Shown here piece after piece: positions 1 through 48,090 of a stretch of 48,090 bases of DNA; positions within the stretch are counted from its first letter, which is position 1; each line of letters begins with the position of its first letter. A program made the position numbers and the translations under genes. The stretch is from positions 1 to 48,090 of the forward strand of contig DATJGV010000220.1 of assembly GCA_035494575.1 (NCBI GenBank), in the 5' to 3' direction. The stretch comes from Pyrinomonadaceae bacterium. Lineage in GTDB: Bacteria > Acidobacteriota > Blastocatellia > Pyrinomonadales > Pyrinomonadaceae. A model generated the notes under the pieces. The model was not told the origin of the DNA. It ran no database searches and was given only the letters and a program-made list of their open reading frames with translations.

Positions 1-1038
1 AAGTTTTCGGCGGACATTTTTCGCTTCCAGATCCGGCGGCTGCTCTACGCGATGAGCTTCCATCACGTCGGTAAAATCACCGCTGAACGGCGTATTTCCC
101 GAAAGCATCTGGTAAGCGATGACGCCGATACTGTAAATATCGGATCGAGCATCCAGCTTGTCGCCCCGGCATTGTTCGGGCGACATGTACAACGGCGTTC
201 CCAATACGGCACCGACACGTGTCAGGTCCGTCGTTGAGGTGATCGCCGGCGCTGTCGATGGCGAACCGCCCAGTTCATCGGAAATTACACGTGTGCCCAC
301 CACCGCAGAATCGCTGCTGATGGTCCTCAAATCGGAAAATAATGCCGTCTTGTCCTCGGAACCGATTTCCGGAGCGAGCGCTATGGTCGATGCCTCAGTA
401 AACAATGTCGGCGATCCGCCTTCGACAACGGTCTCGTCATACTCAATACCCGCGTTTGTGGGGCGCGCCTGCGATCTTGCTGTAGAAAGCAGGCCGACCG
501 ACTCCGCATCGACGGCCATGCTTTCCTCGAGTTTTGCGATGCCGAAATCAAGGACCTTTACGGTATAACCGCCGCGCTGGTTTGGTTCGAGCCAGATGTT
601 GTCAGGCTTGAGATCGCGGTGAATGATGCCCTGGGTATGGGCTTCCTGAACGGCGGAGCAAACCTGTTCGAGAATGTCGAGCGTCCACGCGACCGGCAGG
701 TTTTTTTCCTCTTCGAGGATCTCGCCCAGAGTGCAGCCGTCCAGGTACTCCATTACGAGATACGCAACACGGCCGTTTATCGTCTCAGCTAACCCAAAAT
801 CGGTAACATCGACGACGTTCGGATGCCGAAGCCGACCCGCCGCTCTCGCCTCGCGGCGGAAACGCTCGACAAATTCGGCACGTTTCATAAATTGCGGCGC
901 GATTATCTTCACCGCGACCGGACGCTCGGTGCCGAGATGCGTCGCAAGATAGACCGTCCCCATGCCGCCGCGTCCCAACTCGCGTTCGACGCTGTATTTT
1001 TCGTCTAAAGTTTGGCCGATAAAATCGGTTGATCCCAT
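1..1038 (-). CDS. Hanks-type Ser/Thr protein kinase, N-terminal 346 codons (3' end runs off the left edge)
   Basis: Absent from the ORF track because the frame is open at position 1. Reverse translation from ATG 1038..1036 gives MGSTDFIGQTLDEKYSVERELGRGGMGTVYLATH..VAVKII, HRDLKPDNIW, DFGIAK, GTPLYMSPEQ and DIYSIGVIAYQML. The + strand ORFs at 52..1008 are antisense shadows. Confidence 0.9.
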   Translation of the reverse strand, partial: MGSTDFIGQTLDEKYSVERELGRGGMGTVYLATHLGTERPVAVKIIAPQFMKRAEFVERFRREARAAGRLRHPNVVDVTDFGLAETINGRVAYLVMEYLDGCTLGEILEEEKNLPVAWTLDILEQVCSAVQEAHTQGIIHRDLKPDNIWLEPNQRGGYTVKVLDFGIAKLEESMAVDAESVGLLSTARSQARPTNAGIEYDETVVEGGSPTLFTEASTIALAPEIGSEDKTALFSDLRTISSDSAVVGTRVISDELGGSPSTAPAITSTTDLTRVGAVLGTPLYMSPEQCRGDKLDARSDIYSIGVIAYQMLSGNTPFSGDFTDVMEAHRVEQPPDLEAKNVRRKL

Positions 1039-1326
1039 AACGTTTTAAAAGCAAACTCTAACCGTTTTGCAAAGCGCAATGCAAGTAGTTACGGCGCGCC
1101 ATCCGAATAAGTTTACGTCCGCTTGATACTCAATGACGATTTGGTCTAAACTGTCTCGACTTTATACATTTTGGCTTCGTTTTCCCAAAACAAATCGAAA
1201 ATTATTTCGTTTCATCTGTGCAACATTATTTCACAAATACGTATTTTTGTGCTAGACTTTATTTTGTCAATAGGTAAAAAATCTATAAAAGGACGGGTCA
1301 CGGGCGGATAAAGCCCGAAAAATATT

Positions 1327-2331
1327 ATGGATAAAGGAAAAGCAATCGAATCGGCGTTATTGCAGATCGAAAAGAAATTTGGAAAGGGCTCGATCATGCG
1401 ATTGGGCGAAAAACCGGTTGAGGATGTCGGGGCGATCTCAACAAGCTGTCTTAGCCTTGACGCGGCCATCGGCGTCGGCGGTTTTCCGCGCGGCCGCATT
1501 GTCGAGATCTACGGGCCGGAAAGCTCGGGTAAAACGACGCTCGCTCTTCAGGTTGTCGCATCGGCGCAGAAATTGGGAGGCATCGCTGCCTACATCGACG
1601 CCGAGCACGCGATGGATCCTGACTACGCCGGAAAGCTCGGCGTGAACATCGAGGACATGCTTATCTCGCAGCCTGATTCCGGCGAGCAGGCGCTGGAGAT
1701 CGCCGAGACGCTTGTGCGCTCCAACAGCGTCGATGTGATCGTGATCGATTCGGTCGCCGCACTTGTCCCTCGTGCTGAACTCGATGGCGAGATGGGCGAT
1801 TCGCTTCCCGGTTTGCAGGCTCGGCTTATGTCGCAGGCCCTTAGAAAGCTCACCGCTATAGTCGCAACCTCGCGCACATGCTTCATTTTCATCAACCAGC
1901 TTCGCGAAAAGATCGGCGTATTTTTCGGTTCGCCCGAAACGACGACTGGCGGAAAGGCTCTGAAATTTTACGCAAGTGTCCGGCTCGATATCCGCCGCAT
2001 CGGCGCTATCAAAGAAGGCGACAAAAATGTCGGCAACCGAACCCGCGTCAAGGTTGTGAAAAATAAGGTGGCACCGCCGTTTCATGAAGCCGAATTCGAC
2101 ATAATGTACGGCGAAGGCATCTCGAAGGAAGGCGATCTGCTCGATCTTGCCGTTAACAACAACGTCGTCGAAAAAAGCGGCGCGTGGTTCTCATACTCCG
2201 GCGAACGCCTCGGTCAGGGACGCGAGAACGTCAAGAATATGTTGAAGGAAAACAAGGAATTGTGCGAGCGGATCGAGCACGACGTAAAACGCGAACTCGG
2301 GCTGCTGCACGCCGAAACGGCGCTGGCCTGA
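1327..2331 (+). CDS. recA: Recombinase RecA
   Basis: Full-length 334 aa. Motifs seen: [12 protein letters not shown] (Walker A), [10 protein letters not shown] (Walker B), [22 protein letters not shown]. Confidence 0.98.
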
Positions 2332-2343
2332 TTGGTTTTGCGC

Positions 2344-2370
2344 GGGAGAGATTCCGAATACGAATCTCTC
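2344..2370. terminator. Perfect 10-bp stem hairpin between convergent recA and the 2390..2893 gene
   Basis: GGAGAGATTC (2344..2353), loop CGAATAC, GAATCTCTCC (2361..2370). There is no clear U-tract on either side. Confidence 0.45.
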
Positions 2371-2389
2371 CGGCTACAACATGAAAAAA

Positions 2390-2893
2390 TTATTCAGGCT
2401 TTCGGACTCGTCCGGGAGCTTTTTTCTTTTGATTGTTAACAGGCTGATTCGCCGGCGGTTTGGCCGCGTTCGCCGCGGGTGCAGGCGTCATCGGCGGCGG
2501 ACCGGCATTCGAAGACTTGTTCGAGTTGCCGTAAAGCTGTTCCCACTGCCGTTTGAGCGTTGCTGCATCCGGAATTCCGGGTGTCGGCGTGGCTCCTGGT
2601 TTCTGTGGTTTTTTAGCAGCTTTCGGGTCAGGGATTCCCGGTGCCAGCATGCCATTGTTTGACGGCAGATTGGTTATCGGCGTCGCGCCGGGAATGCTGC
2701 GGGGCGCGTTTGCCGCCGGTATCGGCGACGGCGTGGGAGTTGGCGACGGCTCGCCCGTCACACTTTTGGAACTGTTTTTTACAACCAGATTGGCATTGTT
2801 GCCTAATCCATCGTTTGACGAACTGACCTGCTGACAACCGATACTAAATACCAGCGCCGAGATCGAGATAATGAATAAAAATGTCTTGTTCAT
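2390..2893 (-). CDS. Secreted or lipoprotein-like low-complexity Pro/Ala/Asn-rich protein
   Basis: Track ORF 2390..3022. The likely start is the internal ATG at 2893 (MNKTFLFIISISALVFSIGCQQ, a signal peptide with Cys). The remainder is PTPTPSPIP / PGATPTPGIP low-complexity sequence. Confidence 0.55.
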   Translation of the reverse strand: MNKTFLFIISISALVFSIGCQQVSSSNDGLGNNANLVVKNSSKSVTGEPSPTPTPSPIPAANAPRSIPGATPITNLPSNNGMLAPGIPDPKAAKKPQKPGATPTPGIPDAATLKRQWEQLYGNSNKSSNAGPPPMTPAPAANAAKPPANQPVNNQKKKAPGRVRKPE

Positions 2894-3194
2894 AATTTTA
2901 CTGCTCGTACAATTTAAAATAGCTGTGCCGGCTTGAATGTAGCGTCCCTGGGGGACAGCGACGGCGTTCAAACCGGCACGGGCAGGTATCAAACGGAATT
3001 CGGAAGGTAGTGTAACCGACATGGCTGGCGGCTACTAAATTGTGATTATAGCCCCGTCAGACTTTTTGTCAATGCCGAAATATCCGCTTTTGTTTGAAAC
3101 CCCGACGCCGTGCGGCATTTTCCCGTACGCGATTTGACATCAATTTCTCGCTTATTTAGACTAATTAACTTGCCCTTTTGTTGCACACAATAGA

Positions 3195-3270
<76 letters not shown>

Positions 3271-3286
3271 GAAAAACCAGTAGTTC

Positions 3287-3317
3287 AAGGCCATCCAATC
3301 GGTGGCCTTTTATTTTT
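3287..3317 (+). terminator. Rho-independent terminator after tRNA-Phe
   Basis: AAGGCCA..TGGCCTT stem followed by TTTATTTTTG. Confidence 0.7.
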
Positions 3318-3559
3318 GTTGGTCTCTCGATCGGTTTACCGCACGTTTACAATTTTCAGGGCAGGAGAAGCGAGATAAAACTAAATTTTATTAATTTTGT
3401 GTTTTCATAATTATTCCTCATTTCCCTTTCTCAGCCGATTTGGTTTATGATGGTCTTCTCAATTGTTTCGCTTTACAAGCAAGTTTTCTATTCTTTGGGC
3501 CAGCTTGGACTTGGTCTCTTTTACACGTAAGGTTCAACGGCTCGGTCGTATAATTGTCG

Positions 3560-6268
3560 ATGAAGAGAATCGTCCTACTGACAACATTGCTGTTGTGCGC
3601 CTTTTGCGTGTACGCGAATTCACAGAATTCAACTACACCCACTCGCTGGACAACGGATGATATCGTATTGGCTGAGCAGGCATCGTCATTTGAGATATCG
3701 CCAAATGGCCGATTATTGGTATGGGTGAAGACTGTTCCTGAAAAGGACAAAGATCGCAGCGTTTCGAATCTGTTTCTGACCGACCTCATTGAAAACAAAG
3801 AGGTACAGCTGACACGCGGTAATGAAAGCAGCTCCTCACCAAAATGGTCATCCACCGGAAAGTACATATCATTTCTAACCTCAAGGCAAACCGGCAAATC
3901 TGGCGATGCAGCCGGTGCAGCGTCCACACAGTTATGGTTAATAAATCCGTCCGGAGGCGAACCTTGGCCGATAACATCATTTACTCGTGAGATTTCTGAT
4001 TACGAATGGGTGGATGACAATACTTTGATCTTCTCAGCGCGCGAAGAGCCATCCTTGTATGAAAGCTCAGTAAAAAGCAAAGACAATTCGATTGTGATCG
4101 AAGACGAAGAGCACGAACCGCCGCTGCGTTTATTCAGATATAAGATTTCAACTAAACAAGTAACCCGTTTGACCGCCAATACCGACCGTATTACCGATTT
4201 TGCATTGTCACCGGATGGACTTCATGTCGTGACAATACATGAACAAAGTCTGAGGTACGAGTACGACAATCGTGATAAGCCACTGGTTTTTCTCTATGAC
4301 CTGAAGAGCGGTGAGCGAGAGCAAATTTTTAACGATAAGGAATTCAATCTTCGGGCGATTCGGTGGGCAAAGGATGGAAAAGGCTTTTATGTTTCCAGCA
4401 GTTTCAAGCCCGATCCTAAGTACCTATGGGCGACGCGGATCCAGATCTATTATTACGATCTTGGAGCCCGCATTCCGCAAAAGGTCAATCTCGACTGGGA
4501 AAGAGGCTTATCCGGTGGATTTGTTACAACCGACGACGGATTCGTTGTTTTGCTCGCCAACGGAGCCAGAAATAAGCTTGCTCACTTTGTACGTGATGGC
4601 AATTCGTGGCGTCGCGAATTCATAACGGGCGATCACGCTGAGAATATATTCGGATTTAATATTGGCAAGGATGGTAAAACCCTTGTTTACAATTATTCGA
4701 CCCCGAGCATTCCAACTCAGTGGTATTACGGACGGCTCGATGAAAACCGCATCAATTCACCGCTACAGATAACAAGACTTAATAAGCGCCTCGAAGACAA
4801 GCAGATCGCACGCACCGAACTGATGCACTGGAAAGGCGCCTTGGACGAACAGGTCGAAGGCATTCTGTATTACCCTCACAATTACAAACCGGAACAAAAA
4901 TATCCCCTTGTTGTAATGATTCATGGCGGGCCGACCTTGGTTGATTATGACGCTTGGCGCGAGACGGCAAATTATCCGCATAATTTGTACAACCAGCGCG
5001 GAGCGTTCGTTCTTGCTCCGAATTATCATGGCAGCTCAAACTATGGCTTAAAGTGGGCCGAATCCATTGGAAAGGGAAACTATTACGATCTGGAAGTTCC
5101 CGATATCGAAAAAGGCGTCGATTACCTTATCAGCCGAGGCATGGTCGACCCGGACAAGCTTGGCGTCCTTGGCTGGTCGAACGGCTCTCTTCTAACGATA
5201 GCGCTTACAACTTTTACTACGCGCTACAAGGCCGCTGGCGCTGGCGCGGGTGTAGTAGATTGGACGAGCGATTGGGCCACGGCGTATTTCGGGGCGTCAT
5301 TTGACAATTACTATTTCGGCGCATCCCCACTAGAAGATCCACAGCGCTACTTCACAAAATCGCCATTTTATAAACTCGACCGCGTTAGAACGCCCACGAT
5401 TATCTTCTTTGGCGAAAATGATCCGACGGTTTCGCCAAGTCAAGGCTGGATGCACTACCGCGCCCTGCAACAGCTTGGAAAAACCGATGTCAGATTCGTG
5501 ATATTTCCTGGTGAACGTCACGTCCCGCAAAAAATCAGCCATCAACGAAGAAAGATCGAGGAAGAACTCGCTTGGTTCGAAAAATATCTGTTTAAAACGT
5601 ATAAGCCGGAGAATGAGGCATTAAAGACCGGCTCGCCGTTGGCCGAAGCTCTGAAACTTAAGAACGTACCGCGCGACCTCGGCCGCTACGGCATTATAAG
5701 CAGCGCGAAACTGATTCCGGAAACTGTTAATTATAAGGGCATGCGAATAGGCCGTTTCGAAGTCACACGCGCACAATTTGCGCAATTTGACAAGAGCTAC
5801 AAGTATGCCGCCGGAACTGATAATTTTCCGGCGAACGATGTCACCTTTCAACAGGCAAAAGATTACATAGCGTGGCTTTCCGAGGCCACGGGCTCGCGTT
5901 ACCGACTCGTTACCGAAGCCGAAGCCAAAGACATTTACGACGTCGATGCAGGGGGTGAGAATACCCTCGATCGCTGGGCAGGTTATTCAATAAATCCTGA
6001 TGATGCCGTGCGTCTTGAACCGATCATCGAAGAACTCGGGGCAGGTGCTCCTTTGCTGAAAGAGGTTGGCAGTTTTACGGGGCGCGGATCGGATGAACTC
6101 GTGTTCGATCTTGGCGGCAATGTTGCTGAGTGGGTACTTTCTACAAATAATTCCGGCCGCGCGTATGGAGGCAGCGCCGATATGCCATCCGACCCAAAGA
6201 TCCCTGATCGAAAGCCGGCACCTCAATATATAGGTTTTCGCGTTGTAAAAGAAATCGGCGGAAAATAA
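3560..6268 (+). CDS. Exported S9-family serine peptidase (beta-propeller plus alpha/beta hydrolase) fused to a C-terminal FGE/SUMF1-like domain
   Basis: The track start at 3554 is TTG; the ATG at 3560 gives signal peptide MKRIVLLTTLLLCAFCVYANSQ. S9 features: GWSNGS nucleophile elbow and FPGERHV. The C-terminal ~190 aa carries FGE-like motifs: RIGRFEVTRAQF, NFPANDVTFQQAKDY, YRLVTEAEAK, GGNVAEWV, IGFRVVKE. Confidence 0.85.
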   Translation: MKRIVLLTTLLLCAFCVYANSQNSTTPTRWTTDDIVLAEQASSFEISPNGRLLVWVKTVPEKDKDRSVSNLFLTDLIENKEVQLTRGNESSSSPKWSSTGKYISFLTSRQTGKSGDAAGAASTQLWLINPSGGEPWPITSFTREISDYEWVDDNTLIFSAREEPSLYESSVKSKDNSIVIEDEEHEPPLRLFRYKISTKQVTRLTANTDRITDFALSPDGLHVVTIHEQSLRYEYDNRDKPLVFLYDLKSGEREQIFNDKEFNLRAIRWAKDGKGFYVSSSFKPDPKYLWATRIQIYYYDLGARIPQKVNLDWERGLSGGFVTTDDGFVVLLANGARNKLAHFVRDGNSWRREFITGDHAENIFGFNIGKDGKTLVYNYSTPSIPTQWYYGRLDENRINSPLQITRLNKRLEDKQIARTELMHWKGALDEQVEGILYYPHNYKPEQKYPLVVMIHGGPTLVDYDAWRETANYPHNLYNQRGAFVLAPNYHGSSNYGLKWAESIGKGNYYDLEVPDIEKGVDYLISRGMVDPDKLGVLGWSNGSLLTIALTTFTTRYKAAGAGAGVVDWTSDWATAYFGASFDNYYFGASPLEDPQRYFTKSPFYKLDRVRTPTIIFFGENDPTVSPSQGWMHYRALQQLGKTDVRFVIFPGERHVPQKISHQRRKIEEELAWFEKYLFKTYKPENEALKTGSPLAEALKLKNVPRDLGRYGIISSAKLIPETVNYKGMRIGRFEVTRAQFAQFDKSYKYAAGTDNFPANDVTFQQAKDYIAWLSEATGSRYRLVTEAEAKDIYDVDAGGENTLDRWAGYSINPDDAVRLEPIIEELGAGAPLLKEVGSFTGRGSDELVFDLGGNVAEWVLSTNNSGRAYGGSADMPSDPKIPDRKPAPQYIGFRVVKEIGGK

Positions 6269-6320
6269 TTTTCAAGGCCGCTGTATTTCAGTCAAGAAAT
6301 AGCTCGACGGAGGCAACTCA

Positions 6321-7187
6321 ATGTATATTTTTTGCAAAATTAGATCGATTAAATACTTTGGCTTTTTGCTTTACGCATTATTGCTTTGTGGCGTATTCAT
6401 GCAAATACGGGCGCAAGAGCGCCTGGTGATCGTCGGCGGTGGAACACGGCCGCAGTCTGCCATGGCAAAATTTGTGGAATGGGCAGGAAAGGACCGTTCA
6501 CGAATCTTGATAATCCCGTGGGCAACTGAGGAACCGGAGTCTGCCTTTGATTATTTGAAAAAAGACCTTATTGAATTCAAACCTGAGGCCATCGAACTTG
6601 CACCGGTAGCGCCTATGACACCGGAAAAGAAACAAAAATTCCTGACTCAACTTGAAAATGCAACCGGGGTCTTCTTTACCGGCGGTGACCAAGTAAAAAT
6701 CATGAATGTCCTAAAGGATGAGTCACTTCTCGAGGGCCTGAGAAAGCGCTATGCGGCCGGTGTGGTCTTCGGTGGTACGAGTGCCGGCACGGCAATAATG
6801 TCCCGGCAGATGATCACCGGTGAGGGTGATTTTACAGTGATAGATGGAAAAAAGGTCCAAACTTCGACGGGACTTGGTCTATTGCCCAACTATGTCATTG
6901 TTGATCAGCACTTTATCAAGCGGCAACGCCAGAACAGACTTTTTGGCCTGATTCTGCAGGAAGGAAAATTTGGTATTGGCATTGACGAGGATACTGCGTT
7001 GCTGGTTACGGACAACCGTTTCGCAGAGGTAACTGGAGTAAATCAGGTCATGACCGTTGATCCGCAGCGTGATGGTTCGCTCGTAATACGCCTGCTGCAT
7101 CCTGGCGAAATTCTTGACCTTCGTACGCGAAGGCTTGGAAAGAAAAGAGCAGCAAAACATCCTGATACCGGATCCAGCAGCCAATAA
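6321..7187 (+). CDS. Cyanophycinase-like S51 peptidase, exported
   Basis: Motifs RLVIVGGGTRP, GVFFTGGDQ, FGGTSAGTAIMS (nucleophile Ser context) and VDQHFIKRQRQNRL. The N-terminus is hydrophobic (FGFLLYALLLCGVFMQIRAQ). Confidence 0.8.
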   Translation: MYIFCKIRSIKYFGFLLYALLLCGVFMQIRAQERLVIVGGGTRPQSAMAKFVEWAGKDRSRILIIPWATEEPESAFDYLKKDLIEFKPEAIELAPVAPMTPEKKQKFLTQLENATGVFFTGGDQVKIMNVLKDESLLEGLRKRYAAGVVFGGTSAGTAIMSRQMITGEGDFTVIDGKKVQTSTGLGLLPNYVIVDQHFIKRQRQNRLFGLILQEGKFGIGIDEDTALLVTDNRFAEVTGVNQVMTVDPQRDGSLVIRLLHPGEILDLRTRRLGKKRAAKHPDTGSSSQ

Positions 7188-7188
7188 G

Positions 7189-7220
7189 CAGGTTGCTGAC
7201 TTTTTCCGGCAACCTTTTTC
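7189..7220 (+). terminator. Rho-independent terminator after the cyanophycinase gene
   Basis: AGGTTGC (7190..7196) pairs with GCAACCT (7209..7215), followed by TTTTT. Confidence 0.65.
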
Positions 7221-7468
7221 CAGAACGTGCGTATAAGATTTATCTGACAGTATTCTGATTTTGTCTGACAGTAGTTCCCATCGGGGCTTTCGGCTTTATT
7301 AAAAATAAAACAATTTTTTGTTGAGACATCTTCCGATGGATGTTTCTATTGCTTCTATATCCAGTATCCAAAATTTTAGGTTCTTCCAGACGCTGGATAT
7401 AGGCTTATTTTCTTTTAACAACTTCCCCGGGGGCAAATGCTCCGGGTTATACGATGGAGACATACTGA

Positions 7469-10400
7469 ATGATTAAACATGACTCAAAACGAAGTTCGTT
7501 CTTCATGTGGGCCGTAATGTTGGTCACCTTGTTTGCGGGCCAAGGTGTTTTTGCACAAACCGGAACCTCCTCCATAAGCGGAACCGTTAAGGACGCGCAA
7601 GGGAACGTTGCGGTTGGAGCGACAGTCACACTCTCAAACCCTGAAACCAACTTCAACCGGACACAGGTAACCAATGGCGAAGGAAATTTTTCGTTTTTGG
7701 GAATCCCGCCGGACACTTATTCGCTCGAGGTGAACGCGTCCGGCTTCAAGAAAGCCGTTTTAAAGGACGTTCAGGCCCTTGTTGCAAAGCCAACTGAGGT
7801 CAACGTTCAAATCGAAGTCGGCAGCGTTTCCGAATCCGTTACGGTTTCGGCTGAGGGAAGTGAAGCTCTCATTAACACGCAGGACGCATCTTTGGGCAAC
7901 AATTTCCAGTCGCTCCAGATCACTCAACTCCCGCTCGAAGCTCGCGATGTTACATCTCTCTTAACGCTTCAGCCGGGATCAACCCGCGAGGGCTATGTTG
8001 CCGGAGCGCGCGCAGATCAGTCAAACGTGACACTTGATGGCGTCGATATCAACGAGGCCCAGACAAATCAGGTCGGATCGCCGAAAGGTGGCGTCGGTGC
8101 CGACTCGCTTAACGGTTTCTCGGACTCGCCAACGGCGGGTACGGTTCTCAGGCTTAATGGCGAAGCAGTTGAAGAATTTCGTGTAACTACAACAAATCCG
8201 AACGCGTCGATGGGAAGGTCGTCCGGTGCTCAGATCTCATTGATCACTAAAACCGGCACTAATAGTTGGCGTGGCGCGGCCTTCCTGTATAACCGTGATA
8301 CCGCATTCACCGCGAATGATTTTTTCAACAATCGGAGCGGCATCGAACGTCCGAATCTTAAGCGAAACGTTTATGGCGGTGCAGTCGGAGGACCGATCAT
8401 CAAGGACCGCGCGTTCTTCTTTTATAGTTATGAAGGCCGCCGGGATCGCAGTCAGGCAACATTTCTGTCACGCGTCCCCTTGGCAAGCATGGGCCGGGGC
8501 GAACTACGCTACTATAACGACGATGGCGGGGTAACAACTCTCACCTCAGCGGATATGGCAACGATATTTCCTGATCTGAACGGGGTTAATCCTGCGGCCG
8601 TTTCCGCCTTAGCGGCTGCTGCTGCAAAATATCCTGCGAACGATTTTTCAATCGGCGATGGATTGAACGTTGCGGGTTACAGGTTTAACGCTCCGCTGCC
8701 GATTGATCTGAATTCACACGTGGCACGCCTCGATTTCAATTTAACGTCAAAACAGCAGGCGTACGTCCGCTTCCAGTATCAGCAAGACGACATCGGCGGT
8801 AGCCGTTTGTTTCCGGACACTCCATCACAAGATACGTGGTCGCACCCGCTCGGGCTTGTCGTCGGCCATAATTGGACGATTGGCAATAACCTTATTAACA
8901 CGTTCAGGTACGGCCTGACGAGAGAAGCCTTTACAGCTGGAGGGGATTCGTCCAAGAACGAGATTTATTTCCGAAATATCTTCTTTCCCGTTAACGACTC
9001 GCGCGAAACATCTCGCAAGACCCCGGTTCAGAATATTGTTGACGATGTGTCGTGGATCAAGGGTAGCCATACCTGGCAGTTCGGTACGAATATCCGGATC
9101 ATCCGTAACCACCGCGTAAGCTACGCGAATGCGTTCGATACTGCGTACACGAACCCGTCCGGCTGGGAAGACAGTGGCAGCCCGATAACCGACGCCATCA
9201 ATGAATTTTCGGTTATTGGTTCGGACAGCGATGAGTCCGATGTTCGCAGTGCGGCGACTGCGCTTTTAGGCCGCCTGACAGCGTTTACCGGCCGCTTTAC
9301 ATTCGACGGTGACGGAAATCTTCTACCGGCAGGAGCGCCCAGCGTACGCGATTTTGCAACGGAAGAGTATGACTTTTATGCTCAAGACATCTGGAAAATA
9401 AAATCGAACCTGACACTCACGGCTGGCCTTCGATATAGCCTGAGCCGTCCTGTTTATGAAAAGAACGGTCTCGAGGCAAGGCCTAACATTTCCCTATCCG
9501 AATTTTTCCGCCGCAGGCTTGCTGGCGCTGCATCGGGTGTTCCCTACAATGATCCCCTGACGGTTGAGCTGTCTGGTCCGGCAAATGGCAAAGCTCCACT
9601 TTACGACTGGGACACTAATAATTTCCAGCCGCGTATCGCGCTTGCATGGTCGCCAAATTTCAAACAGGGATTCCTGGCCACTCTCTTTGGCAAGAATAGC
9701 GAATCGGTTTTCCGCGGTGGTTTTGGCATCTCGAACGACTACTACGGCCAGCAGTTAGCGGTTGCGTTCGACTTGAACAATAAGCTGGGCTTTGCTTCGC
9801 AGGTAACGCTGGCTGCGGGAACATGCAATACCACAACCGTAATTTGTCCGTTATTTACCTCTTTTTCACAGGATGTGAGAGGTTTGCTTCCCGATTTCGG
9901 CTTGCCTGTTCCGGGATCGTTATCGTTCCCTCAAATGGCTCCCGTGGACAGCAGACGCCGTATCGAATCGTCAATCGATTCCGAGATCAAGGCTCCGATC
10001 CATTATAGCTGGAACTTTACATACGAAAGGACACTTCCGAAGGGATTTGTTGTTTCTGCTTCGTATGTCGGACGGGCCGCGCGTAACCTCCTGGCGTCGC
10101 GGGACGTTGCCGCTCTGAATAATCTTGTCGATACCAAATCCGGTATGGATTGGTACACAGCGGCCGGAATGTTGGAGGACTACCGCCGACAATATTCGCC
10201 TACAATAGATCCGAGCCTTCCTAGATCCGTACGAGATCCGTTATATCAGACCGCAATAAGATCTGTTCCGGCGATTCCGTACTTCGAGAATTTGTTCGCG
10301 AGTGTTCCCGGTTTCGCTGGCTGGATGTTAGGAGGCAGCCGGGCATCGATGGCCCAAAATGCAACTCAGGCTGTTTTTGGTGACGCATTGATCTTTAACG

Positions 10401-11305
10401 ACAACGACTGGACAACGACGCAAAATGACATTGACGGATTTCTTTTAGACAGCGGGCGTAACCCCCTATTCTACCATCCGCAATATGCAGCCCTGTCGGC
10501 GATCAGTTCAGTCGGAAATTCAGATTACCACGCGGGTACATTCACCCTCAGGCAACGGCTTGGTGAAGCATTCACGATGGATCTGAATTATACCATTTCG
10601 CATTCGATGGACGATGCGTCCGGCCTGCAGACAAGCGGCAACTTCGGAACATCGTTTATCCTTAACCCGATACGCCAAAAGGACAACTACGCAAACTCCG
10701 ATTTTGACGTTCGGCACTCATTCAACGCTAACGCTATCTGGCAAATCCCCGTCGGCCGCGGACGGTGGTTGATGAGAGATGTTAACAAGATAGTCAACGG
10801 ATTTATCGGCGGATGGCAGTTGTCCGGTATCTTCCGATGGAATTCGGGACTACCGATCTGGTCTCCGTACGATACTCTGTGGGCAACCAATTGGAATGTC
10901 CAGAGCAGTGGCGTGAGGATCAGACCGGTTCAGTCTTGCGCGACTCGGGGCGAGGACGGAGATTTTGCCAGCTTGTTCGGCTGTGACCGTACTGGTGCCT
11001 ACCAGAGCTGGCGAAACGCCAAACCTGGCGAGACCGGAGACCGCAACGTGATCCGGTTACCAGGTTACAGTGCTCTTGATCTGGGCTTAGGAAAGTCATT
11101 CAGAATGCCTTGGGGGGAAAATCACCGGCTGCAATTTCGTGTTGAGGCTTTTAATGTGCTTAATGTGCAAAGCTTTGGTGAAACAGCAAATCAGCAGATT
11201 CAGATAGACCCACAAGCAAACAACCCGGCCGGAGATTGGTGGAATTTTACCGACATTCAGGGATCACCTCGCGTGATTCAGTTTGGCTTGCGGTACAGCT
11301 TCTAA
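7469..11305 (+). CDS. TonB-dependent outer-membrane receptor with N-terminal carboxypeptidase-regulatory-like domain
   Basis: 1278 aa with signal peptide ..LFAGQGVFAQ. The CarboxypepD_reg-like segment is GTVKDAQGNVAVGATVTLSNPETNFNRTQVTNGEGNFSFLGIPPDTYSLEV. Plug-like region DVTLDGVDINE. C-terminal beta-barrel signature FGLRYSF. Confidence 0.88.
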   Translation: MIKHDSKRSSFFMWAVMLVTLFAGQGVFAQTGTSSISGTVKDAQGNVAVGATVTLSNPETNFNRTQVTNGEGNFSFLGIPPDTYSLEVNASGFKKAVLKDVQALVAKPTEVNVQIEVGSVSESVTVSAEGSEALINTQDASLGNNFQSLQITQLPLEARDVTSLLTLQPGSTREGYVAGARADQSNVTLDGVDINEAQTNQVGSPKGGVGADSLNGFSDSPTAGTVLRLNGEAVEEFRVTTTNPNASMGRSSGAQISLITKTGTNSWRGAAFLYNRDTAFTANDFFNNRSGIERPNLKRNVYGGAVGGPIIKDRAFFFYSYEGRRDRSQATFLSRVPLASMGRGELRYYNDDGGVTTLTSADMATIFPDLNGVNPAAVSALAAAAAKYPANDFSIGDGLNVAGYRFNAPLPIDLNSHVARLDFNLTSKQQAYVRFQYQQDDIGGSRLFPDTPSQDTWSHPLGLVVGHNWTIGNNLINTFRYGLTREAFTAGGDSSKNEIYFRNIFFPVNDSRETSRKTPVQNIVDDVSWIKGSHTWQFGTNIRIIRNHRVSYANAFDTAYTNPSGWEDSGSPITDAINEFSVIGSDSDESDVRSAATALLGRLTAFTGRFTFDGDGNLLPAGAPSVRDFATEEYDFYAQDIWKIKSNLTLTAGLRYSLSRPVYEKNGLEARPNISLSEFFRRRLAGAASGVPYNDPLTVELSGPANGKAPLYDWDTNNFQPRIALAWSPNFKQGFLATLFGKNSESVFRGGFGISNDYYGQQLAVAFDLNNKLGFASQVTLAAGTCNTTTVICPLFTSFSQDVRGLLPDFGLPVPGSLSFPQMAPVDSRRRIESSIDSEIKAPIHYSWNFTYERTLPKGFVVSASYVGRAARNLLASRDVAALNNLVDTKSGMDWYTAAGMLEDYRRQYSPTIDPSLPRSVRDPLYQTAIRSVPAIPYFENLFASVPGFAGWMLGGSRASMAQNATQAVFGDALIFNDNDWTTTQNDIDGFLLDSGRNPLFYHPQYAALSAISSVGNSDYHAGTFTLRQRLGEAFTMDLNYTISHSMDDASGLQTSGNFGTSFILNPIRQKDNYANSDFDVRHSFNANAIWQIPVGRGRWLMRDVNKIVNGFIGGWQLSGIFRWNSGLPIWSPYDTLWATNWNVQSSGVRIRPVQSCATRGEDGDFASLFGCDRTGAYQSWRNAKPGETGDRNVIRLPGYSALDLGLGKSFRMPWGENHRLQFRVEAFNVLNVQSFGETANQQIQIDPQANNPAGDWWNFTDIQGSPRVIQFGLRYSF

Positions 11306-11326
11306 TTCCGGGATTTTTTTCAACCC

Positions 11327-11359
11327 AGATAAGGTGCGAATGATTTTCGCACCTTATCT
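11327..11359 (+). terminator. 14-bp perfect hairpin downstream of the receptor gene
   Basis: AGATAAGGTGCGAA, loop TGATT, TTCGCACCTTATCT. No strong U-tract follows. Confidence 0.5.
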
Positions 11360-11375
11360 TCCATTAGCACCCGAT

Positions 11376-12644
11376 ATGAAAAATATAATACTGAGCCTGT
11401 TAATCGTCCTTTTCTTATCGTCATTTGTCTGCGGTCAAAAGATCTCGCCACAGGAACAGATCATTGTAGATTACGTCGACAAACACATACCCGATGCAAT
11501 TCAGTTACTAGAACAAAACGTCAATATCGAGAGCCCGACCGAAAACCCATCCGGAGTAAAAGCGGCCGGCAGCATGATGATGGATGAGTTCAGATCGATC
11601 GGAATGTCCGTCAGGTGGATAGACATGCCACCTGAAATGAAGCGTGGCGGCCACCTTTGGGCAGAAACTAGCGGAACCAAAGGAAAACGTGTTTTGCTGC
11701 TTGGCCATCTCGATACCGTATTAAAAGGCGAAAAGTTTCGTCGCGAGGGCAACACTATTTATGGCACCGGCACGTTCGACATGAAGGCTGGTAATATCGT
11801 GATATATTATGCGCTGAAAGCGCTGCAATCTGCGGGAGCGTTAAGGGATACAAAGATCATTGTTCTATTGACCGGCGACGAAGAAGACACAGGCCTTCCG
11901 GAAACAATCAGCCGCCGCGACATGTTCGATGCAGCAAAGCGCAGCGATCTCGTGTTAAGTTTTGAAAACGGTGGGGACAACATAGCAACCGTGGCACGGC
12001 GCGGCTACAGTGATTGGCAGCTTGAGGTAACCGCAAAAACCGGCCACTCGTCCGGCATTTTCAGAGAAAGTATGGGCAGTGGGGCTATTTTCGAAACAGC
12101 GCGTATCCTTAACCAGTTTTACGAAAACCTAAACCACGAAAAATATTTAACCTTCAATCCGTCGATCATCAGCGGCGGAACGGAGGTCACTGCGACTGAA
12201 AGCAGCCTGACTTCCATAGGAAAAGGAAACGTCGTCCCTGCTAAAGTCATCGTGCGTGGCGATCTTCGTTTTATCAGCGAGGAACAAAAGGCGGCAGCTC
12301 GTGAAAAAATGAAAGCTATCGTTGCGATGAATCTTCCCGGCACATCTGCAACCATCACTTTTCGTGACGAGATGCCCGCGATGGCTCCGACACCCGCAAA
12401 TTATGAACTGCTGAAACAGCTTGATAATGTAAGTCAGGACCTCGGGCTAGGAACGATCAAACCGCTTGATCCGGGCGAACGAGGAGCGGGCGACATTTCG
12501 TACATCTCCGACTTGATCCCCGGCCTTGACGGGCTTGGTGCAACCGGCGGTAACGCACATGCCAAAGGCGAATATATCGACGTTGATACGCTGCCGATAC
12601 AGATCAAACGTGCCGCACTGCTTATTTATAGGTTAACGAGATAA
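11376..12644 (+). CDS. Exported M20-family metallopeptidase (glutamate-carboxypeptidase-like)
   Basis: The track ORF starts at 11283 and overlaps the receptor gene. The ATG at 11376 gives signal peptide MKNIILSLLIVLFLSSFVCGQ. M20 motifs: LLLGHLDTV, GTGTFDMKAG, LLTGDEEDTG, GGNAHAKGEY. Confidence 0.82.
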   Translation: MKNIILSLLIVLFLSSFVCGQKISPQEQIIVDYVDKHIPDAIQLLEQNVNIESPTENPSGVKAAGSMMMDEFRSIGMSVRWIDMPPEMKRGGHLWAETSGTKGKRVLLLGHLDTVLKGEKFRREGNTIYGTGTFDMKAGNIVIYYALKALQSAGALRDTKIIVLLTGDEEDTGLPETISRRDMFDAAKRSDLVLSFENGGDNIATVARRGYSDWQLEVTAKTGHSSGIFRESMGSGAIFETARILNQFYENLNHEKYLTFNPSIISGGTEVTATESSLTSIGKGNVVPAKVIVRGDLRFISEEQKAAAREKMKAIVAMNLPGTSATITFRDEMPAMAPTPANYELLKQLDNVSQDLGLGTIKPLDPGERGAGDISYISDLIPGLDGLGATGGNAHAKGEYIDVDTLPIQIKRAALLIYRLTR

Positions 12645-12649
12645 AAGCT

Positions 12650-15600
12650 CTATCCTCCTCCCGCTCGGAGCGGGCGACGTAGCAGGGAATAAACAACAGG
12701 AGTCACGACCAGCGACAACACTAAGGCGAACGCCAGGCCGCCGATGACTGCGATCGCGAGCGGCTGCAATAATTCGGAGCCGGAACCGAGAGCGAGCGCA
12801 AGCGGCAGCATTCCCAGGATCGCCGCCAATGAGGTCATCAGCACAGGGCGAAAACGCCGGCGGCCGGAAATTATCAAGGCCTCGGTCAGATCACCCGTTT
12901 TGGCGTAATTTTCTTCGACCGCGTCCAGCATTAATATTCCATTTTTTGCAACGATGCCGACGACCATTATCATTCCCATCAGGCTGACGACGTTGACCGT
13001 CGTTCGCGTGACGAGCAGTGCGAACAGGACGCCGCCGAGGGCAAGCACCGCGCCTGTGACGATGGAGACCGGATGTGCAAATGAACGAAATTCGATCAAC
13101 AGCACAACAAAAACAAGGGCGATCGCCAAGATCAGCGCTACCGCAAGCTCGCGAAACGAGGCTTGCTGCTCGGCATAAAGGCCGCCGTACTCGACGGTCA
13201 TCCCCGCCGGAAAAACAACGTCCGCTGCCAGCCGCGCTTTGATCTTGTCGATGGTGCCGCCCAGATCGCTGCCCGTGATGCGTGCGGTAACGGCTACCGA
13301 TTGCCGCAATCCGTCGCGATTTATTTCGGTCTGACCTTTGTCATATTCGATGTCCGCAACCTGATCCAGCCTAAACTGCGAACCGTTCGACGAACGTATA
13401 GGCAGCGCCCGTATCGTATCAAGGGAATTTCTTGTTTCAGACGGCAGAGTTATCCGAACAGTGATCAACCGGCCATGCTCGAGAATGCTTGATGCCGGAT
13501 CGCCGGTCAGCGCGGTCTCTGCCGCATTTGCAATATCGGTCGTGTTGACACCGAACTGCGCAGCCTTTTGCGGATCGATACGAAACGTTATGGCCGGGCC
13601 GCTGACGACAATACCGCTGAGCGAATCAACAACACCGTCGATCTTTTTTATCGATGCCTCGACCTCTTCCGCCTTTGCCTGAAGAGCTTCCTTATCGTCG
13701 CTGAAAAGTTTGATCTCAATGGGCTGAGGAGCACTAGCGAGGTCGCCAATCAGATCCGACAAAATGCCGATAAACTCCACATCGAGCGCCGGCTCACTAG
13801 ATTCGATCTGACCGCGAAGGTCGTCAGTTACTTCCTCGGTCGAACGACTCCGGTCTCTTTTCATCTTAACGGCGAAGTCCCCCGTGTTGGGTTCGGTGAA
13901 ACCGGTCAGGCCAAGTTGCTGACCTGTCCTTCTCGAAAAGCTTTCGACCTCCGGTGTCGCCTTCAGCATCTCTTCGATGTGGTGGAGCATTCTGTCGGTT
14001 TCCTTAAGCGAACTGCCCGGCGGCGCGACATAATCGAGAATAAACGCTCCTTCGTCAAACGCCGGTAAAAATTCCGAGCCGAGCTCCCGGTAAATTACGA
14101 ATGAAAAAACGAGTACGAGACCGACGATCGCCAAAACGACCCCGCGATTTTTTAGGGTCCATTTCAGGATCCGTTCGTATGGTGTAACTATCAATCCGAG
14201 AATACGGCCAAATTCTTCGTGAACGTTCTTCCCTTTTTTTGCCTTTACAAATTTATCCGCAAGCACCGGCGTAAATGTGAGAGCCAACACTAACGAGGTA
14301 AGCAGCGCAACCGCCATCGTCAACGCAAGCGAACGAAAGAAAACGCCGGTAACGCCTGTCAAGAGCGTGAGCGGCAAAAATACAACGACCGGCGTGATGG
14401 TCGAGCCGATGATCGGAACAGTGATCTCGGAAACCGCGTGCTGCACCGCATCGTGACGCCCTTCGCCATGAAGCAGGTGCGTATAAATATTTTCTACGAC
14501 CACGATCGCGTCATCTATCACCAAGCCGATCGCAGCCGCCATGCCGCCGAGCGTCATCAGATTAAACGACAGGCCAACTAAATACATTGCGAGAAACGTG
14601 GCCAGAATGGTTACGGGGATGACAAGGATCGCAACGAACGTCGTTCCCCAATTTCGCAAAAATCCGTACAGGATCACTATCGAAAGGATCAGCCCAAGCA
14701 GTATTGCATCACGCACCGATGACATCGAATCACGAACGAGCAGCGACTGATCGTAAAAAGGCGCGACCTTAACATCCTTCGGCAGCGTGGCCTGAATTGC
14801 CTTCAATTCGGTCTTTACTTCGTCGGTGACGGTTACGGTATTTGCGTCAGGCTGTCGCAGCACGCTCACCAGTACGGCGTTTTGCCCATCCGCCGTAACG
14901 ATCGAAAAATTGGGTTCGGTTCCCTCATGTACCGTCGCAATGTCGGATATTTTCACATTTACCCCATTCGTGTTTGCGACGACGATTTGCGCAAGATCGT
15001 CCGGACCCGACGCCTGGCCGCTGACCAGCGTTAGTTCAAGTTTATGGTTTTCTTCGATCAGGCCCGGTGACGCGACAATGTTCGAATTTTTGACAGCATC
15101 GCTTACCTGCTGGAGCGTCACGTTTCGCGCCGCCAGCTTTTCCGGATCGATCTCGATATGGTACTCGCGAACCTGTCCGCCCTGGACCTTGACGTTCGAA
15201 ACTCCCGCAAGACGAGCAAGCCGGGGCCGGACCGTGTAACTTGCGATGTCGCGCAAGGCGGTCAAATCACGCGTGTTTGATGTCAGGCTGTAACCGATCA
15301 CCGGAAACACAGCGAACGTCAATCGGTCAACATGTTTGATCGTCGCTCCGGGCGGTAAAACTATCTCCGGCAAACGTGCCTGCACGAGGCCAAGCGATTC
15401 TTTTGGGTTTGTACTCCAATCAAAGAAAAGATTTACCTCGCTCGCTCCTCGTGATGTAACCGATTTAATATTCTTAATACCCGGAATGCCGTTCATCGCC
15501 TCTTCGATAGGTCGTGTCACCGAGGCAAGCATTTGATCGGCAGGGATCTCTCCGTTATCTACAGCGATCTGTATCCTCGGAAAATCGGTATCGGGAAAGA

Positions 15601-15706
15601 TCGCCGTCGGCAAGTTCCAGGCAGCATAGAAACCTGCGATGCACAATAGAATAACCAGGACGACGACGGCCCTTGATTGATTCGAAACTGTGTGAGCAAA
15701 ACTCAT
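12650..15706 (-). CDS. RND efflux transporter permease (AcrB/CzcA superfamily)
   Basis: 1018 aa with the 12-TM / two-large-loop layout. The N-terminus has the typical AIFPDTDFPRIQI sequence. GLVIDDAIVVVENI motif present. Confidence 0.93.
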   Translation of the reverse strand: MSFAHTVSNQSRAVVVLVILLCIAGFYAAWNLPTAIFPDTDFPRIQIAVDNGEIPADQMLASVTRPIEEAMNGIPGIKNIKSVTSRGASEVNLFFDWSTNPKESLGLVQARLPEIVLPPGATIKHVDRLTFAVFPVIGYSLTSNTRDLTALRDIASYTVRPRLARLAGVSNVKVQGGQVREYHIEIDPEKLAARNVTLQQVSDAVKNSNIVASPGLIEENHKLELTLVSGQASGPDDLAQIVVANTNGVNVKISDIATVHEGTEPNFSIVTADGQNAVLVSVLRQPDANTVTVTDEVKTELKAIQATLPKDVKVAPFYDQSLLVRDSMSSVRDAILLGLILSIVILYGFLRNWGTTFVAILVIPVTILATFLAMYLVGLSFNLMTLGGMAAAIGLVIDDAIVVVENIYTHLLHGEGRHDAVQHAVSEITVPIIGSTITPVVVFLPLTLLTGVTGVFFRSLALTMAVALLTSLVLALTFTPVLADKFVKAKKGKNVHEEFGRILGLIVTPYERILKWTLKNRGVVLAIVGLVLVFSFVIYRELGSEFLPAFDEGAFILDYVAPPGSSLKETDRMLHHIEEMLKATPEVESFSRRTGQQLGLTGFTEPNTGDFAVKMKRDRSRSTEEVTDDLRGQIESSEPALDVEFIGILSDLIGDLASAPQPIEIKLFSDDKEALQAKAEEVEASIKKIDGVVDSLSGIVVSGPAITFRIDPQKAAQFGVNTTDIANAAETALTGDPASSILEHGRLITVRITLPSETRNSLDTIRALPIRSSNGSQFRLDQVADIEYDKGQTEINRDGLRQSVAVTARITGSDLGGTIDKIKARLAADVVFPAGMTVEYGGLYAEQQASFRELAVALILAIALVFVVLLIEFRSFAHPVSIVTGAVLALGGVLFALLVTRTTVNVVSLMGMIMVVGIVAKNGILMLDAVEENYAKTGDLTEALIISGRRRFRPVLMTSLAAILGMLPLALALGSGSELLQPLAIAVIGGLAFALVLSLVVTPVVYSLLRRPLRAGGG

Positions 15707-15766
15707 ATGCTGATGCGAAACGGCAGTCCCCGCGTCGGCGTGTCTTCCTATCGCCGCTACCCTTCT

Positions 15767-17146
15767 TTATTTCTCATCCGCGTCGCCTTCCGGTTTCTCC
15801 TCCTCCTTCGCGACCTCAACCTTCGTGCCGTCGGGCAGTTCGTAATTTCCCTCGATTACGACCGTGTCGCCCTCGTTCAAGCCTTCCAATATCTGAACCT
15901 TGTCAGCCGTCTTGATTCCGGTTTTCACCTTGATCTCATGAGCAATTGAATTTGCATCGACCGTCATTACAGTCCCTTCGTCCGAATTCGCCGCCTCAAA
16001 TTGGACCGCCGACACTGGAACCGTAAGGGCATCGTTTTGAGGACTGGCGGCAACTACAAACTTTGCCGAGTCACCCGGCCGCAGCAATCCGCGGCCGTTC
16101 GCAAAATTTGCCCAGACCTCGACCGTGCGGTTCATCGGGTCTGTCGAACGGCTTATAAGCGTAACGCGTCCGCTTATTGATTCGTCCGGCGCTGTGTTCG
16201 GATAGATCGTCACCTCGTCGCCTGTTTTCATTCCGGCGATCGCGGAATCTGCAAACTGCGCCTTGACGATGATTTCCGAGATGTCAGCGATCGTGATCAG
16301 CTTTGCGCCGGCCGATGCGAACTCACCTTGAAACTGAAATTGGTCTGTGACGATGCCCGTGATCGGTGCGCGAATAACAGCCAGACCGGCTTGTGCCTCA
16401 ATATTTTTCAGATGATCTTCGGCTTGCCTGATCTTGGTTTCGGCTATTGCACGGGCGTTCGGATTTACCGCACCGGTATTCAACCGAGCATTTTTCTGTA
16501 TCAGGTGAAGATTGTTTTCGGCATTGTCGAGCGCAAGCTTCGAAGCTTCGAGTTCCTTTAGCGAAATGCCGCCTTTCGCGTACAAGTCCTTTCGTCGTTC
16601 GTAAACCGCACGCGCATTGTCCGCTCCAGCCTTTGCGTCGGCCAGATCTTTTTCGGTCTGAGCGCTTGTCTGCGGGATCGTAACTTTTTGCAAGGTTTCG
16701 AGGCTGAGTTTTGCTTCGTCGAGAGCGGCCATCGCTTCGCGTCGCTGCGCTTCGAGGTCCTTCGACGCAAGCACTGCGACGACATCACCCTTTTGCACAA
16801 GCGCATTTTTCAGTATCCCCATCTCCGTTATCTGCGCTGAAATACTGGCCGCGACCGTTGATTGTTTTGCTGCCGAAGCCGTTCCTATCGCCGATATTTC
16901 CTTTGCGACGGGCCCTTTTTCGACCTTCGCGACCTTCACGCTGACAACGACGTCTTCTTTCTTTTCCTCTTCGCTTTCGGTGGATCTATTTCTCAGATAA
17001 AGGTAACTCGCAACCAGAATCAAAGCGATAACGGCGATACCTATGACGATAGCGGCCTTCGTTCGCGGCGAAGTTTCGCCGTTCGCTTCCTCATCCGATT
17101 CCTCAACCGGGATCTCTTCAACGTTTTCAGGTTCTTCTTCGTTCAT
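15767..17146 (-). CDS. RND efflux periplasmic adaptor (MFP/HlyD family) with acidic N- and C-terminal tails
   Basis: One TM helix (AIVIGIAVIALILVASYLYL), a coiled-coil hairpin region and beta-barrel segments. The ATGA overlap with the upstream TolC-like gene at 17143..17146 suggests translational coupling. Confidence 0.88.
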   Translation of the reverse strand: MNEEEPENVEEIPVEESDEEANGETSPRTKAAIVIGIAVIALILVASYLYLRNRSTESEEEKKEDVVVSVKVAKVEKGPVAKEISAIGTASAAKQSTVAASISAQITEMGILKNALVQKGDVVAVLASKDLEAQRREAMAALDEAKLSLETLQKVTIPQTSAQTEKDLADAKAGADNARAVYERRKDLYAKGGISLKELEASKLALDNAENNLHLIQKNARLNTGAVNPNARAIAETKIRQAEDHLKNIEAQAGLAVIRAPITGIVTDQFQFQGEFASAGAKLITIADISEIIVKAQFADSAIAGMKTGDEVTIYPNTAPDESISGRVTLISRSTDPMNRTVEVWANFANGRGLLRPGDSAKFVVAASPQNDALTVPVSAVQFEAANSDEGTVMTVDANSIAHEIKVKTGIKTADKVQILEGLNEGDTVVIEGNYELPDGTKVEVAKEEEKPEGDADEK

Positions 17147-18525
17147 TGGCCGATCGCTCGCAAAAGGTGCGCCCGCGCGCTTTGGTAATCAAAAATTGCT
17201 TTGTAAAGAGCCTGACGCTGTGTGACCAAAAGGTTTTGCGCGTCAGTCACCTCGATAATTCCAGCCTCGCCAGCCTTATATCTCGCCAGCGACGCATTCA
17301 GATTTTGCTCAGCATCAACAATTGTCGCGCCGATCTGTTTTATGCGGATCGCCGCTGACTCAGCCTGTGCTTTTGCAGCAAAAAAATCGTTTCGAAACCG
17401 GCGCGCTGCCAGTTCGCGCTCGATTTCGCCTTGCTGTAATTTTAATCGCGCCTGAGTTTCGCGCGATCTTGTCGCTCCTGCGTCAAAGATCGGAATGCTC
17501 ACACCGACCGTTATTTGGACGCCAAGATGATTTTTTAGCCGCACGGGGCTTAGCGAATCCGACACAAAGCCGGTGCTTGTTGAGTAGGTCAACTGCGGAC
17601 GCCGGTCCGCCCGCGCGATTTTCACATCCTGCTCCGCCGCGCGGCGTTCCGCTTCGAACTGAGCAAACTCAGGCCGCGTGCTGATAGTCGTTTCCGTATA
17701 GCGATCGATCTCGCCGTTAACCGGTGTCTGCGTCAGCAGGTCGGTCACCGCGACCGGGCGCGAAAAATCGTAACCTATCAAAAACCGCAAGGCATCAGCG
17801 TTGACGGTTTCCTCAGCCTTTGCCTGTTCGAGTTCGTCCTGTCGTGCGGCGGTCTGCAGCCTCGCCCGCACGAGATCGACAGGTGCGACCTCGCCCGCGT
17901 CAACGTTCAGCTTCGTATTGTTTTCGAATTCCTGGGCGGCGGCCAGGTTGGTCTCTGCTCCGCGTCGTTTTGCGACGGACAATTCCAGATTGAAATATGC
18001 GTCGTTGACGGCCTGTATAAGATCGCGTCGCGCGACTTCGCTGCCCGCGCGTGCCGCTGCCAACAGCGCCTGGTTTCGGCGAAGCGTCGCACTTAACTTT
18101 CCCGACGAGTCGATCTCGCCGGATGCCGTAATCAAGCCCTGATATTCGGTGATCGCGTTTGCCCCGATAAACGAAGGCGGACGAGGGTTGCCGCCGCCAA
18201 GCGAAGGCGAGTTGTAGATATAATTCGGCTGCACAGCGACCTTCGGCAGATACGCGGCGCGGGCTTGTTTTATGTCCTCGGCTGCGATCCTTTCATTGAT
18301 CTGCGCCGTTTTAAATTTCGAAGCCTGGTTCAATGCAAGATCGACGGCCTCGGCGATCGTTAAAACGTGTTGTGCCGACACGGCCTGTCCGGCGACGAAT
18401 CGGGCCGCCCCAAACGCAAAAACATGGGAGACTAGCACCACGATCGCTTTTCGCCTTAAATCGTTCACTATATAATCATTTACAAACTTCTGCTTATCAA
18501 AAAGTCTATCATTTTCGGCACGCAT
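17143..18525 (-). CDS. TolC-family outer-membrane efflux protein
   Basis: Two TolC repeats (LTIAEAVDLAL.., ..AEQNLNASLARYKAGE..DVTDAQ). The track start at 18636 would overlap the divergent rarA gene. The ATG at 18525 (MRAENDRL.. followed by a hydrophobic signal) is preferred. Confidence 0.82.
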   Translation of the reverse strand: MRAENDRLFDKQKFVNDYIVNDLRRKAIVVLVSHVFAFGAARFVAGQAVSAQHVLTIAEAVDLALNQASKFKTAQINERIAAEDIKQARAAYLPKVAVQPNYIYNSPSLGGGNPRPPSFIGANAITEYQGLITASGEIDSSGKLSATLRRNQALLAAARAGSEVARRDLIQAVNDAYFNLELSVAKRRGAETNLAAAQEFENNTKLNVDAGEVAPVDLVRARLQTAARQDELEQAKAEETVNADALRFLIGYDFSRPVAVTDLLTQTPVNGEIDRYTETTISTRPEFAQFEAERRAAEQDVKIARADRRPQLTYSTSTGFVSDSLSPVRLKNHLGVQITVGVSIPIFDAGATRSRETQARLKLQQGEIERELAARRFRNDFFAAKAQAESAAIRIKQIGATIVDAEQNLNASLARYKAGEAGIIEVTDAQNLLVTQRQALYKAIFDYQSARAHLLRAIGQ

Positions 18526-18620
18526 TTGCGCATTTTTGCAAAGTGAATTTACGAACAGCAATTCGCATACCGTGTCCGAATTTACCGGTTTGTACGTTAT
18601 AATGGCGTGACCGCAAAAAC

Positions 18621-19769
18621 ATGGAGCCACTCGCAAACAGCATCCGCCCGCGCAGCCTGGACGAATTCGTCGGGCAATCTCACCTTGTCGGACCGGGAAA
18701 ACCGCTGCGGCTAGCGATCGAAAATCAGCTCGTTTTTTCCTTTATATTGTGGGGGACGCCCGGCACGGGTAAGACGACGCTGGCACGAATTTATGCGAAT
18801 GCGATCCACGCTGATTTCCATGAACTCTCGGCCGTCTCAGCTGGAAAGGACGACATTCGCAAGATAGTAAATCGTCCTACCGAAAATGGCCATCCGCGCG
18901 TTTTATTCCTAGATGAGATCCATCGTTTCAACAAAGCTCAGCAGGATTTTCTTCTTCCGTTCGTCGAGAGCGGCGAGCTTGTCCTGATCGGAGCGACCAC
19001 GGAAAATCCGAGCTTCGAAGTGATCCCCGCTTTGCTCTCACGTCTGCGCGTTTTTGTTCTCGACGACCTTTCGCCGGAAGATATGGCTGCGATCATCGAC
19101 CGCACCGGCTACCAGCTTGATAAGGAAGCAAAAGACTGGCTCATCGAGATGGCGAACGGCGATGCCCGCCAGGCGATAACGATGATCGAGAATACTTCGC
19201 GGCTGTATGACGAGATCAACGTGGACACGTTAAAAGAGGCTCTGCAATCGAAATTTCTCCGTTATGATAAAAAAGGTGAAGAGCATTATAACGTCATCAG
19301 CGCCTTTATAAAATCAATGCGGGCAAGCCAGCCGGACGCCGCGCTTTATTATCTTGCGCGAATGGTCGAATCGGGTGAGGACCCGAAATTCATCGCACGT
19401 CGCATGGTCATTTTTGCGTCCGAAGACATCGGACTTGCACAGCCGACCGCTCTGGTTGTGGCCAACGCAGTTTTTCGCGCTGTCGAAACTATCGGCCTGC
19501 CTGAATGTGTCCTAAATCTCGCGCACGGCGTCGCATACCTTGCAAACTGCGCGAAAGATCGCTCGGCAACAAACGCTATCGGCGAAGCGATGGAGGACGC
19601 AAAGAAATTCGGAAATTTACCTGTTCCGATGATGATCCGCAACGCACCGACAAAATTGATGAAAGGCCTCGGCTACGGCAAAGGATACGAGCTTTATCCC
19701 GAACAGGATCTGTTGCCTGAAAAACTAAAGAGCAAAAAGTATTTGAAAAAATCGGAACCACCTGCGTAA
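18621..19769 (+). CDS. rarA: Replication-associated recombination protein A (AAA+ ATPase RarA/MgsA)
   Basis: Motifs [53 protein letters not shown] and the MgsA C-terminal region [18 protein letters not shown]. Confidence 0.92.
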
Positions 19770-19883
19770 GCGGGCGCGTTCTCTTCCGACCCAGACTCAA
19801 TAATTCGGCTAATTAATTATCTAATTAATAATTAGCAATTATTTAATTAAATAGCAGAGATTCTCCTTCAAGGAGCCTACATT

Positions 19884-20705
19884 ATGAATCTTGCATTTCT
19901 TGTTTCCCTTTGTCTTATTTTTTTAACGATCTCAATCTCCGCCCAGAACTCGGACATTGTTTCGACACGGGAGATGGAGCGCATCAACTGGATGGAATTC
20001 AAAGAGGTGGTTCCATCCAAAATAACAACCGTGCTGCTGCCGACCGGCACTCTCGAACCGCACGGTGTTATCAATAACGGGGCCGACAACACCGCTCCGT
20101 TCGCCATGGCGAAAACCATTGCCAAACGTACGAACGCGATGATCTCCCCGACGCTGCCCTACGGCATCACCGGCGCCATGGAGGCTTACCCCGGCGCGTT
20201 TCAGATAACTGAAGTCGCATATCGCCCGTTCGTAAAACAAATTCTCGAAGGCCTCGCCAAAAACGGATTTCGAAACATCATAATCCTTAACGGCCACGGC
20301 GGCGGGCAGACGGCCGTTTTGCAATCGGTCGCCGCTGAGGTTGCAACTGAACGGCATGTCCGTACGCTTGTTATAAATTGGTGGTCGTTTGCGTCCGACG
20401 AAACCAAAGAAGTCTTTGGCGAAGACGGCGGTCATGCCGGGTTGAACGAGACCGCGTTCATTCAGGCGATCGACCCGACCCTGGTCCATGCTGACCGTTA
20501 CAACCCCGACATGGCTACGGCATATCCCGCGCCCGGCACATGGAGCGCGACGCCTTTTCCGTCGTCGATCGGCCTGTATCAAAAAGGCCAGGGCTATCCG
20601 AAATTCGATCAGAAAAAGGCGGATGAATACTACAAAAAGGTGACCGACAAAGTCGCTAATCTGATCACGGACACAGTTCGCAAGTGGGACATGGCCGGGC
20701 TGTAA
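19884..20705 (+). CDS. Creatininase-family amidohydrolase with N-terminal signal peptide
   Basis: Motifs LPTGTLEPHG, ISPTLPYGIT, IIILNGHGGG and GGHAGLNET. The N-terminus is MNLAFLVSLCLIFLTISISAQ. Confidence 0.8.
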   Translation: MNLAFLVSLCLIFLTISISAQNSDIVSTREMERINWMEFKEVVPSKITTVLLPTGTLEPHGVINNGADNTAPFAMAKTIAKRTNAMISPTLPYGITGAMEAYPGAFQITEVAYRPFVKQILEGLAKNGFRNIIILNGHGGGQTAVLQSVAAEVATERHVRTLVINWWSFASDETKEVFGEDGGHAGLNETAFIQAIDPTLVHADRYNPDMATAYPAPGTWSATPFPSSIGLYQKGQGYPKFDQKKADEYYKKVTDKVANLITDTVRKWDMAGL

Positions 20706-20777
20706 GACGGTGGAGCGGTATAGGTCTGTACCACCTGCGGTAGCGGGTCGGGCTTTTGATTTCAGATTGGAGATATT

Positions 20778-21545
20778 ATGAGTAAAGACACACGACGCGA
20801 CTTTTTGAAATTTGGGGTGATCGGCCTCGGTTCGGCAGTTTTGCTCGATGCCTGTGCGAAGCAAACGACCAATTCCCAACCGGCAAATGCCGCTCCTTCG
20901 GCTTCTCCGAGTGACGAAAATAACCCGAACGAGCCGATCGAGGTAACTGCAGTTGAGGACCTCATGCGCGAGCACGGTGTGCTGCGTCGCGCGTTGCTTA
21001 TCTACAGCGAAGCGGCGATGCGGCTGCGAAAAGACGCCGCGTCCGTCGCGCCTGCGGCATTGCAAAAAGCCGCCAAGATCTTTCGCACATTCGGCGAAGA
21101 CTATCACGAGAAAAAACTCGAAGAGGCATATCTTTTCCCGCTGATAAAGCAAAAAGCCGCCGACTCCGATGCGGCAAAATATACGGACATACTCATCACT
21201 CAGCACAACCGCGGGCGTGAGATCACCGACTATATTATTTCGGTTACGAACGCCGCAAAGATCGGCGCCGAGGCCAAGGCCTTCGCCGATCTGCTTGACG
21301 CGTTCACGCGCATGTACCAAAACCACGCCGCCCGCGAGGACACCATTGTCTTTCCCGCGTGGAAGGGCTTGCTGACTTCGAAGGAATACGATGAGCTTAA
21401 CGACAAATTCGAAGACATTGAGCAGGACCAGTTCGGCGAGGACGGATTCGAACAGGCGGTAAAACAGATCGGCGAGATCGAGGCAAGTCTGGGCCTGTCG
21501 GACATATCGATCTTTACGCCGGCGGCGCCTCCTCCGGCCAAATAA
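20778..21545 (+). CDS. Hemerythrin-like (HHE cation-binding) domain protein with twin-arginine signal
   Basis: Tat motif at the N-terminus: TRRDFLKFGVIGLGSAVLLDACA. Hemerythrin-like His/Glu repeats: LMREHGVLRR, EDYHEKKLEE, ITQHNRGRE, HAAREDTIVFP. Confidence 0.72.
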   Translation: MSKDTRRDFLKFGVIGLGSAVLLDACAKQTTNSQPANAAPSASPSDENNPNEPIEVTAVEDLMREHGVLRRALLIYSEAAMRLRKDAASVAPAALQKAAKIFRTFGEDYHEKKLEEAYLFPLIKQKAADSDAAKYTDILITQHNRGREITDYIISVTNAAKIGAEAKAFADLLDAFTRMYQNHAAREDTIVFPAWKGLLTSKEYDELNDKFEDIEQDQFGEDGFEQAVKQIGEIEASLGLSDISIFTPAAPPPAK

Positions 21546-21677
21546 TTTTTTAAACTTTTCAGGAACATTCTCTGTGATATACTCGTTTCTCAAAATGACC
21601 GGAATACGAATTTGGTCAGTCGTCGCCTTTTGCGGATTTCGTTCTGACCGCGGACCTGTGACGACCGACAACTGATC

Positions 21678-22280
21678 ATGAAAGACGCCATCGAACCCAA
21701 AACCACCCGCGAAGCCATACTCGACGCCACTGACCGTTTGCTCGCGCGGTACGGCTACAAGAAAATGACCATCGACGACCTCGCTCGCGAAGTCGGCATC
21801 GGTAAAGGCAGCATTTACCTGCATTTCGCAAGTAAAGAAGAAATTGCGCTGACCCACATTGACCGCATTATCGACCGGCTTAGAAAGCGCCTTTCGATCA
21901 TCGCGAAGGACAGCGTTGCCTGCGACGAGCGAATTCGCCGAATGCTCGTTGAACGTGTGATCTTTCGATTTGACAGTGTTCAGCATTACACGCAAAACCT
22001 CAACGACATGCTCGCCCGGCTACGTCCGCAGCTGCTCGAACGCCGCAAGGTGTACTTCGAAGAGGAAGCCAAAATATTTGCGCGGGTCATAGACGAAGCG
22101 CAGCAGAAAAACGACTTCATAAAGACTGACTCGATGGACACGGCCCGAACGCTGCTCGCTGCGACTAATGCGCTGCTGCCGTATAGCTTGAGCACGCAGG
22201 AGCTCGGCAAACGCAGCGATATAGAAAAAAGAACACGTGCGATCGCCGATCTTGTGATCGACGGCCTGAAACAAAGGTGA
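21678..22280 (+). CDS. TetR/AcrR-family transcriptional regulator
   Basis: N-terminal HTH: REAILDATDRLLARYGYKKMTIDDLAREVGIGKGSIYLHF. Confidence 0.85.
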   Translation: MKDAIEPKTTREAILDATDRLLARYGYKKMTIDDLAREVGIGKGSIYLHFASKEEIALTHIDRIIDRLRKRLSIIAKDSVACDERIRRMLVERVIFRFDSVQHYTQNLNDMLARLRPQLLERRKVYFEEEAKIFARVIDEAQQKNDFIKTDSMDTARTLLAATNALLPYSLSTQELGKRSDIEKRTRAIADLVIDGLKQR

Positions 22281-22330
22281 CAATTGTAATTTCTAAAACG
22301 ATCTATTCCCATCATAAAAGGAGCACCACA

Positions 22331-23422
22331 ATGAAATCATTAACCATCATTTTTCTCATTCTTTCATCATTCATCTACATCTCAGCCCAAGGCCCGGCGC
22401 CGCAAAATCAGCCTGATGCGGCCATCGATTCGACAACGAAAACGCAGGTCATCGACAGCATTTTGAAATCGCTGAACGACGAGTACGTCTTTCCTGAGAC
22501 CGCAAAAAAGATGGAAGCGGACATACGGGCTCGTCAGAAAAACAACGAGTACGATCAAACGACCGCACGAGCTTTTGCCGATAAGCTGACAGCCGATCTT
22601 CAGTCCGTCAGCCATGACAAGCACCTTCGCGTCCGCTATTCGGACCGCGTTATTCCAGTTCGTCAGAATCAGGAGGAGCCGACCGATGCCGAAAAGGCCG
22701 AAGAGGCTCACTACGTCAAATTCATGAATGCCGGATTCGAACAGGTCGAACGCATGCGCGGCAACATCGGCTACATACGGTTCAACGGTTTTGTCGATCC
22801 CGAAAAAGGCGCTGAGACGGTCCAGTCGGCAATGAATTTCGTTGCCAACACCGACGCGTTGATCTTTGACCTGCGCGGCAACGGCGGAGGCGACCCGGCG
22901 ATGGTACGGCTGATCTGTTCTTACTTGTTCGGCGACAAACCGGTCCATCTCAACGATCTATATTGGAGAAAAGGCGACCGCACCGAGGAATTTTGGACGA
23001 CGCCGACTGTTGCGGGCAAGAAATATCTCGACAAGGACATCTATGTTCTGACCAGCAACCGCACGTTTTCCGGAGCCGAGGAATTTAGCTACAACCTCAA
23101 GAACCTGAAACGCGCGACGATCGTCGGGGAAACGACCGGCGGAGGAGCGAACCCCGGCGATTTTGTACGCTTGACCGATCATTTCGGAGCGTTCGTCCCC
23201 GGCGGCCGCGCGATCAACCCGATCACCAAAACCAACTGGGAAGGCACCGGCGTCGAACCCGACGTCAAAGTCCCGCGTGACCAGGCCCTGAAAACCGCCT
23301 ACCTGCTCGCTCTGAACAAAGCCCTCGTCAATGCCAAGGACGACGGCCTGAAACAAGCAATCAAAGAAGTGATCGACCAGACCCAGAAAGAGCTGGACGA
23401 ACTGAAAGCCAAGAGCAAATAA
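22331..23422 (+). CDS. Exported S41-family peptidase (tail-specific / IRBP-like)
   Basis: ATG at 22331 lies behind AAGGAG and gives signal peptide MKSLTIIFLILSSFIYISAQ. Motifs GYIRFNGF, LIFDLRGNGGGD and TSNRTFSGAEEF..IVGETTGGGANP. Confidence 0.83.
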   Translation: MKSLTIIFLILSSFIYISAQGPAPQNQPDAAIDSTTKTQVIDSILKSLNDEYVFPETAKKMEADIRARQKNNEYDQTTARAFADKLTADLQSVSHDKHLRVRYSDRVIPVRQNQEEPTDAEKAEEAHYVKFMNAGFEQVERMRGNIGYIRFNGFVDPEKGAETVQSAMNFVANTDALIFDLRGNGGGDPAMVRLICSYLFGDKPVHLNDLYWRKGDRTEEFWTTPTVAGKKYLDKDIYVLTSNRTFSGAEEFSYNLKNLKRATIVGETTGGGANPGDFVRLTDHFGAFVPGGRAINPITKTNWEGTGVEPDVKVPRDQALKTAYLLALNKALVNAKDDGLKQAIKEVIDQTQKELDELKAKSK

Positions 23423-23533
23423 CCCTCGCCTTGGAATTCGCAATTAATTTCCGGAATAGCGGATAACTGGGAGTGTATAACTGATAGCTGTTTGTCTTCG
23501 GTTATTGGTTTTCAGTTAGAGTTATTCCGGCCT

Positions 23534-23578
23534 TGTCCCAACCGTGTCCCAGGACTGTCCCAAGCCTATTTGGGACAG
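23534..23578. repeat. Three TGTCCCA direct repeats at exact 11-bp spacing plus one inverted copy
   Basis: TGTCCCA at 23534, 23545 and 23556; TGGGACA at 23571..23577. CTGTCCCAA (23555..23563) and TTGGGACAG (23570..23578) form a perfect 9-bp inverted repeat. Confidence 0.8.
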
Positions 23579-23964
23579 GCAAATAGCCGATAACAATACG
23601 CTTACTGGGTTTTCCACAGGCATTTTTGCGCGAGTTTAAAAAGTTTGTGCCACAAAATGCTAAGTTACTGGACCTGAAGCCTTTATCCAATTAAGTGCGA
23701 CTTTAGCGTGCGGGACACCGATCGCGATTCTCTACCAGATCTGCCTTACGATCTTTCCTGAATTTTCAAAGACCAATCATCGTTCCACGCAGGCTTCCGC
23801 CGAAGCCCGCAAGAACCGGCATAAAATTCTAGCGCGCTTTGCAAAGATAGTAAAGATTTTTATGTATGATACAAGGGTGAGTATCGATAGTCGCGGTCCA
23901 CTTCTTTATATGGCATTTTGGACTAGAGAAAGTCTTTACCTAACCGTTTCCGAAAATTTACGCG

Positions 23965-26469
23965 TTAATTGTTGGGTGGCGTGTAAGCCGAAAATAAGGA
24001 TTGAATTTCGTCGGCTGACAGCGCCCGATTAAAGAAATAAATCTCGTCAAGCGCTCCGGAGAAAAATTGCCTGCTTCCTGAACTCAAGGCGCCAAATTCC
24101 AAATTCGATGAATTAGATAGATCAGTCGGAACCCTTTCCGGTGTAGTCGACCGCAAAACTCCATCGATATAAAGATACAGTACGTTTGATTGCCTTACAG
24201 CAGCGATATGATACCAAATCCCGACCTGAAAATTTGACTTCGGATATCTGGCATCATTGTCGCTAGTTTGAACGATGTTTCGAGTTTCGACCCCAATCCC
24301 GCCAATTTCATCACAAAAATCACAGATATTAAACAGCCACCCATTGTAAGAACCTTGATCCCCATAGTTATCTTTATGAACCATACCGTTTGTATTGTTT
24401 TCTAAATTATCAAACATTGCAAAGAATGTGATCGTGAAATCGCCAGTTCCGACATTTAAGTTGGATGAATTCGGAACGGATACTCGGCCGTCCACACCAT
24501 CGAAGCTGAATGCCTGACCCGAAACGCCAGGCTTATAAGTGGCGCCATTGAGCAGTTCGCCATCGTTGCCACCGAGTAGATCGTACGCGTTACCGTCGGC
24601 CGGCCAATAACTTACGGGCCCGCTCTGCAGGCTGTCAGATAGCGGAATCTTTGTCACTGCTACGTAAGCCCCCGTTGAGTCGCTGTTAAAGCCGTTGCCG
24701 CCGTAGCCGACCGAGAAATCGACCGTATCCCCTGCGGCTAACTCACGGGAAAGAACAAAGGCTTTCGGTATGCCAAATCCGTTAATATTTTCGTTGAATA
24801 AGACTAATTTAGAATTGAGCACAATTACTGCATCGGTAGTTGTTCCGCTGAGGTCGATTCCTTGAAAATGACCGTCGAATCTATACACTCCCTTTGCGGG
24901 GGCTGTCCATCGCAGGACACTCCGCTGCCCTTCCTTTCCCGGATGCAGATCTAATAGATCAGGCGGTAGAAAGACGCCTCCAGCCGTTATCGCAGTATCG
25001 CTGGAGTTGTGCGTTATCAATGGGTGCGGCGAATCCTGGTTTTGCCATTTATCAATTGGCATTCCCGTAATCTTGAAGTAGCGGTCATGGTCTGATGACG
25101 TAAATAAAGAGAACAAAGAGATATCGTCTGATGGGGTGTAACCGTAGGACCAGTTACCGCTCGGATTTGACGTAATGGAAAAGTCTGTAACGGCGTTCTC
25201 GGTGAAGCCGATCGGCGGTTTTGCTGGATTCGATTTCGTAAGTTGAAGAAATACAAGCATCGACAAAACCGCAATTCCTAAGATCAAGATTGCTTTGATA
25301 AGGTTTGCTTGTAAGTATCGTCCAAACCCACTCAGAAGACTGCCAGACCGAAGCTCAGAAGCCGATTGCCTCCGAGCATCCGACATTTCTCTTATTTTTG
25401 TAAGGTCGTTAAGCATGTCGTCGATATTTCCGTATCGGCCCGACTTCTCTTTGGAAAGAGCGAATGCGATGATGGTGTCAAGTTCCGCCTGAAATGGGAG
25501 GCGGAGATTTCTAATCGGTTCTGGTGACGACATCAGGACCGCCGCGATCTGATCGATCTTCGTCAAGCCTCTAAAAGGTAGCTCCCCGGACACCATTTCG
25601 TAAAGGAGAACACCGAGGCTCCAGATGTCGGTTTGGGTACCTACTTCGGAGCCGCGGATCTGTTCCGGTGACATATATGCGGGAGTGCCGACCAGCGCAC
25701 CGAGCTCAGTGCTCATATCCACCGTTAGTTTAACGTTTTCGCCACCTTGAATATGAATAGTTCCGTCGCCGATCGGACTGACCAGCTTTGCCAATCCAAA
25801 ATCCAAAACCTTTATGGCTCCGTTGGGTGTGATGACGATGTTTTCCGGCTTGATATCCCGGTGGACGACCCCAGCGGTGTGTGCCGCGCCGAGCGCCGAC
25901 GCGATCTGGATAACTATATCAATAGCCTCCCCCAACGGGATCGATACGGCTAAGTGTTTTCTAAGGTTAATGCCTTCAACAAACTCCATGACGATGAGAT
26001 TTTCACCGTCGATCTCGCATACCTCATACAATTTGGCGACGTTTGGATGCACAACTCGTGACACCGCCTTCGCTTCTTTGCGAAAACGTCTTATCCGTTC
26101 AGGATCGAGGGCGAATAGCTTGTTTAAGAGTTTGACGGCGACCTTGCGTCCAAGCTTCTGGTCCTCGGCCGCATATACTTCGCCCATTCCGCCACGGCCT
26201 ATTAACCTCCCTAACTTGAAATGGCCAATAGTCTCACCAGTCCGTTTATCAACGTCGTTTCCGTCCAACATTTGTACGCCAATGTCAAAAACCGGCGTAT
26301 CCAAGCTTGTAGACGGAGATTCATGCTCCGCCAGCAACGCTCTGATCTCGGAGAGCATCGCTTCGTCGCCCAGGCAATTGTCCCGCAGAAAATTTTCGCG
26401 CGCCGGGCCGTGAAATTCGGCAGCAGCGAAAAAAATCTCCTCTATTTTTTGCCAGCGTTCTTTTTGCAT
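23965..26469 (-). CDS. Transmembrane Ser/Thr protein kinase with extracytoplasmic LamG-like (concanavalin-type) domain
   Basis: The track start at 26478 is TTG; ATG at 26469 gives MQKERWQKIEEIF. Kinase motifs GRGGMGEVY, VAVKLL, HRDIKPENI, DFGLAK and GTPAYMSPEQ. One TM helix (AILILGIAVLSMLVFL). The C-terminal segment has a LamG-like signature: FSGALDEIYFFNRALSADEIQ. Confidence 0.88.
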   Translation of the reverse strand: MQKERWQKIEEIFFAAAEFHGPARENFLRDNCLGDEAMLSEIRALLAEHESPSTSLDTPVFDIGVQMLDGNDVDKRTGETIGHFKLGRLIGRGGMGEVYAAEDQKLGRKVAVKLLNKLFALDPERIRRFRKEAKAVSRVVHPNVAKLYEVCEIDGENLIVMEFVEGINLRKHLAVSIPLGEAIDIVIQIASALGAAHTAGVVHRDIKPENIVITPNGAIKVLDFGLAKLVSPIGDGTIHIQGGENVKLTVDMSTELGALVGTPAYMSPEQIRGSEVGTQTDIWSLGVLLYEMVSGELPFRGLTKIDQIAAVLMSSPEPIRNLRLPFQAELDTIIAFALSKEKSGRYGNIDDMLNDLTKIREMSDARRQSASELRSGSLLSGFGRYLQANLIKAILILGIAVLSMLVFLQLTKSNPAKPPIGFTENAVTDFSITSNPSGNWSYGYTPSDDISLFSLFTSSDHDRYFKITGMPIDKWQNQDSPHPLITHNSSDTAITAGGVFLPPDLLDLHPGKEGQRSVLRWTAPAKGVYRFDGHFQGIDLSGTTTDAVIVLNSKLVLFNENINGFGIPKAFVLSRELAAGDTVDFSVGYGGNGFNSDSTGAYVAVTKIPLSDSLQSGPVSYWPADGNAYDLLGGNDGELLNGATYKPGVSGQAFSFDGVDGRVSVPNSSNLNVGTGDFTITFFAMFDNLENNTNGMVHKDNYGDQGSYNGWLFNICDFCDEIGGIGVETRNIVQTSDNDARYPKSNFQVGIWYHIAAVRQSNVLYLYIDGVLRSTTPERVPTDLSNSSNLEFGALSSGSRQFFSGALDEIYFFNRALSADEIQSLFSAYTPPNN

Positions 26470-26488
26470 CGACGGCAACTCGAAAGCC

Positions 26489-27052
26489 TTATTTTCTCAT
26501 TTGGCGGGCAAGCCACGCTCGTGCCAGGTTCCAATGTCGCGTAACCGCGGCAGGGGTCATATTTAACACCTCGGCCACCTCGGTTGTGGTAAGCCCGCCA
26601 AAATACCGCATCTCCACTATTCTTGCCTTGACCATGTCAAAATTAGAAAGACACGTCAATGCCTCGTCAAGGGAGATTAGTTCTGTGGTTTTTTCCGTAG
26701 AAATTATTTCCACGTCGTCAATATTCAAAACGAAGGCACCACCAGCCCGCTTGCCCGTCATTCGGTCCCGGGCATGGTTCATCAAAATCCGGCGAATAAT
26801 GATCGAAGAGACCGCAAAAAAATGACTTTGGTTTTTCCATTGCACATCGCGTTGACCTATAAGCCTCATGTAGGCTTCGTTAATAAGATCGGATGTCATG
26901 AATGAGTGGTTTGCATTTTCCCGCTTCAAAAACCGCCGGGCGATTCGCTTAAGTTCGGACTCAACAAGCGGAACGAGGCGTTCCAAAGAAACCTCGTCCC
27001 CATTGCTCCACGCTACTAACAATTCTGTAATTTGTTCCTCAGTTTCGACCAT
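26489..27052 (-). CDS. ECF-type sigma-70 factor of the kinase-associated subgroup
   Basis: The N-terminal ITELLVAWSNGDEVSLERLVPLV..ELKRIARRFL is typical of the ECF group found next to Ser/Thr kinases. Region 2 (LINEAYMRL) and region 4 (MRYFGGLTTTEVAEVLNMTPAAVTRHW) are present. No anti-sigma gene is adjacent. Confidence 0.88.
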   Translation of the reverse strand: MVETEEQITELLVAWSNGDEVSLERLVPLVESELKRIARRFLKRENANHSFMTSDLINEAYMRLIGQRDVQWKNQSHFFAVSSIIIRRILMNHARDRMTGKRAGGAFVLNIDDVEIISTEKTTELISLDEALTCLSNFDMVKARIVEMRYFGGLTTTEVAEVLNMTPAAVTRHWNLARAWLARQMRK

Positions 27053-27360
27053 ACAGGCTTACCGGCTACGCCTGACTTAAGACTAATATTCCAACTGCTG
27101 TGAGAATAGACCACAATTGCGAAAATAAAAAGATAAATTCTAATAATTTTCGGGCGTATGCATAGTAGAACGAAAGAATTTTAAATATGATGTGTCTGCG
27201 GATTTCGTGAACCAAGTTATTTTTATCGTGATGTAGTCCTGTTACCCTGTTTTACCGAACAATTTAATATGGCGTTTCCGATTGAATTCCTTAATCGGAA
27301 GATACCTATATATCATCCCACGATTCATTTAGCCTCACCCACGGCGTATTGGAGATTAAA

Positions 27361-28647
27361 ATGAAACGCAATGTTCTCACCCTCTTCGCTGTATCGATCT
27401 TCCTCGTCTTTTTATCGGCAACGGCCACTTTTTCACAGACCTGTCCCGGCGGCGCGGGATGTCTCGATCCGACATTCGGTATAGGCGGCATAAGCACGAC
27501 TTATGTTCCGGCAACTAAACCGCTTACTTCGGGAAAGGGCGCAATACAGAGTGACGGCAAGATCCTTGCGATGAAATTGGTTTTGCCGGGCGACAGTTTT
27601 ACCAATGCCGTTATCCGTTACAATCCGGATGGAACGCTTGATCCTTCATTTGGCAGTGGAGGAATCGTTAGCCTGAACTGGCTCAATGGCCATGCGTATG
27701 TTATTGCCGTCCAAACCGTCGGAACCGAAGAACGGATCGTCGTCGCAGGTACAGGAACGGGCTATACTTCGAGTCTTCGTATTGACCGCTTTCATCCTGA
27801 CGGCAGCCCGGATCTATCGTTTGGCAGCGGCGGAACCGTAAGTATTACTGCCGGCGCACCGCAGGCAATAGCCGTGCAGCCTGACGGCAAAATAGTGACG
27901 ATGGGCACGGCCGGGGCGTTGGTTCGTCTGAACCCAAACGGAACGCTGGACGGCACATTCGGCAGTCACGGTTTCATTCAGAATAATACCTGGCGGGTTC
28001 AATCAATTGCGCTTCAGTCAGATGGGAGGATCGTTGCTGCCGGTTATTGGACGGACGTTCACGGCGCCAATTTGATGTCTGTTTGGCGGTTCAACACAAA
28101 TGGCTCGTTGGACGACGGCGGAAAAAATGACTCGACGAAGGGCGATTCGTTCGGCATTAAAGGGCAAGCGACCATAGATTCTTTCAATCCCGCCTGGGAC
28201 GTCAAAATTGACCCCAGCGGCAAGATCGTTGTCGCTGGTTCGGCGAGTTCAGTTTCCACCGTTTTTGCTGTTGCGAGGCTAACGTCTGCTGGACAACTCG
28301 ATTCGACATTTGGTGTTGGCGGAAAAGCGACGGTTGATTTCAGTGGATTAGGTGACCAGGCGAGAAGCGTATTGCTTAGATCAAACGGTCAGATCATTCT
28401 CGTCGGCCTCGTATCAACGTCAACCCATGGTTATGCCGGTTTGGCCCGTTTCAACTCAAACGGCTCGCTCGATACTGCTTTCGGACAAAGTGGTAAGGTC
28501 GTAACCGATTTTTCAAGCGAAGGGTGGTTTTTCAGTGGCGGATTGATTCAGATGGACCCGATATGCGGCTGTGAAAAGCTTATCGCGCCCGGAACGGTGA
28601 TAACCGGCGGGATATATTACGCTTTCGCGGCGCGTTATATTCTCTAG
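27361..28647 (+). CDS. Secreted delta-60 repeat (beta-propeller) protein
   Basis: The track start at 27349 is TTG. ATG at 27361 sits 6 nt after GGAG and gives signal MKRNVLTLFAVSIFLVFLSATATFSQ. A motif recurs roughly every 50-60 aa: LDPTFGIGGI, LDPSFGSGGI, PDLSFGSGGT, LDGTFGSHGF, LDSTFGVGGK, LDTAFGQSGK. Confidence 0.75.
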   Translation: MKRNVLTLFAVSIFLVFLSATATFSQTCPGGAGCLDPTFGIGGISTTYVPATKPLTSGKGAIQSDGKILAMKLVLPGDSFTNAVIRYNPDGTLDPSFGSGGIVSLNWLNGHAYVIAVQTVGTEERIVVAGTGTGYTSSLRIDRFHPDGSPDLSFGSGGTVSITAGAPQAIAVQPDGKIVTMGTAGALVRLNPNGTLDGTFGSHGFIQNNTWRVQSIALQSDGRIVAAGYWTDVHGANLMSVWRFNTNGSLDDGGKNDSTKGDSFGIKGQATIDSFNPAWDVKIDPSGKIVVAGSASSVSTVFAVARLTSAGQLDSTFGVGGKATVDFSGLGDQARSVLLRSNGQIILVGLVSTSTHGYAGLARFNSNGSLDTAFGQSGKVVTDFSSEGWFFSGGLIQMDPICGCEKLIAPGTVITGGIYYAFAARYIL

Positions 28648-28827
28648 GTTTTTCTAATACTTTCTCATTTTTTTAGCAAGAGAAAGGTTTGGTGATCGAA
28701 AGTGCCATAGAGGTTTTTTTGATCGCTATAGACAAAGGCAATTACTTTTCCTCACCAGTCTCCATATCGCTAACAAACGCGATATGGAGACGAATTTTCA
28801 GGGCGCGTCGCCAAGGGCGACATGCGA

Positions 28828-28917
28828 ATTCCGCATTCTTATCTTTTCCAATAATTCTTTATCTTCAGATCGAGCATCGGGAATGCGCAGTATTCGACGG
28901 AGCGGCCTGATTCGCGG
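28828..28917 (-). repeat. Orphan copy of the 3' end (last 25 codons, stop and short 3' flank) of the cREC-like gene; left direct repeat of the TA cassette
   Basis: 28838..28917 matches 29845..29924 at 78 of 80 positions. On the reverse strand it reads RESGRSVEYCAFPMLDLKIKNYWKR-stop, identical in amino acids to the live gene end. Confidence 0.9.
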
Positions 28918-28939
28918 GTCTCGCTAATGCAAATTTTCG

Positions 28940-29452
28940 TCATCCCAAATTTTCCCGAATATCTTTAACACTTAGCATCAAGTGAAGCGGATGGATCGGT
29001 GACTCTTCAAAACCAAACTTTTCATAGAAGCTCTTAGCCTCTTCATTTTTTGCGTGAGTGAGCATCGCGCGGAGACCGGCAATATCAGCGGCCTGAAGCG
29101 TGCGCAGCACTGCATCTCGCAAGAGCCCCTTGCCCAGGCCTTTGCCTTTCTCTCTTACGTCCACGGCCAAGCGCGCTAAAAGAATTATGGGTATTGGATA
29201 CAGAGGCAGGTCGGCTTTAATCTTATCAGTTGCCTCGTCGTGCGAAACCGAGCCAAAGGCCAGAGTATAGTAACCCACGACATGGCCCTCGCGGGTTGTG
29301 ACGTACGTTCGCGAAATTTCGTTTTCCTGGTTGGCAAGGGCGTATTTTTTGATGAATCTATTAAGCGCAGGTTCGCCGCACGCGAATGTCGATGCATCGT
29401 GTTCGGCGGTCAGTAGCTGCGGGGGAGTGTACAGGACTCTACTTGCCATCAA
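28940..29452 (-). CDS. GNAT-family acetyltransferase toxin (TacT-like)
   Basis: 170 aa with an acetyl-CoA-binding stretch RLAVDVREKGKGLGKGLL. It overlaps the upstream DUF1778 gene by 14 nt, which is the classic TacA/TacT arrangement. Confidence 0.82.
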   Translation of the reverse strand: MMASRVLYTPPQLLTAEHDASTFACGEPALNRFIKKYALANQENEISRTYVTTREGHVVGYYTLAFGSVSHDEATDKIKADLPLYPIPIILLARLAVDVREKGKGLGKGLLRDAVLRTLQAADIAGLRAMLTHAKNEEAKSFYEKFGFEESPIHPLHLMLSVKDIRENLG

Positions 29453-29723
29453 AGACGCTGCGTTCGGTCAAAAGTTTTCTGAGGGCGGGAATTTTGCGCG
29501 GTGGAGCATCCAAAGCGGCCAAAAAACGCTTCCACTGCTTTCTATCCAGGATAAAATTTGCGTCGTCGGCCAAAACCGCCTCCGCTGCCGACAGAGCGTT
29601 TTCCAGCACAAAATCGCTTATATTCTTGTTTTCCCTTTCAGCCGCCTTCGCAATAATGGTTTTTCTTTCGGGAGTCGTACGTATGCTCAACCGTTCTTCT
29701 CTTGTTTGTTTTACCGCAACCAT
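29439..29723 (-). CDS. DUF1778 ribbon-helix-helix antitoxin (TacA-like)
   Basis: 94 aa. Sequence runs EERLSIRTTPERKTIIAKAAERENKNISDFVLENALSAAEAVLAD..FILDRKQWKRFLAALDAPP. Confidence 0.82.
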   Translation of the reverse strand: MVAVKQTREERLSIRTTPERKTIIAKAAERENKNISDFVLENALSAAEAVLADDANFILDRKQWKRFLAALDAPPRKIPALRKLLTERSVFDGK

Positions 29724-29765
29724 GATTTAACCTCTCTATTCATGTACACATCTTGTACGCACAAC

Positions 29766-29784
29766 GTGCACACACTGTGTGCAC
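29766..29784. promoter_or_regulatory. 19-bp perfect palindrome upstream of the antitoxin gene (candidate TA operator)
   Basis: GTGCACACA-C-TGTGTGCAC lies 43 nt upstream of the tacA-like ATG. It is flanked by direct GCACAAC repeats and TGTACA palindromes. Confidence 0.5.
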
Positions 29785-29833
29785 AACATATGATGCAAAA
29801 TATCCCCATAATTTGCAATAAAAATTTACCGAC

Positions 29834-29924
29834 ATTCCGATGCTCTTATCTTTTCCAATAGTTTTTTATCTTCAGATCGAGCATCGGGAATGCGCAGTAT
29901 TCGACGGAGCGGCCTGATTCGCGG
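29834..29924 (-). repeat. Right direct repeat of the TA cassette, which is the functional 3' end of the cREC-like gene
   Basis: See 28828..28917. The offset between copies is 1007 bp. Confidence 0.9.
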
Positions 29925-30304
29925 AGTTTCATTACCATTGGGATGGCGGCGTCGGCGTTTCGGGTGTGGACGATGATGGTCGCGGCGCGCTGAAGGTCCG
30001 ATTTTTCGTTTAGCCATTCGGCGACGGCGTAGCCGGTCCGGTCGAAATCGTCGTGCTCGTTCGATTCGTAATGGTGCGGGAGCAGGTCATGATCGAGAAA
30101 GATCGCGTCGTAGGCCGTATCGCTTAAATATTCCTTGGCCTTTTCGACTGTGTCGGCAATGTCGAGGTCATCGCCCGCAAAACGCTTCTTGAACCATTTG
30201 TGACGGCGTTCGTCATCGTCGAGTAAAAAAACCGCGATCGGGTTTCGTTCCGCCCTGAGGTCAATGAGGCCAAGCCTCAACATAATACTGCGAAAAATGC
30301 TCAT
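29846..30304 (-). CDS. Stand-alone receiver-fold protein resembling the cREC (cyclic-phosphate processing receiver) family
   Basis: The track start at 30310 is GTG; ATG is at 30304. Receiver-like beta1 VFLLDDDERR, beta3 AIFLDHDL and beta4 IIVHTRN (DHD and H-T/S-x-N motifs as I recall them for cREC). The canonical beta5 Lys is absent. TGYAVAEWL helix present. There is no output domain. Confidence 0.55.
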   Translation of the reverse strand: MSIFRSIMLRLGLIDLRAERNPIAVFLLDDDERRHKWFKKRFAGDDLDIADTVEKAKEYLSDTAYDAIFLDHDLLPHHYESNEHDDFDRTGYAVAEWLNEKSDLQRAATIIVHTRNADAAIPMVMKLRESGRSVEYCAFPMLDLKIKNYWKR

Positions 30305-30495
30305 ATACACATCTGGGGAACGCTTAATATAACATAAACAAAGATGAATTATACCTTCGGCGGGTTGCGAGTGCAGAATCGATTTTAAGCACAGCTGTCA
30401 GCTATTCGCCATCAGCGGTTAGCCATTTAACAAACTATGTGACCTCCTAGACTTCCCCGTTTGTCCGAACTATAATCCAACCAGCCCGCGAAACA

Positions 30496-31272
30496 ATGCC
30501 AAGAGAAAAATCACAAACTCATAAACTGAAGATCGTTCCCGAACCGCCGCCGGCGATCGAGGACGCGTCGGACCTTTGCCCGAAATGTTTCGGCACCGGA
30601 CTCGAGATCGTGCCCGGCAAAGGCGCTCGGCCGTGCGAATGTCGAAAAAAACTGGCTCACACGAACCATCTCGAAAAAATGCGGCTGCCCCGCCGCTATA
30701 CCGAATGCCATTTTCATAACTACCGTCCGCAAAATCCTTCGCAGGAACGAGCTCTTTCGTTCTCGACAAAACTAGCGATGGAATATCCGGCGGTCGAACG
30801 CGGATTGCTATTTTCCGGAACGGTCGGGGTCGGCAAAACGCATCTTGCGGTTTCTATTTTAAAGGGCTTGACGGAACGCGGATTTACGTGCCTGTTTTAC
30901 GAATTTGGCGCGTTGCTAAAAGAGATTCAAGATTCCTACAACGCCAACACGCAAACTTCTGAATTGCGTGTGCTCGCTCCGGTTTTTGACGCCGATGTTT
31001 TGGTTCTCGACGAACTCGGCGCGTCAAAACCAACCGACTGGGTGCGTGACACGATGGCTCATATCATCAACACCCGTTATAACGACCGAAAAGTGACGAT
31101 CTTTACGACCAATTACCTCGATGACCGTACTAGTGCCCGCGAAGAAACTCTCGAAGACCGCATCGGCGTCCGTCTCAGGTCAAGACTTTTTGAAATGTGC
31201 AAGACAGTTTTTATTGCCGGCGAAGATTTTCGAAAAACGTTCGACCGGAGTTCGGCCGCGAAAAGCCGATAG
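30496..31272 (+). CDS. DnaC/DnaI/IstB-like AAA+ ATPase with N-terminal zinc ribbon
   Basis: [16 protein letters not shown] (four Cys), Walker [12 protein letters not shown], Walker B VLVLDELG and TTNY sensor. No IstA-type transposase is adjacent. Confidence 0.78.
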
Positions 31273-31414
31273 TTTGATCCCCCGCGTAATGATCCGCTAA
31301 AACTTCCTCATGTAAAACTTTGTTAAAATATTTTCAACAAAAGTATTCACTTTTCTGGAAAAATAGGTATAATGTGTCTAGCAGGCTCCCTCGCCCGTCT
31401 TGCATACCACCATT

Positions 31415-33061
31415 ATGCTTTCAACAAATCAGGTCCTGAACCAGGGACGTTATCGAATAATACACCACGTTGGGCCAAGCGATAATTCAGGCCTTTACCA
31501 AGCGTACGACACCGTAAGCAACGCGAATGTTGTGCTCAAGGAGACCGAGGGCAGCGCCGTAAGCACGGCGACGAAGGCACTGTCGGACCTCAAGCATAAT
31601 TCGCTGCTGAACGTGCGGGATTATTTTTCCGAGTTGGACCGGCAGTATATCGTGATCGAATCGACCGACGGCCAGGACCTGGCCGAATTGCTGGCGGGTA
31701 ACGGCAAAGCTCCGGCTGTCTCTGATGTTGTGAAGTGGGCGGACAATCTCCTTGATGCTTTGAATTATCTCCACACGCACCGTCCGCCGGTCCTTCACGG
31801 TGACATAAAGCCTGAAAACATCAGGCTCACGTCGTCATTTGAGATAAAGCTTCTCTCGCCTGCAGTTTCGCGTGACCGCGACGACGAATTTGCGGTTTCC
31901 GCTATGGCCGATACCGCAAGTCTGCCTTATCGGTCGCTCGAACAGCTTTGGGAAGGGCTGGACGCAGCTTCCAGAAAAGTGATCGCGAACAGTTTTGACG
32001 AGGCATCCGAAGAGATACTTCGCGAGGAACCAGATGAGAGGGCCGATCTTTACGCGCTTGCGGCAACGTTGTATCACGCGCTGACAAAGGTCGCTCCGGC
32101 CGATGCGATGGCGCGAACACTCGAGATACTTGACGGCAACGATGATCCGATGCAGCCCGCGTATCAGCTCGACGGCAAAATCCCCAAAGCTGTTTCCGAC
32201 GTTATTATGAAGGCGCTTGAGATCAGGCGCGAAAACAGGTTTGATTCGGCATCTGCCATGCATGCGGCGCTGAGATCCGCCGCCGGTGACATGGCCAAGT
32301 CGGCCAAAAACGAAGCCGCGTCCGCCGCACAGGCCGCCGAGCAAAAGCGTCTGGAAGAGCAGCGGAAGGCTGAAGAAGCTAAAAAACTAGCCGCCGAAGC
32401 TGAGGAAAAACAGCTGGCGGAAACCAGGGCCGAGCAGAAAAGACAAAAGCTCGAGGCCGAGCAAAAGCTGCGTGACGAGATCGCCGCCCAGGAAAAAGCA
32501 GCGGCGCAGCAAGCCGCCCCCGTAAAAGAAGACCTCCTCGAACTGCCCGAAGGTGTAGATACCGAGCCGGTGCAGGAACTCGACGGAGCAGACATTCTGG
32601 CGGAAGCGTTCGACGAAAAACCGAAGGCAAAAGCCGCATCTGGGTCATATTCGTCCACCGACTATAATCCGATGTTCTCGGAACCGACCTCCGGCGGCGG
32701 AATGTCGAAAATGCCGATCATCATCGGAGCCGCGGTCGTGGTACTTGCCGTGATCATCGGTGGATGGATGTTCATGGGGTCATCGGGCGGCAGCCAGGCG
32801 ACGCCGTCACAAACGACGCTTTCGAGCGATGCCGCGAAAACTGCTCCCGCCGTAACGGAAGAGGCTCCGCAAACGACTGCTCCCGCAGTTACTGAGCAAG
32901 CTCCGACCGAGACCGAATCAAAGCCTTCGGCCGACCAACCGGCGAAAAATGAAGCCGTAAAATCTCAGGCAAAGGCGAAGAAGGAAGAAAAAACCGAGGC
33001 CAAACCCACCGCCACACCGAAAAAGGCCGTAACGGCTGACGACATCATGCATGACAACTAA
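31415..33061 (+). CDS. Degenerate Hanks-type kinase-fold protein (predicted pseudokinase) with Lys/Glu/Ala coiled coil, one TM helix and a low-complexity tail
   Basis: The track start at 31400 is TTG; ATG is at 31415. HGDIKPENI replaces HRD. The DFG position reads KLLSPAVS, so the Mg-binding Asp is missing. The G-loop is degenerate (VGPSDNSGLY). DLYALAATLYHALT is retained. The coiled coil reads EQKRLEEQRKAEEAKKLAAEAEEKQLAE. TM helix is MPIIIGAAVVVLAVIIGGWMFM. Confidence 0.72.
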   Translation: MLSTNQVLNQGRYRIIHHVGPSDNSGLYQAYDTVSNANVVLKETEGSAVSTATKALSDLKHNSLLNVRDYFSELDRQYIVIESTDGQDLAELLAGNGKAPAVSDVVKWADNLLDALNYLHTHRPPVLHGDIKPENIRLTSSFEIKLLSPAVSRDRDDEFAVSAMADTASLPYRSLEQLWEGLDAASRKVIANSFDEASEEILREEPDERADLYALAATLYHALTKVAPADAMARTLEILDGNDDPMQPAYQLDGKIPKAVSDVIMKALEIRRENRFDSASAMHAALRSAAGDMAKSAKNEAASAAQAAEQKRLEEQRKAEEAKKLAAEAEEKQLAETRAEQKRQKLEAEQKLRDEIAAQEKAAAQQAAPVKEDLLELPEGVDTEPVQELDGADILAEAFDEKPKAKAASGSYSSTDYNPMFSEPTSGGGMSKMPIIIGAAVVVLAVIIGGWMFMGSSGGSQATPSQTTLSSDAAKTAPAVTEEAPQTTAPAVTEQAPTETESKPSADQPAKNEAVKSQAKAKKEEKTEAKPTATPKKAVTADDIMHDN

Positions 33062-33136
33062 AACTACGGCCGGCTATATTGTCGCCGCCAGGCGAACGGA
33101 AAATCCGGCCGATGTAATTTTGAGGAAAACAACACT

Positions 33137-34282
33137 ATGAAAACCGCTACTCTCTCCGAGACAAAATTTAACGCCCGGACGTTCGTATTTTTAATAACGC
33201 TCGGATTGATACTAGCCATGTTCTCGGCTAAAGCCTTTGCTCAGGAAAGCCAGATATCGCTGGCCGACACGCTGACCGGACTGCGTTCGAAAAAGGTTCC
33301 ACTTGAGGAACGAAATAAGCTTTTAGCCGAAGCAGTCAGAAAGCGCGGCGTGACATTTACGCTTTCGCCCGAGATCGAAAAAGAACTTTCGACGACCGGC
33401 GCCGATAAAGGCCTCCTCGACGCGATCCGCGAAAAAGCCCCCGCGCCGAAGGTTGCCGTTGTTCCATCTCCGAAACCGGTCGCGACGCCGTCCGGACCGG
33501 ACTATATGTATTACCAGAAGCGTGCCGGAACGTACGCAATTGCGGGCGAATACGATCTGGCGATCGCCGATTATACAAAAGCGATCGAAATCGACGGCAA
33601 CGATTACACCACCTTTCTTAACCGCGGCATGGCCTACTTTAACAAAAAAAGCTATGACCAGGCTTTGATCGATTTTGATGTTGCTGCAACGATGAGTCCA
33701 AAGGAAAGCCCTGTATTTTTCGCCCGGGCAAATCTGTACGACAAGGTCGGCAATGCCGAAAAGGCGATGGCTGATTTCCAGAAGGTCATCGACCTCGATC
33801 CGGCGAACGAATTGGCAAAGACCAGCCTCAAGCGGTTAAAAGACGACCAAGCCGCAAAAGCTGCCGCCGCAGCAGCCACGGCAAAACAGCCTGAGACCAA
33901 GCCGGCAGTTACGGAAACGAAACAATCGGGACAGCCGGCGCCGGACAATACGGCAAAATCAGCTGCCGCACCGGAGGCCGAGCCCACAAGCATCGATCTT
34001 GGCCAATTAACTTCATCGATGGCCACGCGCATGGTCACACCCATTTACTCGTCGATCGCATTAAAGGCGGGAGCATCAGGAAGAGTTACAGTCCAGATTA
34101 CGATCGATGAGGAAGGAAATGTTACATCCGCTCGTGCGATAGACGGACACCAGTTCCTTCGTCAATCAAGCGAGGACGCCGCAAGACGTTCCAAATTCAA
34201 GCCCGCTATGTATAACAATCATCCGATCAAAGCTACAGGGACGATCGTTTACAATTACGCGAGGCCGCAAGAGGAAGAATAG
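33137..34282 (+). CDS. TPR-repeat protein with C-terminal TonB-type domain
   Basis: Signal/anchor FVFLITLGLILAMFSAKAFAQ. TPR units (AIADYTKAIEIDGNDYTTFLNRGMAYFNKKSYDQALIDF..). TonB_C-like end PIYSSIALKAGASGRVTVQITIDEEGNV..AIDGHQFLRQSSEDAARRSKFKPA. Confidence 0.8.
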   Translation: MKTATLSETKFNARTFVFLITLGLILAMFSAKAFAQESQISLADTLTGLRSKKVPLEERNKLLAEAVRKRGVTFTLSPEIEKELSTTGADKGLLDAIREKAPAPKVAVVPSPKPVATPSGPDYMYYQKRAGTYAIAGEYDLAIADYTKAIEIDGNDYTTFLNRGMAYFNKKSYDQALIDFDVAATMSPKESPVFFARANLYDKVGNAEKAMADFQKVIDLDPANELAKTSLKRLKDDQAAKAAAAAATAKQPETKPAVTETKQSGQPAPDNTAKSAAAPEAEPTSIDLGQLTSSMATRMVTPIYSSIALKAGASGRVTVQITIDEEGNVTSARAIDGHQFLRQSSEDAARRSKFKPAMYNNHPIKATGTIVYNYARPQEEE

Positions 34283-34324
34283 TTACTAACCCGGGCAATA
34301 TGCCGTAATGTCGGCATATACGCA

Positions 34325-34366
34325 AAAAATAACCCGATCCGCGAAAGTGGATCGGGTTATTTTTTT
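34325..34366. terminator. Bidirectional rho-independent terminator between the TPR/TonB-C gene and deoC
   Basis: AAAAAATAACCCGATCC, loop GCGAAAGT, GGATCGGGTTATTTTTTT. An A-tract precedes the stem and a T-tract follows it. Confidence 0.85.
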
Positions 34367-34430
34367 AACAGGATGGCGCAAGAGTGAAATAGTAATGCGG
34401 TTCGTTTAGCTACCCACCCCCACGTTTATG

Positions 34431-35288
34431 TTAGTAATTCCCGGCAACAATATTCGATTTGACACCGCTGGCTTCCTGGGCGATCTTGACGCCGACGCTC
34501 GCGCCGATACGAGTCGCACCAGCTTCGAACATTGCGCGAGCATCGTCGATTCCTTTTACGCCGCCTGATGCCTTAACGCCGAGCGCTCTGCCAACGGTTC
34601 GCCGCATCAATGCAACGTCCTCGACGGTCGCTCCGCCCTTCGAAAACCCGGTAGATGTTTTAACAAAATCGGCGCCGGCATTTTTAGCCGCGAGGCTAGC
34701 CCGAACCTTTTCCTCGTCGGTCAATAAAGCGGTTTCGATAATGACTTTGCACAAAACGTCGTTCTCGTGAGCTGCATCGGCCACCGCTCGGATATCGTCT
34801 TCAACCAAACAATCATCGCCCGATTTCAGCGCGCCGATGTTGATTACCATATCGACCTCGCGAGCACCGTTAAAGATCGCACGCCGCGCTTCGTAAGCTT
34901 TAACATCCGGCAGCGTCGCTCCGAGAGGAAATCCGATCACGGTGCAGACTGGAACATCGCTCCCTCTCAAAAATTCCGCGGCCGTTTTCACCCAGGAAGG
35001 GTTTACACACACGGACGCAAAACCGAACTGAGCCGCCTCGTCGCACAATTTTTTGATATCCGCCTCGGATGCCTCCGGTTTTAATAAAGTATGGTCGATG
35101 AGTGATGCCCAATCGTGCGCCGTCGCGGTCGATCCGAGCACGATGCCTATGCGTTCGGCTCCGGCGTCAACGATGCGTTCGACATCTGCACGACAAAACG
35201 TGGGGCATTGATCTTCGCCGCCGAGTTTTTCGAGAACGAGGTCGGTTATCTGTTCGACAAGTCTTTCATAATTGCCGTTTTGCTGCAT
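34431..35288 (-). CDS. deoC: Deoxyribose-phosphate aldolase (class I DERA) with a ~58-aa N-terminal extension
   Basis: Motifs [48 protein letters not shown] (Schiff-base Lys context) and VKASGGV. The extension begins [24 protein letters not shown]. Confidence 0.9.
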
Positions 35289-35305
35289 AAGGTTCGGCTA
35301 TTTTA

Positions 35306-36073
35306 TCACTTTTTATATTGAGTTTCGATTGTGTTGATCTTGTTGACGCGTTTCTTGTGACGCTCTTCGGTCAGCTCGGTCGAGATCCACGCTTCGACAA
35401 TTTGTTTGATCTCGTCGATCGAATTTTGCCCGCTGCCAAGCGTTAGAACATTGGCACCATTATGTTCGCGCGAGTTTTTTGCAAGTGCAGCATTATAACA
35501 TGCTGCCGCTCGAACTCCCGGAACTTTGTTAGCCGCCATCGCGCTGCCGATTCCCGCACCGTCGACGATGATCCCGACATCGACGTGGCCTTCGCCAACC
35601 GATCTTGCAACTGCGTGCGCAAAATCAGGATAGTCCACGGCGTCGGTCGAATTGGTTCCAAAATCTCGTACCTGCACGCCGAGCCCGTTCAAGAACTGCT
35701 TCAACTCTTCCTTTACGTGAAATCCGCCATGATCGGCACCGATCGCTACTGACTTTACCTTTATCGAATCGTGTCGAGACTGTTTTCTTATTAATTGAAG
35801 ACGTCTTTCAGCAACAATATCGCTTGCAAGCGGTGTAAATTTGGCGTTGTCAGCGACGCGAACCCGTGCTCCTTCATCGAGGCCGCGCAGATCGTCCTCG
35901 GTGATAAGCTGTTTGGAAGATTCGTCGCGGTCCCATTCACGGGCAAATTTTTCCTGAAGCGAATTTACGACGACGTGGTCCGGCTCCGAGTCGGTTCCGG
36001 CGGGTACGTTTTTCAACACCTCGCGAACCAGAGCTTGAACGCGCTCGCGGGTTTCCTTGGTTTGATCGGACAT
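35306..36073 (-). CDS. rpiB: Ribose-5-phosphate isomerase B (RpiB/LacA/LacB family) with a ~107-aa N-terminal extension
   Basis: The core starts at VAIGADHGGFHVKEEL and includes GIIVDGAGIGSAMAANK..RAAAC..SREHNGANVLTLG. The extension begins MSDQTKETRERVQALVREVLKNV. The gene ends 18 nt upstream of deoC, so the two are likely an operon. Confidence 0.9.
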   Translation of the reverse strand: MSDQTKETRERVQALVREVLKNVPAGTDSEPDHVVVNSLQEKFAREWDRDESSKQLITEDDLRGLDEGARVRVADNAKFTPLASDIVAERRLQLIRKQSRHDSIKVKSVAIGADHGGFHVKEELKQFLNGLGVQVRDFGTNSTDAVDYPDFAHAVARSVGEGHVDVGIIVDGAGIGSAMAANKVPGVRAAACYNAALAKNSREHNGANVLTLGSGQNSIDEIKQIVEAWISTELTEERHKKRVNKINTIETQYKK

Positions 36074-36153
36074 AAATGCGAATGCGACCCTTGTAAAAAA
36101 GCCGCTGGTTGAATAGTATTTCTAAAAGTCTGCTCAATCAAATCAAAAACGCT

Positions 36154-36729
36154 ATGTCAGCCGAATCTCTAAAGACCATTTCCACGGAGTTCACCAACTC
36201 TAATCTCGAATTGCTCTACACCGCCGACGAAATACGTACCCGCGTCGCCGAACTGGGAGCCCAGATCACGCGTGAATACGCCAACGGCGATCTCGTTCTG
36301 GTCGGCGTGCTGAAAGGCTCATGCGTGTTTCTCGCTGACCTGATGCGCGAGATTGATCTGCCCTTGCACATCGATTTCATGGCCGTCTCAAGCTATAAGG
36401 ACGGCACCGTAAGCACCGGCGATGTTGAAATTTTGAAGGACCTCACAAACCCGATCCGCGGCAAGGACGTGATCGTTGTCGAAGACATAATCGACACAGG
36501 CCTGACATTGTTCCGCTTAATGGAAATACTGGGTTCGCGCGGTGCAAACTCGCTAAAGATCGCGACTTTTCTGGACAAACCCGATCCCCGCGTTAAAACA
36601 GAACTGGCGATCGATTATTGCGGTTTTCAGATCCCTAACAAATTCGTTGTCGGTTATGGCCTCGATGCAGCGGGAAGGTATCGGAATCTGCCGTTTATTG
36701 CGGTCGTTAAGAATCCATCAGAAGCCTAG
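36154..36729 (+). CDS. hpt: Hypoxanthine-guanine phosphoribosyltransferase
   Basis: The track start at 36109 is TTG; ATG is at 36154. Motifs LVGVLKGSCVFLADL, DFMAVSSY, the PRPP loop VIVVEDIIDTGLTL, and FVVGYGLD. Confidence 0.9.
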   Translation: MSAESLKTISTEFTNSNLELLYTADEIRTRVAELGAQITREYANGDLVLVGVLKGSCVFLADLMREIDLPLHIDFMAVSSYKDGTVSTGDVEILKDLTNPIRGKDVIVVEDIIDTGLTLFRLMEILGSRGANSLKIATFLDKPDPRVKTELAIDYCGFQIPNKFVVGYGLDAAGRYRNLPFIAVVKNPSEA

Positions 36730-36836
36730 ATCTCTTTTTGCCCTTAAATTTGAACGCGTTTTAAATTTATGCGAAGCATTTGCTGCGCCCGCAGTTCCGA
36801 TTGCCCAAATCGAATTTGCTCGTTACGATATAAACA

Positions 36837-37268
36837 ATGAGTGACCAGCAGTTGATGACCGAGTCTGAAATTCAGGCCTTTGGCGTGGAAATAGTTTGCA
36901 GACAGCTTATTGAGGACGGATGGATGATCGCTTCCGCGGACGGATTGGCCGATAAGCTGACGCAGCCGCAGATCATCGCGCAAAAAAGCGACGAGTACGC
37001 TTTCTTCATCGTCAGAACCGACGTTTATCCGAAAAGAGGACGCTTTGACGAGGGTCAGGAAGTCTTCGAAACCCTTGTTCTTCACGCCAGGCAGCACGGC
37101 GCTTCGTGCTATTTTGCCAGCGTCGGCATCGCTAATTCAGACGGCAAAACCGAGGAGGAAATGTCCGTTCCGGTGAAAGGCGTTGCGTATAACGTCGAGT
37201 TCAACGGGCTGGTCAAAATGGAACTTGCGCCCGAAAATTTGGCCAGTGCAACGGGTCAAACGAATTGA
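36837..37268 (+). CDS. Hypothetical protein (143 aa)
   Basis: Clean ORF with no overlap and no motif I can name. It is weakly reminiscent of a nuclease-like alpha/beta core (FGVEIVCRQLIEDGW..PQIIAQKSDEYAFFIVRT) but lacks an obvious catalytic triad. Confidence 0.45.
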   Translation: MSDQQLMTESEIQAFGVEIVCRQLIEDGWMIASADGLADKLTQPQIIAQKSDEYAFFIVRTDVYPKRGRFDEGQEVFETLVLHARQHGASCYFASVGIANSDGKTEEEMSVPVKGVAYNVEFNGLVKMELAPENLASATGQTN

Positions 37269-37327
37269 AAAATCCTGAGCTCTCCCGCGATCTGACGCAT
37301 CATAGATAAAAAAGGAGAAATGCATTT

Positions 37328-38038
37328 ATGAATATTCGAATGATGAAAATTACGCTTGTCCTTTGCGCCGTTGTCTCGTTGCTCAACATTTCCGCGTTCG
37401 CACAAAAAGACAGGGGCAAGGAACTGCGTGACGCCGTGAAAACTTCGCAAAAAGCGACAAAGACACTGAATGAGATCATGCAGATCTCGGACAAATCGAT
37501 CCCGCGCGATCTGTTAGATCGGGCCAAGGCCGTTGCGGTATTCCCGAGCGTGCTCAAAGCGGCATTTATCATCGGCGGCCACGGTGGAAAAGGCGTTATC
37601 AGCCGGCGGCTTCCGAGCGGCTGGGGCGCGCCGGCGTTCTTTAAGATAAGCGGAGGCAGTTTGGGATTTCAGATCGGGGCTTCATCGTCAGACGTTGTGA
37701 TGCTTTTTATGACAGAAGACAGCCTGAAAAACCTCCTTGAGGACAAATTCGAAATCGGCGGCGAAGCGGCTGCTGCGGCCGGCCCGATCGGACGAACGGC
37801 AAAGGCAACGACGGACGCACAGCTTCAGGCAGCGATTCTCTCCTACTCTCGCAGTAAAGGTCTTTTTGCCGGCCTTTCGCTCACCGGCGCCGTCATCAGC
37901 GCGGACAACGACGCCAATCAGGCAGTTTATTCGCTTGATGCGAAAGACTTGCTGACGGGTGCAAACAAGGTCGCTCTCGCTGACATCCCGCCCGCCACAA
38001 AGAACTTTCAGGAAGCTCTGACAAACTACACTCATTAA
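37328..38038 (+). CDS. SYLF/Ysc84 (DUF500) lipid-binding domain protein, exported
   Basis: AGGAG lies 10 nt upstream. Signal peptide MKITLVLCAVVSLLNISAFAQ. Motifs AVAVFPSVLKAAFIIGGHGGKGV, GGSLGFQIGA, FEIGGEAAAAAGPIGR. Confidence 0.8.
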   Translation: MNIRMMKITLVLCAVVSLLNISAFAQKDRGKELRDAVKTSQKATKTLNEIMQISDKSIPRDLLDRAKAVAVFPSVLKAAFIIGGHGGKGVISRRLPSGWGAPAFFKISGGSLGFQIGASSSDVVMLFMTEDSLKNLLEDKFEIGGEAAAAAGPIGRTAKATTDAQLQAAILSYSRSKGLFAGLSLTGAVISADNDANQAVYSLDAKDLLTGANKVALADIPPATKNFQEALTNYTH

Positions 38039-38061
38039 CTTCCCGCCAAGATCAGATGAAT

Positions 38062-38114
38062 AAAGGGGACGGCTGATGAATTCTCTTCAAAAAACCCAGC
38101 CGTCCCCTTTTTAT
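38062..38114 (+). terminator. Rho-independent terminator after the SYLF gene
   Basis: AAAGGGGACGGCTG (38062..38075) pairs with CAGCCGTCCCCTTT (38097..38110), then TTAT. Confidence 0.7.
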
Positions 38115-38225
38115 CCACGCACCTAAGGCATGGAATGCGATGATTTATTTGCTTTTTCTGGAAAAAAGTTTCAATCGGGTACGATTTCCGCAGAATTTTA
38201 ATAATTTTCTTTCTATAATGTCGCA

Positions 38226-38804
38226 ATGAACAAAACCCGGCTCGAAGCCTTCAGCGACGGCGTAATCGCGATCCTGATCACGATCATGGTGTTGGAATTG
38301 AGAATCCCGCATGGTGATGATCTCGAAGCTCTTAGCCCCTTGCTGCCCGTTTTTCTGACCTACATTCTCAGTTTTATTTACCTGGGTATTTATTGGAACA
38401 ATCATCACCACATGCTCCAGGCGACACGTGAGATAAACGGCGGGATAATGTGGGCGAACCTTCACCTTTTGTTCTGGCTGTCACTTGTACCGTTTGTTAC
38501 CGGCTGGATGGGTGAGAATCATTTCGCACCGCTGCCGACGGCCGTTTATGGGGTTGTCATGCTGTGCGCAGCCATTGCTTACATTATTCTTCAAACATTG
38601 ATCGTCGCACACCACCATGGCGAGAACATTAAGCTGAAAGAAGCGGTCGGCAGCGACCTGAAAGGAAAGATCTCACCGATCTTATACGCCGCTGCGATCC
38701 CCATAGCCTTTTATAACCAATGGATCTCTGACGCGATTTACGTTTTTGTGGCGGGCATGTGGTTAGTTCCGGATAGGAGAATTGAAAAGAAGTTGAATAA
38801 ATAA
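38226..38804 (+). CDS. TMEM175-family (DUF1211) potassium-channel homologue
   Basis: Signature RLEAFSDGVIAILITIMVLEL at the N-terminus, followed by six hydrophobic helices. Confidence 0.85.
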   Translation: MNKTRLEAFSDGVIAILITIMVLELRIPHGDDLEALSPLLPVFLTYILSFIYLGIYWNNHHHMLQATREINGGIMWANLHLLFWLSLVPFVTGWMGENHFAPLPTAVYGVVMLCAAIAYIILQTLIVAHHHGENIKLKEAVGSDLKGKISPILYAAAIPIAFYNQWISDAIYVFVAGMWLVPDRRIEKKLNK

Positions 38805-38871
38805 TGGCCGCCTCCAGCCATAGCCGGAAGCAATTTAAATAAAAAACAATTGCAGCTCGGCACAGCTCAGC

Positions 38872-39246
38872 TCAGTTAGCCAACAACCATTTTTCAGCAT
38901 CGTTCACATTCTGAAAAACCTGCATCATAATGTCTCGGTTTCGGGCTAGTTTTTTGCCCAGCGAGTTGATCTCGTCATTGCCCCAACGGTCGAGGAACGC
39001 TATTCGGCGTGTTGGGAGCAGCTTTCCTAGGTGGCTGCCCATTTGGATCATTTCAGCCGGCCCAACCGATTCCTCGAAATTTTTCTCGATCAAGATCTTC
39101 ATTTTTTCGAGTTCGAAACACTTGCCCGCGATCTCGTCCCAGTAGGAAGCAGCGATCAACGCGGTCAATTTTTCACCGCCCACGAGAACGTACAGATATT
39201 CGCCGCGATCTTCGATTTTTATGTCGTATGGTTTAATCGGTTCCAT
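38872..39246 (-). CDS. Hypothetical protein, possibly STAS/SpoIIAA-like fold
   Basis: 124 aa. The pattern (..YLYVLVGGEKLT.., ..RIAFLDRWGNDE.., ..FQNVNDAEKWL) resembles SpoIIAA-like DUF proteins. This is recognition only. Confidence 0.4.
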   Translation of the reverse strand: MEPIKPYDIKIEDRGEYLYVLVGGEKLTALIAASYWDEIAGKCFELEKMKILIEKNFEESVGPAEMIQMGSHLGKLLPTRRIAFLDRWGNDEINSLGKKLARNRDIMMQVFQNVNDAEKWLLAN

Positions 39247-39565
39247 AAAATGTCTCGAAATACTGCCTTCTGTTGCCTGGTTTTTTTGGGTTTAACTAAG
39301 ATACAACAAAATGGCGAAAATGTTGAGAGTTTTTTGAACAGCCAGTAAGCAAATTTATCGTGTCCGAAACCTTCTGCAAGGAAGCGAAGTTGAAAGTTCG
39401 CAACACGACATAAATCTCAGACTGGAGAGATCTATCTATTGTTTGCCACAAGCGTGTGGTTTATAATTTTCATATTGCCACGAGGAAGGAGGCTGTTTTT
39501 CCGATATACGGGAATGCTTCCGGCTTTTTGACAAAATCCAGGAATGAACAGAGGGAGATCCTAAA

Positions 39566-39712
39566 ATGGCAGACGATAATAAATGCGCGCATCCCGCATG
39601 CAACTGCGCGGTTGGCGACGATGCGGAATACTGCAGCGATCATTGCAAGAACGCGGAAGACCAGGACATTGTGGAAATAAATTGCGATTGCGGGCACGAT
39701 GCCTGCGAATAG
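39566..39712 (+). CDS. Unannotated 48-aa Cys/His-rich protein (bacterial metallothionein-like)
   Basis: Below the 60-aa cutoff of the ORF track. ATG at 39566 is preceded by GAGGGAG. Translation: MADDNKCAHPACNCAVGDDAEYCSDHCKNAEDQDIVEINCDCGHDACE (8 Cys, 3 His; CxHxxCxC..CxxHC..CxCxHxxC). It is followed by a strong terminator. Confidence 0.65.
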   Translation: MADDNKCAHPACNCAVGDDAEYCSDHCKNAEDQDIVEINCDCGHDACE

Positions 39713-39735
39713 AGACACCTGGGAATGAGATATGT

Positions 39736-39769
39736 AAAAAGGCTTCGCTGGTTATCGCGAAGCCTTTTT
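39736..39769. terminator. Bidirectional terminator between the metallothionein-like gene and the GlsB-family gene
   Basis: AAAAA-GGCTTCGC, loop TGGTTATC, GCGAAGCC-TTTTT. Confidence 0.75.
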
Positions 39770-39776
39770 CTAAAAA

Positions 39777-40055
39777 CTAAACTGAGGTGTTGGTGCGACC
39801 GCCAAAGATCAGCCGTACGATCAACAAAAGTATGATCGCACCGAGTATCGACATTATCCACCCAGCCGTGTAGTTTTCGCTGGCCCACAAAGCTCGGGCA
39901 ATGACACCGCCTATGAAGGCTCCGGCTATTCCGAGCAGCGCCGTCAGCAGCCAGCCTAATGCTCCCTCTGGTAAGGCTTCTTTCCCCGGCAATAATAATC
40001 TCGCAATAACTCCGACAATCAAACCAACGATTAGCTGTCCCAAAATGTGAAACAT
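39777..40055 (-). CDS. GlsB/YeaQ/YmgE-family stress membrane protein
   Basis: 92 aa with three Gly-rich TM helices (LIVGLIVGVIARLLLPG, LLTALLGIAGAFIGGVIA, ILGAIILLLIV). GGAGA RBS present. Confidence 0.85.
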   Translation of the reverse strand: MFHILGQLIVGLIVGVIARLLLPGKEALPEGALGWLLTALLGIAGAFIGGVIARALWASENYTAGWIMSILGAIILLLIVRLIFGGRTNTSV

Positions 40056-40131
40056 AATTTTCTCCTTCTGGTATTTGATCTCAAAGCCGAATACCTATGT
40101 TTTACTCCTGATCGCCGTTTATTACAAGCCT

Positions 40132-40647
40132 CTAGACCTCGACCTTTCTATGAGCAACGATCCGCAGGAGCCCGTTGATGATAAGGTGAAGGATCATATA
40201 AGCGACAATGGCGACAATTATCGGCAAAGCCAGTGTGAAGCCGTTGTCCGACGGGCTTGGCACAATTCCTCTGAACGGGCCGTAAAACGGATTCGAGATC
40301 GTGTTTATGAACCGCACAAAGCCGGCGCTTTCGCGGGCTCCGAACAGTTCCAACAGCAACCGGATAGCGAGGATCGCGTAGATTATCATAAAAATGTAAT
40401 CGACGATTTGCGACACCCTCGCCGCGGCTCGTCCACGTTCGATCTCCCGCTCGGTTTGAGCAACCTCGCCCAGGGCTTTTTCTCTCATTCCCGCGGCAAC
40501 GTCCTCAACGTAGTTTTCCTGCGATGCCGTGCGTTGATCTGCGTTCGCAATAATATCGCCGCGAACACCCGACTCGACGTTGGATTTCACCGTCTCGTAA
40601 TTTGCGGCGCGCTGAGCTTCTTCGCGTTCGAGTTTGTCGTCAACCAT
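40132..40647 (-). CDS. YggT-family membrane protein with an ~85-aa charged N-terminal extension
   Basis: The C-terminal half reads IVDYIFMIIYAILAIRLLLELFGA..FINTISNPFYGPFRGIVP..LALPIIVAIVAYMILHLIINGL (YggT-like). Its ATG overlaps the upstream stop by 8 nt. Confidence 0.7.
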   Translation of the reverse strand: MVDDKLEREEAQRAANYETVKSNVESGVRGDIIANADQRTASQENYVEDVAAGMREKALGEVAQTEREIERGRAAARVSQIVDYIFMIIYAILAIRLLLELFGARESAGFVRFINTISNPFYGPFRGIVPSPSDNGFTLALPIIVAIVAYMILHLIINGLLRIVAHRKVEV

Positions 40648-40939
40648 TTACGTTTGCCGCTCCTTTTTTATCGTTCTTCGTTTCTTCGCGTCCATGTGCC
40701 GTGTCTTTATGTTCAGGAGCTCCGGCAATGTCACGCTGATTCGGATCGCCCTTGGTCTCGTCCCCGCGAAGCGTTTGCCTTAAAACGCCGTTCGGGTCAC
40801 GATTGCTTGCCTCGTCGGTGATGTCCTCGATGTCTTCCTTGGTCAATCCCTGCGGATTTCCTTCAAGCTGTTCCTCGCTCAGCCCTTCGCGCTCTTCCTG
40901 ATACGGTGGCTGGTAGTCCTTCACTTTTTTCTCCTGCAT
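40640..40939 (-). CDS. Highly charged, probably disordered hydrophilin-like protein (99 aa)
   Basis: The track start at 40993 is GTG. The ATG at 40939 sits just after GGAGGGGAG. The sequence is dominated by E/D/K/Q/G/N (MQEKKVKDYQPPYQEEREGLSEEQLEG..) and has no hydrophobic core. Confidence 0.55.
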   Translation of the reverse strand: MQEKKVKDYQPPYQEEREGLSEEQLEGNPQGLTKEDIEDITDEASNRDPNGVLRQTLRGDETKGDPNQRDIAGAPEHKDTAHGREETKNDKKGAANVNG

Positions 40940-41008
40940 GCTCCCCTCCATTCGTTTTGGGAGAAAAAGATCAGTGGGCCACCTTGGACCCACCGATCTG
41001 GTTATTGA

Positions 41009-42988
41009 TCAAGGTACGTAGCCAACATTATTTGGCGACGTCGCCGTTATCGTAAATGTCGAGCCGTTTGAAAGCTCGATATTGTCGCGACCCTGTATCA
41101 GGACACTGCCGGCGCCTGCTCCGGCTCCGACCGCAGCTCCGATCGCGGCACCTTGTCCGCCGCCGGCGATCGCACCGATGATCGCACCGACCGCGGCGCC
41201 GATACCTGCCCGTGTCGCTGTCGTCGTGGTTTGATTGCTGTCACGAATCGCTCCTTCATTATTTATCGAAACGTTGTCTCCATTCAGCGGATGCACCGCG
41301 TCGATCAATCCGGCAAAGCGGTAGGTTTGTCCATTGGTGAGCCGGATCGTATCGAAATCAAGCGAAACGTTTGCTCGTCCCGTCAATCGTCCCGATCTCT
41401 CGACGCTTGCAACACGGCCCTCTATGATCGCCCCGCGATACTGAAAGGGCGACGTAACGTTCATCGTGAAACGGTCGCCAACCTGCGAGGTGCGAGTGTC
41501 GATGTTGTTTCTCAACGTCGCTTCGATACGTGTGCCGTTCGGGATGTAGAAATCATAATTTCCGCCGGTGTTACTTCCCGGATAGTTCCCGTTATTAACG
41601 TTTGACCATCTCGCAACACTGTCGATCTTGTCATAAACACTGTTTACGGTGATGGTCTCGTTGCGATTTTCGAGAAAGATGCGGCGCGAAACGCGAAGCC
41701 TATTGTCCCCGGTCGTTTCGAAATTGACGTTAAATTCGTTACCACGGTCGCCCTGGTAATTGACCTCGATGCCGTTATTGTCGGTCGTGGCCGTCGTTCG
41801 TGTCGTCCGTCCGCGATTGTTCGTCTCGGTGCGGGTGACGCCGTCAGCCTGAAAAGTAACTTGGCGCGAAAGACTCGACGCCATGGTTACCGAACGGCCG
41901 TTCTTTTCAATGGCGATCATATCCGGCGGAGTTAAACGCCGCTCGAGATTTCGCCGTGCGTTATCACGCTGCGTACCTGTCGGATAGATGTTGATCGATC
42001 TGTCAATGACATTTTCAACCCGGTCGCTCGCCGAGGTATCCAATCGATAGGTTCCCGTTAATCTGGCATCCAGACTCCCGCCCGGATAGTTGCCCGGATA
42101 ACCACCCGGATAGCCTCCGGTTCCCGGATACGGCGGGAGAGTACGATTCCAGTTCCAGCTGACGCTGTAGAGATTTGCAAGTGTGTCCAGATCGTTTCGC
42201 AGCCCGGTCCATTCATTCTCAGCCCGAGTAGCAAGCCTGTTTCTTGCCATGAACCGGTCGATGTAAGCGGCCTGTGTTAAAACGGCATTGACGTCGTCGT
42301 AAACCGGCTGCCTGGCGTCGAATTCCGTTCTTAGCCGATCGGTCGCGGTTTCAAAGCCATCGATATATGCGAACACGTTGTCTTCGCGCTGCGTATTGTT
42401 CAGTCTGCTGCGGTCAAGCGCAGTGTTCATTTCGTTCTTGAACCTATCGGTTCTGGCTTCGATCTGACGAATCACATTTCGGGCCTGAACCTCATTTACG
42501 TTTCCCGGATAACCCGGCGTCGGATTTGTCGGATACTGGTTCCAGTTCCAACTCACATCGTAGTAACGCGCCAGAGTATTAAGATCGGTACGGATACTGA
42601 TCCACTGATTCTCGGCGCTGGTTCCCAGGCTATTCTGCTCCATGAACTGGTTAATATTACTCGCGCGGGCCAGCACGTCGTTCACTTCGTTAGTAACCGG
42701 CTGGCGTGAGTTGATCCGGCGAAGCAGAGCGCCTGTCGAATTTTCAAAATCGAGAATGTACCCCCGCACGGTATCCTCCGTGCTGCTGTTATTCCATCGG
42801 CCTGTGTTCAGCACGCCATTCATGGTGCTCTGAAAACGGTTGGTCTTCATCTCGATTCTGGTAAGCAGGTTCCTGGTTTGCGTGTCGGTGACCCGATACG
42901 GCGAAACCTGCGCGTTTGTCACTGCGGCGCTGCTTAAAACAAACAGCGCGCAGGCAAACAGTAAGAGTATTTTGATAGGCCTTTTCAT
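41009..42988 (-). CDS. Secreted protein with two tandem ~150-aa helical repeats, a beta-rich middle and a C-terminal glycine zipper
   Basis: ATG at 42988 lies after GAGGAG and gives signal [27 protein letters not shown]. Repeats 1 and 2 both end in ..[12 protein letters not shown] / ..[12 protein letters not shown] followed by GYPG-rich linkers. C-terminal zipper: [34 protein letters not shown]. Confidence 0.75.
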
Positions 42989-43071
42989 AACGTTTCTCCT
43001 CAATCTAGTTAGAATGTGCGCGTAGGTCGTAACCGGGTAGAGAACGCGCACGAAATACATGGAAAGAGTTC

Positions 43072-43086
43072 GCAAAAGTTATGCCA
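43072..43086 (-). promoter_or_regulatory. Sigma-54 (-24/-12) promoter for the 41009..42988 operon
   Basis: The reverse strand reads TGGCATAACTTTTGC, matching TGGCAY-N5-TTGC with correct GG-N10-GC spacing. It lies ~85 nt upstream of ATG 42988. Confidence 0.6.
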
Positions 43087-43226
43087 GTCGATTTTTGAGT
43101 GCCAGGAAGTATTGTGATCACAGGCTTTGTAACGATGTTTGGATTTGAAAGCTAATCAAAGGCGGATTGAAAACCTGTACCGAATTGATGCAGAAAACGA
43201 CAGATCAGGGTGAGAGCTTCGGGAAA

Positions 43227-43242
43227 TGGCATCGGAATTGCA
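43227..43242 (+). promoter_or_regulatory. Sigma-54 (-24/-12) promoter for the 56-aa membrane peptide gene
   Basis: TGGCATCGGAATTGCA is a full consensus match and ends 48 nt upstream of ATG 43290. Confidence 0.65.
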
Positions 43243-43289
43243 CGGGAGCTTCTCGTAGTTCTTATAAATAATTTTCAGGAGAATATTTT

Positions 43290-43460
43290 ATGTCAGAGGA
43301 AAATAATACGGGTAACAATCTAATATGGGCGATCACGACGATCATCATCGTGGTGATCATCGCGGGAGCGTTGTATTACAGCGGATTTTTAGGAGGTACG
43401 AAGAGGCAGAAGATCGACATAAACGTTAAAACTCCAGCGGCGTCCAACTCAAATCCGTAA
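43290..43460 (+). CDS. Unannotated 56-aa single-pass membrane peptide
   Basis: Below the track cutoff. AGGAG at 43277..43281 lies 8 nt before the ATG. Translation: MSEENNTGNNLIWAITTIIIVVIIAGALYYSGFLGGTKRQKIDINVKTPAASNSNP. A hairpin terminator follows. Confidence 0.55.
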   Translation: MSEENNTGNNLIWAITTIIIVVIIAGALYYSGFLGGTKRQKIDINVKTPAASNSNP

Positions 43461-43478
43461 CGCCGCAACAGATCATGT

Positions 43479-43512
43479 AAGGCCGACGGGTTTGCTAGTC
43501 GGCCTTTTCTTC
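43479..43512 (+). terminator. Terminator hairpin for the small peptide gene, overlapping the stop codon of the convergent activator gene
   Basis: AAGGCCGAC (43479..43487) pairs with GTCGGCCTT (43498..43506), followed by TTCTTC. Confidence 0.55.
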
Positions 43513-45024
43513 TATCTTGTGGCGTTTGATCATGCCGTACAATCGCGGCCTGTACAGACCGAGGAGATTTGCGGCCGCCTGCTTATTACCTTTCGTTCGC
43601 CGCAAAGCCGCGGTCACAACTCCATTTTCAAGCTCATTAAATATATCCTTCTGGTCGACACCGTCTTCAGGTTCCGGAAGTTTATCGACGATAAGTTTAC
43701 CGATCTCCTGAAAAAGGTCCTTGCTATCACCGTTTTGTCCGACCGAAATATCAAGATCGGGCAGCGGTGTCCGCTCCGTTTCATAGCTTGGCAAATACGT
43801 TCCCATCGACGGCGTCGTTACAGTCTCGGGTTGTTGCCCGCCGGCGCCGACTGCCACAGCCGCACTTCTCGCTATATCGAGTTTTTCGATCTTTCGATTC
43901 TTGCTAAGCAGAACTGCACGTTCGATCACGTGTTGCAATTCGCGAACATTTCCACGCCAGTTATAATTCAGCATCTGATCGTACGCAGATTGCGAAAATT
44001 CCAGATCCTTTCTCTTATATTTGTCCGCGTAGATGTGCAGAAAATGCTCCGCAAGCATCGAAACATCCTCCATCCGCTCGCGAAGAGGAGGGATCATTAT
44101 CTCGATCGTGTTGATCCTGTAATAAAGATCTTCGCGCAGGAACCCCTCCTGTATCGCCTCGAAAGGCGTACGGTTCGTGGAACAAATAAGGCGAAAGTCC
44201 GCCTCTTGAGCCTTGTCACTGCCAACACGGTAATAAGCCTTTTCCTGCAGGATCCGAAGAAGCTTAGGCTGAACGTCAACGGGCATTTCCGCGATCTCGT
44301 CCAGGAGTAAGCTGCCCGCTGCCGCCTGGCCGATGAAGCCGACCTTATCGGCGTGTGCGCCGGTGAACGATCCTTTCACGTGGCCGAACAACTGCGATTC
44401 GATAAGGTCCTTTGGCAATGCGGAACAGTTCACCTTTACAAACGGCTTATTCGATCTGCGGCTCTTATAGTGGATAGCATTCGCGATCACTTCCTTACCT
44501 GTACCCGATTCGCCCAGGATGAGAATATTCGCATCCGATTCGGCTACGTTCTCGATGATCTCGTAGATCTGCTGCATCGAACGGCTGCCGCCGATGATGC
44601 CTTCGTAAGAGGTCTTGCTTGACAGCTTGCCGCGGAGTTCCTGAATTTCCCGCGCCTGCTGCTTACGCTCCACTGCTTTCGTAATAAGCACCAGGAGTTC
44701 GTCGAATTCGACAGGCTTTTCGATGTAATAAAATGCTCCGGCCTTGGTCGCCTCGATGGCTTTTTCCATCGAACCAAAGCCGGTGATCATAATGATCTCG
44801 GTTTGCGGCGCGATCTCCTTCGACCGCTTGACCATCTCGATACCGCTTATGTCCGGTAAATTAAGGTCAGTTAAAATAATGTCAAAATCGTTTTCGCGGA
44901 CGAGTTCGAGTCCCTTTGTGCCGCGCTCTGCCGTCACGGTCTCAAAGCCTTCGGACTGTAACTGGAAAGAGAGGAGTTCCAAGGTTACCTTATCGTCGTC
45001 CACAACTAATGCTTTATTAGCCAT
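43495..45024 (-). CDS. Sigma-54-dependent response regulator (NtrC family bacterial enhancer-binding protein)
   Basis: REC domain (LVVDDD.., DIILTDLNLPD), AAA+ domain (GESGTGKE, GSFTGA as the GAFTGA variant, ELFGH-like QLFGHVKG) and a C-terminal Fis-type HTH (NKQAAANLLGLYRPRLYGMIKRH). Confidence 0.93.
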   Translation of the reverse strand: MANKALVVDDDKVTLELLSFQLQSEGFETVTAERGTKGLELVRENDFDIILTDLNLPDISGIEMVKRSKEIAPQTEIIMITGFGSMEKAIEATKAGAFYYIEKPVEFDELLVLITKAVERKQQAREIQELRGKLSSKTSYEGIIGGSRSMQQIYEIIENVAESDANILILGESGTGKEVIANAIHYKSRRSNKPFVKVNCSALPKDLIESQLFGHVKGSFTGAHADKVGFIGQAAAGSLLLDEIAEMPVDVQPKLLRILQEKAYYRVGSDKAQEADFRLICSTNRTPFEAIQEGFLREDLYYRINTIEIMIPPLRERMEDVSMLAEHFLHIYADKYKRKDLEFSQSAYDQMLNYNWRGNVRELQHVIERAVLLSKNRKIEKLDIARSAAVAVGAGGQQPETVTTPSMGTYLPSYETERTPLPDLDISVGQNGDSKDLFQEIGKLIVDKLPEPEDGVDQKDIFNELENGVVTAALRRTKGNKQAAANLLGLYRPRLYGMIKRHKIEEKAD

Positions 45025-45277
45025 AAATTCCTCTGAGGGTCACTTATCGTTATTGTTTATATTGTATCAAATCTGGACACTTTCTGAACTACGTTTTAGA
45101 GAGGTATCGAAGCAGGAACCTGACGTGAAGAGGCTCGTCCCCTTTATCTTACCTCTTCACGCCAGCCACGCTCCCCGGATCCCCATCTGTAGTCGTCTGG
45201 CCACCGGTGAGCAAAACCGTAACTCAAAACCTTCGCAGCAAAGCTAAACCGCAATTCAAAGATTGCTTTTAAGCAAT

Positions 45278-45293
45278 GGCAAAGGCCGTGCCA
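45278..45293 (-). promoter_or_regulatory. Sigma-54 (-24/-12) promoter upstream of the activator gene itself
   Basis: The reverse strand reads TGGCACGGCCTTTGCC, matching TGGCACG-N4-TTGC. It lies ~255 nt upstream of ATG 45024. Confidence 0.6.
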
Positions 45294-45585
45294 GTATCTC
45301 CATGTGTTGAGCAATAAGGGCTTAGAGGTCAAAACGCTTGAAGAGGGTGATAGCATCGATCCCGGATTGCGTATTATAACCATACACGCCGCTAAACAAG
45401 CATTTAATGCGTTGCGTCATCGTGATGGCTCGTACCGATTCAATACTTGCCTGATCGACCACGGCCCGCTGATAAATGCGTAAATAAAAGTAAAAACAAG
45501 ATTTATATACCGAGGCACGCAATTTGATATGGTTGGCTCCAGTTGCTCGACAACAATATTTTTCGAACAAGGGGGAGGAACTCAG

Positions 45586-45735
45586 ATGCTTGAAACAATA
45601 ATTGTTATTCTGCTGGTATTATGGCTGGTCGGTCTGGTTGCAGGCGAAACTTTTGGCGGTATTTTACACGTTCTGCTCGTTGCGGCTCTGATCGTCTTTT
45701 TGTTCAGATTATTAGCAGGACGACGCGTTGTATAG
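45586..45735 (+). CDS. lmo0937-family small membrane protein (49 aa)
   Basis: An internal ATG at 45586 sits behind GGGGGAGG. Translation: MLETIIVILLVLWLVGLVAGETFGGILHVLLVAALIVFLFRLLAGRRVV. Confidence 0.7.
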   Translation: MLETIIVILLVLWLVGLVAGETFGGILHVLLVAALIVFLFRLLAGRRVV

Positions 45736-45759
45736 TTAAGGCGAATAATTTCATATAGG

Positions 45760-45784
45760 CCTCGTTTCGACCCTCGAAACGGGG
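45760..45784 (+). terminator. Hairpin after the lmo0937-family gene
   Basis: CCTCGTTTCGA, loop CCC, TCGAAACGGGG. The U-tract is weak. Confidence 0.4.
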
Positions 45785-45848
45785 TCTGACTTCACGTTTA
45801 AATCGACCTCAAAAAAATGATATTCTCGAAGTAACGCAGGATCCCCTT

Positions 45849-47834
45849 ATGGCTCAGAGTATTCAAGAGATCTCGGATAAGACGAGAAATTCCGATATCA
45901 ATTCGGAAACGATCGGTATATTCGAGAACATATTCGATTTTTTTGGAATGCTGGATGCCAACGGCAACGTTCTGTGGCTGCGGGGCAAGGTGTTTGACGA
46001 GATCAATGTCGATCCGGATCTGCTAAAGGATCAAAAGTTTTCGGAAACCGTTTTTTGGCAATCCTCAGAAAACACGGCGGGACTACTCGACAAAGCGATT
46101 CGAAGATCAGCCGCCGGACAGGTTGTACGGGAATTATTGAACTTTCGCCTTACAGCGGACAATAAGTTCGCTATCGAAGTTACGCTTCAGCCCCTTGACG
46201 GAACGAACCGGGATGGCCGCATTTTCATTTCGGCACAGCACGTTTCCGAACGCGAAAGCCGCGTTGAATATTATAAGCAGGATGTCGAGGAGCTCTTGTT
46301 TGCGGCCGAAAACGCCGAGATCGGCCTGTGGTACTGGGATCTCGTCGACAGCAAGATCTTTTCAACCCCGAAGTGCAACGAGCTTTTCGACCTTCCGGCT
46401 TACGACGTTCTCACATACGAGAAGTTCATCGAGCGCGTGCATCCCGACGACCGCGATCGCGTTGAGCAATCGCTGCAAAAGGCTCATGTGAACGGCACGA
46501 AGTATAACGAAGAATACCGCATCGTTTATTCCGACGGACGCATTGAATGGCTCTCGTGCGAAGGAAAATCGTTTTTGGATCCTAACGGAAATCCGCAAAA
46601 AATGACCAGCGTCGTTCGTAAAATAACCGAGCAGAAACTGGCGAACGAGGAGCTTTCGAAGGTTTACGACCGCGAGAAAAAGGCCCGCGACGAAGCCGTC
46701 GAAGCCAATCGCGCGAAGGATTTCTTCCTGGCCTTTGTTTCACATGAGCTTCGTTCGCCGCTTAATGCGATCCTCGGTTGGGCAAAGATACTTCTGACAA
46801 AGACGCTGGATGAAGAAACGCGAAAAAATGCCCTTCAGACGATCGAACGAAGTGCGCGCGTGCAAACAAAGCTGATCAACGACCTTGTTGATTCGGCCCG
46901 TGTCGCGTCAGGTAAGCTCAGGCTGGAATATCAGCCCGCGAATCTATACGAGATACTTAACATCTCATATCACTCACAAAAGCCGAGTGCGGAAGCTCAG
47001 GGTGTTAAATTCGAATTTATCGCAAAAAATAAAGACGTGACGTTGTTTGGCGACGCAGGACGGCTGCAGCAGGTTTTTACTAATTTGATCTCGAACGCGA
47101 TAAAGTTTACTCCCGAGGGCGGTCACGTCTCGATCGAGCTTGATACCGATCCGACCTCGGCGATCGTGCGGGTTCGCGACAACGGCATCGGCATCAGTCC
47201 GGACGCATTGCCAAATATTTTTCGTCAATTTTCGCAAGGCGATATCGGCTCCGAAAGACAATCGGGTGGTTTGGGCCTTGGGCTTTCAATCGTTAATATT
47301 CTGGTCGCAAAACACGGCGGAACCGTTAAGGCAGAAAGCAAAGGTCTAGGGCAAGGAGCGTTATTCACCGTACGACTGCCTGTCACACGTTCTGTAACGG
47401 CAGCCGTGGAACAGCACGTGGCGGCGTCGATCGACCGCAAGCCCTTGCAGGGAATAAAGATCTTGCTGGTTGAGGACGACTCGGACTCGCGTGAGGTTTT
47501 GCAGTTGTTCCTCGATCAAAGCGGAGCGACAACGATGAGCGCCGCCTCGGCAAAAACGGCCGTTGCCTTGCTGAAAACATCGGTTGGGAACCTGCCCGAC
47601 GTGATAATTTCGGACCTTGCAATGCCGGACGAGGACGGCTATACGATGATGAGCCGCATCCGGGCAATGGAACCCGAATCAGGCGGCCGCATTCCCGCAC
47701 TCGCGCTCAGTGCGTTTGCGACGAATGAAAGCAAACAGCGGGCGCTCGAATCGGGCTTTCAACTCTACAATACCAAGCCGTTCGAACCTGATCTGATAGT
47801 CCACGACATCAGGGCTCTTCTCGGCAGGAATTAA
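45849..47834 (+). CDS. Hybrid sensor histidine kinase (PAS-PAS-HisKA-HATPase-REC), cytoplasmic
   Basis: H-box FVSHELRSPLNAILGW, N-box FTNLISNAIKFT and G-boxes RDNGIGI / GGLGLGLSIV. The C-terminal receiver has ILLVEDD..VIISDLAMPDEDG..ALSAFA. No TM segments. Confidence 0.92.
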   Translation: MAQSIQEISDKTRNSDINSETIGIFENIFDFFGMLDANGNVLWLRGKVFDEINVDPDLLKDQKFSETVFWQSSENTAGLLDKAIRRSAAGQVVRELLNFRLTADNKFAIEVTLQPLDGTNRDGRIFISAQHVSERESRVEYYKQDVEELLFAAENAEIGLWYWDLVDSKIFSTPKCNELFDLPAYDVLTYEKFIERVHPDDRDRVEQSLQKAHVNGTKYNEEYRIVYSDGRIEWLSCEGKSFLDPNGNPQKMTSVVRKITEQKLANEELSKVYDREKKARDEAVEANRAKDFFLAFVSHELRSPLNAILGWAKILLTKTLDEETRKNALQTIERSARVQTKLINDLVDSARVASGKLRLEYQPANLYEILNISYHSQKPSAEAQGVKFEFIAKNKDVTLFGDAGRLQQVFTNLISNAIKFTPEGGHVSIELDTDPTSAIVRVRDNGIGISPDALPNIFRQFSQGDIGSERQSGGLGLGLSIVNILVAKHGGTVKAESKGLGQGALFTVRLPVTRSVTAAVEQHVAASIDRKPLQGIKILLVEDDSDSREVLQLFLDQSGATTMSAASAKTAVALLKTSVGNLPDVIISDLAMPDEDGYTMMSRIRAMEPESGGRIPALALSAFATNESKQRALESGFQLYNTKPFEPDLIVHDIRALLGRN

Positions 47835-47900
47835 GTCTCACGTCCAGAGCAACGTCTCGCATGGATGCAACAATATATTTTATTTGCGATACAATACGAT

Positions 47901-48090
47901 CTACTGCTTCTCGTGAAATCTGGCCTCAAAAACGCCGTCTTTTTCCCCGCCCAGCCTGAGCGTCATACGTGGATACGTCTCATGTTCGACCTCAAGGTCC
48001 TCAAAGCCCAATATCATTTCTGCTTCTTTTATCGCGGTTATCGAACCCTCGATCTCCATAAACAGGCCGAACGGCAGTTCATCCAATAAT
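47901..48090 (-). CDS. C-terminal part of a CYTH-like (class IV adenylate cyclase / triphosphatase) protein; 5' end beyond the right edge
   Basis: The frame is open to the window edge. The tail FGLFMEIEGSITAIKEAEMILGF resembles the CyaB/CYTH C-terminus. Recognition only. Confidence 0.45.
   Translation of the reverse strand, partial: LLDELPFGLFMEIEGSITAIKEAEMILGFEDLEVEHETYPRMTLRLGGEKDGVFEARFHEKQ

Follow-up and report, generated by a model that had tools for sequence, protein, structure and literature searches.

We analysed a window of 48,090 nt, the whole stretch of DNA available from contig DATJGV010000220.1 of an uncultured soil acidobacterium (Pyrinomonadaceae), in which a toxin-antitoxin gene pair separates a cREC_REC-domain gene (cREC) from its native downstream region (Table 1). 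The cassette proper spans 926 bp between two direct repeats. Its gene and Pfam content is limited to the tacAT genes, in agreement with an earlier, sequence-only reading of this DNA that had described an addiction module without an integrase. The insert leaves no room for an integrase remnant, since outside the two genes it comprises just 119 nt upstream of tacA and 22 nt downstream of tacT. The tacA gene is located upstream of the toxin gene in the same orientation and overlaps it by 14 nt. The best matches of TacT in a phmmer search of the PDB (E = 1e-33 to 1e-35) included 5fvj (E = 4e-33), 7ak7/7ak8, and 6g96, followed by weaker matches to 6gts/6ajn and to 5zgn (deposited as KacT); we take 5fvj, 7ak7/7ak8, 6g96, 6gts, and 6ajn to represent the TacT/AtaT group. 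The motifs FYEKFGF and GKGLG align between TacT and these solved structures. Based on the predicted GNAT fold of the toxin and the DUF1778 gene upstream of it, the pair is classified as a putative TacAT-type (GNAT/DUF1778) type II toxin-antitoxin module. It shares with TacAT, AtaRT, and KacAT the antitoxin-first overlapping operon, the DUF1778/TacA1 antitoxin, and a toxin that is alignable to solved members at 35–45%, whereas toxicity, acetylation of aminoacyl-tRNA, and neutralisation are predicted here by analogy with these systems.

The cassette head contains GTGCAC/TGTACA palindromes (at about 29741–29790) that likely represent the tacAT promoter/operator; similar palindromes occur upstream of the tacA homologues at metagenome loci L068 and L091. 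Sequence on the cassette side of the live cREC end reads GAGCATCGGAATG after the stop, i.e., GAGCATCGG in the head. Predicted folding of the head did not differ from that of shuffled sequences, and a search of 190 congeneric species gave no match to it. The G+C content of the insert is 48.5%, compared to 51.8% for the genome. PADLOC returned no meaningful defence-system match for cREC or tacAT.

Table 1 Features of the cREC-tacAT locus; positions refer to the window
Feature	Position	Strand	Evidence and remarks
cREC_REC-domain gene, repeat target	29846..30310	-	PF20274, E = 2.7e-14; 154 aa from GTG 30310
Right ('live') repeat copy, AAA AAC variant	29844..29924	-	Repeat search, contig alignment
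Cassette head, ~120 nt (119-120) between cREC stop region and tacA start	29724..29843	-	Sequence
tacA antitoxin gene, 94 aa, DUF1778/TacA1, ribbon-helix-helix type	29439..29723	-	PF08681, E = 8.7e-24
tacT-like GNAT toxin gene, 169-170 aa	28940..29452	-	GNAT Pfam matches; solved-structure search
Cassette tail, 22 nt between tacT stop and orphan repeat	28918..28939	-	Sequence
Left ('orphan') repeat copy, AAG AAT variant	28837..28917	-	Repeat search, contig alignment
Native cREC 3' region, three hairpins including a 13-bp stem	28750..28836	-	Fold z-score -3.7; directly follows the gene at empty sites
1007-bp presence/absence unit	28918..29924	-	Same-species contig alignment; one of several equivalent indel placements within the repeat

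Gene callers start cREC at ATG 30304, which gives a protein of 152 aa. The gene is single-copy in 181 of the 190 other species of the genus (best match 82% protein identity) and is flanked by a divergently oriented DnaC/IstB-like ATPase gene in all 19 relatives examined. The C-terminal 27 residues of the protein are near-invariant, while codon usage differs at no fewer than 10 of the 81 repeat positions in every other species examined. The hairpin region lies between the convergent cREC and DUF5122 genes and is now parted from cREC by the cassette, which leaves its terminator-like hairpins (fold z-score -3.7) approximately 1 kb downstream of the live cREC end.

The direct repeats that bracket the cassette are 81 nt long, identical at 79 of 81 positions (98%), and 1007 bp apart from start to start; the sequence-only reading had the spacing and the number of copies right and the length one base short (80 nt). 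Comparison of the copies codon by codon upheld its further claim that the two mismatches (28854/29861 and 28857/29864) are synonymous third-position differences on the minus strand (AAG/AAA Lys and AAT/AAC Asn), and RESGRSVEYCAFPMLDLKIKNYWKR followed by a stop is encoded by the left and right copies alike. The assignment of the right copy to the live 3' end of a gene at 29846..30304, and of the left copy to an orphan fragment beyond the GNAT/DUF1778 pair, likewise held: the right copy consists of the final 25 codons of cREC with its TAA stop and two bases beyond it, and the orphan copy starts 22 nt past the tacT stop. Codons specific to this species, such as TCC for Ser and the terminal AGA TAA, are common to both copies, and the extra copy therefore stems from a conspecific or near-identical genome and not from a foreign element.

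Searching the repeat against the genome assembly (3.2 Mb, 363 contigs, 82% complete), as had been proposed, recovered these two copies only. A widespread intergenic repeat family is thereby ruled out, as all other matches in the genus are the end of a single cREC gene. A third, decayed copy was sought at the far side of a 6.4-kb species-specific block (23423–23964) and was not found there. Identical structures were assembled independently in at least ten metagenomes from two sources, and the arrangement is therefore not an assembly artefact. The inner repeat boundary is abrupt, as the earlier reading had it. Past the shared TAAGA, another 12–14 nt of the cassette side can be aligned to the native side with three gaps, a resemblance that was equalled by 10 of 300 shuffles and is suggestive only. 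This residual similarity lends weak support to the view that the cassette brought along a homologous gene end that had diverged a little, as opposed to a fresh fill-in of the resident end.

Same-species contigs were retrieved from public assemblies via the exact cREC, TacA, TacT, and DUF5122 proteins, and their junctions were subsequently classified. Among the matches listed, distinct contigs of the species comprised at least three empty sites (L043, L044, and L049), at least ten sites occupied at both junctions, at least eight partial occupied sites, and one ambiguous site, counts that do not represent allele frequencies. In an alignment of 10–14 same-species contigs, the empty sites lacked exactly the 1007-bp unit and nothing else; empty contig L044 differed from the window at three other positions over approximately 3900 shared positions. 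Empty contig L043 and the occupied fragment L063 derive from one and the same sample (JGI 3300026116). The unit is a precise presence/absence polymorphism within the species. The unoccupied site that the sequence-only reading had asked for in close relatives thus exists in conspecifics, and the converse outcome that it had named, i.e., relatives that all carry the duplication with neither an empty site nor polymorphism, does not apply.

The single gene end at all three empty sites is AAG AAT, the version of the orphan copy, and is followed by the native post-stop sequence and the three hairpins, while the live copy of every occupied contig has AAA AAC. The live cREC end therefore differs from the native version, the native gene end has been displaced downstream, and the live end probably arrived with the cassette, judging from the variants carried by the two copies. 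Exact TacA and TacT proteins were found in the cREC-tacAT-DUF5122 context only, among the matches listed. A tail-repeat-head junction, the mark of a circle or tandem, was not present in any of the 27 fetched loci, and a donor with tacAT after cREC and no duplication was found neither among species representatives nor among metagenome contigs. The 230-nt tail of L063 beyond TacT residue 130 had no match anywhere.

Several SNP backgrounds carry the cassette, and the blocks of SNPs form a mosaic from contig to contig, from which we conclude that homologous exchange is frequent; haplotype arguments of this kind are weakened by the nature of metagenome contigs, which are consensus sequences and in some cases possibly strain chimeras. 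All occupied contigs have identical live copies at repeat positions 19, 34, 60, and 63. Orphan copies exist in two forms at positions 19/34 (C/A and T/C, the latter as 28899 T and 28884 C in L051, L145, and L152), and empty site L049 has C/C; one of the orphan polymorphisms is thus also present in an empty-site allele. Read in the cREC frame, the two orphan polymorphisms are both synonymous, as opposed to 20–26% of random substitutions there, and therefore probably arose in live gene ends. Gene flow from empty-site alleles, or repeated loss and regain, probably carried them into the orphan copies. The L049 allele would result if an L051-type locus underwent repeat-mediated deletion and the crossover fell between positions 19 and 34; a simple mutational series explains it equally well. 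Exchange is seemingly confined to the 5' edge of the repeat, and a site-specific enzyme acting in trans may be the cause.

The sequence-only reading had likened the arrangement to islands that integrate into tRNA genes. A discrete unit of 1007 bp, conspecific empty sites, and a replacement gene end are in line with this comparison; a dedicated element and its cognate integrase are not, as none is encoded in the insert. Elsewhere in the 82%-complete genome assembly, we found a single Phage_integrase match (Xer-like; contig C270, which is not the cassette's contig) and no resolvase, which did not bear out the expected cognate enzyme. Neither a second cREC end nor tacAT at the cREC site was detected among the 190 other species of the genus, and hence no other cassettes that use this site; extra cREC-end matches in genomes G156 and G165 are fragments at contig edges. 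A general role of the cREC end as attachment site for islands is unsupported by these data (0 of 190 species with a second copy). DNA resembling tacAT (64–72% identity) is present in 11 of the 190 species, in every case either on a contig other than that of cREC or at a large distance from it, and never between flanking repeats. The analogy to integrating elements further suffers from the conspecific origin of the attP-like copy and from the related cassettes, which have no common ends.

These related cassettes were surveyed at 48 metagenome loci that have TacAT homologues and adequate flanks. Long direct repeats bracket the cassette at two more independent loci: repeats of 54–77 nt that resemble the 3' half of a tRNA in L068/L071/L072/L073, where an intact tRNA was not called, and, in L091, a 68-nt stretch from the 5' end of a group II intron (Rfam RF02005) that is present twice without a mismatch. 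Repeats were identified in 3 of 174 size-matched control windows from the same loci; all three overlap these cassettes, which leaves 0 of 171 elsewhere. Conserved terminal sequences (attC-like or inverted repeats) shared by the related cassettes were not found, only operator-like palindromes. The tacAT clade of the cREC site is restricted to Pyrinomonadaceae-like soil genome assemblies, and its relatives have at most 78% amino-acid identity.

We favour, with a probability of roughly 0.6, an 'insertion with long target duplication' that needs no recombinase of its own and is gained and lost by recombination within the repeat. A 926-bp cassette of promoter/operator, antitoxin, and GNAT toxin would enter the 3' end of cREC together with a conspecific 81-nt gene end. 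The resident gene end and the one attached to the cassette would recombine in a single reciprocal (Campbell-type) exchange, with the crossover ahead of repeat position 60, within the initial 59 nt. cREC would remain intact, its native end and terminator hairpins would be pushed 1 kb downstream, and no element-encoded recombinase would take part. Reverse recombination between the 81-nt repeats would restore a scarless gene, and uptake of conspecific DNA and homologous recombination by the host would move both states between backgrounds. Post-segregational killing by TacT/TacA would penalise loss and may thereby contribute to the predominance of occupied contigs. In this model, the original duplication must have been an illegitimate event, for which a staggered break with fill-in, template switching, and one-sided homology-facilitated joining are candidates.

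Several observations support this recombinase-free reading: the exact 1007-bp indel between three empty and ten fully occupied conspecific contigs, the presence of both alleles in one sample with the orphan variant at empty sites, an insert that is free of integrase and resolvase genes at a gene end that none of the 190 congeners has duplicated, the restriction of exact TacA and TacT to this context among the matches listed, and the repeats of other targets around distant TacAT cassettes (0 of 171 controls). The uniqueness of the repeat in the genome, the species-specific codons in both of its copies, and the mosaic SNP blocks, which indicate frequent homologous recombination, point in the same direction. 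Synonymous SNPs in the orphan copies, one of them shared with an empty-site allele, are what flow of native-end alleles would predict. By analogy, the same layout has been published for restriction-modification units (PMC2853133).

Those units, described by Furuta, Abe & Kobayashi (2010), are flanked by repeats of more than 30 bp, carry no mobility genes, and have conspecific empty sites; the repeats often cover a start or stop codon, which leaves the target gene intact (PMC2853133). Insertion of restriction-modification gene units with long target duplication is attributed to Nobusato et al. (2000), as cited in PMC2853133, and a 'virus-like life cycle' of invasion, amplification, and release was put forward as a hypothesis for restriction-modification units (PMC2853133). 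The definition of 2010 asks for flanking direct repeats of over 30 bp that correspond to a single copy at the unoccupied site of a related genome, an insert of less than 20 kb without a mobility gene, a repeat that is not a multi-copy family, and restriction and modification genes as cargo. At the cREC locus, 81-nt repeats align to three single-copy conspecific empty sites and enclose a 926-bp insert of tacAT only, with two repeat copies in the genome; the cargo is a toxin-antitoxin module instead, which departs from a criterion that is operational and not mechanistic. The cREC-site unit thus resembles the restriction-modification units as a small addiction-type unit between genome-unique repeats that cover the stop codon and spare the target gene. 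It differs from them in its type II toxin-antitoxin cargo, its uncultured acidobacterial soil host, and the metagenome-population nature of the evidence, and also in that its repeat copies are not identical, which points to an incoming replacement end and not to a simple duplication. Our literature search found no paper that ties insertion with long target duplication to toxin-antitoxin cargo.

Certain observations sit less well with recombinase-free gain and loss. None of 27 loci had a circle, tandem, or other intermediate junction. If the occupied alleles go back to independent integrations, SNPs at positions 19/34 that are confined to the orphan copies require crossovers in the first 18 nt, and such confinement looks more like the core of a site-specific system than like RecA-type exchange. 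The locus might accordingly be read as a non-autonomous (cis-mobilisable) mini-element, in which the 81-nt block would represent attL/attR and a tyrosine or serine recombinase provided in trans, by a parent island or the host Xer system, would move a 1-kb circle; its defined core would be near the 5' edge of the repeat, in CCGCGAATCAGGCCGCTC. We consider this rather unlikely. The precise boundaries, the scarless empty sites, and the uniformity of live copies at positions 19, 34, 60, and 63, with orphans that vary like empty-site alleles as a crossover within the first 18 nt would have it, fit such an element, and a trans-acting recombinase may be unassembled because the genome assembly is incomplete (82%). 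Opposed to this, neither the insert nor the DNA next to it encodes an integrase, the assembly has the one Phage_integrase match and no resolvase, a parent element or second cREC end is absent from the 190 congeners, the repeat is conspecific and not a conserved attP, and the related cassettes lack conserved ends and reside at unrelated targets. By inspection, no dif/Xer site or dif-like arrangement is apparent in the repeat.

CIMEs of Streptococcus thermophilus, which derive from integrative conjugative elements, are att-flanked, lack recombination genes of their own, are located in the 3' end of a protein gene, and coexist with related integrase-bearing elements at the same site, whereas no integrase-bearing parent was found for the cREC-site unit. 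The closest integrase-driven analogue of the footprint is the e14/phage 21 site in Escherichia coli icd (Hill et al. 1989), where, as described in PMC13626634, the gene receives its new end from the element, with differences that are mostly synonymous, the native end survives as the orphan icdC, and excision recombines both. Like e14, the cREC-site unit occupies the 3' end of a protein gene, supplies a replacement end that differs at silent sites (live AAA AAC versus native and orphan AAG AAT), and leaves the native end orphaned at its far side, a synonymous replacement plus pseudo-end that also suits a mini-element (PMC13626634). e14 itself is a prophage of 15 kb that encodes an integrase and is excised site-specifically upon SOS induction (PMC13626634), in contrast to the 1-kb cREC-site insert with tacAT only and no recombinase. 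An integrase in the element, or a related element at the site, was not found at cREC.

It is very unlikely that the cassette is the remnant of a larger island or prophage that attached at the cREC 3' end and later lost everything except its stabilising tacAT. Islands are commonly stabilised by toxin-antitoxin modules and the DNA that follows cREC varies within the genus, but the deletion would have had to stop 22 nt after tacT, exactly at the orphan edge and with no pseudogene left, no larger version is present in 21 same-species contigs or any congener, and the G+C content of the insert (48.5%) is close to that of the genome (51.8%).

Equally improbable, in our estimate, is a true target-site duplication, in which staggered breaks 81 nt apart were filled in and the live one of two initially identical copies later gained two substitutions. 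This is the original sense of 'long target duplication' (PMC2853133), and it agrees with the conspecific nature of both copies. The two differences could indeed postdate such a duplication and have arisen in the live copy, where they would be synonymous anyway because of selection on the gene end. Nonetheless, it is the constrained copy that has two fixed changes and the unconstrained orphan that has none, the opposite of the neutral expectation, and the weak gapped similarity that extends past the repeat into the cassette is more in line with a diverged homologous end than with a fill-in product.

The observation itself is genuine and has clear limits: in a soil acidobacterium, a toxin-antitoxin pair is the cargo of what is probably a known mode of insertion. 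The same pattern was already known for restriction-modification genes; conspecific empty sites combined with a displaced native end are new, and they add a GNAT/DUF1778 addiction module, from a soil phylum that is uncultured, to the cargo of insertion with long target duplication. Little is understood of how chromosomal toxin-antitoxin modules spread in the absence of transposases and integrases, and the cREC locus provides a clean natural example, with precise empty and occupied alleles in one species, sometimes in one sample, and four silent repeat sites that log recombination points. It supports the idea that host recombination suffices to mobilise small selfish cassettes without damage to the target gene. 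For annotation, it cautions that short orphan gene-end fragments beside toxin-antitoxin pairs are insertion scars and not pseudogenes of paralogues.

A broader generalisation, which we regard as doubtful, is that minimal toxin-antitoxin cassettes make up a class of mobile units that need no recombinase and in which every copy is flanked by a long duplicate of the host sequence where it landed. Such units would exit as small circles by recombination between the repeats, spread as free DNA among conspecifics, re-enter by Campbell-type recombination, and be retained under enforcement by the toxin. This would amount to the virus-like life cycle hypothesised for restriction-modification units and, if true, would be directly testable at the cREC locus, with both states present in single soil samples. 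The landing sequences in such a class would be diverse: a gene end at cREC, and the start of a group II intron or a tRNA-like fragment elsewhere.

The region downstream of cREC, the cREC_REC-domain gene whose 3' end is duplicated around the tacAT cassette, is variable across the genus, as judged from comparison of window positions 23423-28836 with loci from 19 same-genus relatives (L004-L022). In these relatives, the immediate convergent neighbour of cREC is a homologue of the window gene at 22277-23422, 21678-22280 or 19884-20705, whereas this species carries approximately 6.4 kb of additional DNA there. On its other side, cREC forms a divergent pair with a DnaC/IstB-like ATPase gene in 19/19 relatives examined; an IstA partner of this ATPase is absent.

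Genes in the additional DNA downstream of cREC and ATPase gene beside cREC (window coordinates)
Feature	Position	Strand	Remark
Ser/Thr kinase with Laminin_G_3 domain	23965-26478		within the ~6.4-kb additional DNA
ECF sigma factor	26489-27052		within the ~6.4-kb additional DNA
DUF5122 beta-propeller	27349-28647		within the ~6.4-kb additional DNA
DnaC/IstB-like AAA+ ATPase	30496-31272	+	N-terminal CxxC...CxC motif

The same-species metagenome contig L063 (Ga0207674_10597680) matches window positions 29897-29062 at 100% identity and departs from the window sequence after TacT residue ~130. Its remaining 230 nt (837-1066) had no match in the genome or any fetched locus; either the contig is chimeric, or tacT carries a second insertion in this sample.

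More distant TacAT homologues were also observed between repeats at other targets in metagenome loci. In L091, the cassette (1125-2228, toxin identity 53%) is flanked on each side by the same 68 nt, a perfect repeat of a group II intron 5' end (GTGCG...; RF02005 at 2197-2432). The cassette in L068, L071, L072 and L073 (approximately 2530-3643, toxin identity 62%) lies between 54-77-nt direct repeats that resemble a tRNA 3' half on the minus strand, with no intact tRNA detected by ARAGORN in these loci. Upstream of tacA, window positions 29741-29790 contain nested GTGCAC and TGTACA palindromes. Similar palindromes precede the tacA homologues of L068 and L091, which makes them a likely conserved operator of this TacA clade.

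Follow-up and report, generated by a model that had tools for sequence, protein, structure and literature searches.

Sugar-phosphate-utilising (SPU) microcompartments are among the most widespread types of bacterial microcompartment (BMC), and their characterisation has only just begun. A 48,090-nt stretch of DNA from a Pyrinomonadaceae bacterium (contig DATJGV010000220.1; hereafter the window) raises the question of whether the cargo of such an organelle can be encoded far from any shell gene. It carries genes for a DeoC-type aldolase (DERA) and an RpiB-like protein (RPI), the pair that a sequence-only reading of the window had named, correctly, as defining the SPU class (PMC8217296, PMC11585597). 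The genes concerned are as follows.

34431 to 35288, minus strand: deoC, 285 aa, extension (residues 1-59) plus DERA core (open reading frame; TIGR00126 equivalog)
35306 to 36073, minus strand: rpiB-like gene, 255 aa, extension (residues 1-107) plus RpiB/LacAB core (open reading frame; PF02502 at residues 109-246)
36109 to 36729, plus strand: hpt, phosphoribosyltransferase (PF00156), a divergent neighbour outside the cargo pair, given for context only

Since only 17 nt separate rpiB from deoC, which lies downstream, the two are probably co-transcribed. Around them the gene order runs rplU-rpmA-obg ... hpt, then rpiB-deoC, then a dnaC-like gene, tetR, rarA and recA. Among 83 related loci (80 species representatives and three metagenome contigs, 1.17 Mb in total; the operon-bearing loci examined include those from OY970352.1, OZ244585.1 and CAVTYF010000001.1), hpt adjoins rpiB in 79, and one subclade has a phosphopentomutase-like gene beside the operon as well. 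These two neighbours look like ordinary nucleoside salvage and catabolism, and the neighbourhood is a housekeeping, conserved core-genome site, not a BMC island. The host lineage, Pyrinomonadaceae/Blastocatellia, corresponds to Acidobacteria subdivision 4. More than 120 protein clusters and 80 species conserve RpiB over its full length, and DeoC shows at least 87% full-length identity across more than 120 clusters.

Extensions of about 58 aa on DeoC and about 107 aa on RpiB had been read from the sequence, and both lengths hold: the Pfam/NCBIfam core begins at residue 60-64 in DeoC and 107-109 in RpiB, and solved structures can be aligned only from residue 54-63 (DERA) and 100-109 (RpiB) on. 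DeoC scores 288 bits against the TIGR00126 cut-off of 117 and, aligned to solved DERAs, retains the motifs EVDMVIN, KVIIE and FVKTSTGF, with the catalytic Asp and two Lys in place. As its core, from residue 60, is ~70% identical to an ordinary solved DERA (PDB 8QPS), the extension is the only tie of DeoC to a BMC. The RpiB core and 3HE8 share 47% identity, and two active-site residues are replaced in the former.

35561 to 35563, minus strand: codon of Asp171, which stands where RpiB has its catalytic Cys, with Ala173 in place of the catalytic Thr (alignment to 3HE8)

The active-site segment is GIVICGTGLG in 3HE8 and GIIVDGAGIG in the window protein, and Asp171 and Ala173 are invariant in 21 relatives. 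SPU RPIs have likewise lost the catalytic Cys and carry Asp instead, and they form a roughly 1:1 complex with DERA (PMC11585597); we find the same Asp in the in-locus RPI of SPU locus L126. The RpiB of M. tuberculosis is functional with Glu at the catalytic-Cys position (as cited in PMC11585597), and by analogy the Asp variant might be catalytically active after all.

The two extensions divide into distinct segments.

36011 to 36064, minus strand: RpiB amphipathic helix resembling an encapsulation peptide (EP), residues 4-21, TKETRERVQALVREVLKN (AlphaFold2; purifying selection; alignment to SPU RPIs)
35942 to 36010, minus strand: RpiB residues 22-44, a variable linker (relatives show indels and low complexity; least conserved segment)
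35774 to 35941, minus strand: RpiB conserved alpha/beta mini-domain, residues 45-100, containing RDESSKQLITEDDLRGLDEGARVRVADNAKFTPLASDIVAERRLQLI
35223 to 35273, minus strand: DeoC EP-like amphipathic helix, residues 6-22 (purifying selection; alignment to in-locus SPU DERA helices)
35133 to 35222, minus strand: DeoC residues 23-52, a linker carrying Cys28 and Cys32 and a second conserved element

Both helices quoted in the sequence-only reading exist, at residues 7-22 of DeoC and, as RERVQALVREVLKNV, at residues 9-23 of RpiB (consensus in relatives TRDRVRALVREVL), and the linker said to follow each is present, in variable form, in both proteins. The hydrophobic moments of the helices, 0.61 and 0.66, lie within the span of known EPs (0.43-0.76), but shuffled extensions attain the observed values in 12% and 25% of cases, so that amphipathicity alone is not above chance and was rejected as sole evidence for an EP.

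Conservation and homology carry the argument further. Across 72-79 distinct species, variation at the third codon position far exceeds that at the first and second in both extensions, as in the cores (0.75, 0.19 and 1.42 bits at the three positions in the DeoC helix; 0.71, 0.47 and 1.69 bits in the RpiB helix). The extensions are translated and under purifying selection in these species; the helices and the RpiB module are conserved, and the linkers are the least conserved parts. Profile HMMs trained solely on extensions that DERA and RPI genes carry next to shell genes in metagenomic SPU loci were searched against 469 six-frame segments, and in that space the DERA-extension HMM matched DeoC residues ~7-53 (E = 9e-9), its second-best match being the RpiB EP helix, and the RPI-extension HMM matched RpiB residues ~10-98 (E = 7e-9). 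This comparison with SPU-locus cargo, which had been suggested from the sequence, bears out the extensions as SPU-type cargo extensions, homologous beyond an EP-like pattern. SPU DERAs have an N-terminal helix and further elements that are absent in non-BMC DERAs, and SPU RPIs have an EP helix and a long linker (PMC11585597). The DeoC helix aligns with helices of in-locus SPU DERAs (e.g., VERLVERITREVLLLL of L149), and its linker and second element have homologues in SPU DERA extensions, namely the Cys-rich linker and the 'V..VV.AGA.R' element; the 4-Cys motif common in homologous DERA linkers is degenerate in DeoC, where two of the four Cys are lost. The RpiB helix can likewise be aligned to the EP helices that in-locus SPU RPIs carry. 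Both proteins have the layout of an encapsulation peptide, in which a little-conserved linker sets a terminal amphipathic helix of about 15-20 aa apart from the domain, and the helices are putative elements for targeting cargo to a shell.

The RpiB extension holds a further part. AlphaFold2 predicts for RpiB the N-terminal helix (residues 4-21) and disordered linker (22-36) for which structure prediction had been proposed, followed by a folded module at residues 49-97. The linker, with pLDDT below 50 at residues 23-40, is far longer in divergent relatives. The mini-domain reaches a pLDDT of ~85 within the full model and 74 when modelled alone, and many of its positions are invariant among relatives. 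A second module of ~40 aa and unknown role had been claimed here; it exists, but not as an unrelated add-on, being a folded mini-domain common to some genuine, shell-adjacent SPU RPIs (L139, L147 and L149). Searches of Pfam, PDB sequences and PDB folds returned no relative, the best hit in a PDB fold search with the module-only model having E = 0.79; a fold search with the whole protein was swamped by the RpiB core. Two candidate identities were dropped: an ankyrin-like fold, for which the PDB sequence matches were those of chance, and the EutT N-terminus, for which the NCBIfam match was faint (E = 0.083) and Pfam gave nothing significant. The mini-domain is on no other protein among ~100 BMC loci, and in an exhaustive search of 1.84 billion proteins every protein bearing the RpiB extension was an RpiB. 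The folded mini-domain of the RPI extension appears to be previously undescribed.

The lack of a shell gene, PduL or acylating aldehyde dehydrogenase (AldDh) in the 48-kb window, noted from the sequence, was confirmed by tblastn and Pfam. Tblastn of the window found no BMC-H, BMC-P, PduL, acylating AldDh or class II aldolase, and a Pfam scan of the other large open reading frames, covering all except a kinase frame at 31400-33061 and a few overlapping frames, found no BMC gene. The same holds beyond the window: in all 83 related loci the 10 kb around rpiB are free of shell genes, and neither the window nor these loci contain an EutE/PduP-type AldDh. An aldehyde dehydrogenase near the operon in L001 is of the ordinary non-acylating type, lacks an EP and was rejected as a BMC AldDh. 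The label of satellite cargo operon, offered for the pair as one of two readings, does not fit, because a satellite locus as the catalog defines it contains shell genes; shell-distal cargo operon is the better name. The rule of the catalog counts cargo within 12 open reading frames of a shell gene, and rpiB-deoC falls outside it.

Where, then, might a shell be encoded? Extension homology, selection and the loss of Cys and Thr from RpiB identify rpiB-deoC as the SPU cargo pair already known from Dwyer, Sutter and Kerfeld (2024). Novelty cannot be claimed for the extensions, since the whole arrangement was described earlier for SPU BMCs; what is unusual is the location, at a conserved core-genome site with shell genes absent from the surrounding 10 kb. 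On balance we lean towards an SPU-type signature cargo pair that continues to be encapsulated, the genes for its shell lying at another place in the genome. DeoC would be an active aldolase, converting deoxyribose 5-phosphate into glyceraldehyde 3-phosphate and acetaldehyde, and the RpiB-like protein, its canonical Cys and Thr gone, would most likely play a structural part, binding the aldolase and aiding packaging. In each protein a flexible linker tethers the amphipathic helix at the N-terminus, and helices of this kind drive cargo aggregation and shell binding in microcompartments that have been characterised. Both proteins would still be packaged in a Pyrinomonadaceae-type acidobacterium with its shell genes at another genomic site, the most plausible shell being, we infer, that of the Acidobacteria-specific ACI type.

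The case for ACI is indirect and mixed, though several of its properties recommend it. It has been reported from Acidobacteria only, chiefly from subdivisions 4 and 6; its AldDh is always encoded apart from the main locus, whose genes are for a class II aldolase (EP at its C-terminus), one BMC-H and three BMC-P; and two other locus types, FRAG5 and FRAG8, combine pfam01791/02502 with an AldDh that has the ACI AldDh as its closest relative (PMC8217296). A Blastocatellia AA13 MAG is listed among the ACI hosts in the same source. MAGs QHWV01 and DAIRHC01 carry an ACI locus of the P0536 type. The ACI main loci that we recovered lack DERA, RPI and AldDh, and one family of them, of the L190 type, comes so close in tetranucleotide signature to several Pyrinomonadaceae genomes that it falls within their same-genome range. 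Named members of ACI-type BMC-H clusters, looked up for 13 of 20 clusters, are from Bryobacteraceae/Solibacter, Vicinamibacterales, Terriglobales and generic Acidobacteriota, with one Verrucomicrobiae and one Acidimicrobiia label, and none of those listed is labelled Pyrinomonadaceae or Blastocatellia. ACI contigs and rpiB-deoC contigs have no contig, assembly or sample in common, and an orthologue comparison for the taxonomic placement of the ACI contigs found no informative shared genes. No identical RpiB or DeoC protein is common to the species-representative loci and the protein matches listed. A literature search returned nothing that links ACI, Blastocatellia or Pyrinomonadaceae to DERA or RPI, or that reports microcompartments of the latter two groups. 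ACI already has a plausible signature enzyme, its own class II aldolase.

The missing shell can also be taken at face value. The SPU pair may have been inherited by a lineage that has no shell, its helices and RpiB module being kept because they hold DeoC and the RpiB-like protein together in a cytosolic complex or condensate; such an assembly may keep the acetaldehyde-producing catabolism of deoxyribose phosphate channelled or confined without a protein shell. We consider this possible but doubtful. It accords with the count of zero shell genes in the window and the 83 related loci and with the core-genome site beside hpt and, in one subclade, the phosphopentomutase-like gene; purifying selection implies a function for the extensions without specifying which. 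Nor is there a Pyrinomonadaceae-labelled shell protein among the clusters sampled, although this is weak evidence, since shell-protein sampling covered the best 120 clusters with at most 40 members each. Set against it are the reported range of ACI BMCs, which takes in subdivision 4 and a Blastocatellia MAG, and the one ACI locus family that is Pyrinomonadaceae-like in composition. We also know of no demonstration of shell-independent EP function in any native system, which counts against a shell-less complex.

A role for the extensions outside BMCs altogether, in regulation, in redox or metal sensing through the Cys linker, or in oligomerisation, with only a generic likeness to EPs, seems improbable. 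Amphipathicity no better than that of shuffles, the 4-Cys motif in many homologous DERA linkers and a folded RpiB module without known relatives would all suit it, but the homology, at E of about 1e-8, is specifically to extensions of shell-adjacent genes, the RpiB extension is confined to RpiB proteins among the 1.84 billion searched, and solved non-BMC DERAs and RpiBs have no such extensions. Automated annotation often misses or misplaces starts (PMC11585597), and one JGI call of DeoC began upstream, at TTG, so that untranslated extensions ahead of downstream starts had to be considered. That artefact is effectively refuted: true starts downstream are ruled out because third-codon-position variation dominates in the extensions as in the cores, both proteins are conserved at full length and the RpiB module is folded. 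Returning to encapsulation in a shell encoded elsewhere, we put forward, tentatively and at less than even confidence, a sharper alternative: either the Blastocatellia-wide operon is the trans-encoded signature cargo of ACI or, should these genomes have no shell, its EPs are selected for shell-independent co-assembly, with the RPI mini-domain previously undescribed either way. Were the ACI reading true, ACI, which has no assigned function, would be an organelle for processing deoxyribose phosphate (DNA detritus) with its parts scattered over three or more core-genome sites.

Because surveys look within about 12 genes of a shell gene, cargo remote from shell genes escapes them, and the operon shows that, throughout an entire family of abundant soil Acidobacteria, the SPU signature pair can sit among housekeeping genes. 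If the shell lies elsewhere, the pair would offer a concrete function for the uncharacterised ACI organelle or another BMC of the lineage and make a case for extension-based cargo searches beside proximity-based ones. If there is no shell, the pair would illustrate how targeting peptides can be retained in nature for a different role. The extensions likely render the enzymes insoluble in heterologous expression, as in the report on SPU6 DERA.

Compared with known systems, the window proteins share ordinary catalytic cores with housekeeping DeoC and RpiB, which lack the 58- and 107-residue extensions and, in RpiB, retain the catalytic Cys and Thr. The EPs of PduD, PduP, EutC and EutE resemble the window helices in having an N-terminal helix of ~15-18 residues, a poorly conserved linker and a comparable moment, but share no detectable sequence homology with them. 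ACI (Sutter 2021) matches the operon in host phylum and, by the account of that paper, in subdivision; its cargo is scattered, with AldDh apart, and its AldDh clade is associated with pfam01791/02502 in FRAG5 and FRAG8. Its hallmarks are shell genes and a class II aldolase bearing a C-terminal EP, none of which is in the window. A precedent for distal cargo is found in genomes with the HO BMC, where a distal pfam01791 aldolase with an EP-like N-terminus, as in DeoC, is proposed to be encapsulated in trans (Sutter 2021, PMC8217296). The HO case concerns Myxobacteria with a shell locus in the same genome and no partner RPI described, whereas the shell for rpiB-deoC is a candidate one.

The closest counterpart is the SPU pair itself (Axen 2014; Sutter 2021, PMC8217296; Dwyer, Sutter and Kerfeld 2024, PMC11585597). 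In SPU loci the pair is clustered with BMC-H, three BMC-P, BMC-T and acylating AldDh, none of which occurs within 10-35 kb of the operon in the window or in the 83 loci. The SPU DERA linker has four Cys, of which the window DeoC lacks two, and the SPU RPI linker is described as less conserved and unstructured (PMC11585597), whereas that of the window RpiB holds a folded, strongly conserved mini-domain. In several other respects the two agree: both enzyme families and the rpiB-then-deoC order are alike, DeoC has the SPU DERA layout of amphipathic helix, Cys-containing linker and second conserved element, and RpiB shares with SPU RPI the N-terminal EP helix, the long linker and Asp for the catalytic Cys.

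Both enzymes of the rpiB-deoC pair carry long N-terminal extensions, as the sequence-only reading had claimed, with cores that begin only at residue 107 of RpiB and residue 60 of DeoC, and the helices picked out by that reading are present in both proteins.

34431-35288, minus strand: deoC, ORF of 285 aa; DERA core at residues 60-271 by Pfam/NCBIfam
35306-36073, minus strand: rpiB, ORF of 255 aa; core at residues 107-251 by Pfam/NCBIfam
35774-35941, within rpiB: RpiB mini-domain, RpiB residues 45-100

The genes lie 17 nt apart and are probably co-transcribed. DeoC scores 288 bits against the TIGR00126 equivalog (cut-off 117), and RpiB has Asp171, invariant among relatives, and Ala173 at the positions of the catalytic Cys and Thr of solved RpiBs. 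Judged from these sequences, DeoC is apparently an active DERA and RpiB a catalytically altered RPI-like partner. Alignment to solved RpiB and DERA structures is confined to the cores, leaving 107 residues of RpiB and about 58 of DeoC uncovered.

Four segments make up the RpiB extension: a helix with the consensus TRDRVRALVREVL, a variable linker that is frequently low in complexity and bears indels among relatives, a strongly conserved module of ~50 residues (RDES.K.ITE.DLRGL..GA.VRV.ENA.FTPLA.DI..E..IELI), and a short basic linker. AlphaFold2 predicts a helix at residues 4-21, disorder at 22-36, in keeping with the helix and linker anticipated earlier, and an alpha/beta module at 49-97 (pLDDT about 85), with the same fold when the module is predicted in isolation (pLDDT 74). 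Neither Pfam nor the PDB, compared by sequence and by fold, yielded a relative of the module. When the RpiB extension alone was run exhaustively with phmmer against 1.84 billion representative proteins, only 62 clusters matched, and all 17 inspected were RpiB proteins or RpiB fragments. The mini-domain faintly matches the N terminus of EutT, the ethanolamine-utilization adenosyltransferase (NCBIfam NF011595, E = 0.083), and among the bacterial microcompartment (BMC) loci compared it is confined to RPIs. In DeoC the extension is tripartite: a helix at residues 6-22 is joined by a short linker, which contains Cys28 and Cys32, to a second conserved element that runs into the core motif IDHT.

Hydrophobic moments of the helices, 0.61 and 0.66, fall in the usual range of known encapsulation peptides (EPs), as their earlier description as EP-like implies, but shuffled extensions attain these values in 12 to 25% of cases, so no conclusion can rest on the helical pattern by itself. 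Conservation is more informative. Extension-bearing full-length RpiB is found in >120 protein clusters (68 to 100% identity) and full-length DeoC in >120 (at least 87%), with source names of Pyrinomonadaceae, Blastocatellia and Acidobacteriota. Among species-representative genomes, scanning recovered 80 loci, every one from subdivision-4 Acidobacteria, with the extension covered from residue 1-16 in 79. When 72 to 79 distinct sequences are compared, nucleotide differences in the extensions, like those in the catalytic cores, fall mainly on the third base of codons, and conservation is lowest in the linkers. We therefore conclude that the extensions are translated, that the start codons are correct rather than lying downstream, and that the helices are under purifying selection; an annotation artefact is barely credible given this pattern.

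In PMC11585597, on sugar-phosphate-utilizing (SPU) BMCs, all SPU-associated DERAs are described as having a ~70-residue N-terminal extension that includes an amphipathic helix, which non-BMC DERAs lack, and SPU RPIs as having an N-terminal EP of typical form and, after it, a linker of ~75 residues, termed unstructured; the two proteins form a complex, and the RPI, in which the catalytic cysteine is absent, has low isomerase activity. A metagenome scan with a BMC-H alignment gave 80 shell-containing loci for comparison, about two dozen of them SPU loci with an in-locus DERA and usually also RPI and aldehyde dehydrogenase (AldDh). These shell-adjacent DERAs share the layout of the window DeoC, with helices such as VERLVERITREVLLLL (locus L149) and LERIIEQITRQVLILV (L139), and a Cys-rich linker and V..VV.AGA.R element ahead of IDHT. 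In three such loci (L139, L147 and L149) the RPI combines an EP helix and a linker with the RpiB-type module, for example TVTEADVLAMPRGGRLTVAVGALVTPLARQAASERRVQL. The module, earlier noted as being of unknown role, belongs to the SPU-family RPI extension, and in this lineage the RPI linker region, as modeled, holds a conserved folded mini-domain. Profile HMMs built solely from shell-adjacent extensions, with core residues left out, were searched against 469 six-frame segments and matched the N termini of both window DeoC (E = 9e-9) and RpiB (E = 7e-9), an outcome that agrees with the proposed likeness to SPU extensions; the second-best match of the DERA-extension HMM in the window was the RpiB helix. 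By every sequence criterion, the window DeoC and RpiB belong to the SPU cargo pair, and the targeting extensions that both carry are of SPU type and under selection.

A four-Cys motif, C-x1-4-C-x2-4-C-x3-C, occurs in the DERA linker in 9/17 shell-adjacent SPU extensions and 14/76 Pyrinomonadaceae-type DeoCs (loci L119, L137, L140, L141, L146, L147, L149, L151, L159 and L075). The window DeoC (residues 23-32; 35193-35222) retains just Cys28 and Cys32 of this motif, a possible metal or redox site of which we found no mention in the parts of PMC11585597 covered.

The pair is unusual in its location. As the sequence-only reading had stated for shell genes, PduL and aldehyde dehydrogenase, no BMC component was detected in the window, whether by tblastn (queries for shell and vertex proteins, PduL, EutE and FucA) or in those other large ORFs that were scanned with Pfam; the remaining genes serve housekeeping functions (recA, rarA, an RND efflux system, kinases, peptidases and hpt). 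None of 83 related loci (1.17 Mb) has a gene for BMC-H, BMC-P or PduL less than 10 kb from rpiB, and an acylating AldDh and a class II aldolase are likewise missing; deoC adjoins rpiB in 77/83 of the loci, and hpt does so in 79/83. The gene order of this conserved housekeeping neighborhood, with which the window is syntenic, is rplU-rpmA-obg-nadD-rsfS ... hpt / rpiB-deoC / dnaC-like, tetR, rarA, recA. To count as an SPU BMC locus, cargo genes must be grouped with shell genes and AldDh; the operon fails this definition because neither is clustered with it. Nor does the label of satellite cargo operon hold, since satellite loci of the catalog contain shell genes.

In a divergent subclade with long-linker RpiB (L200, 1-734; L075, about 7785-9269; also L061-L063, L066, L070, L071, L076, L077, L079 and L083), hpt is immediately preceded by a PF01676 (phosphopentomutase-like) gene, giving a nucleoside-catabolism neighborhood, deoB-hpt-rpiB-deoC; L075 and L200 have a 221-aa gene of unknown function between rpiB and deoC. 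The IstB_IS21/DnaA-like AAA+ gene (30496-31272, plus strand) is unlikely to be an IS21-element fragment and is probably a resident DnaC-like gene, because it is near deoC also in L084-L088, directly adjoining in L084-L086. An ALDH (483 aa) ~5 kb from rpiB-deoC in L001 (15749-17200, minus strand) is ordinary and non-acylating, without an EP, and was rejected as a BMC enzyme.

A candidate shell is offered by the Acidobacteria-specific ACI type, with 125 loci, mainly from subdivisions 4 and 6, whose main locus encodes a class II aldolase with C-terminal EP, BMC-H and a BMC-P triplet, AldDh always being encoded elsewhere (PMC8217296). The same catalog reports FRAG5 and FRAG8 loci with pfam01791/02502 plus an AldDh closest to that of ACI, HO-BMC genomes with a distal pfam01791 bearing an EP, and Blastocatellia MAG AA13 with an ACI main locus. 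The many ACI-type main loci that we obtained (aldolase-EP, BMC-H with a characteristic VGWEKIG motif, three BMC-P) are all devoid of DERA, RPI and AldDh. In several Acidobacteria lineages (L157, L169-L176, L187 and L189-L198) they lie directly upstream of ruvA-ruvB, which suggests a stable core-genome position; one lineage has a PF05635 (23S rRNA-intervening-sequence protein) gene between BMC-P genes. No ACI locus could be placed in an operon-carrying genome, with no contig, assembly or sample common to both. Members listed for 13 of 20 ACI BMC-H clusters are named Bryobacteraceae/Solibacter, Vicinamibacterales, Terriglobales or unspecified Acidobacteriota, with one Verrucomicrobiae and one Acidimicrobiia label and none of Pyrinomonadaceae; as the searches covered at most 120 clusters and 40 members of each, this absence of a label is weak evidence. 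The L190-type ACI family (55.6% GC; also in NCBI MAGs QHWV01 and DAIRHC01) lies at tetranucleotide distances of 3.1 to 3.4 from several Pyrinomonadaceae genomes (calibrated same-genome range 2.3 to 3.7, between-genome mean 6.5), a positive but only suggestive hint of a Pyrinomonadaceae shell.

We lean toward encapsulation of DeoC and RpiB in trans, with ACI as the candidate shell. By analogy with the characterized SPU6 system, the two would form a complex, their helices would drive aggregation and shell binding, DERA would release acetaldehyde inside the shell to an encapsulated AldDh, and glyceraldehyde 3-phosphate would exit. A role in which DeoC and RpiB co-assemble without any shell is a weaker contender, with which the shell-free neighborhoods are compatible. 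That the extensions serve a function unrelated to microcompartments is improbable: amphipathicity by itself would allow it, but the resemblance to SPU cargo speaks against it.

Known systems set these results in context. RPI-DERA fusions encoded as one ORF (428-546 aa) in metagenomic SPU loci L115, L119, L122, L126 and L130, with the DERA helix kept between the domains, agree with the SPU3 chimera of the literature. EP-bearing DERA and RPI were already known, so the presence of the extensions is not in itself new; we found no published link of the ACI organelle to this pair. What is new is the shell-distal, core-genome placement of the pair across a lineage, the predicted folded RPI mini-domain, and a possible link of the pair to the uncharacterized ACI organelle.

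Follow-up and report, generated by a model that had tools for sequence, protein, structure and literature searches.

The ZraPSR envelope-stress system of Escherichia coli and Salmonella comprises the kinase ZraS and the NtrC-family activator ZraR, and zraP and zraSR are transcribed from divergent sigma-54 promoters that share ZraR sites. The NtrC dyad is TGCACC-N5-GGTGCA; PspF lacks a receiver domain and is under the control of PspA; and sigma-54-dependent small RNAs are GlmY with GlrR, Qrr with LuxO, and CrcZ with CbrB.

We analysed a stretch of 48,090 nucleotides (the window) from a soil-dwelling member of the Pyrinomonadaceae (Acidobacteriota), and we consider it highly probable that the region described here is the core of a two-component sigma-54 regulon specific to this lineage, working by the mechanism proposed below. 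It is a known kind of regulon (a two-component system, an enhancer-binding protein and sigma-54) with uncharacterised targets, on which we found no literature. As a conventional kind of bacterial gene switch it is solidly supported, and the enhancer site common to its promoters is newly recognised.

Like ZraPSR, the locus has a two-component enhancer-binding protein, divergent sigma-54 promoters with a common upstream dyad, signalling genes that appear to be sigma-54-controlled themselves (a CHASE kinase in relatives, possibly the activator in the window), and a secreted helical-repeat envelope protein as main target. The targets, however, are unrelated by homology (Pfam gave no ZraP/CpxP-type domain), and nothing in Zra corresponds to the additional targets, a 56-aa peptide and a DUF883 protein. 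Sensing would fall to a CHASE or PAS kinase in place of ZraS, and the activator scores 331 bits against a ZraR equivalog cut-off of 760. With NtrBC and glnAp1/glnAp2 of enteric bacteria the locus shares a REC-AAA+-HTH_8 activator, tandem sigma-70-type and sigma-54 promoters upstream of a regulatory gene, and 17-bp dyad enhancers on the upstream side of a -24/-12 promoter (at about 100-140 bp), often in pairs spaced about 70 bp; yet there are no nitrogen-assimilation genes here, the dyad is TGTAT-N7-ATACA, and the activator reaches 385 bits where the NtrC equivalog cut-off is 559. Similar to PspF with pspABCDE and pspG, which respond to phage-shock envelope stress, the arrangement is sigma-54-dependent and divergent with small membrane or envelope products, but the activator has a REC domain, the PspF cut-off is not reached, and no PspA, PspB or PspC homologues were found with Pfam.

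Sigma-54-type promoters around the activator gene

A search of the window for TGGCA-N7-TGC on both strands, coding sequence included, returned only 43072-43086 (minus strand), 43227-43241 (plus strand) and 45279-45293 (minus strand), apart from a match at 45277-45291 (plus strand) that is the mirror image of the last, near-palindromic site. The initial annotation had listed the same three sites, and on direct reading these, its palindrome, its hairpin and its gene coordinates are all as it gave them. Promoter (a) (TGGCATAACTTTTGCG, 43071-43086, minus strand; core TGGCATAACTTTTGC at 43086-43072) lies 82 nt upstream of the ATG of a glycine-zipper gene at 42988, with a predicted transcription start near 43060. 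Divergent from it across a gap of 140 bp, promoter (b) (TGGCATCGGAATTGCA, 43227-43242, plus strand) lies 47 nt upstream of the 56-aa peptide gene, with a start predicted near 43253. Promoter (c) (TGGCACGGCCTTTGCC, 45278-45293, minus strand) is 254 nt upstream of the activator ATG, and its best consensus fit is in the orientation towards the activator. The three rank first, third and fourth in a weighted consensus scan of the window; the second-ranked site (26526-26511), which falls within an ECF sigma gene and whose -12 element is poor, was taken as chance.

By itself, the motif count is not significant: four matches stand against 1.31 expected, and 8 of 100 shuffles give four or more, which would fit random matching of a short, degenerate motif to intergenic DNA that is AT-rich. 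What goes beyond chance is the clustering of the three sites within 2.2 kb, their placement on the correct strand (47-82 nt upstream of genes for (a) and (b), 254 nt for (c)) and above all their conservation; position and conservation are decisive. We used 80 related Pyrinomonadaceae loci as the comparison set. The conservation check that the initial annotation had called for came out in its favour: gene order is kept across about 80 Pyrinomonadaceae genomes, and 125 of the 168 TGGCA-N7-TGC matches in 1.10 Mb of related loci fall at the three homologous positions. A homologous -24/-12 element is found 55-104 nt upstream of the orthologous glycine-zipper gene in 62 of 72 loci; promoter (b) is kept in 48 of 51, mostly 43-68 nt from the start codon; and promoter (c) is present no more than 900 nt upstream of the activator gene in 33 of 43 cases (the window itself and 32 of 42 related loci), with no recognisable copy in the other ten. 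All three are kept in the close relatives L081-L084 though four-fold sites are saturated there. Conservation at homologous positions in dozens of genomes with saturated neutral sites, together with an accompanying sigma-54 activator gene and a dyad at a set position, effectively refutes chance matching, to which we give a negligible probability. The comparison thus supports the original reading that the three sites, which cluster around the gene of an NtrC-family activator, are true sigma-54-type promoters, and it shows them to be conserved. No rpoN was found in the window or in the fetched related loci, the part of the genomes covered here; the model presumes that the host has sigma-54.

The upstream dyad, the activator and the sensor kinases

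The promoters share a conserved upstream element, a 17-bp dyad TGTAT-N7-ATACA (TGTA-N9-TACA), which occurs in the window at 43176-43192 (TGTACCGAATTGATGCA, candidate upstream activator site 1) and 45370-45386 (CGTATTATAACCATACA, candidate site 2), with one mismatch at each, a caveat for the model. The divergent promoters have site 1 in common. Measured from its centre, the TGG of (a) is 98 nt away and that of (b) 43 nt, the latter distance being shorter than in any relative (61-206 nt). Most loci have the dyad centre about 96-97 nt upstream of the glycine-zipper promoter, and when the window is footprinted four ways against L081, L083 and L082, the site 1 block is conserved while the surrounding spacer is not. 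Site 2 is centred 85 nt upstream of the TGG of (c); it is kept in L082-L084, and in L081 with two mismatches. Allowing at most one mismatch, the dyad is found in 43 of 64, 36 of 49 and, for (c), 26 of 33 upstream regions, the background being 0.06 per 220 nt. Its distances to the promoters are sharply peaked (for (c) the mode is 83-85 nt), and a second dyad often lies near 150 nt upstream of (c).

The initial annotation had instead taken the palindrome TGTGATCACA (43113-43122) as the enhancer, within a scheme in which (a) drives a glycine-zipper-hydrophilin-YggT operon and (c) autoregulates the activator through a long structured leader; we regard this scheme as improbable. The palindrome was rejected as an enhancer, since it is not conserved: matches with up to two mismatches were found in only 4 of 64 and 1 of 49 upstream regions.

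The activator (43495-45024, minus strand) is an NtrC-family response regulator with REC, sigma-54 AAA+ (with a GSFTGA loop) and HTH_8 domains by Pfam. Among solved structures, its best relatives are 4l4u and 1ny5, both Aquifex NtrC-family regulators, and LuxO; it reaches no NCBIfam equivalog cut-off. We infer that it binds the dyads. In the mechanism that we propose, dimers or oligomers of the phosphorylated regulator would bind the 17-bp dyads (consensus TGTAT-n-AAWTT-n-ATACA), which precede the -24/-12 promoters by about 85-100 bp, and its AAA+ domain would open the sigma-54 holoenzyme complexes, activating three short transcription units in the window.

It is also conceivable, though quite unlikely, that another enhancer-binding protein encoded elsewhere acts at these promoters, the adjacent activator controlling other genes and its location here being historical. 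Some genomes (e.g., L007, L053, L060, L062, L072 and L075) do keep the glycine-zipper gene and its promoter yet show no activator gene in the 8 kb upstream, so that adjacency of the activator is not obligatory. But activator, peptide gene and glycine-zipper gene are syntenic in most loci with enough flank, one dyad type lies ahead of the target promoters and of promoter (c), the one nearest the activator, and the paralogous glycine-zipper loci that lack the promoter (L025, L051, L059, L079) also lack a nearby activator. We retain the adjacent activator as the probable regulator.

In most relatives, a CHASE sensor kinase gene under sigma-54 control lies between the divergent promoters, and a fourth promoter with a dyad precedes it in about 20 loci. 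This kinase, inside the regulon, is likely the cognate sensor in most relatives; it would have been part of the ancestral module, between (b) and (a), and lost in the window's lineage, where it is absent. The initial annotation had pointed to the soluble PAS hybrid kinase next door (45849-47834, plus strand; PAS-HisKA-HATPase-REC by Pfam). It is indeed a neighbour, in a position conserved in about 45 loci, and a candidate sensor, which after loss of the CHASE kinase would be the only nearby candidate input; we found no hydrophobic segment in it and no sigma-54 site upstream of its gene.

Predicted products of the divergent promoters

Promoter (a) would give a monocistronic mRNA for the main target, a secreted 659-aa multidomain envelope protein (41009-42988, minus strand). 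Pfam and an AF2 model place in order a signal peptide, two four-helix bundles, an FABP-like beta-barrel and a beta domain with a YMGG-type glycine zipper; Foldseek matched the model to FABPs (E 6.5e-5, TM 0.67 on target). More than 1187 homologues were found, all from Acidobacteria/Pyrinomonadaceae wherever the source names the organism. Promoter (b) would likewise yield a monocistronic mRNA, for pep56 (43290-43460, plus strand), a 56-aa single-pass membrane peptide with one hydrophobic segment and no family in Pfam or NCBIfam. Its homologues form 317 clusters, called at about 51-93 aa and for the most part at 51-57, with 70-93% identity among those listed.

Of the genes that the initial annotation assigned to promoter (a), the glycine-zipper gene stands; the hydrophilin (40640-40939, minus strand) and YggT-like (40132-40647, minus strand) genes are not demonstrated in the unit, because a strong conserved intrinsic terminator (40960-40999, or 40968-40999 by a narrower delimitation, minus strand; a 13-bp stem followed by TTTTTCTCCC) lies directly 3′ of the glycine-zipper gene. 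A hairpin with a T-run follows this gene in 69 of 79 loci, the sequences of the stems being unrelated. All three genes run in one direction, and the hydrophilin ATG comes only about 21 nt after the terminator end, which leaves no room for a separate promoter and makes some terminator read-through plausible; in other clades, however, the two genes are 200-800 nt from the glycine-zipper gene, and in L010 a Dps-like gene (read from sequence) intervenes. Their membership of the regulon is unproven. No sigma-54 site was found in relatives upstream of the hydrophilin, YggT or kinase genes, nor upstream of the GlsB, metallothionein-like and lmo0937-family (DUF5670) genes, which had been counted in the block.

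The targets are, as first described, without known function, and the evidence supports uncharacterised envelope or stress-type proteins. Gene content only suggests envelope, osmotic or desiccation stress as the inducing signal, and it is solely the family names of neighbouring genes that suggest a stress role.

Promoter (c) and the element downstream of it

At least 11 loci have a DUF883-like gene, with its own terminator, between promoter (c) and the activator. Judged from these loci, promoter (c) is ancestrally the promoter of a DUF883/ElaB-like membrane-anchored stress protein gene, whose ORF would have been lost in the window's lineage with its highly conserved 3′ element retained. The activator has its own putative sigma-70-type promoter (45061-45088, minus strand; TTCAGA-16-TACAAT with extended -10, TGATACAAT), which would provide basal expression. 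Identity over this segment is 0.78-0.85 between the window and close relatives, where neutral sites give about 0.42, and 30 of 44 loci have the extended -10 TTTGATACAAT at a distance of 24-110 nt ahead of the activator ATG. Promoter (c) itself is conserved, but the autoregulation that the initial annotation drew from it is not implied, because in relatives it drives the DUF883-like gene and the activator has a promoter of its own. It is possible in the window's clade, because there the hairpin has no U-tract after it; transcription from (c) may then read through into the activator gene, with positive feedback. Read-through at this hairpin, as at the terminator of the glycine-zipper gene, is presumed.

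The hairpin (arms at 45124-45133 and 45152-45161), first described as an activator leader structure, belongs to a conserved element of 56-59 nt in the promoter (c) transcript (45124-45182, minus strand): CCGGGGAGCGTG, 10 nt, then a hairpin of 10-14 bp. In relatives it is the 3′UTR/terminator of the DUF883 gene. At promoter (c) only, the locus resembles GlmY, Qrr and CrcZ: an NtrC-family activator and sigma-54 would drive a short, non-coding, hairpin-ended transcript, and the element, known here from its sequence alone, is strongly constrained with no ORF. Unlike those small RNAs it has no Rfam match and is part of a protein-coding gene in many relatives. This strongly constrained RNA/DNA element is one remaining lead: among four close relatives its identity is 0.96, where four-fold sites give 0.39-0.45 and the spacers on either side 0.42-0.49.

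Three sigma-54-type promoters around the activator gene

Direct reading of the window confirmed all the coordinates that the initial annotation had given for the three -24/-12 sites, the palindrome and the hairpin arms. Promoter (a), TGGCATAACTTTTGC (43086..43072, minus strand), precedes the glycine-zipper gene (41009-42988, minus strand); promoter (b), TGGCATCGGAATTGCA (43227..43242, plus strand), lies 140 bp from (a) and precedes the gene of a 56-aa membrane peptide (pep56; 43290-43460, plus strand); and promoter (c), TGGCACGGCCTTTGCC (45293..45278, minus strand), which is nearly palindromic, lies before the NtrC-family activator gene (43495-45024, minus strand). Searched for on both strands of the entire window, with coding sequence included, TGGCA-N7-TGC is confined to these three places; the fourth match is the mirror image of the near-palindromic site (c). 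Since 1.31 matches are expected, and four or more were seen in 8 of 100 shuffles, the motif count is not significant by itself; the rarity argument implicit in the initial annotation is weak for this reason, and the case for the promoters rests on the position of the sites and their conservation. All three sites have GG and GC exactly 10 nt apart within TGGCAC-N5-TTGCW. In a weighted consensus scan of the window, the three sites took ranks one, three, and four, and another site, TGGCACGAGCGTGGCT (26526..26511, minus strand), took the second. We consider the latter a chance match because it has TGGC, not TTGC, at -12 and because of its coding location: it falls toward the 3′ end of an ECF sigma-factor gene, and 33 nt downstream of it is an 837-aa Ser/Thr kinase that has a Laminin_G_3 domain (region 23965..27052). 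We also rejected a plus-strand reading of (c) toward the gene of a DUF5670/lmo0937-family peptide (45586-45735, plus strand; Pfam): its -12 element is weaker (GTGC), the relatives fit the activator-directed strand only, and the distance to the DUF5670 gene varies. A search for the RpoN-box peptide was negative both for the window and for the 1.2 Mb of loci retrieved; rpoN itself is absent from the window, which is otherwise an ordinary stretch of chromosome (recA, an RND efflux pump, peptidases).

For comparison we used 80 loci from species-representative genomes, obtained by alignment of glycine-zipper homologues and labeled almost all as Pyrinomonadaceae, Blastocatellia or Acidobacteriota; at each locus and for each gene, we scored the best upstream GG-N10-GC site on the coding strand. 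Gene order is widely kept among these loci, the common order being hybrid kinase, DUF5670, activator, pep56, an optional insert, glycine-zipper gene, hydrophilin, YggT, GlsB, and metallothionein-like gene. Near-consensus sites were found 55-104 nt upstream of the glycine-zipper gene in 62 of 72 loci, upstream of pep56 (mostly at 43-68 nt) in 48 of 51, and within 900 nt upstream of the activator in 33 of 43 cases (32 of 42 loci, plus the window); the distance ranges are narrow for the (a) and (b) classes. The consensuses of the orthologous sites in the three promoter classes are tGGCAcg..tt.TTGC, TGGCAtt..atTTGCt, and TGGCAcaa.caTTGC. In 1.10 Mb of related loci, 125 of the 168 TGGCA-N7-TGC matches fall at the three homologous positions; the other 43 are close to chance expectation, and many of them are mirror images of palindromic sites. 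Among the related loci scored, no sigma-54 site precedes the hydrophilin, YggT, metallothionein-like, DUF5670 or hybrid kinase genes, and GlsB has an above-threshold site upstream in just 3 of 25 loci, each more than 300 nt away and lacking a TTGC -12 element. In addition, all three promoters are kept in four closer relatives (L081-L084; 76-89% protein identity), despite four-fold degenerate sites that are 39-45% identical between the window and its close relatives and hence saturated. This conservation argues that the three sites are genuine, selected sigma-54-type promoters, and the initial annotation is borne out on these sites by their position and conservation in related loci, its wider interpretation in part.

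Glycine-zipper paralogues outside the cluster (in loci L025, L051, L059, and L079, and possibly on the short contig L080) have neither a sigma-54 promoter nor a nearby activator, so the promoter travels with the cluster copy and not with the protein family as such.

A candidate enhancer dyad and its binding protein

The palindrome TGTGATCACA (43113-43122) had been put forward as the enhancer between (a) and (b). We ruled it out because it is not conserved: matches with at most two mismatches occur in just 4 of 64 and 1 of 49 upstream regions. When gapped palindromes were counted in the 220 nt ahead of the promoters without favoring any motif, TGTA-N9-TACA with a nested GTAT-N7-ATAC was picked out instead. 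With at most one mismatch, this dyad is found upstream of 43 of 64 glycine-zipper, 36 of 49 pep56, and 26 of 33 activator-side promoters, against a background rate of 0.06 per 220 nt; its 38 exact copies in 1.10 Mb lie mostly within the upstream regions of these promoters. The consensus of 111 sites is TGTAT-n-AAWTT-n-ATACA. Measured from the dyad center to TGG, the distance peaks at 96-97 nt for the glycine-zipper promoter and at 83-85 nt for the activator-side promoter (where a further copy near 150 nt is common), both within the ~80-150 bp expected of an upstream activator sequence; for the pep56 promoter it ranges over 60-125 nt. The window has two copies, TGTACCGAATTGATGCA (43176-43192), with its center 98 nt from (a) and 43 nt from (b), and CGTATTATAACCATACA (45370-45386), with its center 85 nt from (c). 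Given this spacing, the dyad at 43176-43192 is probably a single candidate site that serves both (a) and (b). In a four-way alignment with close relatives, conservation is concentrated in blocks at this dyad and at the promoters, and the rest of the spacer is scrambled.

The activator is a response regulator with REC, Sigma54_activat, and HTH_8 domains (Pfam), that is, the receiver, AAA+ sigma-54 activation domain, and Fis-type HTH of the NtrC family; PF00072, PF00158 (E 8e-66), PF25601, and PF02954 all score above their cut-offs. Its loop reads GSFTGA in translation, as in the orthologue at L010, and GAFTGA is found in the orthologues at L041 and L070; the HTH segment hardly varies across the orthologues we read. 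The nearest solved structures are the Aquifex NtrC-family regulators 4l4u and 1ny5 (E ~1e-98), followed by LuxO. The protein reaches none of the NCBIfam equivalog cut-offs of AtoC (406 bits against a cut-off of 714, the best), NtrC (385 against 559), ZraR (331 against 760), GlrR, LuxO, PspF and others, and is best described, from these profile matches, as a generic NtrC-family protein. Because the same dyad stands before the activator-proximal promoter and before the target promoters, and because the HTH segment is almost invariant, we infer that the adjacent activator is the most economical candidate for the dyad-binding protein.

We also scanned metagenome contigs for further regulon members with the pattern TGTAT-N7-ATACA-N70-100-TGGCAY-N5-TTGC. 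Among the matches listed, most belong to unrelated bacteria, and only two contigs (L146 and L200) carry members of the module. A protein of ~103-129 aa with the pattern ..DVKIYGLCLERL.HQI....LLESYNTG..DDIIDILELYD recurs downstream of TGTAT-N7-ATACA and TGGCAY-N5-TTGC on ten contigs of unrelated bacteria (L086, L089, L111, L135, L150, L160, L163, L166, L176, and L203), most of them with an adjoining enhancer-binding protein that shares 31-37% identity with the activator of the window. This arrangement is apparently a separate, widespread sigma-54 unit.

Candidate sensor kinases and the promoter (c) unit

The PAS-HisKA-HATPase-REC hybrid kinase (45849-47834, plus strand) keeps its position across loci and has no hydrophobic segment; it carries no HPt domain (Pfam) and, in the related loci, no sigma-54 promoter. 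About 40 loci encode a second kinase, a 613-aa CHASE-HisKA-HATPase membrane protein absent from the window, between pep56 and the glycine-zipper gene (for example, at 5847-7688 in L015 and at 5948-7798 in L070). In about 20 of those loci a separate -24/-12 element precedes the CHASE kinase, and the dyad ~96 nt upstream of this element is common to the divergent pep56 promoter. The majority architecture thus has four sigma-54 promoters and would put the likely cognate sensor in a positive feedback loop. The CHASE kinase has been lost from the window and its clade, which brought (a) and (b) together; their spacing of 140 bp is the shortest seen, other loci with adjacent genes having 167-324 bp. 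Beyond the three promoter classes, the dyad-paired promoters in the 1.1 Mb of local flanks are those of the CHASE kinase, with the exception of one or two unassigned sites (e.g., position 6715 of L063); a regulon that is compact, as first described, is weakly favored.

At least 11 loci have an ORF of 125-174 aa after the (c)-equivalent promoter, encoding a helical region that resembles apolipoproteins and, C-terminally, a membrane anchor of the DUF883/ElaB type (matches to Pfam DUF883_C and NCBIfam ElaB are sub-threshold). Directly past the stop codon of this DUF883 gene, the ORF-containing loci have a 56-59-nt element, with a T-run after it. We found no remnant of the DUF883 ORF or of the CHASE kinase in the window, apart from the catalytic domains shared with the PAS kinase; promoter (c), the dyad, and the 56-59-nt element (45182..45124, minus strand; CCGGGGAGCGTG, followed after 10 nt by a hairpin whose loop is AAAGGGG) are retained. 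The 10-bp hairpin of the initial annotation (45124-45133/45152-45161) belongs to this element, which lies 3′ of the DUF883 gene in relatives. The activator has a sigma-70-type promoter of its own (45088..45061, minus strand; TTCAGA-16-TACAAT, with an extended -10), the extended -10 TTTGATACAAT being conserved before the activator in 30 of 44 loci. Because the DUF883 ORF and a terminator follow the (c)-equivalent promoter in those loci, and the activator has this separate promoter, the ancestral logic would be a sigma-54-driven stress gene ending in a terminator, followed by a constitutively expressed activator. Autoregulation through (c), as originally proposed, is no longer implied for an activator with its own promoter; because the hairpin has lost its U-tract in the window’s clade, read-through into the activator, and hence positive feedback, is plausible there.

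Between the window and three close relatives, identity is 0.92 in the -24/-12 element and 0.96 in the 56-nt element; in window pairs it is 0.78-0.85 from the sigma-70 promoter to the ATG (0.87 in all pairs), 0.42-0.49 in the flanking spacer, and 0.39-0.45 at four-fold sites of the activator. An identity of 0.96 against a neutral ~0.42 argues that the 56-nt element, now without its ORF, is constrained far beyond the need of a terminator. By nhmmer, the element occurs at this position in ~19 loci, and elsewhere there is one weak match, in L002. The promoter (c) leader matches no Rfam family; folded as a whole RNA, the promoter (c) transcript is mildly more stable than its shuffles (z = -1.87). 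In the lineage of the window, the DUF883 ORF would have been deleted, and the promoter, enhancer, and 56-nt element kept under strong purifying selection. We suggest only tentatively, and with considerable doubt, that (c) yields a sigma-54- and activator-dependent small RNA of ~105-145 nt (~45267-45124, minus strand) or a regulatory leader, with the 56-nt 3′ element functional. The element could belong to a trans-acting sRNA, or could gate read-through into the activator as a conditional terminator/antiterminator; in favor of the latter, the CUCUUC arm could pair with an upstream GGGGAG in competition with the GAAGAG arm.

A TGT-N11-ACA dyad with one mismatch (45063..45079 in the window) overlaps TTTGATACAAT in 10 loci including the window, where by our own estimate ~1.5 loci would be expected. 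This is a hint that the activator may, in addition, act as a repressor at its sigma-70 promoter, in the way NtrC does at glnAp1.

Target genes and relation to known systems

The glycine-zipper protein (659 aa) has a signal peptide, a glycine zipper of the YMGG type at its C-terminal end (Pfam), and more than 1187 homologues, from Pyrinomonadaceae and other Acidobacteriota where the source is named. In its AlphaFold model (mean pLDDT 65), the signal peptide is followed by two four-helix bundles (35-142 and 166-273), a beta-barrel (~305-456), and a second beta domain that bears the glycine-zipper helices (596-622). About 150 model residues, taken as the barrel 305-456, match fatty-acid-binding proteins by Foldseek (E 6.5e-5, TM 0.67 on the target), and the model suggests a role in binding a small hydrophobic ligand or lipid in the envelope. 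The predicted barrel also resembles lipocalin-like folds.

Right after the stop codon of the glycine-zipper gene is a 13-bp hairpin followed by TTTTTCTCCC (40999..40968, minus strand). A hairpin with a T-run is found at the same place in 69 of 79 loci, and the stems are unrelated in sequence, as is characteristic of functional intrinsic terminators; the glycine-zipper gene would thus be primarily monocistronic. The initial annotation had (a) drive an operon with the hydrophilin (40640-40939, minus strand) and the YGGT-domain gene (40132-40647, minus strand; Pfam); (a) does stand before the glycine-zipper gene, and the two downstream genes lie behind the terminator. Their membership in the regulon is unproven because of this conserved terminator, of the 200-800 nt that separate hydrophilin/YggT from the glycine-zipper gene in other clades, and of the intervening ORF in L010 (10131-10637), which by eye we take to be Dps/ferritin-like. 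In the window, the hydrophilin ATG is ~21 nt past the T-run, and the two genes must presumably be fed by some read-through or by an internal promoter. The name hydrophilin is fair for this acidic protein (10.1% Gly against a criterion of >6%; GRAVY -1.67). The Dps-like ORF that intervenes in some relatives has no sigma-54 site attached.

Pep56 has one hydrophobic helix, and no family was found for it; its homologues form 317 clusters (~51-93 aa as called, mostly 51-57), and those listed are 70-93% identical, none with an informative name. A hairpin (43480-43505) followed by TTTCTTCT can be read between its stop codon and the convergent activator gene, and pep56 appears to be monocistronic. MgrB is a small peptide that acts as a feedback modulator of a kinase; by analogy, pep56 might modulate the CHASE kinase, yet it is kept in the window without that kinase.

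Similar to ZraPSR and NtrBC/glnA, the module has an enhancer-binding protein with a receiver domain, dyads ~100 bp upstream of -24/-12 promoters, divergent promoters sharing a site, and signaling genes under sigma-54 control. It differs from ZraPSR in that its targets match no ZraP/CpxP family (only Gly-zipper_YMGG or none) and its kinases are PAS-hybrid or CHASE proteins, not ZraS. By NCBIfam equivalogs it belongs to no named orthologous system, and its targets have no counterparts in ZraPSR or NtrBC/glnA. In the literature we found neither a description of the module nor a paper on sigma-54 control in Acidobacteria/Pyrinomonadaceae; the circuit agrees with the general view of sigma-54 as a regulator of the cell exterior (Francke et al., 2011; PMC3162934). 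We regard it as a well-supported case of a known regulatory class, which reveals no new principle, with the enhancer and operon boundaries corrected and promoter (c) explained evolutionarily.

Pyrinomonadaceae and other Blastocatellia are abundant in dry, nutrient-poor soils, and to our knowledge almost nothing is known of their gene regulation. The circuit, made up of the activator, a 17-bp candidate site, three to four promoters, and a few lineage-specific envelope proteins (the glycine-zipper/FABP-like secreted protein with >1000 homologues, the highly conserved 56-aa membrane peptide, and the DUF883/ElaB-like protein), is concrete and testable and gives a first functional handle on uncharacterized protein families, and its promoter and operator sequences could be used in reading metatranscriptomes or in reporters.

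Stress-type families nearby include GlsB/YmgE (the Transgly_assoc/GlsB-like gene at 39777-40055, minus strand; Pfam), metallothionein-like and YggT proteins, and, in relatives, DUF883/ElaB-like and Dps-like proteins; by these family names, the neighborhood has a general-stress character. An Rfam match to alpha_tmRNA at 39259..39330 (minus strand) is probably spurious, being far below threshold (22 bits, gathering threshold 50) and having no counterpart in ARAGORN. Just past the predicted transcription start of the glycine-zipper mRNA, a 5′UTR block (43015..43050, minus strand; GTGCGCGTTCTCTACCCGGTTAC...CGCGCAC) could form a 7-bp stem and is conserved in the close relatives L081, L083, and L082.
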